A stretch of 29,595 nucleotides of DNA from Bdellovibrionota bacterium (GTDB lineage: Bacteria > Bdellovibrionota_C > UBA2361 > JBIKWN01). Of the stretch, positions 1-29,595 are shown one piece after another (the first letter of the stretch is position 1; each line of letters starts with the position of its first letter). The stretch lies in assembly GCA_044356295.1 (NCBI GenBank), contig JBIKWN010000031.1:1-29595 (forward strand), given 5' to 3'. The position numbers and the translations under genes are program-made. Below the pieces are notes generated by a model, which did no database searches, was not told where the DNA came from, and worked only from the letters and a program-made list of their open reading frames with translations.

Positions 1-56
1 GAAGTACGCGAAGGAGTCGATGTAATCCTTCGCGTACTTCGCGACCTTCGCGTTAC
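1..56. repeat. REP-like palindromic repeat, two head-to-head copies (first one cut by the window edge)
   Basis: 1-15 GAAGTACGCGAAGGA and 26-40 TCCTTCGCGTACTTC form a perfect 15-bp inverted repeat. 24-56 is the exact reverse complement of 29512-29544. Internal ~9-nt periodicity (CTTCGCG x3). Confidence 0.8.
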
Positions 57-235
57 TAAAAATATCTTCGATTACTTTACCGTACACTAGTGCTTTCTGT
101 TGCAAATACTCCCTAAAAATGAACGACATAATACGTTTCTTAAGAAAATCCTCCGAGTAAATAAAAAATCCCCCTCCTTAACCTATTGAAATCAATAGAC
201 TTATAGAAAATTGTGCATTTTTGTTCAAATTTCTC

Positions 236-263
236 TCAAGTTGTACATATTTGTGCACGATAG
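236..263 (+). promoter_or_regulatory. possible sigma-28 (FliA)-type promoter
   Basis: TCAA at 236-239, 16-nt spacer, CACGATAG at 256-263. Resembles TAAA-N15-GCCGATAA and lies upstream of a FlgM-like gene; imperfect match. Confidence 0.3.
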
Positions 264-353
264 CTTATTTCATGAGAGAGAAAGGGTGCTAGAGAAGAGC
301 ACTTTTTAGACCTCAAGAGAAAGAAGAATTTAATATCAAAAACGGGAGTAGAA

Positions 354-572
354 ATGGAAGCAAGAGATTATAGCGAAGAATTAGTACAAATTTTCATAGA
401 TGAGCAGGTTCAGAAATCAAAAAAAGAAAGCAACGACACAGATGCACGACGTGAAAAAATTGAGAATCTCAAAACTATGATTCGTGCTGGACTGTACAAT
501 GTTTCATCGAACCACATTGCTGAACGACTTGTTGAAGTACTTGAGAAAAATGTTCGTATTAAATTAATCTAA
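354..572 (+). CDS. FlgM-like anti-sigma-28 factor, C-terminal domain protein
   Basis: 72 aa. DARREKIENLKTMIRAGLYNVSSNHIAERL matches the FlgM C-terminal pattern R-x-e-K-v-x-x-l-K-x-x-I-x-x-G-x-Y-x-v-d-x-x-x-I-A. GGGAG RBS just upstream. Confidence 0.7.
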   Translation: MEARDYSEELVQIFIDEQVQKSKKESNDTDARREKIENLKTMIRAGLYNVSSNHIAERLVEVLEKNVRIKLI

Positions 573-618
573 TTCTAGCATGAGTGACGTATCATAATAA
601 TCAAAACGAATGACCTGA

Positions 619-649
619 ATAAAAAGCGAGCTGAGCACTCGCTTTTTAT
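619..649. terminator. bidirectional intrinsic terminator
   Basis: ATAAAAAGCGAG-ctgagca-CTCGCTTTTTAT hairpin with A/T tracts on both sides, between convergent genes. Confidence 0.8.
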
Positions 650-675
650 AACTTCAGTAATTATTAGTAGAACGA

Positions 676-2436
676 CTAACTAATCAAATCCTTGACCATA
701 TCATCAATAACTTTAAGCCCAAGTTTCCAAAACTTTGGATCCTCGAGATTAATTTTCATTGGTTCCAACAATTCTTTAGGAGTTTTCGATCCGCCGGTTG
801 CCAAAAGCTCAAAATATTTAGGAATAAAAACATTTTTTTCTACTTGATATTTTGCATACAACGCAATTGTTAACAGCTCACCAAAAGCATACGCATAGAC
901 ATAGAAAGGAGTATGAATAAAATGGGGAATGTAGCTCCACCAGTAATCATACTCAGGGGTCAACGTTACTGAATCTTTAAACACTGCGACTTGGCGCTGC
1001 CTCCAGTACGCATTAATCTGATCGACACAAAGCTCGCCCTGATCTCTGTAATGATGATGAATATCTTGTTCGAAACGATACATTGAAACTTGTCTGAAGA
1101 CAGTCGCAAAGATACTTTCAAGTTTTCCGATAATTAGGTCTCTGCGTTCAATAGGATCAGTGGTAATACTTTTTAAGTGTTCAAAAAGAAGCATTTCAGC
1201 AAAGACACTTGCAGTCTCTGCAATCGTAAGAGGTGTATCAAAATTAAAATAATTCTGTCCTGACATCAGATACGCATGAATCGCATGCCCTAGTTCATGT
1301 GCAAGAGTAAACACTTCGCGGACAGTGCCATGAAAATTCATAAAAACAAAAGGATGACTATCAGGAGTTACAAACGAGCAAAATGCCCCTCCCCTTTTCC
1401 CTTCACGGTCTGCAAAGTCAATCCATCGGTTATCAAAAAACTCTTGGGCAATTTTTCCATACGCAGGTGAAAACTTATAAAAAGAATCAAGGACTAATTT
1501 TTTAGCTTCTGCATACGAATAGATTTTTTGGGTTCTGGCAACAGGAGCATAACGATCATAATCATACAGTTTTTTTGTTTTAAGAAGCTTTGCTTTATAG
1601 CGGTAGAACTTTTGTACCGTCGGATAAAAAGACTCAACAGCCTGGCACATTGTCTCAACTGTTTTGGCTGATATTTCATTAGCAAGATGCCTTGAGCTTT
1701 CTGGTGAATCAAAATTTCTAAGTCTGTCATTAATTGACTTATCTTGCAGGAGCACATTGGTAACATAACTTAAGTGAGCAGCATCAGATTTAAGCCCTTC
1801 GGATAGTCCCTTATGCGCTTCTTTTCGGATGGATTGATGAGGGCTGTATAACTTTGCAAGGATTTCTGTCTCTGAGAGCTCAACAACTTTTTTACCATCT
1901 TTATAGTGAAATTTCTTTCGAGCAAACAACTCATCAAAGAACCGAACCCATGCCCCATTACCAGTTAAATCTTTATCGGTAAGAATATTTTCGCTGTCTT
2001 CAGGTAATCTGTGTTTTTTTGATTCGAAAAGTATCTGAAGATAATGCTTAAACTCTTTTAATTCCTTTGAAGCAATCAATTTTTTCAAAGTCGCATCAGG
2101 GAGCGCTAATATTTTTAAATCAAAAAAAGTGAGCTCTTTTCTTATTTCGCTGTACATTGTTCTAATTTTTTGAACAAAGGCTCCTCGACCTGCCGGAGTT
2201 GCTGATTCTGCGAAAAGAAGGCTTGCATAGATAACAGGCTTTGCAGCAGTAAGTTCAATTTTCTCTAGTTCATGAAAGATTTTAGCAATTTTTTTTGCAT
2301 CTGTCGGGATTGAGACTTTATATTTTCTTGAAAAGTTTTTTGCCGAACGAAGTGCTGTTTGTATGTGCGTGATTATTTTAGGGTCTTTTTGTGATGAGTA
2401 AAGATCGGAAAGGTCCCAGCTTGGTAAATTTTTCAT
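676..2436 (-). CDS. pepF: M3B family oligoendopeptidase F
   Basis: 586 aa. N-terminal WDLSDLY, KRGGAF, TLAHELGHAIH (HExxH zinc motif), AETASVFAE, WSYIPHF..PFYVYAYAFG. Confidence 0.93.
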   Translation of the reverse strand: MKNLPSWDLSDLYSSQKDPKIITHIQTALRSAKNFSRKYKVSIPTDAKKIAKIFHELEKIELTAAKPVIYASLLFAESATPAGRGAFVQKIRTMYSEIRKELTFFDLKILALPDATLKKLIASKELKEFKHYLQILFESKKHRLPEDSENILTDKDLTGNGAWVRFFDELFARKKFHYKDGKKVVELSETEILAKLYSPHQSIRKEAHKGLSEGLKSDAAHLSYVTNVLLQDKSINDRLRNFDSPESSRHLANEISAKTVETMCQAVESFYPTVQKFYRYKAKLLKTKKLYDYDRYAPVARTQKIYSYAEAKKLVLDSFYKFSPAYGKIAQEFFDNRWIDFADREGKRGGAFCSFVTPDSHPFVFMNFHGTVREVFTLAHELGHAIHAYLMSGQNYFNFDTPLTIAETASVFAEMLLFEHLKSITTDPIERRDLIIGKLESIFATVFRQVSMYRFEQDIHHHYRDQGELCVDQINAYWRQRQVAVFKDSVTLTPEYDYWWSYIPHFIHTPFYVYAYAFGELLTIALYAKYQVEKNVFIPKYFELLATGGSKTPKELLEPMKINLEDPKFWKLGLKVIDDMVKDLIS

Positions 2437-2463
2437 TAGTAGAGTTCCTTAATTGTTGCGAGA

Positions 2464-2472
2464 ATTATAGCA
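2464..2472 (-). promoter_or_regulatory. extended -10 promoter element for pepF
   Basis: TGCTATAAT on the minus strand, 28 nt upstream of the start codon. Confidence 0.5.
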
Positions 2473-2528
2473 AAACATTGATTGGAGCACGATGTGCGTT
2501 ATCAATTCCATATTGTTGAATATTCAAT

Positions 2529-2570
2529 AAAAAAACTCGTATCATTTTTTAGTATAAAAATGATACGAGT
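2529..2570 (-). terminator. intrinsic terminator after the repeat-protein gene
   Basis: 15-bp perfect inverted repeat ACTCGTATCATTTTT (2535-2549) / AAAAATGATACGAGT (2556-2570), followed by a T-run on the minus strand. Confidence 0.7.
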
Positions 2571-2596
2571 CTCAATGAAGATCTATTGAAATTTAA

Positions 2597-2896
2597 TTAT
2601 TCATCATCTGATTCAACAACAACTCTGTTACCATCTTCATCTTCTACATCAGCTTCTAAAACGTTGCCATCTTTATCCATTGATACTGTATTACCATCAG
2701 CATCTTCTGTATGGATATTTCCATGTTTATCTTCAACAACAACGTTACCATCTGCATCTGCTACGGCAGTATTACCATGTTTATCTTGTGATACAGCTAC
2801 ACCTTTCTTAGCATCGTATACGGTAACCGTTTCAGCTGATACAAAATTAACTGCTAACAAAACTGAAAATCCAAGAATTAATAAAGTTTTTTTCAT
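2597..2896 (-). CDS. small secreted acidic protein with D-x-[DH]-G-N repeats
   Basis: 99 aa. Signal peptide MKKTLLILGFSVLLAVNFVSA, six DKHGN/DADGN/DKDGN/DEDGN motifs mostly at 9-aa spacing, AAGGAG RBS upstream. Confidence 0.8.
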   Translation of the reverse strand: MKKTLLILGFSVLLAVNFVSAETVTVYDAKKGVAVSQDKHGNTAVADADGNVVVEDKHGNIHTEDADGNTVSMDKDGNVLEADVEDEDGNRVVVESDDE

Positions 2897-2996
2897 CTAG
2901 CTCTCCTTAATAGCTTTTTAAAAATCTGGAACATTATGCAAATTAAATTATCACCTGTAAATCAAAAAAGATCATCGCACATCGCGCAGTTTTAGA

Positions 2997-4463
2997 TTAC
3001 AAAAACCAAACTACACTTCGAGCGCACTGATATATCTGAGTCGGATACAAACCAAGTGTAATACAAAAAACAGCACTAATCGCTAATACGGCTCGCTGTA
3101 AAAGTGAACAATCTTTCACAGGTGACTCACTATTTGGTGACATAAAATACATCGCAACAATGATTCTTAAATAGTAATAGCAAGAAACAGTAGAACCAAG
3201 CATTGCAATGACTGTTAATCCAATATACCCAGCTGAAACAACAGAGCTAAATACAAAAAATTTACCCAAAAGACCTGCAAGCCCGGGAGGCAGCCCTGCC
3301 AATGTAAACATAAATAAAGAAAGTACGAGCGCCAACACTGGATTGGATTTGGATAAACCATACAGCGAAGAGATATCGTAAGATACTGAACCATGAGGGG
3401 CTTTAAGAGTTGAAAGAACAGCAAATGCTCCAAGAGTCATCGCTGAATACGAAATCATATAGAAGAGAATCGCAGCTCCGCCTCCGAGCTCATCGGTAGG
3501 TGCTAAAAATGCTGCTAAAATATATCCGGCATGGGCAATACTTGAATAGGCAAGCATACGCTTAACATTTCGTTGACGAAGTGCAAGTAAATTACCAAGA
3601 GTGATTGTCATAATAGAGACTGCCCAAATATAAGGGCTCCACTCTGCGATATGTGCAGGAAAAATACCCCAAAGTACACGAATGAGGGCAAATACAGCGC
3701 TGGCTTTAATCACGGTAGCCATGTAAGCAGTCACAGAAATCGGAGCTCCTTGATACACGTCAGGTGCCCAGAAGTGAAATGGAACTGCTCCGATTTTAAA
3801 CAAAAGACCCATCAATACAAATCCAAGTCCAAGCATAAGAACACTTGATTGGTTTGAAACAATTGATGCAGCAATTTCAGGTATAAAAAGTGAACCACTA
3901 ATACCGTATAAAAGTGCAATCCCGTACAACAGGAACGCGGAACTAAAGGAGCCTAAAAGAAAATACTTCAGAGCTGATTCACTAGACTCTCTTTTTGCAA
4001 TTGCAGAACCGCAAAGGCAATAGAGCGCCATCGACATGATTTCAAGACCAAGGAAAAGCGAGATGAGCTCTCTTGCATTACAAAAAAGCAGCGCCCCAGC
4101 AGATGACATAAGAAGGAGTGCATAAAATTCACCAGGTGATTCTATCCCCTCATCCTGGGTTTTTTCTGAAGTTATAAAAATAACAAGCAGAGTTGCTAGT
4201 GAGATAAATAGGGATGAAAAGAGGAATAATGAATCAGAATATACGATCCCATGAAAACTAGTTCCTTGATGAATATAATAAGGATCATTGAAAAGGGCGC
4301 ACACACCTGAAAAAATGACGAGCAATGAGGCCACATTTGCTCTACTCCATTGAGTCTTAATCAAGACATCAAGGATGAGCATCAGAATTCCACCAAGCCC
4401 CAAAATCCAAAAAGGTAATGTACGAATTATATCATCAAACATAAGTAATCCACTGATCATCAT
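2997..4463 (-). CDS. nuoN: NADH-quinone oxidoreductase subunit N
   Basis: ESALKYFLLG, FKIGAVPFHFWAPDVYQGAP, KRMLAYSSIAHAGY; last gene of the nuo run. Confidence 0.95.
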   Translation of the reverse strand: MMISGLLMFDDIIRTLPFWILGLGGILMLILDVLIKTQWSRANVASLLVIFSGVCALFNDPYYIHQGTSFHGIVYSDSLFLFSSLFISLATLLVIFITSEKTQDEGIESPGEFYALLLMSSAGALLFCNARELISLFLGLEIMSMALYCLCGSAIAKRESSESALKYFLLGSFSSAFLLYGIALLYGISGSLFIPEIAASIVSNQSSVLMLGLGFVLMGLLFKIGAVPFHFWAPDVYQGAPISVTAYMATVIKASAVFALIRVLWGIFPAHIAEWSPYIWAVSIMTITLGNLLALRQRNVKRMLAYSSIAHAGYILAAFLAPTDELGGGAAILFYMISYSAMTLGAFAVLSTLKAPHGSVSYDISSLYGLSKSNPVLALVLSLFMFTLAGLPPGLAGLLGKFFVFSSVVSAGYIGLTVIAMLGSTVSCYYYLRIIVAMYFMSPNSESPVKDCSLLQRAVLAISAVFCITLGLYPTQIYQCARSVVWFL

Positions 4464-6043
4464 TAAACGGATTTTTTAGCTTCAACTTGAACATTAATTT
4501 GATCGGTCATTTTTCCTGATTCAAGTAATCCCCTCCGCGACTCAACCATTTCAATATATGAAGTAATTGATTGCTCCATTGGCTTCAAGAAAAGATTTGG
4601 GAAGATTCCCATAACAAACACAAGGATGAGTAACGGGATAAATGTTGCAAGCTCTCGATTATTAACATCAGTTAAGTCACCATTTTTTGACTCATCAAGT
4701 TTTCCAAAGACACACGCCTTGTACACTGTAAGCATATAGACAGCTCCAAGGATGACACCTACAACAGCAATACAAACATGAACTGGAAGAGCTTCAAATG
4801 ATCCTAGAAGGATAAGAAATTCACCAACAAATCCATTGGTAAGAGGCAGAGCAATTGAACTTAATGTAAACACGAGGAAAAAAAATGCAAAAACTGGGAC
4901 TTTCGATGCCAGCCCACCGTAGTCAGCAATCAAACGAGTATGTTTACGGTCATAAAGTACTCCCACCAGTAAAAACAAAGCAGGAGTTGAAATCCCATGG
5001 TTTAACATCTGATAGATAGAACCTGATACAGATGTTGTCGTAAAAGCAACAAAACCAAGAACACAATACCCAAGGTGTGACACGGATGAATATGCAATAA
5101 GTTTCTTAATATCTTTCTGCGCCCAAGCGACAAGCGCTCCATAAATAATGCCGATCACAGCAAGTGTCGCTAAGAGTGGAGTAAACTCTTCGGCAGCTCG
5201 TGGGAAAAGTGGATATGCAAAACGAATAAATCCGTAAAGTCCCATTTTGAGTAGCACTCCGGCAAGAACGACCGAACCCCCTGTTGGTGCTTCAACGTGT
5301 GCATCAGGAAGCCATGTATGAAAAGGAAATATTGGAACTTTAATACCGAAGGCAACAGCAAAAGCTGCAAAACAGAGAAGCTCTTCCGATAACGTAAGAT
5401 TAGTGTGATGAATTAATGTCGCCAGATCGTATGTAAAGAATCCATACTGCTTATAGTGAGACCAGATAACAAAGAAGATCGCAACAAGCATCAAAAGGCT
5501 TCCTACGACTGTATAGAGAACAAATTTTAACGTCGCATAAATTTTTCTCTTACCGCCCCATATACCAATTATAAAGTACATAGGTGCTAACATTAATTCC
5601 CAGAACACATAGAACAAGAAAACATCAAGTGAAACTAATGTGCCAAGCATTGCAGTTTCAAGTAACAGCATATTAGCAAGATACCCACGTACTTTGGTTT
5701 CAACAGAATTACTTGCAAGTATGATTAAAGGCATTAAGAACGTTGTGAGGATGACAAGCCACAGACTAATCCCATCAACTCCGAGGGAATATTGAATGCC
5801 AAATGCAGGAATCCAATTTGCTTTCTCTGTAAACTGCATTGATGCATCAGGGACAAAGCCCTTAACCAGAAGGAGACTTATTGCAAATGTAAAAAGTGTA
5901 ACGATGAGTGAAAAGAAACGCGCCTTGTTTGCAGGCATTTCCTCATCATTTGGATTTGAAAAAGAAGGCAGCAGATACAAAACGAGAGCACCCAAAGCTG
6001 GAAGCCAAACGATTGTAGAAAGAAGTGGAAACGATCCCAACAT
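4463..6043 (-). CDS. nuoM: NADH-quinone oxidoreductase subunit M
   Basis: LFYVFWE, KVPIFPFHTWLPDAHVEAPTGGSVVLAGVLLKMG, KKLIAYSSVSHLG. Confidence 0.96.
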   Translation of the reverse strand: MLGSFPLLSTIVWLPALGALVLYLLPSFSNPNDEEMPANKARFFSLIVTLFTFAISLLLVKGFVPDASMQFTEKANWIPAFGIQYSLGVDGISLWLVILTTFLMPLIILASNSVETKVRGYLANMLLLETAMLGTLVSLDVFLFYVFWELMLAPMYFIIGIWGGKRKIYATLKFVLYTVVGSLLMLVAIFFVIWSHYKQYGFFTYDLATLIHHTNLTLSEELLCFAAFAVAFGIKVPIFPFHTWLPDAHVEAPTGGSVVLAGVLLKMGLYGFIRFAYPLFPRAAEEFTPLLATLAVIGIIYGALVAWAQKDIKKLIAYSSVSHLGYCVLGFVAFTTTSVSGSIYQMLNHGISTPALFLLVGVLYDRKHTRLIADYGGLASKVPVFAFFFLVFTLSSIALPLTNGFVGEFLILLGSFEALPVHVCIAVVGVILGAVYMLTVYKACVFGKLDESKNGDLTDVNNRELATFIPLLILVFVMGIFPNLFLKPMEQSITSYIEMVESRRGLLESGKMTDQINVQVEAKKSV

Positions 6044-6055
6044 ACAAAAAAATCT

Positions 6056-7972
6056 CTAATAAATCAGATAGACAGCCGTTAAAAAAACAGTACCCATAAA
6101 TATAAACAATGCATAATGACGAATCTGACCAGATTGCGTTGTTCGAAGAACTTCACCACCTACTTCCATTACTGCACCCGATGCATTAACAGCACCATCA
6201 ATAATGCCTTGGTCAAAAAATATAAAAAATATCGACGCAATTTTTTCAAGCGGTCGAACAATAAAAAATCCGTATAACTCGTCTAGATAGAATTTATTCT
6301 GCGATAGTTTTGTGAGTGGGAATGCAAGAGTTCCTATAATGCGAGGAATAGAAGGCACGAGAAGATAAAGAATAAATCCAACCGCTACACCTGCTATGCC
6401 CGTCCAGCTTGCCAACAATGACTCAAGTAATGACTCGTGATGATCATGAACATGGTGCCCAAGAACAGGAGCAAGATATTCTTGCAGGGGAAGATACCCA
6501 CCCACTATAGCTAAACCAGATAGTATGATGAGTGGTAGGGTCATTCGAAGTGGCGATTCGTGTGGATGTGCATGCCCACGATACGAGCCAAAAAATGTCA
6601 TCGCTACGGACCGAGCCATGTAAAATGCAGTCATAAATGCAGTAATTTTTGCAATCATAACCAGCATGGGAATATAAGGTCCGACTAAACTATTATCGAA
6701 ATGAGAAAGAGCTTCTAAAATGGCATGTTTAGAAAAATACCCTGAAAGTGGTGCTATACCTGCTATCGCTAATGTAGAAATGAGGTAGGTTATAAACGTT
6801 AGTGGCATCTTTTTCCATAACCCACCCATATGCCTCATATCTTGTTCATGGTGACATCCATGAATCACCGAACCGGCACCAAGGAATAAACACGCTTTAA
6901 AGAATGCATGTGTGACAACATGAAACAGTGCTACCCAGTACAACCCTGCCCCTGCTGCCATAAACATAAAGCCAAGTTGTGAAACAGTAGAGTATGCAAG
7001 AACTTTTTTAATATCGTTCTGTGTAATTGCTATAAACGCAGCAATAAAAGCAGTAAGGGTTGCAATAATAACAATTACTCCTTGTACAACTGGTGCAGCA
7101 TCAAAAAGTGTATGAAGCCTTGCCATCATATAGACACCGGCTGTAACCATCGTTGCAGCATGAATAAGAGCCGAAACAGGAGTTGGACCAGCCATGGCAT
7201 CAGGAAGCCAAACAAAGAGAGGAAGCTGAGCACTTTTTCCAGTTGCACCAATAAATAAACCAAGTGCAGCTAAAACGAGAACAGATTGTAATGCTGGAGA
7301 AGCTGCAAGTGCACGAGGGATTGAATCATTGAGAGCAGCAAAATCAATTGTTCCAAAATGGTAAAACAAAATAAATGTTCCAAGCAAAACTCCTGCATCA
7401 CCAATTCTGTTCACAACAAAAGCTTTTTTTCCTGCAGAAGCATAAGCACTATTGGTGAACCAAAAACCAATCAGTAAGTAACTACAAAGCCCTACTCCCT
7501 CCCAGCCAACAAACATAACCAAAATATTGGATCCTAAGACAAGAAGGAGCATCGAAAATAAAAATAAATTCAAATATGAAAAGAAACGATGCACTGACTC
7601 ATCCTCTTCCATATAACTTGTCGAATACAGATGAATTAACGAACCGATACCTGTAATCACTAAACACATCACTGCAGTGAGGCGATCGAAAGTAAAAGAG
7701 AAACTTGCATTAAAATTATCTACTGAAATCCAAGAAAAAAGATTCTGTACATACGAACTATTTCCAGGAAGCGATAAAAAAAGATTTACCGTTACAACAA
7801 AAGAGGCAACTGCTGCTAGTGTTGCAATAATACCAGCAAGAGAATGTTTTTTCTTCCCGATAACGAAAGCCAATAATGAACCTAACAGAGGAAATAATGG
7901 AATCAGAGCAAGACTTGATATCTCAATCTGAGTCAGTACGTTTGAAATCGCATTAGTTGTAGTATGTTCCAT
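6056..7972 (-). CDS. nuoL: NADH-quinone oxidoreductase subunit L
   Basis: GWEGVGLCSYLLIGFW, GKSAQLPLFVWLPDAMAGPTPVSALIHAATMV, THAFFKACLFLGAG. Confidence 0.96.
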   Translation of the reverse strand: MEHTTTNAISNVLTQIEISSLALIPLFPLLGSLLAFVIGKKKHSLAGIIATLAAVASFVVTVNLFLSLPGNSSYVQNLFSWISVDNFNASFSFTFDRLTAVMCLVITGIGSLIHLYSTSYMEEDESVHRFFSYLNLFLFSMLLLVLGSNILVMFVGWEGVGLCSYLLIGFWFTNSAYASAGKKAFVVNRIGDAGVLLGTFILFYHFGTIDFAALNDSIPRALAASPALQSVLVLAALGLFIGATGKSAQLPLFVWLPDAMAGPTPVSALIHAATMVTAGVYMMARLHTLFDAAPVVQGVIVIIATLTAFIAAFIAITQNDIKKVLAYSTVSQLGFMFMAAGAGLYWVALFHVVTHAFFKACLFLGAGSVIHGCHHEQDMRHMGGLWKKMPLTFITYLISTLAIAGIAPLSGYFSKHAILEALSHFDNSLVGPYIPMLVMIAKITAFMTAFYMARSVAMTFFGSYRGHAHPHESPLRMTLPLIILSGLAIVGGYLPLQEYLAPVLGHHVHDHHESLLESLLASWTGIAGVAVGFILYLLVPSIPRIIGTLAFPLTKLSQNKFYLDELYGFFIVRPLEKIASIFFIFFDQGIIDGAVNASGAVMEVGGEVLRTTQSGQIRHYALFIFMGTVFLTAVYLIY

Positions 7973-7980
7973 AAAACCTT

Positions 7981-8283
7981 TTATGCTCGAAGCTCCGATG
8001 CATCTGGAGTCTCAATTGACTTTGATGCTCTAAACACAGAGATAATAATAGCAAGCCCAACTGCGGCTTCTGCTGCAGCAACGACCATTACAAAAAAAAC
8101 TGCTATTTGACCGGATAAATCACCCCAGTTTCTTGCGAATGCAACAAACGAAAGGTTCACGGCATTAAGCATAAGCTCAATACACATAAAGACGACGATT
8201 GCATTTCTTCTGACGAGCACACCGAGTGCGCCGAGCCCAAAAAGTATTGCTGAAAGGGTTAAAACAAGTTGAGTAGAGATCAT
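7981..8283 (-). CDS. nuoK: NADH-quinone oxidoreductase subunit K
   Basis: 100 aa; [30 protein letters not shown]. Confidence 0.96.
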
Positions 8284-8768
8284 CGGAATTTCCTTTTAGC
8301 AAGCATGACTGCTCCAGCAACTGCAGCCATTATCAAAATTGAAGCAGCTTCAAATGGGAATACGTAATTCGTGTACAATTCTTTCCCAAGCGCCTGCATT
8401 GAACCATTAAAATTTGGATTTACTGCATGGAACTGAGAAAAAGCACTGTGAATAATTGGAACCCCAAAGTACAAGAATAAACCACCTGCTACAAAGCAGC
8501 TTATTATAAAAATTCTAGAGATTTTTTTAGGTGCTTCTTCTTTAATATTAAGAAGCATCAGAACAAACACAACAAGTACCATGACAGCACCTGCATATAC
8601 GATAATTTGAACAGTCGCTAAAAAATGTGCATCGAGAAGTGCAAACATCGCAGAGATACCCATCATATTAGTAATCAATGATAAGGCACTGTGAAGTGGG
8701 TTATGGAAGAAGAGTACTCCAAGAGCACTCACTAAAAGAAGAACACTAAGAATTACAAATGCTGTCAT
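8280..8768 (-). CDS. nuoJ: NADH-quinone oxidoreductase subunit J
   Basis: [26 protein letters not shown]. Confidence 0.95.
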
Positions 8769-8770
8769 CT

Positions 8771-9928
8771 CTATCTACTAAGCTCCCATGCTGCTGCAAC
8801 TACAAGATTTACCATACTCAGTGGAAGTAAAATCTTCCATCCAAGATTCATCAATTGATCGTATCTAAAACGAGGAAGCGTCCACCGAATAACAATTTGA
8901 AGAACACAAAAGAAGATAACTTTTGCCATCAACACGCCGTGACCGATTAGGGCTACCCACCAAAGACCATCAGGAAGGGCTACAAAAGGAATGTTCCACC
9001 CACCAAAAAACAGGATCACCATAACAAACGAGAAGAGTGCAATCTCTGCAAATTCACCAAGCCAAAATATCAAAAATTTCATTCCTGAATATTCAGTAAA
9101 ATATCCAGCGACGAGTTCAGATTCACTTTCAGGAAGATCAAATGGCGCACGCTTTGTTTCAGCCATTCCTGCAATAAAAAATGCAACCATTGCAATAAAT
9201 CCAGTACCTATATTCCTAAATACACCCCAATTAAAAATACTTCCCTGTTGAAGTTCTACAATTTTAAAAAGATCCGGTGTTCCGTAAAAAATAATTATAG
9301 TAACTATTGAAAGTCCAAGCGCTAATTCATAAGAAATCATCTGTGCAGCTGCTCTCAAGGCACCTAACAATGAATACTTGTTATTACCTGTCCATCCGGC
9401 AAGTGCGACTCCGTAAACAGCAACTGATCCCATAGCTAAGAAAAAAAGAATTCCAACATCAATTGGTGCTAGTTGAGGACGTATGACGATGCCGAAAGCT
9501 GTAAACTCGGGAGCAAAAGGAAGAATAGCAAATGAAACAAAAACAGGAAGCACTGCCAAAAATGGTGCAAGAGAATGCATAAAGTTAGACACTCCCTCTG
9601 GAACGAAATCTTCTTTAAACAATCCTTTGACAGCATCATTAACAAGAGTATTTATAATTCCAAGTTGACCAGCAATTTTAATTCCCATCACAGCAGGAAG
9701 AAGTAGAGCATAGGTAACAGGAGCACCAAGAGGTCGTAGGTATGGTGGAAAACTTCGAACAATACCTAAGTTAAAATCAAAATATGCTCCTGCACGGTTG
9801 GCACCGATTCTATCTTGAATAAGTGCTGAACCCTTTCTTTCAGCCCACGTACAAAAAGAGGCAAGACCCATTATGATATTGAAAACAAGGAATAGCTTGA
9901 TTGCAAAAATTAATAACTCAATCCCCAT
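8771..9928 (-). CDS. nuoH: NADH-quinone oxidoreductase subunit H
   Basis: ERK...Q.R.G.NR, LGALRAAAQMISYE, AETKRAPFDLPESESELVAGYFTEYSG, RWTLPRFRYDQLM. Confidence 0.95.
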   Translation of the reverse strand: MGIELLIFAIKLFLVFNIIMGLASFCTWAERKGSALIQDRIGANRAGAYFDFNLGIVRSFPPYLRPLGAPVTYALLLPAVMGIKIAGQLGIINTLVNDAVKGLFKEDFVPEGVSNFMHSLAPFLAVLPVFVSFAILPFAPEFTAFGIVIRPQLAPIDVGILFFLAMGSVAVYGVALAGWTGNNKYSLLGALRAAAQMISYELALGLSIVTIIIFYGTPDLFKIVELQQGSIFNWGVFRNIGTGFIAMVAFFIAGMAETKRAPFDLPESESELVAGYFTEYSGMKFLIFWLGEFAEIALFSFVMVILFFGGWNIPFVALPDGLWWVALIGHGVLMAKVIFFCVLQIVIRWTLPRFRYDQLMNLGWKILLPLSMVNLVVAAAWELSR

Positions 9929-11508
9929 TATGCACCACCAAATACAAAGCTATTTTCTTTAATACTTTTAATGGTTTTTCCTGCAAGATTTTGCTCCTCA
10001 GATAAGAACCACAAAGTAACATCACGATCGCTATTCCATGTAGGGAGGGAAACGACAAAGACTTTTGCTAATTCTGATAATACCTTCCATGTCGGAACTG
10101 TATTTTGAGGGGCATCAATCACTTTGTCAGTGTATTGAACACGAAGCCCACGATTCACTAACACGCCTGATCGTTCAAGAATACTTCTTGCACCAATCAC
10201 GATGGAACAAACATCTGAAAGTGGATGAGATGCATCGGTTCCAATAAATGCAGAAAGTGAAGCTTTCCCAACGGCAGCAGTAAGAACAACTGATGCATCA
10301 TTTGCAAGAATTCCACGGTCTCCAAATATCAGTACTTGCTTAGCTGTTCCATCAATAACTGCTTGAAGTGCTGCTTCATAATTTTTTTGAAGATTTCCAT
10401 CAACTATTCCAGAACTTTCAGCTCCTTTAAAATTTGGTGCATAGTCTGGACTAATTAAAACTTTTTCTACATCTGTAAGAGTTCTTTCTTTATATGAAAG
10501 AACAAAATGAGCATTTTTAAGTGCAGAATCTTTTAGTTTTTTAAGCAAACGATACTCTTCAGAAGTTAGATCCGCCCCAACAAAAACATAAGTACCTTCT
10601 GCTTGGAATCCTTTAAATGCTTTAGATGCTTCTGTTAAGTCAACATCTTTACCTTTCAAAGATGCACCAGTTATTCTGTTTTTAGGAAGGAACCTCATAA
10701 ATCCATAACGACCTTCATCACAAAGCCATTCTTTATTTACATCTGAATTGAGTCTTGCTTTTACCTGAACAACTTCACCGTCGCGAGTTGCAACTTTTAC
10801 ATTGCATCCTGTTGAGCAGCCTGGGCAGATTGCATCTGTTTGTTTAGTAAACCAGATTCTTGTATTAAACCTCCACTCACGGTGAGTTAATGCACCAACT
10901 GGACAAAGGTCAACTACTGAACCAGAAAGAGGATTATTGAGAGGATGTTTCGGATCGACAGTGATAACTGTCTTATCGCCGCGATTAACGAGACCAATCT
11001 CACTTGTTTTTGTTACTTCATCACAAAAACGAACACATCGAGAACACATAATGCACCGCTCACCATCAAGCATCACTGTTGGACCAAGTGGTTGTGCTTT
11101 AACTTTATGCTCTTTCTCTTCAAGAAAACGACTTGGTCGAGCATTATATTCGTAATGATAATCTTGTAACTTACAATGTCCTGCCTGATCGCAGATGGTG
11201 CAATCCAATGGATGGTTAATGAGTATAAATTCAAGAGTAGCCGCCTGAGCATCTTTCACTGCTTTACTTGTGTGATGCGTATTAATTTTCAACCCTTCGG
11301 ATGCAGTTGTATTACAAGCTATTTCTAATTTTGGTCGCCCATTGAGTTCTACCTGACACATTCTGCAGTTACCTGCCACAGAAAGATGCGGGTGGTAACA
11401 ATAATGAGGAATTTCAACGCCTACAGATTTTGCAGCATCAATTATATTAGCACCTTTTGGTACCTTATGATCTTGTCCGTCGATTGTGATTGTTACTAGC
11501 TCAGTCAT
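9928..11508 (-). CDS. nuoG: NADH-quinone oxidoreductase subunit G (short form)
   Basis: IPHYCYHP..AGNCRMC, NHPLDCTICDQAGHC, RCIMCSRC..DLCPVGAL, CPGCSTGC..WLC; 526 aa. Confidence 0.92.
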   Translation of the reverse strand: MTELVTITIDGQDHKVPKGANIIDAAKSVGVEIPHYCYHPHLSVAGNCRMCQVELNGRPKLEIACNTTASEGLKINTHHTSKAVKDAQAATLEFILINHPLDCTICDQAGHCKLQDYHYEYNARPSRFLEEKEHKVKAQPLGPTVMLDGERCIMCSRCVRFCDEVTKTSEIGLVNRGDKTVITVDPKHPLNNPLSGSVVDLCPVGALTHREWRFNTRIWFTKQTDAICPGCSTGCNVKVATRDGEVVQVKARLNSDVNKEWLCDEGRYGFMRFLPKNRITGASLKGKDVDLTEASKAFKGFQAEGTYVFVGADLTSEEYRLLKKLKDSALKNAHFVLSYKERTLTDVEKVLISPDYAPNFKGAESSGIVDGNLQKNYEAALQAVIDGTAKQVLIFGDRGILANDASVVLTAAVGKASLSAFIGTDASHPLSDVCSIVIGARSILERSGVLVNRGLRVQYTDKVIDAPQNTVPTWKVLSELAKVFVVSLPTWNSDRDVTLWFLSEEQNLAGKTIKSIKENSFVFGGA

Positions 11509-11510
11509 AC

Positions 11511-12821
11511 TTAGTGAGCTCCCATGATCTCTTCATAATGAATTGGTTCCCGCTTCTTATTGATACCAACGAGGGCATCTTTTATGAGTCCTTTGAAATC
11601 GTCTGGGAATTTTTTGATAAAACTCATTGCAGGTATTGCAAGTGCTTCACCAAATGGACAGATAGTATGCCCTGCAATCTGACCACAGACGTTATTTACA
11701 AGTTCAAGATCTCCAACGAGGCCGCTTCCATGATGAATTCGGGTGAATATCTTTTCAACCCAATGCCCACCTTCACGGCAAGGAGTACACTGACCGCATG
11801 ATTCATGGCTATAGAAATGTGCAACGTTCATTGCAACTTGAACCATATCGGTATCTTCATCTAAAACTATAAACCCACCTGAACCGAGCATCGATCCAGC
11901 ATCACGGATAGATTCATAATCCATCGTCACATTTTGAATTTCATCTGCTCGAAGTACTGGTACAGAAGATCCACCAGGAATTACTGCTTTTAATTTTTTA
12001 CCATTTCGAATTCCACCACAGTCTTCGTAAATGAATTTTTCCATTGGATAACCAAGCTCTATTTCGTATACACCCGGTTTATTAACGTGTCCTGATACAC
12101 TAAAAAGTTTTGTACCTGCCGATTTTTCTGTCCCAATAGAGGCATAATTTTTTGCCCCGTTTTCTAAAATATACGGAAGAGCAGCAAGAGTTTCAGTGTT
12201 GTTAACGATAGTAGGACATCCATACAAACCAACAACAGCAGGAAATGGTGGTTTTAAACGAGGCTGACCTTTAACTCCTTCAAGGGAGTTGATAAGTGCA
12301 GTTTCTTCTCCACAGATATAAGCCCCTGCCCCACGGTGAACAACCATATGGTGAGTAAATCCGGTTCCAAAAATATTTTCGCCAAGATAGCCTTTTTTAT
12401 AAGCTTCTTTAACTGCCTCATTTATTCGAGTGAATGGAAACCCATACTCACCACGAATATAAATTGCAGACCAATTACTTTGCAGTGCCCACGCAGCCAT
12501 AATCATCCCTTCTATACAAAGGTGAGGATCACGCTCTAAAAGAACTCTATCCTTAAAAGTGCCAGGTTCTGATTCATCAGCATTATTTAAAAGGTACACT
12601 GGCTTTCCAGAATTTTTTGGAACAAAACTCCACTTAGTGCCAGTTGAAAATCCAGCGCCACCTCTTCCTCTGAGCCCTGAAGCTTTTACCTCTTCAATAA
12701 CTGCAGCAGGATCCATTTTTAAAACTTTCTTTATGGTTTGATAACCGCCACGAGACTCATACCCAGTAATCGTGTGCTGATTTGGCTCATTAATATTCTT
12801 TAAAAGAATCTGTTTATGCAT
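11511..12821 (-). CDS. nuoF: NADH-quinone oxidoreductase subunit F
   Basis: SGLRGRGGAGF, NADESEPGTFKDR, GAGAYICGEETAL, HESCGQCTPCREG. Confidence 0.97.
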   Translation of the reverse strand: MHKQILLKNINEPNQHTITGYESRGGYQTIKKVLKMDPAAVIEEVKASGLRGRGGAGFSTGTKWSFVPKNSGKPVYLLNNADESEPGTFKDRVLLERDPHLCIEGMIMAAWALQSNWSAIYIRGEYGFPFTRINEAVKEAYKKGYLGENIFGTGFTHHMVVHRGAGAYICGEETALINSLEGVKGQPRLKPPFPAVVGLYGCPTIVNNTETLAALPYILENGAKNYASIGTEKSAGTKLFSVSGHVNKPGVYEIELGYPMEKFIYEDCGGIRNGKKLKAVIPGGSSVPVLRADEIQNVTMDYESIRDAGSMLGSGGFIVLDEDTDMVQVAMNVAHFYSHESCGQCTPCREGGHWVEKIFTRIHHGSGLVGDLELVNNVCGQIAGHTICPFGEALAIPAMSFIKKFPDDFKGLIKDALVGINKKREPIHYEEIMGAH

Positions 12822-12827
12822 ATACTT

Positions 12828-13376
12828 CTAAATAACCTCTGATTTTGCATAGCCTGCTAACCCTGCTCCGATCTGATCGGTTAAAGTCGAGAACCGAAGG
12901 TCAGGTTTATCTTTATCAATCTTAGTAATTATCTCTTCGAGTTTACGCGGATCTAACTTTTCAAAGTAGATGTCATTAATCTGAATCATCGGTGCCGTTC
13001 CACAAGATCCAAGGCACTCAACTTCTTCATAACTCCACATTCCGTCTTTGGTAACTTCGCCTGGCATAATTCCAAACTTCTTATGAAGAAGCTCGGTTAA
13101 TTTACACATTCCACACACTGCGCAAGAAACTGTTCTACAAACTTGAAAATGATATTTACCAACAGGTTTTTTATAATACATCGTATAGAAGCTTGCGACT
13201 TCACGAACCTGTACTGCTGGCATCTGCATAGCATCACTGACCCATGCTACTGCTTCATCGTTGATATATCCGAACAACTCTTGCGCTATATAGAGCGCCG
13301 GCATCACGGCCGAACGAGGATTAGGATACTGCTTTTTTAATTCTGTTACCCGAGCTAGGGCATTGGCATGTTCCAT
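12828..13376 (-). CDS. nuoE: NADH-quinone oxidoreductase subunit E
   Basis: VASFYTMY, VCRTVSC, ECLGSCGTAP. Start placed at ATG 13376, which overlaps the nuoD stop (TAATG); the ORF track extends to 13388. Confidence 0.94.
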   Translation of the reverse strand: MEHANALARVTELKKQYPNPRSAVMPALYIAQELFGYINDEAVAWVSDAMQMPAVQVREVASFYTMYYKKPVGKYHFQVCRTVSCAVCGMCKLTELLHKKFGIMPGEVTKDGMWSYEEVECLGSCGTAPMIQINDIYFEKLDPRKLEEIITKIDKDKPDLRFSTLTDQIGAGLAGYAKSEVI

Positions 13377-14656
13377 TATCTGTCGCACTCTCCACCAATC
13401 ATATTGATCATTCCAAATATAGGAACAACATCAGCAATGTTAGCTCCAATAAGCATCTTCCTCATGACTCCCATATGGATAAAACTTGGCGCACGCACAT
13501 GTACTTTATACGGTCTGCCGGTTCCATCCGAAATAGTATAAAAACCTAATTCACCATTTCCGCCTTCTACTGGGATATAAACATCTCCTTTTGGAGGCTC
13601 TACACCCTTAATAACCATCTCAAAGTGGTTAATCATTCCATCAATCGAGCTATACACTTCATCTTTAGATTCAAGGACAATATGTGGATCCTTAACCGAG
13701 ATAGGACCTGAAGGCATATTCTTCATTGCTTGATGACAGATTTTTATAGATTCGTTGATTTCATTAAACCTAACGATAAATCGATCATAGTTATCACCTT
13801 TCGTTCCAAGCGGAACTTCAAACGAGAAATCTTCATACGAAGAGTAAGGAAAAGCTTTTCTGACATCATAGTTAACACCTGAAGCTCGAAGCATCGGACC
13901 AGTTAACCCATAATCAATTGCCTCTTGGGCGGATATTTTTGCTACATCACACATCCGATCAATGAAAATTCTATTTTTAGATAACAACTTATCACCAAGT
14001 TCCATCTGCATCTTTACGCCTTCAAGGGCTTTATTCATGCGTTCTGCAAATCCATTCGGTAGATCTGCTTTTAATCCGCCGACTCTTCCCCAAGAAATTG
14101 TAAGCCGAGCACCTGTAACTTCTTCGATGAGCTCCCAAAGATATTCACGTGCTTGCATAAAATAGAGCATTACGGTGAAAGCACCAAGCTCCATAGCAGA
14201 GGCTCCAAGGCAGGTTAGATGATCCGAAATACGAGATACTTCACTCATTATCACGCGGACATACTGGCAACGTTTAGGAACCTCAATCCCTAAAAGCTTT
14301 TCAACAGTAATACACCAACCGACATTATTAATGATCGGAGAAACATAGTTTAGGCGATCCGCATAAGGCATCACCTGATTGTAATCGACGGTTTCGCACA
14401 TTTTTTCGAAACCACGGTGCAGGTAACCAACTTCAACATCGGCATCTAGGATTTTTTCACCAGAAAGTTCCGCAACAAGACGAACTGTACCGTGCGTTGC
14501 TGGGTGAGCTGGTCCCATATTTAGGATCATGGTGTCAGAGTGAAGATCGTCCCCTAAAGGTCGTGAACGGATGTGAGTCGTAACACCCCCTACTCCATAG
14601 TCGACATTTAAAAGAGAGGCATGATGAGGAATTAGCTCTGAAGTATCGTTTGACAT
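13376..14656 (-). CDS. nuoD: NADH-quinone oxidoreductase subunit D
   Basis: LNMGPAHPATHGTVRL, GYLHRGFEK, DRLNY, C-terminal GECDR. Confidence 0.96.
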   Translation of the reverse strand: MSNDTSELIPHHASLLNVDYGVGGVTTHIRSRPLGDDLHSDTMILNMGPAHPATHGTVRLVAELSGEKILDADVEVGYLHRGFEKMCETVDYNQVMPYADRLNYVSPIINNVGWCITVEKLLGIEVPKRCQYVRVIMSEVSRISDHLTCLGASAMELGAFTVMLYFMQAREYLWELIEEVTGARLTISWGRVGGLKADLPNGFAERMNKALEGVKMQMELGDKLLSKNRIFIDRMCDVAKISAQEAIDYGLTGPMLRASGVNYDVRKAFPYSSYEDFSFEVPLGTKGDNYDRFIVRFNEINESIKICHQAMKNMPSGPISVKDPHIVLESKDEVYSSIDGMINHFEMVIKGVEPPKGDVYIPVEGGNGELGFYTISDGTGRPYKVHVRAPSFIHMGVMRKMLIGANIADVVPIFGMINMIGGECDR

Positions 14657-14658
14657 CG

Positions 14659-15225
14659 TTATGCTGCCTTTCTTTTATTCTTAATAGTGACAAGATCTGG
14701 GCGATTCATGTCGACCGCAGTATTTCGAACCTCAGGATGACGGAGTGGAATTCGAGGTTGCTTGCCTTGAATTGGATAATCTTTTCGAAGTGGAAATCCT
14801 ACAAACTCGTCATACATAAGAATACGTCTTAAATCGGGGTGTCCTTCGAATGTAATTCCGTACATATCGAAAGTTTCTCTCTCCATAAAATTTGCTGAAG
14901 CCCAGATTCCACAAAGGGATGGAACAGAGGGATTTTTTTCTGAAAGTGCAATTTTTATCCTTAAACGAATAGCATGAGCCATACTAAGAAGATGATAGAC
15001 AACTTCAAATCTTTCGTCGCGAGCATCAACCCAATCAACTGCCGTAACACTTAGAAGCATCTTGAATTGAAAATCAGAGTCAATCTTTAAGATATTCGCA
15101 AGACCGAGCAGTTTTTGTGGAGCTACAAAGATCTCAGCACAATCTGTTTTTTCAGCAGTTGAAATTACTTCGCTACCGAGTTTTTGCTGCAAAAGTTCAG
15201 CAAGTTTTTTTGTGGTATATGCCAT
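14659..15225 (-). CDS. nuoC: NADH-quinone oxidoreductase subunit C
   Basis: RFEVVYHLLS, ERETFDMYGITFEGHPDLRRIL, PLRKDYP. Likely start is the ATG at 15225 (MAYTTKK), not the TTG at 15288. Confidence 0.94.
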   Translation of the reverse strand: MAYTTKKLAELLQQKLGSEVISTAEKTDCAEIFVAPQKLLGLANILKIDSDFQFKMLLSVTAVDWVDARDERFEVVYHLLSMAHAIRLRIKIALSEKNPSVPSLCGIWASANFMERETFDMYGITFEGHPDLRRILMYDEFVGFPLRKDYPIQGKQPRIPLRHPEVRNTAVDMNRPDLVTIKNKRKAA

Positions 15226-15323
15226 ACTAAATCCAATCAGACGATATGATTTATCATCCGTTGGTAAAGATAGTAGAAAGAGTAGCAAACGTAAACGGGA
15301 TGATTTAACAGAGTTAAATCTTT

Positions 15324-15788
15324 TTAGACATCTGAGCTCTCAATCTTAAATCCCATGGCACCAATATCGGCTTTTTGTCGACGAACACGCTCTTTTTCAA
15401 GTAGTTCTTCTACGTCTTTGTACGACAATGGTTTTTGAAGTAGCCCAAGAGCTCCGATTTGGCTAGCTTCCATTCGGTCTTCTGGCGCGATATGAGCAGC
15501 AAAAAGGATTATGGGTATTTTAGTTTCGCTATACTTGTCATTAACTATTTTAGTAACAAAGAATCCACTATCACCGGGAATAACAAGGTCAATAAAGAAA
15601 ATTGCTGGCTTCCAGTGGTTAGGCTTTAATTCCGAAAGGTTAATCGCCCTCGTACCATCTTTTACATAATTAATTTCAAATCCCTTTTTTTCTAGTGCAT
15701 TTGCAATTTCAGAGCATGAGTCAGGGTCTGGAGTAACAAATACAGCAGCTTGTGGGAGAACAATGAGACCTTTTGTTTGGGTGGACAT
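15324..15788 (-). CDS. stand-alone response-regulator receiver domain protein (atypical)
   Basis: 154 aa. PAIFFIDLVIPGDSG (phosphoacceptor Asp context), IPIILF, GALGLLQKP; no output domain. Confidence 0.75.
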   Translation of the reverse strand: MSTQTKGLIVLPQAAVFVTPDPDSCSEIANALEKKGFEINYVKDGTRAINLSELKPNHWKPAIFFIDLVIPGDSGFFVTKIVNDKYSETKIPIILFAAHIAPEDRMEASQIGALGLLQKPLSYKDVEELLEKERVRRQKADIGAMGFKIESSDV

Positions 15789-15834
15789 GAAAAAATAAAT
15801 CCTATTCGAAGTATCTCATCGACTTCTTTTGAGT

Positions 15835-15858
15835 TATTCTTAACGGCTATTAAGAATA
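15835..15858. promoter_or_regulatory. palindromic candidate operator between divergent genes
   Basis: TATTCTTAA-cggcta-TTAAGAATA, a perfect 9-bp inverted repeat. Confidence 0.4.
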
Positions 15859-15908
15859 CAGCTAAAAAACATCTTTATTTGTAAATTCCTATCGTTACCT
15901 AGCTAAAA

Positions 15909-17954
15909 ATGCAACAAGAAGTACTAAAAGAACTAGAACTTGAGCAGTCGATTTTATCGAACACTGTTTCAGTAATATCTGAGCAAATTACAGCAGCTCA
16001 TAATAAGCTCAATCTTGAAAATTCGAGGGCACAAGAATTAACCCAAGCAATCATGCATACACAGCGGGAGGAGGACAAAGCCCTTTTGGCGAGTGATGAG
16101 GCTGTCTCACACGGACTCCGAGACCAGAAAAAAATTGAGACAACTACCCTTGCTGCTCAAATAAAAAAACCTTACTTCGCGCGTATAGAGCTTGAAGAAG
16201 AGGATATCCGTACAGGAAAAACCAGGCCGATTGAATATAAATTAGGATTTGCTGCAAATCCTGATTGCAGAATTATAGATTGGCGAAAAGCTCCTATTTC
16301 CAAACTCTATTACGAATATAAAGAAGGTGAAGAATACACTGAAGAGATCTTAGGCAAAGAAAGAATTGGCGTCGTTAAAAAACGAAACCAAATTGAGATC
16401 GAAAATAGCATCTTAAAATCGGTAAATAATCGTCACGGGAATTTTTATTGGGATCCGAATAAACAAGAATGGATCTCAAAAGGTGGCGCTCGTTCGGCCC
16501 GAGCTGCTTCAGGTCAACTTCCTGAAATTCTCTCTTTAATCTCTGCCCAGCAATTTCGATCGATAACCGAAGATGCAACGACTGCAGTTCTTATTCAAGG
16601 TGTTGCAGGAAGCGGAAAAACAACGGTAGCAATTCACCGTCTTGCTTGGATGCTTCATGAAGATAATTCATCTATTACATCAAATGAAACTGCTTTTATT
16701 GTTTTAAGCCCCTCGCTTCGCGCTTATATACAAAACTCACTTCCTGCAGTTGGCATTCAAGATGTAAAAGTTCACACGTATCATGAATGGGCGGCACGAA
16801 CTATAAAATTTGCTTCTGGGGCTTCTGATTTTGTATTAGCTCGTCCGATTAATCCTGCTCCTGCGGGAATTGACCGTGTTAAAAAATCGATGGCTCTGCT
16901 TAAAGCAGTTGAAGCTTTTGTGAGCAAACAAGAGGATAAACACTTCCGCACTACTCTTGCTCACTTACAAGGTGACTTGCTTGCCATTTTCAAGATGCCA
17001 CAAGTCATTATTGATCATGACGAAACTCGACTGATTACGGCTCCGCTCATTCAAGAAACATTCGACCGTAGTCGTCGAAATTTTTCAGAGAGTTTATTTG
17101 ACTGGGCAGATGATGCACTACTTCTTCATTTGTACCAATTAAAAGTTGGCTCTGTCATTAATGAAGAACTTCGACCAGGAAAATACCGACATCTGTTTGT
17201 TGATGAAGTGCAAGATTTCTCACCAGTTGAACTTGCCACTGTTATTAGTGCCGTCAAAAAAGCAAGTGATGTAACTCTTGTAGGTGATATTTCTCAGAAT
17301 CTTGACTCGAACCAATCATTCCCTGGTTGGGAGAAACTGCAAAAGCATTGGAATCTTCATAGCGAAATTTCAAAATATATTTCGCTCTCTGTCAGTTACC
17401 GATCAACTGCACAAATTATGAAACTTGCTGCCTTTATACAAGGGCAAGGGGAATCCTCTGTTACTGCCGGAAGACAGGGGCGCCCTCCGATATGGTTTCT
17501 CTGCAAACATGAAGAAGATGCAATCGGAGCATCGATTAAATGGCTTAAAAAAGCTGTAGAATATTACCCAAATGCTTTAACTGCTGTAATTTGTGCAACA
17601 CAGAAAGAAGCAAAATTTTTGGTAAAAATGCTCACTCCGACTTTTGGACCACTCGTTCGTTTAGGCGATGCGCACTCTTTTAGTTTTGAAGAAGGCATTC
17701 TTGTTACTGACATCAAACAAGTTAAGGGCTTAGAGTTTTTCTCTGTGCTTCTATGGAATCCAAATAAAGAAAGCTTTCCCAATACACAACTTGGTAAAAA
17801 TTTTCTCTATGTTGCTGTGACACGCGCCGAAGAAAATCTTTCAATAGTATCGTGGGGTCGTCAAACTGAGCTGCTGCCGCGATTTGGGAAGAATAAACTT
17901 ATTCGGTCGATGGATCTTACAATTGAGGACGAGGAAGAGTCGGACGAGTCCTAA
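15909..17954 (+). CDS. HelD-like (UvrD/SF1 family) RNA-polymerase-associated ATPase
   Basis: N-terminal coiled coil, then KPYFARI and IIDWRKAPISKLYY (HelD-type). Walker A QGVAGSGKT, VDEVQD, VGD.SQ, SYRST, KGLEF, LYVAVTRA. Confidence 0.82.
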   Translation: MQQEVLKELELEQSILSNTVSVISEQITAAHNKLNLENSRAQELTQAIMHTQREEDKALLASDEAVSHGLRDQKKIETTTLAAQIKKPYFARIELEEEDIRTGKTRPIEYKLGFAANPDCRIIDWRKAPISKLYYEYKEGEEYTEEILGKERIGVVKKRNQIEIENSILKSVNNRHGNFYWDPNKQEWISKGGARSARAASGQLPEILSLISAQQFRSITEDATTAVLIQGVAGSGKTTVAIHRLAWMLHEDNSSITSNETAFIVLSPSLRAYIQNSLPAVGIQDVKVHTYHEWAARTIKFASGASDFVLARPINPAPAGIDRVKKSMALLKAVEAFVSKQEDKHFRTTLAHLQGDLLAIFKMPQVIIDHDETRLITAPLIQETFDRSRRNFSESLFDWADDALLLHLYQLKVGSVINEELRPGKYRHLFVDEVQDFSPVELATVISAVKKASDVTLVGDISQNLDSNQSFPGWEKLQKHWNLHSEISKYISLSVSYRSTAQIMKLAAFIQGQGESSVTAGRQGRPPIWFLCKHEEDAIGASIKWLKKAVEYYPNALTAVICATQKEAKFLVKMLTPTFGPLVRLGDAHSFSFEEGILVTDIKQVKGLEFFSVLLWNPNKESFPNTQLGKNFLYVAVTRAEENLSIVSWGRQTELLPRFGKNKLIRSMDLTIEDEEESDES

Positions 17955-18049
17955 TAGAACGTATTAACTAATAACTCATAAAAATCATTGGGCAAACATA
18001 TATATACTTTCGGTAGAGTAGCTTCCAAGTTCCTAGTATCATACATGAT

Positions 18050-20308
18050 ATGTTACGGAATGAGCCAATAATAAGTAAGCAGGCGGTGCATAAAGCATCT
18101 GGGACTATTTCTCTTGCAGAAGCAACTAAGGAATTAACCACATTCTTTCATGAAACTTTCTCTCCTTTAATGGCAGATAACGTTCTCACTCGTAAAGAAG
18201 TTAGAAATCTTGGACGTGAACTCGGAAAAAAATTAATTACCATCTCAGCTATACTTACAAATCAGAACGACCTTCCCTCGTTAATCCTAGTTGTCGCTGA
18301 ACTTTTTGACAAAAATATACAATTACCTGTTGATAAATCAGCGGCATGGGGTAATTTTACAAAGGGCTTTACTGGCGATTCCGGAAGCTTACTAAGCGCA
18401 TTCGAACGAAATAAAATAATCAACCAAGCGGAAGAAGATGCGCCCCAATTCGCTGCAATGTTTTTTCGACATTCAGCACTAGAAACAGAATCAAAGAAAA
18501 ATTCATTCCATAAAATTAACCAATTACTTAATAAACTCTTTCCTGAGCTTTCCGAAGCTACCCGTACTACGATTGGCTTATCAATGTACAACATGTCTCG
18601 CCTGAAGAAAGAACTCCTTCAAGAACAAACGACTACCAGAAAACTTGAAACGACAGATGAAGCACAAATTTATTTAGAAAATTCCTTTTTAAGAGATTTT
18701 GAACAAAGACTAACACCGGCACTCAAATCTCATAAAGACTACTCGCCAGAATGGCTCTGTTCAACAGTTCAAAAAATTGCACGTTTAGGCGCTGTCTATG
18801 ATAAGGCAGCATACCGTATTAATTGTGGTCAGAAAGTTCAAGCTAAGAAAAAAATGAGAACATTCATGCATAAGCACCACCTTTTTTTTCAACTCAACAA
18901 CCCTGAAAAAATTGATGTGGCAATATGCCCAGAAACACGTTCATTTGCTTCAGCACTTGTCAGTAGAGGTTCATATATTGCAAAACTTTTCCTCGATACA
19001 ATCGTAAGCTATCCGCAAAATTTACAAAAAATAATCGCTTTTGGTGACACGCAATCACTTCAAAGCAATATGGCTCTACTGAATTTAGAACAAGATATTC
19101 CCGCACCCTACCCTTCATGGCATAGCCTTAGAGCATATGTTTGGAAAGAATTTTTACGTTTAGGACTTCGGTGCTTAACCGAAGAACCGAAAGAACATCA
19201 AAGTCATATTTCGACAAGCTTAGACATCGCATTACTGAGTGAATTTATCTTCCGTCAAGTTGCATTAACAGAATTTAATCACCTTGCTGATATACATGGA
19301 AAACCAACATGCTCGTTTGCTTTCTTTATTGGAGGAGCAAATGCAAGACGTGAATATCCAACGTTTGATTATGATTCATATTGTGTTTATGAATCAGATG
19401 GAAGTACGATTTCAAATCAAACAAACCATACCACAATCCCTCACAAGGATTTTTTTATAAAATTAAATGAGAACATTGCAAAGACGCTACGAACACTTGG
19501 TGCAGATTTTGATTCTGGGTTTCTTCCATGCGATCCAGTGAGTCATGAACTTTTTTGGGCAATATCAACAGATGATTTTAAAAACCTAATTGCAAAATCA
19601 ACCGATGCACATCTTGAGTTAAGGTTACGAATCAATCAAAGGTTAATTTTTGGTGATGCACCTTTTTCGGAACAATTTCAAAAGTGGATCGATCAAGAAG
19701 TACAAGCACGGCGACAACATATTCTCTCTACTCGATTCAAGGAAATAGAAAAATTATCGATTCCTTCTCATTTAGAAAAGCTCAATCTAAAACTAAGCCC
19801 TGGAGGCCTACGACAAGGTGTCCTTCTTTGGCAAACATGCTCATGTATATTCTCTACTCATTTTTCGAGCATGTCTGAATTCGCAAATTTTTTACAGCAA
19901 AAACAATTTATATCTGAAGCTGAAAAAATATTTTTTTTAAATGCCTATGACTTCTTGTTAATTTCACGAGCACGGATGGATATGCAGTATGGAAGAAACG
20001 CAAAATATATACCCCATGGTGATGAATTAGTAGCTTTTGCAAAAAGCATTGGATACCACCATTCAAGAATTTTGCCCGCAGATATTGCTTATCTTAATGA
20101 CCTTGACGAAAAGATGTCTGTGGTGAGTAACTTTTGTCTCAAGACATTGTCCCAAATTCGTGATTTCGTTCTCGAGCAAGAAAACATAGATATATCTGAT
20201 TCATCCGAAGCTGATAAACTTGCCACTATTACCGACAGAAAACGAGAAGAATATTTAGCAATACAAGCATTTCGAACTGAAACTGGCTTTGGTGAGTTCT
20301 TCCACTAG
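18050..20308 (+). CDS. putative GlnE/GlnD-like protein nucleotidyltransferase with unrecognised N-terminal half
   Basis: 752 aa. C-terminal half has FAFFIGGANARREYPTFDYDSYCVY (pol-beta-like G...DxD), RLIFGD, NLKLSPGGLR and AYDFL, in the same order as in GlnE/GlnD domains. Confidence 0.62.
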   Translation: MLRNEPIISKQAVHKASGTISLAEATKELTTFFHETFSPLMADNVLTRKEVRNLGRELGKKLITISAILTNQNDLPSLILVVAELFDKNIQLPVDKSAAWGNFTKGFTGDSGSLLSAFERNKIINQAEEDAPQFAAMFFRHSALETESKKNSFHKINQLLNKLFPELSEATRTTIGLSMYNMSRLKKELLQEQTTTRKLETTDEAQIYLENSFLRDFEQRLTPALKSHKDYSPEWLCSTVQKIARLGAVYDKAAYRINCGQKVQAKKKMRTFMHKHHLFFQLNNPEKIDVAICPETRSFASALVSRGSYIAKLFLDTIVSYPQNLQKIIAFGDTQSLQSNMALLNLEQDIPAPYPSWHSLRAYVWKEFLRLGLRCLTEEPKEHQSHISTSLDIALLSEFIFRQVALTEFNHLADIHGKPTCSFAFFIGGANARREYPTFDYDSYCVYESDGSTISNQTNHTTIPHKDFFIKLNENIAKTLRTLGADFDSGFLPCDPVSHELFWAISTDDFKNLIAKSTDAHLELRLRINQRLIFGDAPFSEQFQKWIDQEVQARRQHILSTRFKEIEKLSIPSHLEKLNLKLSPGGLRQGVLLWQTCSCIFSTHFSSMSEFANFLQQKQFISEAEKIFFLNAYDFLLISRARMDMQYGRNAKYIPHGDELVAFAKSIGYHHSRILPADIAYLNDLDEKMSVVSNFCLKTLSQIRDFVLEQENIDISDSSEADKLATITDRKREEYLAIQAFRTETGFGEFFH

Positions 20309-20328
20309 CATGATTAAAAATCTCTTAT

Positions 20329-20357
20329 TTGAAAGGCTGTCTTATTTTAGCTATAGT
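20329..20357 (+). promoter_or_regulatory. sigma70 promoter of the tRNA gene
   Basis: TTGAAA (20329-20334), 17-nt spacer, TATAGT (20352-20357), 16 nt upstream of the tRNA. Confidence 0.7.
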
Positions 20358-20373
20358 GTATCACTCATGCCCT

Positions 20374-20456
20374 GCCCGGGTGATGGAATGGTAGACATAC
20401 AGGACTTAAAATCCTGGGATCGCAAGATCGTGCGGGTTCAAGTCCCGCCCTGGGCA
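20374..20456 (+). tRNA. tRNA-Leu (anticodon TAA)
   Basis: Acceptor GCCCGGG/CCTGGGC plus discriminator A, D-loop GGAATGGTAGAC, anticodon arm CAGGA-CTTAAAA-TCCTG, long variable arm GATC-GCAA-GATC, T arm GCGGG-TTCAAGT-CCCGC. CCA not encoded. Confidence 0.97.
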
Positions 20457-20536
20457 TTAAATTTTTCTTGATTACCTTCTGTATTAATTATTAATTTTAC
20501 GGATAGTGGCTTTAAAGCCCGATGATCAAAAGGAAT

Positions 20537-20790
20537 GAATTCTGTTTACTTTTTGGAAACCCAAAGTAAAAACATCAAAAAAAAATGGGTGTATTGCTGG
20601 GAGAGCCAATAGTACAATACACCCAAGTTGGCTTATCTCTCTCACTATTTTGCATTCTCAAAAGAAAATTACTCAAGTGTTAAGGTAAAGAGCCTGTAGA
20701 GAGGGTTCATAAACGCTACAAAAGTTTCATGAGAAACCACTCTAACGTTTATAAACCCAAAAACCTTCCAAGTGTTGATAAACAGAATTC
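20537..20790 (-). ncRNA. putative structured ncRNA of unknown family, copy 1
   Basis: 12-bp terminal inverted repeat (20537-20548 / 20779-20790). Stems 20703-20715/20746-20758 and 20586-20596/20615-20625. Plus-strand C.A mismatches become G.U pairs on the minus strand. Has its own promoter. Confidence 0.7.
20577..20625 (-). terminator. terminator-like hairpin inside ncRNA copy 1
   Basis: 11-bp stem TGGGTGTATTG/CAATACACCCA followed by T9 on the minus strand. Confidence 0.6.
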
Positions 20791-20796
20791 AAGTAG

Positions 20797-20824
20797 AGAG
20801 TAACAGACTAGTGAAGTTACTCAA
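20797..20824 (-). promoter_or_regulatory. sigma70-type promoter of ncRNA copy 1
   Basis: TTGAGT, 16-nt spacer ending TGt, TACTCT, then 6 nt to the first base of the terminal helix; same geometry as copy 2. Confidence 0.6.
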
Positions 20825-20827
20825 GTA

Positions 20828-20925
20828 CTAAATGACTTTACGGTCAATCGCATATGGTCCCCTATGCCTGACAGGTTGCCATTATCTCGACTGAATTTAC
20901 GTTAAGATGATCTAGAAGGGATGAA
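20828..20925 (-). pseudogene. displaced duplicate of the last ~32 codons of the SDR gene
   Basis: 20864-20925 matches 21235-21296 at 60/62 nt. After a 1-nt insertion it continues GGA CCA TAT GCG ATT GAC CGT AAA GTC ATT TAG (GPYAIDRKVI*), versus GSYAIHREAI* in the gene. Confidence 0.85.
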
Positions 20926-21162
20926 TTCTGTTTACGTATGGAAACCATAAGTAAACCTTAAAAAAATGGGTGCATTGCGGAAGGGAACCAAAACAATACA
21001 CCCCATGTAACTATCTCTCTCACTTTTTTGCTTGTCGGTCACTCAAGTGTGTAGGGGAGATCAGCCTATAGAGAGGGTTCATAAACGTCACAAAAGTTTT
21101 TAAAAAACTTATCTAACGTTTACAAACCCAAGAACCTTACAGATAGTACATAAACAGAATTC
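20923..21162 (-). ncRNA. putative structured ncRNA of unknown family, copy 2
   Basis: Terminal inverted repeat 20923-20934 / 21151-21162, extending to 16 bp with one G.U on the minus strand. Stems 21075-21087/21117-21129 and 20968-20977/20994-21003. Has its own promoter. Confidence 0.7.
20960..21003 (-). terminator. terminator-like hairpin inside ncRNA copy 2
   Basis: GGGTGTATTG/CAATGCACCC stem (one G.U) followed by A-T7 on the minus strand. Confidence 0.6.
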
Positions 21163-21168
21163 CCTCCT

Positions 21169-21196
21169 ATCGTAACAGAGTTAATGAGATACTCAA
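21169..21196 (-). promoter_or_regulatory. sigma70-type promoter of ncRNA copy 2
   Basis: TTGAGT (21196-21191), 16-nt spacer ending TGt, TACGAT (21174-21169), then 6 nt to the first base of the terminal helix. Confidence 0.68.
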
Positions 21197-21199
21197 GCC

Positions 21200-21949
21200 T
21201 TATATGGCTTCGCGGTGAATGGCGTAGGATCCCCATGCCTGACAGGTTGCCATTATCTCGAGTGAATTTACGTTAAGATGATCTGGAAGGGATGAAAGCC
21301 AAAGAATAGTAGAGGCAATATCGTTAGGAGTAATTGGCTTTGTGCCTTTATAAACTTCTGATGCTTTTAGTCCATCACCTTTGAATCGAGTGTTCGAGAA
21401 TTCAGTTTCAGCCAATCCTGGTTCCAAGCTAGTAACCCTGACATTTGTTCCAAGGAGTTCTGCCTTTAAATTACGTGAAAAATGATGAACAAAAGCTTTT
21501 GTTGCCCCGTAAACATTTCCACCAGGGTATGGCCAATTACCTGCGATTGAACCGATATTTACAATCAATCCTTTATTCTCTTTAACCATAAAGGGAAGTA
21601 CTAAACGAGTGACTGTTGCAAGCCCGCGAATATTTACATCAATCATCGAATCCCAGTCATCCAGATTTGCCTCAGAAGCTTTGTCTAAGCCTAAGGCAAA
21701 TCCAGCATTATTAACAAGGAGATCAGGAGCGCCATGATTTTTGCAGTACGCCTCTAGTACTTGCTGACATGAATCCCTATGGCTGACATCCAATGTCTCA
21801 AAAGAGATATTACTATTGGTATCAGCTAGAGTCTGAAGCCGGTCAGTTCTTCGCGCCAACGCGAAAACTGACCAGCCATGTTCTGCGAAAACTTTTGCAG
21901 TCTCAAATCCAAACCCAGAACTTGCACCAGTGATAATTATTTTTTTCAA
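21200..21949 (-). CDS. short-chain dehydrogenase/reductase, YdfG-like NADP-dependent 3-hydroxy acid dehydrogenase
   Basis: ITGASSGFG, LARR, LVNNAG, NIGSIAG.WPYPGGNVYGATK (YxxxK), TEFS..RFKGD; TTG start. Confidence 0.9.
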   Translation of the reverse strand: MKKIIITGASSGFGFETAKVFAEHGWSVFALARRTDRLQTLADTNSNISFETLDVSHRDSCQQVLEAYCKNHGAPDLLVNNAGFALGLDKASEANLDDWDSMIDVNIRGLATVTRLVLPFMVKENKGLIVNIGSIAGNWPYPGGNVYGATKAFVHHFSRNLKAELLGTNVRVTSLEPGLAETEFSNTRFKGDGLKASEVYKGTKPITPNDIASTILWLSSLPDHLNVNSLEIMATCQAWGSYAIHREAI

Positions 21950-21961
21950 AGCAAATATTAC

Positions 21962-22483
21962 TTAATTTAAGTTAGTACGTGGACTAAATTTATTTAAACA
22001 AACACGAGCAAGAGGATCGTTGCCCGCATTGGGAATATCTTTAAACTTAATTGTTAAACGAGTAGCACCTCTTAAAATAGAGCTCGTGCCTGTCTCGCCG
22101 AAACAACATATTTGCTGTCCAGGTGTACGAATAACTTTCTGACATTTAAACGCACTGCATTTATTTAATCCATCAGCAGTTTCTTCAGCACTGCAATCAT
22201 TATAACCAGATGCAGGCCATCTATCTCTATTTTGATTATCTCTTAGAACGACGCTAAATGAACTGGCATACGATCCCGAAAGAATAGCACCAGCTTTTCC
22301 ACCACATGCCCTAACCGAGGGACGATATCTAATCTGTTTAGGAACTTCATTTGCACAGATACAAGGTTTAAATCGTGAGTTTTTAAATTCCTTACATTTT
22401 GCATCGGGGAGTGTTTGCGCCTGGAGTAATGACGCTGGTAAAAGTGCTATACAAAATAGAAATGCAAAGAGAGAGTTTTTCAT
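21962..22483 (-). CDS. secreted cysteine-rich hypothetical protein (paralog A)
   Basis: 173 aa; signal peptide; 10 Cys in the mature region; aligns over the whole mature domain with 22642..23244. Confidence 0.85.
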   Translation of the reverse strand: MKNSLFAFLFCIALLPASLLQAQTLPDAKCKEFKNSRFKPCICANEVPKQIRYRPSVRACGGKAGAILSGSYASSFSVVLRDNQNRDRWPASGYNDCSAEETADGLNKCSAFKCQKVIRTPGQQICCFGETGTSSILRGATRLTIKFKDIPNAGNDPLARVCLNKFSPRTNLN

Positions 22484-22641
22484 TTTATTAAATCAAAATA
22501 AATAACAGCCCGATATTATACCCATCAACTCGGCTATCCACAAATGTCTGTGGTTTTCAGAAACTTTTCAAATAAGGCAATATTTCCTATAATTATAACA
22601 AGAATTTATTATTATTATTATTTTAAACTGAGATTTTTCCT

Positions 22642-23244
22642 ATGCTTTTTAGCAAGTCACTCTTCTCTGCTCCATGCACATTATTATTGTTAGTAAGTAT
22701 TGTTTTTTTTGCTCCCTATACCAATGCACAGGTGACAACAGTTGCAAAAATTTTAGCAGAACGTGACACAACTACTCCTAATAAAAAGAAACCACGATAT
22801 TGCACAGGTGGAGCAATTAGATTTAAGCGATGTGTTTGCGCTCCTGACGTAACAAAACGTGTACAATACCGCCCAATAGTTAAAGAATGCGGCCGTAAGG
22901 CAGCAATTATCCTTAACGGCACCTATGCATCAGCATTTAGTGCCGTTGTTAGGAACGTTGAAAATGCCGATCGTATTCCAAAAAACGCTCTCATCAATGG
23001 ATGCTCAATTTATGACCGAGATACGCTAGGATTAAATAAATGTAGCGTTTACAAAGCACAGAAAGTACTTAAGTACGAAGATGAGCGTGGTACCGTATCC
23101 GTTCATTGCCTTGGTGCTCCGGGAACTTCTAGTTACTTCAAAAATGCACGTCGAATTACAGTAAAACTTGGTGACGCACCAGATTCCACAAACGATCCGA
23201 TTGCAAGACTTTGTTTAGCTGGTCCAACAAAGAACCTAAACTAA
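22642..23244 (+). CDS. secreted cysteine-rich hypothetical protein (paralog B)
   Basis: 200 aa; signal peptide; 8 Cys in the mature region; shares RFK.C.CA, YRP, CG.KA, GLNKCS, DP.AR.CL and the NLN end with paralog A. Confidence 0.85.
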   Translation: MLFSKSLFSAPCTLLLLVSIVFFAPYTNAQVTTVAKILAERDTTTPNKKKPRYCTGGAIRFKRCVCAPDVTKRVQYRPIVKECGRKAAIILNGTYASAFSAVVRNVENADRIPKNALINGCSIYDRDTLGLNKCSVYKAQKVLKYEDERGTVSVHCLGAPGTSSYFKNARRITVKLGDAPDSTNDPIARLCLAGPTKNLN

Positions 23245-24056
23245 CGAAGCTCTAAAGAAAGATCTTTTAATTTTTTAGTAATCCCAGGAGCGCCAAGGAT
23301 AACGTTAAGTTTATCTTTAGGATCTCCTGTCCAAGGTTTGTCTTCAAAGATTTCACCACCTCGCCCATCAACAAGAGCCATTACTGAAGCTACATCCCAA
23401 ATCCTAAGCCCACCATCGATATTAGAAGCAAGCCCACCTCGGACTAACATCGAATGTGCAAAACAATCGTAATAAATTCGAATCTGTGGAAGCTTGCCAA
23501 CTAATTTCTGTAAAAGCTCTATTTTATCACTTCGCGCAAATGTTCCTGGAGCAGCAGCACCAATCATTACTTGATTAAGCTCACGCTCATCTCTTTGAAA
23601 AAGAGGGCTTTTTTCTGCCTTCTCATTAAATACACCAGTCAATTTAGATCCGTAGTAGCGGATTCCTAATAAAGGATGTTCAATTGCGCCCCAAATTGGC
23701 TTATTTTGATACATTAAAGAGATTAAAACACCAAAAGTTGGAACTCGATTAACTAAACTCATAGTGCCGTCTATTGGATCGACGACGATCTGGAATTCAG
23801 ATTTGAGATTCGAATTTCCATACTCTTCACCGATGACACCAAATGTTGGAAAAAGCGTTGAAGCCCTATCTCTAACAATTTCTTCAAGCATCTTATCAAG
23901 AGCAGTAACAGGCGATGAATCATTTTTAGTTTCTGCATCAGTGGGATTATTCCAAAAATCTATAGAATGATTTTTAGCGTCGTCTAAAAAGGTAAGTGCG
24001 AATTGCTCAAATCTGACTATCTCTTTTGTTAAAAGCTCTAATGAAATTTCATTCAT
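23241..24056 (-). CDS. inositol monophosphatase family protein (histidinol-phosphate phosphatase HisN-like)
   Basis: K.DSSPVT.LD, IGEE, VDPIDGT, IWDVA motifs. Confidence 0.85.
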   Translation of the reverse strand: MNEISLELLTKEIVRFEQFALTFLDDAKNHSIDFWNNPTDAETKNDSSPVTALDKMLEEIVRDRASTLFPTFGVIGEEYGNSNLKSEFQIVVDPIDGTMSLVNRVPTFGVLISLMYQNKPIWGAIEHPLLGIRYYGSKLTGVFNEKAEKSPLFQRDERELNQVMIGAAAPGTFARSDKIELLQKLVGKLPQIRIYYDCFAHSMLVRGGLASNIDGGLRIWDVASVMALVDGRGGEIFEDKPWTGDPKDKLNVILGAPGITKKLKDLSLELR

Positions 24057-25855
24057 TACTTTTCTACTTTTGGAGGCACAGGTTTAAGCTGAATATGAAG
24101 TTCATTTAACTGCTTAAAGTTTACTGTACTCGGCGCACCCATCATCAGATCTTCTACGGTTTGTGCCATTGGGAATGCAATCACGTCTCGTATCATATCT
24201 TTTTGAGCGAGAAGCATAACAATTCGGTCTACACCAGGGGCCATACCTCCGTGAGGTGGAGCGCCGAATTTAAATGCTTTAATCATGCCACCAAATTTTT
24301 CATCAACTGTTTCTTTTGAGTATCCAGCAATTTCAAATGCTTTATACATAATCTCTGGTGAATGGTTTCTAATTGCTCCGCTACTCAGTTCATAACCATT
24401 ACATACAATATCGTATTGATATGCATGAATCGTAAGAGGATCTTGGTTCTGCAACGCTTCCATACCACCTTGCGGCATAGAAAATGGATTGTGACTAAAC
24501 ACAATTTCACCAGTAATCTCGTCTCGTTCATACATTGGATAATCTGTAATCCAGCAAAATTTAAATCCTTTCTCTGCTAAACCGAAATCATTTCCAGTTT
24601 TCACACGAAGTTTTCCTAGTGAAGGAAGGATCTTTTCATGCCCCCCTGCTCCAAAAAATATTACGGTATCGCCTGAAACTTCAAATTTCTGGCGAAGTGC
24701 ACTGACTTCTTCTTCTTTAAAGAATTTAGCGATCGTTCCTTTGACTTCACCACCTTGGATGATTAAATAACCAAGTCCCGTTCCACTGATTCCTTTGAAG
24801 AAATCAATTGTATCATCAAAATATTTACGAGATGGAACAGTGGCATTGGAAACTCCAATTGCAAAAACACCTCCACCCATATCGAGTTCATTTCGAAAAA
24901 CTTTAAACTCGGTATCTTTCAATATATCTGAAACATTCTGAATTTTAAGTGGCACTCTTAGATCAGGTTTATCATTTCCATACCATGCAACCGAATCATT
25001 ATATTTAATCCTAGGAAACGGTGGCGGCGTTACATCCATCTGAGTAAAGCGAGTAAACAACGAATGCATCAAGGTCTCACCAACTTGAAAAACATCCTCT
25101 TGCTCAACAAAACTCATCTCCATATCACATTGATAGAACTCACCCGGAGATCTATCAGCTCTTGGATCTTCATCCCGAAAACATGGAGCAATCTGAAAAT
25201 ATCTATCAAATCCTGAAACCATCAACAGTTGTTTAAACTGCTGCGGCGCCTGCGGAAGTGCAAAAAACTTACCTGGATGAAACCGAGAAGGAACAAGAAA
25301 ATCCCTCGCACCTTCAGGCGAAGAACTTGTAAGTATCGGCGTTTGAAACTCAGTAAAGCCAAGCCCCTGCATAATCTCTCGGATACTCGATATTACTTTT
25401 GAACGGAGCAAAATGTTTGTATGCAATTCATCACGGCGAAGTTCAAGAAACCGGTACTGTAATCTTTGACTCTCAGGCGCAGAGTCTGGATCAGCAATAG
25501 TAAAGGGAAGAACATCTGCTGTTGAATGGATATTAAAAGAAGATACTTTTACTTCTATCATTCCAGTAGGAATTTTATCATTTACTAATGTTGAATCTCG
25601 CTTCACCACAGTTCCATGAACTTCGATGACTGATTCAACTCTTACAGCATTTAATTTTTCTGCTATAGAAGCATCTGCAAGAACTTGAGTAACACCGTAA
25701 TTATCACGAAGGTCAATAAAGACGATTCCACCGTGGTCTCGTTTACGGTGAACCCAACCTGAAAGGATTACATTTTTTCCGTCATCTTCGGCTCGAAGTT
25801 CATGACAGAGGTGTGTGCGATATTTTGATTTTAATTTGGATAGGGTGGAACTCAT
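24056..25855 (-). CDS. aspS: aspartate--tRNA ligase
   Basis: YRTH.C, GWVHRKRDHGG, PEGARDF, LPQAPQQFKQLLM, CFRDED.RADR, HNPF, GAPPHGG.A.G.DR. Confidence 0.97.
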   Translation of the reverse strand: MSSTLSKLKSKYRTHLCHELRAEDDGKNVILSGWVHRKRDHGGIVFIDLRDNYGVTQVLADASIAEKLNAVRVESVIEVHGTVVKRDSTLVNDKIPTGMIEVKVSSFNIHSTADVLPFTIADPDSAPESQRLQYRFLELRRDELHTNILLRSKVISSIREIMQGLGFTEFQTPILTSSSPEGARDFLVPSRFHPGKFFALPQAPQQFKQLLMVSGFDRYFQIAPCFRDEDPRADRSPGEFYQCDMEMSFVEQEDVFQVGETLMHSLFTRFTQMDVTPPPFPRIKYNDSVAWYGNDKPDLRVPLKIQNVSDILKDTEFKVFRNELDMGGGVFAIGVSNATVPSRKYFDDTIDFFKGISGTGLGYLIIQGGEVKGTIAKFFKEEEVSALRQKFEVSGDTVIFFGAGGHEKILPSLGKLRVKTGNDFGLAEKGFKFCWITDYPMYERDEITGEIVFSHNPFSMPQGGMEALQNQDPLTIHAYQYDIVCNGYELSSGAIRNHSPEIMYKAFEIAGYSKETVDEKFGGMIKAFKFGAPPHGGMAPGVDRIVMLLAQKDMIRDVIAFPMAQTVEDLMMGAPSTVNFKQLNELHIQLKPVPPKVEK

Positions 25856-25885
25856 CCCAAGAGCCTAACAGAAAATCTTGGGTGG

Positions 25886-25921
25886 ATAAATTAGAGCTTT
25901 TATCAAAAAGCTCTAATTTAT
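25886..25921. repeat. perfect 16-bp inverted repeat (possible terminator or mRNA-stabilising hairpin)
   Basis: ATAAATTAGAGCTTTT-atca-AAAAGCTCTAATTTAT in the intergenic region upstream of aspS. Confidence 0.6.
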
Positions 25922-25954
25922 TGATAAAAAACAACGTATCTCTAGTTTTTCAGA

Positions 25955-26560
25955 TTAGGCACCTTTTAAGTACTTCTCGAGATCGTCGATTTTCATTGCT
26001 TCTATAGCCGCTTTGAGATCCTCTGTTTTAACAGCTCCTTTACCTTCAACGTTGAGCATCGAACCGCCATCAAGGAAAAGTGTTAATTTTGGCTCACTTC
26101 CAGTTGAATCAAGCTGTGCAGTGCGACCATTAATTCGCACAGATTCAATACCATTTTGACCACCAAACATTGCTGCCATTGAACCTAACTGCGCCAAACC
26201 TCCAAGCGCTCCACCTGCAGCTGACCCAAGATTAGTAAGAGCGATTTGAAAACCGTCCTTACCTTTCATATAGGTTCGCTCAATATTTGTCATGCCAAGG
26301 GCGCCACCCGTATTAATCTTTGAACCAGTAAATCCATTCAAAGAATCAGGGAAGAATGTTTCTATTTTTTTAGCGTTTAGTTTTTCAATTTCTTTTGAAG
26401 CCCATTTCAGCTCTTCAAGCGCCTTAGAATAATCTCCAGATGAAACAAGAGTTTTCACCTTAGTAAAGATAGGATCGAGTTCTTCGGCTCGAACCACTTG
26501 AGAGCACAGTAATGTTGCAGCCAAAATTCCTACAGAAGTAATATTTAAAATAGTTTTCAT
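25955..26560 (-). CDS. exported hypothetical protein
   Basis: 201 aa; signal peptide ending VRA; no family recognised; co-oriented with neighbours. Confidence 0.75.
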   Translation of the reverse strand: MKTILNITSVGILAATLLCSQVVRAEELDPIFTKVKTLVSSGDYSKALEELKWASKEIEKLNAKKIETFFPDSLNGFTGSKINTGGALGMTNIERTYMKGKDGFQIALTNLGSAAGGALGGLAQLGSMAAMFGGQNGIESVRINGRTAQLDSTGSEPKLTLFLDGGSMLNVEGKGAVKTEDLKAAIEAMKIDDLEKYLKGA

Positions 26561-26611
26561 ATAATTAAGTAATCCTAATAAAACGATAAAGTTTAAAAAC
26601 TAATGAGCCTA

Positions 26612-27130
26612 TTACAGCAATTCTCTTACTTTCTTAAGTACTGCTTCATATTGGGGCTCTTCCGCCAATTCTTTAACATACTCAACATGCTGAATGATTC
26701 CATTTTTGTCGGCAACAAATACTGATCGTGCCAGAAGTCCCATTGCTGTTATATAAGCTCCAAAACTCGTACCAAGCTCTTTTGTGTTTCGATATGAACT
26801 TGCAGTAACAACATTTGTTGCCCCTTCTGCGGCACACCATCTACTTTGAGCAAATGGTAAATCTGCGCTTATAGTGACAAAGGAGGCTGTCCCAATAAAC
26901 TCATTAACTTCCTTATTGAATCGCGCAGTCTCAATTGCACACACAGGCGTATCAAGACTTGGAATTAGCGAAACGATGACTGGTTTACCAGCGAAAGTAT
27001 CAGCCGTAATCGGAGACATATCATTTCCAGTTACTGTAAAAGATGGAAGTTTATCGCCGATTTTTAGTTCGGCTCCCTCTACAGGCATAGGATTACTTTT
27101 GAAGGTGAGATTTTTATTTGTATTATTCAT
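26612..27130 (-). CDS. tpx: thiol peroxidase (atypical 2-Cys peroxiredoxin)
   Basis: PSLDTPVC, ISADLPFAQSRWC, GLLARSVFV, EP.YE. Confidence 0.95.
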   Translation of the reverse strand: MNNTNKNLTFKSNPMPVEGAELKIGDKLPSFTVTGNDMSPITADTFAGKPVIVSLIPSLDTPVCAIETARFNKEVNEFIGTASFVTISADLPFAQSRWCAAEGATNVVTASSYRNTKELGTSFGAYITAMGLLARSVFVADKNGIIQHVEYVKELAEEPQYEAVLKKVRELL

Positions 27131-27151
27131 AAGGCAACTTTACCCCGCAGT

Positions 27152-28231
27152 TTAAGCAGAAATCAAGGAAAGAACACCAGTCGCTACCACATGAGCAGCA
27201 TCTTGATGAGCTACTTTTTGAGGAAGACTAACCATTTCGTTATAGCGGTCAATATTCATCAGATTTGATATCTCTGTGACTATTCTATCTTGAAAGCGCT
27301 CTCCTTCAGGACAAAGAACTGCTTTTCCTATTTCAACCAATGTATTTGCATTTTTCGTTTGATGATCTGCCTGTGCAAACGGAAACGGTACAAAAATGAC
27401 AGGTTTATTAACCACGGAAAGCTCACTAACTGATCCAGCTCCACTTCGGCTCACAATAATATCAGCCCATGTATATGAGCTAATAACATCATCAATAAAA
27501 CTAACAACAGAATAATCAGAAAGTCCCTTTTCTTGGTAACTAGCTTTAACCTGCTCTAGATTTTGCGGACGACACTGATGAACTACTGAAAGATTCTCGA
27601 GTTTTGCAAACCCAGCAATCACCTCTGCTGCATCATCCAAACTTTGAGCTCCCTGGGAACCACCCAAGATTAAAATATTTTTAGGCTTACTTGTAATTGC
27701 AGTGGATCGTTTTGCAGTTTCTAATCCTTGACGCACAGGATGTCCTGTAAATGTTTTTTCAATCATGCTTGGGAATGTACATTCGTTAAAGGCAACTGAG
27801 ATTTTTTGACTAAAAAAACTCAGGAATAAATTTGCCATTCCTGGTTTAATCTCTGCTTCATGAATCCAAGAAGGAATTCCAAAAAACCAGGCACCACATA
27901 CTGGAAATGCAGTAACGTATCCTCCTACGCCAACAACAGCTGAAGGTTTATATTTTAAAAATAGTTTTATTGTTTTAACTATTGATTTAGGAAAACTGAT
28001 CAGAAATTCTACTACGCCTTTTAGGCCACGGTTTTTCAAACCTACTGTTGGAATAATTTCATACTGAAGATCCCAATCAGTGTACAATTTCTTTTCAAGT
28101 GGGCGTCCTGCCCCAATTGCAATAATGTTTGCTGTCGGCTCTAACTTTTTTATTGCTTGAGCAATATAGATCGCAGGGAAAAGATGCCCCCCTGTACCAC
28201 CAGCTGCTATGAAGATTGTTTTTTTCGCCAC
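27152..28231 (-). CDS. murG: undecaprenyldiphospho-muramoylpentapeptide beta-N-acetylglucosaminyltransferase
   Basis: AGGTGGHLFP, GGYV, HE, TGHPVR, GGSQGA, RSGA.SVSE, DHQTKNA. Confidence 0.96.
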   Translation of the reverse strand: MAKKTIFIAAGGTGGHLFPAIYIAQAIKKLEPTANIIAIGAGRPLEKKLYTDWDLQYEIIPTVGLKNRGLKGVVEFLISFPKSIVKTIKLFLKYKPSAVVGVGGYVTAFPVCGAWFFGIPSWIHEAEIKPGMANLFLSFFSQKISVAFNECTFPSMIEKTFTGHPVRQGLETAKRSTAITSKPKNILILGGSQGAQSLDDAAEVIAGFAKLENLSVVHQCRPQNLEQVKASYQEKGLSDYSVVSFIDDVISSYTWADIIVSRSGAGSVSELSVVNKPVIFVPFPFAQADHQTKNANTLVEIGKAVLCPEGERFQDRIVTEISNLMNIDRYNEMVSLPQKVAHQDAAHVVATGVLSLISA

Positions 28232-29379
28232 CGTACTATTGAAATAATGATCCCGATTCCTGAAAGAGTTGCCATGATACTAGAACCGCCGTATCCCACC
28301 AGTGGGAGAACCATTCCTTTTGTCGGAAGTAACCCTGTAACAACCCCTGCATTAAGCATTGCTGGAAATACAACTAAAAGAGTAAGTCCGAGTGTTAGTG
28401 AGAAAGCGAACGTATCGGATGCAACCTTCCCTGCTAGATAAATACCTCGTGCTAAGAAAACCAGGAAAACACACATAAGTATCATACAGCCAATCAGGCC
28501 AAGCTCTTCACCAACTACTGCAAAGATAAAATCAGTATGCGCTGCAGGTAAAAAGAAAAGCTTCTGCTGACTTTCGCCAAGCCCCACCCCGGTTAATTTT
28601 CCAGAACCAACAGCAATTAAAGATTGAATCAATTGATAACCACTGCCACTTGGATCTGCCCATGGTTGGAGAAAACTCGTGACACGTTTCATCCTATACG
28701 GTGAAAAAAGTATGAGGAGCACAGCTGGAACTAAGAAAGCAGCTCCCATCAGTGCAAGATGCTTGATTTTTGCTCCAGAGGTTCCAATCATCACCAAAGT
28801 AATCAAACAAAGAATAGCAGAACTTCCAAAATCTGGTTGCTTCAAGAATAACGCACAGATTCCACCAACCAACATGAAAGGTTTCAAAATTCCAGATACG
28901 AATCCAGAAAGATTTAATTCATTACGTGCAAGGTATCCAGCGAGGTAAACAATAAACCCGAGCTTTACAAACTCACCTGGTTGAAAACGAATTATTCCTA
29001 AGTTAATCCAACGTTGCGCTCCACCGGCTCGGTCCCCTATCCCAGGAAGATAGGTAACAAGTAACAAAGATAAACATACTATATATAGATATGGCGTTGC
29101 TTTTTTAATCAACTCCATAGGAATACGAGAGAAAGAAAAAAGCAGAATAAACCCAATCAGTGCAGAGATCGCTTGACGTTTTACATAAAAGTAAGGATCT
29201 CCAAATTTTTCTTGCGCCACGACTCCAGTGGTCGAATACACCATCACTAAACTAAATGAGATTAAAAGCAGTGCAAGAATTAGTAAAACAGGTTCAGAGG
29301 CAGTAATGCCGTGCTGTTTTTTTGGAGCATTTTTTTTTACACCGTACGTAAAAAGAGAGTCTTGAATTGCGCGAGCCAT
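28207..29379 (-). CDS. ftsW: peptidoglycan polymerase FtsW (SEDS family)
   Basis: GAQRWI, FQPGEFVK, QPDFGS, GYQLIQS, LPAAHTDFIF, LPTKG.VLP..GYGGSS; directly upstream of murG. Confidence 0.94.
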   Translation of the reverse strand: MARAIQDSLFTYGVKKNAPKKQHGITASEPVLLILALLLISFSLVMVYSTTGVVAQEKFGDPYFYVKRQAISALIGFILLFSFSRIPMELIKKATPYLYIVCLSLLLVTYLPGIGDRAGGAQRWINLGIIRFQPGEFVKLGFIVYLAGYLARNELNLSGFVSGILKPFMLVGGICALFLKQPDFGSSAILCLITLVMIGTSGAKIKHLALMGAAFLVPAVLLILFSPYRMKRVTSFLQPWADPSGSGYQLIQSLIAVGSGKLTGVGLGESQQKLFFLPAAHTDFIFAVVGEELGLIGCMILMCVFLVFLARGIYLAGKVASDTFAFSLTLGLTLLVVFPAMLNAGVVTGLLPTKGMVLPLVGYGGSSIMATLSGIGIIISIVRWRKKQSS

Positions 29380-29461
29380 ACCATCGATATGAAACCACAG
29401 AAATAAAAGAATACGCCACCCCTTAATCTAATCTTGATCCATCAAATTATTCACCCAACTC

Positions 29462-29581
29462 CCGTGACCCTGAGCGTAGGCGTGAGCGTGAGCGAAATTG
29501 AGATCCTTTTTGTAACGCGAAGGTCGCGAAGTACGCGAAGGATTAAATTAAGTACGTAGCGGAAGTAGCGAACGTAGCGTT
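29462..29581. repeat. REP-like repeat cluster
   Basis: Short CGTGAG-type 6-mers at 29462-29494, the 33-bp repeat at 29512-29544, and a degenerate GTAGCG x3 unit at about 29550-29581. Confidence 0.75.
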
Positions 29582-29595
29582 TAAAAAAGGTTCAA

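Follow-up and report, generated by a model that had tools for sequence, protein, structure and literature searches.

A tandemly duplicated structured element behind an SDR gene of an uncultured Bdellovibrionota bacterium: a candidate RNA module of the gene's 3' region

In the 742-nt gap between a tRNA-Leu gene and the open reading frame of an SDR protein, an uncultured lake bacterium carries two homologous, highly structured elements, X1 and X2 (hereafter collectively called X). We propose with moderate confidence that X represents a structured RNA module of the SDR 3' region, specific to the lineage, read on the minus (SDR-sense) strand and kept by selection. Both copies retain the helices of X, and the loops, the spacer and the end of a duplicated pseudo-frame have decayed. 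The pair had been described in an original prediction, and our analyses of the window (the whole 29,595-nt stretch) confirmed the two elements with the coordinates given there (Table 1).

The prediction regarded X1 and X2 as free-standing elements. They are indeed homologous, but the homology continues beyond them, positions 20505-20925 aligning with 20891-21300, and the locus is instead a tandem duplication that includes the tail of the SDR gene. It comprises ~2.07 tandem units with a direct-repeat period of 371-386 nt, alignable over 429 columns, and each unit consists of the last ~98 nt of the SDR frame, a spacer of 37-38 nt and X. Because each unit also harbours a copy of the end of the frame, a local duplication accounts for the pair, rather than two insertions. 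The beginning of the duplicated tail occurs a third time, incompletely: ~17 nt are clearly alike and the likeness is gone further on (alignment columns 398-415); over 33 columns of the pairwise comparison, 20 are the same, 11 are different and 2 are gaps, with the matches mainly in the first 17. The SDR protein matches the NCBIfam YdfG model at E = 5e-86 over residues 4-247, under the cut-off of the model. Contigs of a second metagenome run contain both copies with 0 differences, so that the pair is not an assembly artefact. The contigs of four sequencing runs contain no joined or single-unit form in the parts that they cover.

Table 1. Features of the tRNA-Leu/SDR intergenic region and its flanks (positions in the window)
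Feature	Position	Strand	Remarks
Sigma-70-like box TTGAAA-17-TATAGT	20329-20357		near tRNA-Leu; promoter scan
tRNA-Leu(UAA)	20373..20457	+	convergent with the SDR gene, region boundary; ARAGORN; Rfam tRNA 57.6 bits
Incomplete third copy (beginning of the duplicated SDR tail)	20505..20536	-	directly after X1
X1	20537..20790	-	254 nt; CM R1 295.8 bits
X1, P1 arms	20537-20549 / 20778-20790, or 20536-20548 / 20779-20791		13 nt
X1, U9 run	20577-20585
X1, P4	20587-20624		GC hairpin
X1, P3	20638-20702		junction
X1, P2	20703-20758		hairpin
Spacer of unit 1	20791..20828	-	two conserved octamers: -35-like TTGAGT 20819-20824; TGT+TACTCT 20797-20805
Pseudo-copy of the SDR frame end (last ~98 nt)	20829..20925	-	includes D1' 20860-20925
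X2	20923..21162	-	240 nt; CM R1 272.6 bits
X2, P1 arms	21147-21162 + 20923-20938
X2, P5	~20930-20956		hairpin
X2, U7 run	20960-20966
X2, P4	20968-21003
X2, P3	21016-21074
X2, P2	21075-21129
Spacer of unit 2	21163..21199	-	SDR stop to X2; TTGAGT 21191-21196; TGT+TACGAT 21169-21177
SDR gene	21200..21949	-	YdfG-like, 249 aa; the duplicated tail derives from its last ~98 nt (21200-21297); D1 at 21231-21296

RNAalifold applied to X1 and X2 yielded 63 pairs. The closing stem of the prediction corresponds to P1 (13 bp in the consensus), with perfect arms in X1 and arms of 16 nt at 94% in X2. The predicted 16-bp stem is a contiguous run within P2, an irregular hairpin of about 23-24 bp, and its compensatory change was recovered as one double change from C-G to U-A (columns 59/64). 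The three-way junction (UCUCU/AGAGA, AGG/CCU and CACU/AGUG) also appears in the RNAalifold model; none of its three helices varies between the copies, and it is therefore a prediction only. P4 is a GC hairpin of 11-12 bp (11 bp in RNAalifold; -18.6 and -17.6 kcal/mol in X1 and X2, respectively), followed by A and U9 or U7, as had been proposed. The last hairpin of the prediction is strong in X2 only (-10.1 kcal/mol, z = -3.9) and weak in X1 (-6.4 kcal/mol, z = -0.45).

Both copies fold far better than shuffled sequences. As minus-strand RNA, X1 and X2 reach minimum free energies of -82.9 and -78.5 kcal/mol (z = -6.6 and -6.2), equalled by 0 of 200 shuffles; plus-strand RNA reaches -64.6 and -60.0 kcal/mol (z = -4.8 and -4.3). 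Folded alone, P2 gives -31.1 and -26.7 kcal/mol (z = -8.7 and -7.9). With DNA parameters, the values are -37.0 and -35.3 for the minus strand (z = -4.9 for both) versus -35.2 and -31.6 for the plus strand (z = -4.4 and -4.1). The advantage of the minus strand thus amounts to 18 kcal/mol with RNA parameters and to 2-4 kcal/mol with DNA parameters. Because the strand asymmetry is large with RNA energies and almost gone with DNA energies, an RNA of minus polarity is favoured.

These figures also bear on the idea that X acts as single-stranded DNA, with a structure of minus polarity that would serve as the substrate of an IS200/IS605-type or integron-type recombinase or as a single-strand origin. 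The fold is strand-specific, and the genome encodes four Y1_Tnp-like ORFs, two of them over the Pfam cut-off. However, the strands fold almost alike with DNA parameters, X is repeated nowhere else in the genome, and there is no recombinase gene nearby. The ends of IS200/IS605 elements are not known to have terminal inverted repeats. We give this explanation hardly any credence.

The favoured RNA module reading is further supported by the manner in which the two copies have diverged. Within the shared helices, 9 of 126 paired columns differ (7%) and every pair is kept, seven via G.U and one through the double change; 55 of the 63 pairs are invariant. The 131 unpaired columns contain 48 substitutions in 111 aligned positions (43%), plus 20 gaps. 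This contrast is highly significant (Fisher p = 4e-11), with a structure derived from the same two sequences; in the less circular procedure of folding one copy and scoring the other, p values are 5e-4 and 3e-3 for the minus strand and 0.066 and 0.022 for the plus strand. As predicted, the only helix defects seen on the minus strand are G.U, 6 and 7 per copy, and there is no A.C; counted as distinct sites, there are 10 G.U versus 0 A.C (binomial p = 0.002). The covariation test has no power with two sequences, and its single double change is matched by 258 of 500 shuffles. The claim of selection on a minus-strand RNA structure thus draws support from the conserved helices and decayed loops, the G.U-only defects and the RNA-energy asymmetry, but none from covariation, and the contrast is weaker when one copy is folded alone.

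The same comparison weighs on a neutral explanation, in which a tandem duplication of the SDR tail and terminator region is decaying and function is limited to the original terminator. The tandem build, the out-of-frame pseudo-tail and the lack of homologues and of a conserved ORF would be expected of such a duplication, and tail-containing repeats at the same locus in a same-genus genome suggest that duplications of this kind are common here. Neutral decay should nevertheless strike stems and loops equally, contrary to the 7% and the 43% plus 20 gaps reported above; in addition, 0 of 9 helix changes break a pair, and both arms of every helix are conserved together. Neutral decay therefore appears improbable to us.

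P4 and its U-run, which precede the 3' arm of P1 by 30-40 nt, resemble an intrinsic terminator. The terminator scan is empty here, as it allows loops of no more than 8 nt and those of P4 measure 16-18 nt. Since the terminator-like signal precedes the 3' arm of P1, the existence of a closed RNA of 240-254 nt is uncertain. No other terminator-like signal was found between the SDR stop codon (21200) and P4 + U7 of X2 (20960-21003), and by its position X2 is a candidate for the 3' UTR of the SDR gene, with the only terminator candidate of that gene. The spacing of the TTGAGT and TGT+ boxes in the spacer of unit 2 equals that in unit 1; these promoter-like boxes match at 8/12 and 7/12 positions, under the threshold of the promoter scan, in which they are not listed. 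The copy of the SDR tail in each unit, the position of P4 before the 3' arm of P1 and the place of X2 as SDR 3' UTR were all absent from the original prediction.

An RNA ending at the P4 terminator would be unable to form P1, and strict conservation of P1 would therefore suit an inverted repeat acting at the DNA level. Indeed, the P1 arms show 0 changes in 52 nt across both copies and are thus fixed in sequence, not in pairing alone. This feature fits a MITE-like element, non-autonomous and comparable to SPRITE in bearing an internal terminator, with terminal inverted repeats of 13 nt. Such an element would have landed once behind the SDR gene and later been duplicated with its flank, and its stems would be DNA-level inverted repeats. 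The review PMC10969869 describes prokaryotic MITEs with structured transcripts or terminator function, namely ERIC, Correia, SPRITE and QMITE. As presented there, they resemble X in being smaller than 500 bp (240-254 nt for X), intergenic and AT-rich (35% and 37% G+C in X), with inverted ends (arms of 13-16 nt, perfect over 13 nt in both copies), and the transcript of X is predicted to form stable stem-loops, a MITE feature listed there, including a terminator-like hairpin. X differs from those elements by the absence of a target-site duplication, of dispersal and of a parent IS, and by its one-strand tolerance of G.U. No short direct repeat was detected in the flanks of either copy, although the same review indicates that the flanking direct repeats of MITEs fade with age. 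Only two copies exist in the genome, adjacent and with flanks in common, which points to duplication rather than transposition. Nor does the genome show an enrichment of the end motif, with 17 matches at no more than one mismatch, including 4 that are the arms of X, versus 11 for the control, and the exact end-pair pattern gave 0 matches in genome_contigs and viral_contigs. As the G.U-only defects and the RNA-specific strand asymmetry are also unexpected for a DNA repeat, we consider a MITE-like origin rather unlikely.

The pseudo-copy of the SDR tail harbours a 1-nt insertion that results in in-frame stops, three in its translation, which reads SSLLDHLNVNSVEIMATCQA up to a stop, versus SSLPDHLNVNSLEIMATCQAWG and onwards for the real SDR tail. 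A same-genus SDR orthologue (74% identity) has the same C-terminal ending without any X, so the real SDR C-terminus is native. D1' is 95% identical to the real gene, and the rest of the pseudo-tail is ~30% diverged (Fisher p = 0.0015). This disparity is not explained by the RNA module reading, which needs gene conversion or an additional function to account for it. By eye, a GATAAT -10-like box is visible in D1, without a -35 box, and we do not claim it as a promoter.

The near-identity of D1' to its target, next to the ~30% divergence of the neighbouring sequence, would be consistent with a different history, in which the ~380-nt unit is a minimal integrative cassette with site-specific insertion. 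This structured module, of RNA or DNA, would restore the SDR C-terminus with its own tail copy; it would have entered the SDR gene two times, at a site of 17-20 nt, and would stack in tandem, mobilized by a recombinase that acts in trans. Like integrative elements directed at gene ends, the unit carries the tail of the gene, and the junction sequence is present three times (21278-21297, 20906-20925 and, partially, 20505-20536). However, the likeness is gone after ~17 nt of the third junction copy, with no displaced SDR tail after it, and no recombinase is encoded within the window. There is no further copy in the genome or the scanned collections, and the lack of joined or single-unit forms in the contigs of the four runs also weighs against it. 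We regard such a cassette as very unlikely; if it were true, it would represent a new kind of very small site-specific mobile element.

Returning to the RNA module, we found no known family to which it belongs, in agreement with the prediction. With Rfam 15, only tRNA reaches the gathering threshold in the whole window, and the best non-tRNA match in 20300-21500 at E up to 10 is mir-203 (21.6 bits versus a threshold of 65, E = 0.056). The covariance-model search that had been suggested was carried out with a model (CM R1) that recovers the two copies but no homologue. In the own genome, it finds the two copies, their P2 hairpins on the opposite strand and three weak matches (E 0.09-3.7). Across 141 genomes (140 relatives and the own genome), its best foreign match has E = 0.036 and 20.3 bits, and among 91 genomes of the order it identifies only the own genome and none of the 90 others. 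In a BLAST search of 61 genomes, five foreign genomes have matches of 23-41 nt; the two that were inspected lie in an AT-rich promoter region of an AKK-repeat histone-like gene and were attributed to chance. Exact-pattern scans with three motif designs, which detect near-identical motifs only and may exclude the window's own records, gave 0 matches in genome_contigs and metagenome_contigs (two scans each) and in viral_contigs (three scans), and blastn in 'distant' mode gave none against phages and plasmids.

Several other identities were considered. As predicted, no transposase, integrase, reverse transcriptase or nuclease was found among the 23 window ORFs of at least 120 aa, 3 of which have no Pfam family. 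A retron ncRNA (msr-msd) was rejected, with no RVT_1 domain in the window; the only RVT_1 match of the genome, a fragment of 175 aa, is encoded on a different contig next to Phd/ParE genes. A diversity-generating retroelement was also rejected, as the 97 mismatches are spread over all four letters instead of falling at adenines of one copy (unit 1: T 35, C 22, A 22, G 18; unit 2: C 29, T 27, A 21, G 20). For 6S RNA, there is no RF00013 match in the own genome, with a model that finds 6S in only 5 of 14 control genomes; 6S RNA folds like a rod with a central bubble, and the minus-strand folds of X1 and X2 are branched. A link to the upstream plus-strand genes was rejected; one encodes a HelD-like protein (E = 6e-55, below the cut-off of the model) and another a 752-aa protein with only a weak GlnD-type domain and no PADLOC match.

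Among known systems, X has features in common with small RNAs derived from 3' UTRs, such as the enterobacterial DapZ, MicL and CpxQ, which share the terminator of the mRNA. Like them, it is structured, lies right behind a stop codon on the strand of the gene and has a candidate end at the putative intrinsic terminator of the gene, with a promoter possible in or just behind the frame. It has no sequence relation to them, would be bigger and more elaborate, comprising ~200-250 nt with one hairpin of 24 bp and a junction, and is tandemly duplicated together with the gene tail. RtT repeats are likewise tandem units that each contain the 3' end of a gene, and in E. coli they are co-transcribed with this gene and processed to a stable RNA. 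The X units have the same design, standing in tandem behind a gene with a copy of its 3' end in each, but the gene is protein-coding and not a tRNA gene, and there is no match to RF00391. A mirrored copy of the SDR tail in the spacer, seen by eye, is unsupported as a parallel to RtT (192 and 180 of 500 shuffles score as high, and 334 and 476 of 500 in the other comparisons). The RtT repeats behind the E. coli tyrT tRNA genes correspond to rtT RNA, Rfam RF00391, an RNA mentioned in bioRxiv 10.1101/2024.07.17.603846.

Type I toxin mRNAs also occur in tandem long direct repeats (ldr, hok, aapA), and the T1TAdb paper PMC8594479 characterizes their loci by a small hydrophobic ORF and a sequestered Shine-Dalgarno sequence. 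X resembles the mRNAs described there as few-hundred-nt tandem repeats with a structured RNA of ~200-250 nt, long-distance 5'-3' pairing and a terminator-like stem-loop. It differs in that it has no Shine-Dalgarno sequence and no ORF conserved between copies, and a type I toxin-antitoxin system was therefore rejected: of the 19 ORFs that overlap 20460-21199 and reach 20 aa or more, not one is preserved in frame from one copy to the other. Two ORFs that start with GTG (39 and 21 aa) have only their ends in common, with their middles in different frames.

In the scenario that we favour, a local duplication would have generated the tandem units. X2 would be transcribed together with the SDR gene, given that no other terminator-like signal intervenes between the stop codon and its P4 + U7, and the 5' arm of P1, P2, P3 and P4 of X2 would constitute the 3' UTR and terminator of the gene. 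X1 might be reached by read-through, or be transcribed from the weak promoter-like boxes of the spacer, starting at the first base of X. Likely roles would be those of a 3' module that stabilizes and terminates the SDR transcript, of a source of a ~200-nt small RNA of the 3'-UTR type ending at P4, and of a block that keeps antisense transcription from entering the convergent tRNA-Leu gene.

The value of the finding is limited by the fact that no carrier was found outside one population, and that the organism is uncultured. If our reading is correct, X would be a large, ornate non-coding RNA without a known family and of recent origin in a single lineage, and would illustrate how a 3' UTR becomes an RNA gene through duplication. 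The two diverged paralogues, side by side, would provide a natural experiment on constraint in a young structured RNA.

Chromosomal housekeeping genes (nuo operon, aspS, murG, ftsW) fill the window, and a 742-nt gap between the convergent tRNA-Leu gene and a YdfG-like short-chain dehydrogenase gene (SDR) contains the two elements X1 and X2, together called X. The original prediction of two homologous elements in this gap held for both, but their homology is wider, as an alignment of 429 columns pairs 20505-20925 with 20891-21300, beyond the X1 and X2 bounds. Direct repeats with a 371-386-nt period run across the gap. In minus-strand order, the repeated unit begins with the final ~98 nt of the SDR frame, continues with a spacer of 37-38 nt and closes with X. 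X1 is followed by a third, incomplete copy of the beginning of the SDR piece, with ~17 nt clearly similar, bringing the number of tandem units to ~2.07.

Features of the tRNA-Leu/SDR region and helices of X (MFE in kcal/mol)
Feature	Position	Strand	Description
HelD-like and 752-aa protein genes	15909-20308	plus	
tRNA-Leu(UAA)	20373-20457	plus	
X1	20537-20790	minus	MFE as RNA: minus -82.9 (z -6.6), plus -64.6 (z -4.8); as DNA: minus -37.0 (z -4.9), plus -35.2 (z -4.4)
X2	20923-21162	minus	MFE as RNA: minus -78.5 (z -6.2), plus -60.0 (z -4.3); as DNA: minus -35.3 (z -4.9), plus -31.6 (z -4.1)
SDR	21200-21949	minus	249 aa
173-aa ORF	21962-22483	minus	directly upstream of SDR, same strand
200-aa ORF	22642-23244	plus	
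201-aa ORF	25955-26560	minus	
P1			13-nt 5' arm and 13-nt 3' arm; 16 bp in X2
P2			irregular hairpin, 23 pairs, contiguous 16-bp run
P3			small three-way junction
P4			G+C-rich hairpin, 11-12 bp, then A + U9 (X1) or A + U7 (X2)
P5			hairpin overlapping the 3' arm of P1

Translated, the SDR tail copy located between X2 and X1 gives SSLLDHLNVNSVEIMATCQA followed by a stop codon and then more stops, and the real gene product ends in SSLPDHLNVNSLEIMATCQAWGSYAIHREAI and a stop. Because the SDR orthologue of a same-genus genome, G002 (74% identity), has the same ending and no X, the real C-terminus is native. The X pair thus arose through local tandem duplication of the gene tail and its downstream region, not through two insertions. 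Over its first 66 nt (D1'), the duplicated tail matches the real gene at 95% identity, whereas the 32 nt that follow are ~30% diverged (same/different/gap counts of 63/3/1 and 22/9/1, respectively; Fisher p 0.0015). Possible reasons for the identity of D1' are gene conversion, a role in regulation or use as an attachment site. The idea that the spacer is a mirrored copy of the gene tail was tested and found unsupported.

RNAalifold identified 63 pairs common to X1 and X2 on the minus strand, and the minus-strand RNA folded better than all 200 shuffled sequences, making it very unlikely that the predicted structure is a product of chance. All five structural points of the original prediction were found, but the three junction helices never vary, and P5, strong in X2 (-10.1, z -3.9), is weak in X1 (-6.4, z -0.45). 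P2 alone reaches -31.1 and -26.7 kcal/mol (z -8.7 and -7.9). As the gap between strands is seen with RNA but not with DNA energies, G.U pairs, which are important in RNA, carry the strand difference. A single-stranded DNA element is very unlikely, since the strand asymmetry is gone under DNA parameters.

In the shared structure, 9/126 paired columns differ between the copies, and all changes preserve pairing, seven through G.U and one through a double change from C-G to U-A. Of the unpaired columns, 111 are aligned, 48 of them with differences, and 20 more are gaps (Fisher p 4e-11 relative to paired columns, a circular comparison as the same two sequences gave the structure). Because of this circularity, each copy was also evaluated against a structure predicted from the other copy by itself. 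The contrast persisted for the minus strand (p values of 5e-4 and 3e-3) and was weaker for the plus strand (0.066 and 0.022); 9/27 and 14/28 of the touched pairs still pair, many single-sequence pairs in the variable parts being lost. G.U pairs number 6 and 7 in the helices of the two copies and occupy 10 distinct sites, with A.C absent (binomial 0.002). The proposal of selection on a minus-strand RNA structure is partly supported: the helices keep their pairs with G.U and without A.C, but covariation has no power with two sequences (one double change, values reached by 258/500 shuffles, 55/63 pairs invariant). The pattern of changes suggests that a minus-strand RNA is under constraint.

P4 and its U-run resemble an intrinsic terminator situated 30-40 nt upstream of the P1 3' arm, and an RNA ending there would be unable to close P1. 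Given this order, the stems of X may represent a DNA-level inverted repeat, of which the identity of the P1 arms in X1 and X2 (0 changes in 52 nt) would be expected. The terminator scan lists no terminator at P4 owing to its 8-nt loop limit. As no other terminator-like signal was found from the SDR stop to P4 of X2, X2 is by position the putative SDR 3' UTR and candidate terminator. The spacer is ~38% diverged between units (15/39 columns differ or are gapped), with two octamers conserved at the same spacing in both. Its boxes (TTGAGT, 16 nt including TGT, TACGAT or TACTCT, then 6 nt to the first G of X) might form a weak extended -10 promoter starting RNA at the first base of X; they match only 8/12 and 7/12 promoter positions and are absent from the promoter scan listing.

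Other types of elements were considered. A type I toxin locus, as characterized in PMC8594479, was rejected, as none of the 19 small ORFs overlapping the region is conserved in frame; two GTG-started ORFs have only their ends in common. A DGR was dismissed because the 97 mismatches show no adenine bias. The ends and size of X agree with the MITE definition in PMC10969869, but we found no target duplication, dispersal or end-motif enrichment. Four Y1_Tnp-like matches, two above the Pfam cut-off, occur in G000, the genome holding the window (L039-L042; contigs C8, C102 and C79), in open frames that, at 204-336 aa, exceed the usual length of IS200-type transposases. A retron was rejected for lack of a nearby RT, the sole RVT_1 match in G000 being a 175-aa fragment on another contig. 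This fragment (at locus L038, G000:C126:349-2602) is the C-terminal half of an RT domain, adjoining Phd/YefM antitoxin and ParE-like toxin genes on a short contig.

Directly adjoining tRNA-Leu on its upstream side are genes for a 681-aa HelD-like UvrD-family helicase (HelD model E 6e-55, below cut-off) and, downstream of it, a 752-aa protein whose only recognisable domain is a weak nucleotidyltransferase match of GlnD type. We did not retain them as partners of X, one being HelD-like and the other an unknown protein without PADLOC defence-system match. For the 173-, 200- and 201-aa ORFs, Pfam gave nothing at E up to 1 save three chance-level matches on the last, and the first two also lack NCBIfam and PADLOC matches.

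In line with the predicted absence of a recognisable family, an Rfam scan matched only tRNA. The 6S RNA model RF00013 has no match in G000, which carries little weight as it matches only 5/14 control genomes. Both BLAST and R1, the covariance model built from X1 and X2, found only the two copies in G000. BLAST against 61 genomes gave five foreign matches of 23-41 nt, two of which were examined and are chance AT-rich matches. The best foreign E value of R1 on 141 genomes was 0.036, and on 91 genomes of the order it matched G000 only. Exact-pattern scans of three designs yielded zero matches in genome (two scans), metagenome (two) and viral (three) collections, as did blastn against phages and plasmids. 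One more exact copy of the 13-nt X end motif, at G000:C80:12213-12225, is probably due to chance, as no covariance model match is found there.

G002 retains the SDR-tRNA-Leu arrangement, its gap being filled by unrelated G+C-rich direct repeats of 39-56 nt (L036 2326-2535, G002:C30), three in number, each with a copy of the final 8 nt of tRNA-Leu at its end. This repeat has six matches on three G002 contigs and none in G000 or G001, another genome compared. A separate terminator-like hairpin is also present in the G002 gap. X is thus limited, as far as sampled, to one population, and this intergenic site turns over quickly.

A single contig of metagenome sequencing run X1, possibly the run behind the assembly itself, spans 20389-21900 with zero differences. 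Run X2, a second lake-water run, has contigs over 20389-20780, 20779-21164 and 21212-21479, also with zero differences and with breaks that coincide with the repeated end motif; both copies are therefore present in an independent sample. Contigs of runs X3 and X4 (depth only 2-3) have single-letter variants at 20891, 20904, 21165 and 21170, positions that fall within the pseudo-tail and the spacer of unit 2.

The initial observation is confirmed. In the most likely reading, to which we give about an even chance, the 3' region of the SDR gene carries X as a lineage-specific structured RNA module, tandem-duplicated with the gene tail. X2 would then act as the 3' UTR and terminator of the SDR gene, and X1 and X2 might each yield a small RNA of ~200 nt.
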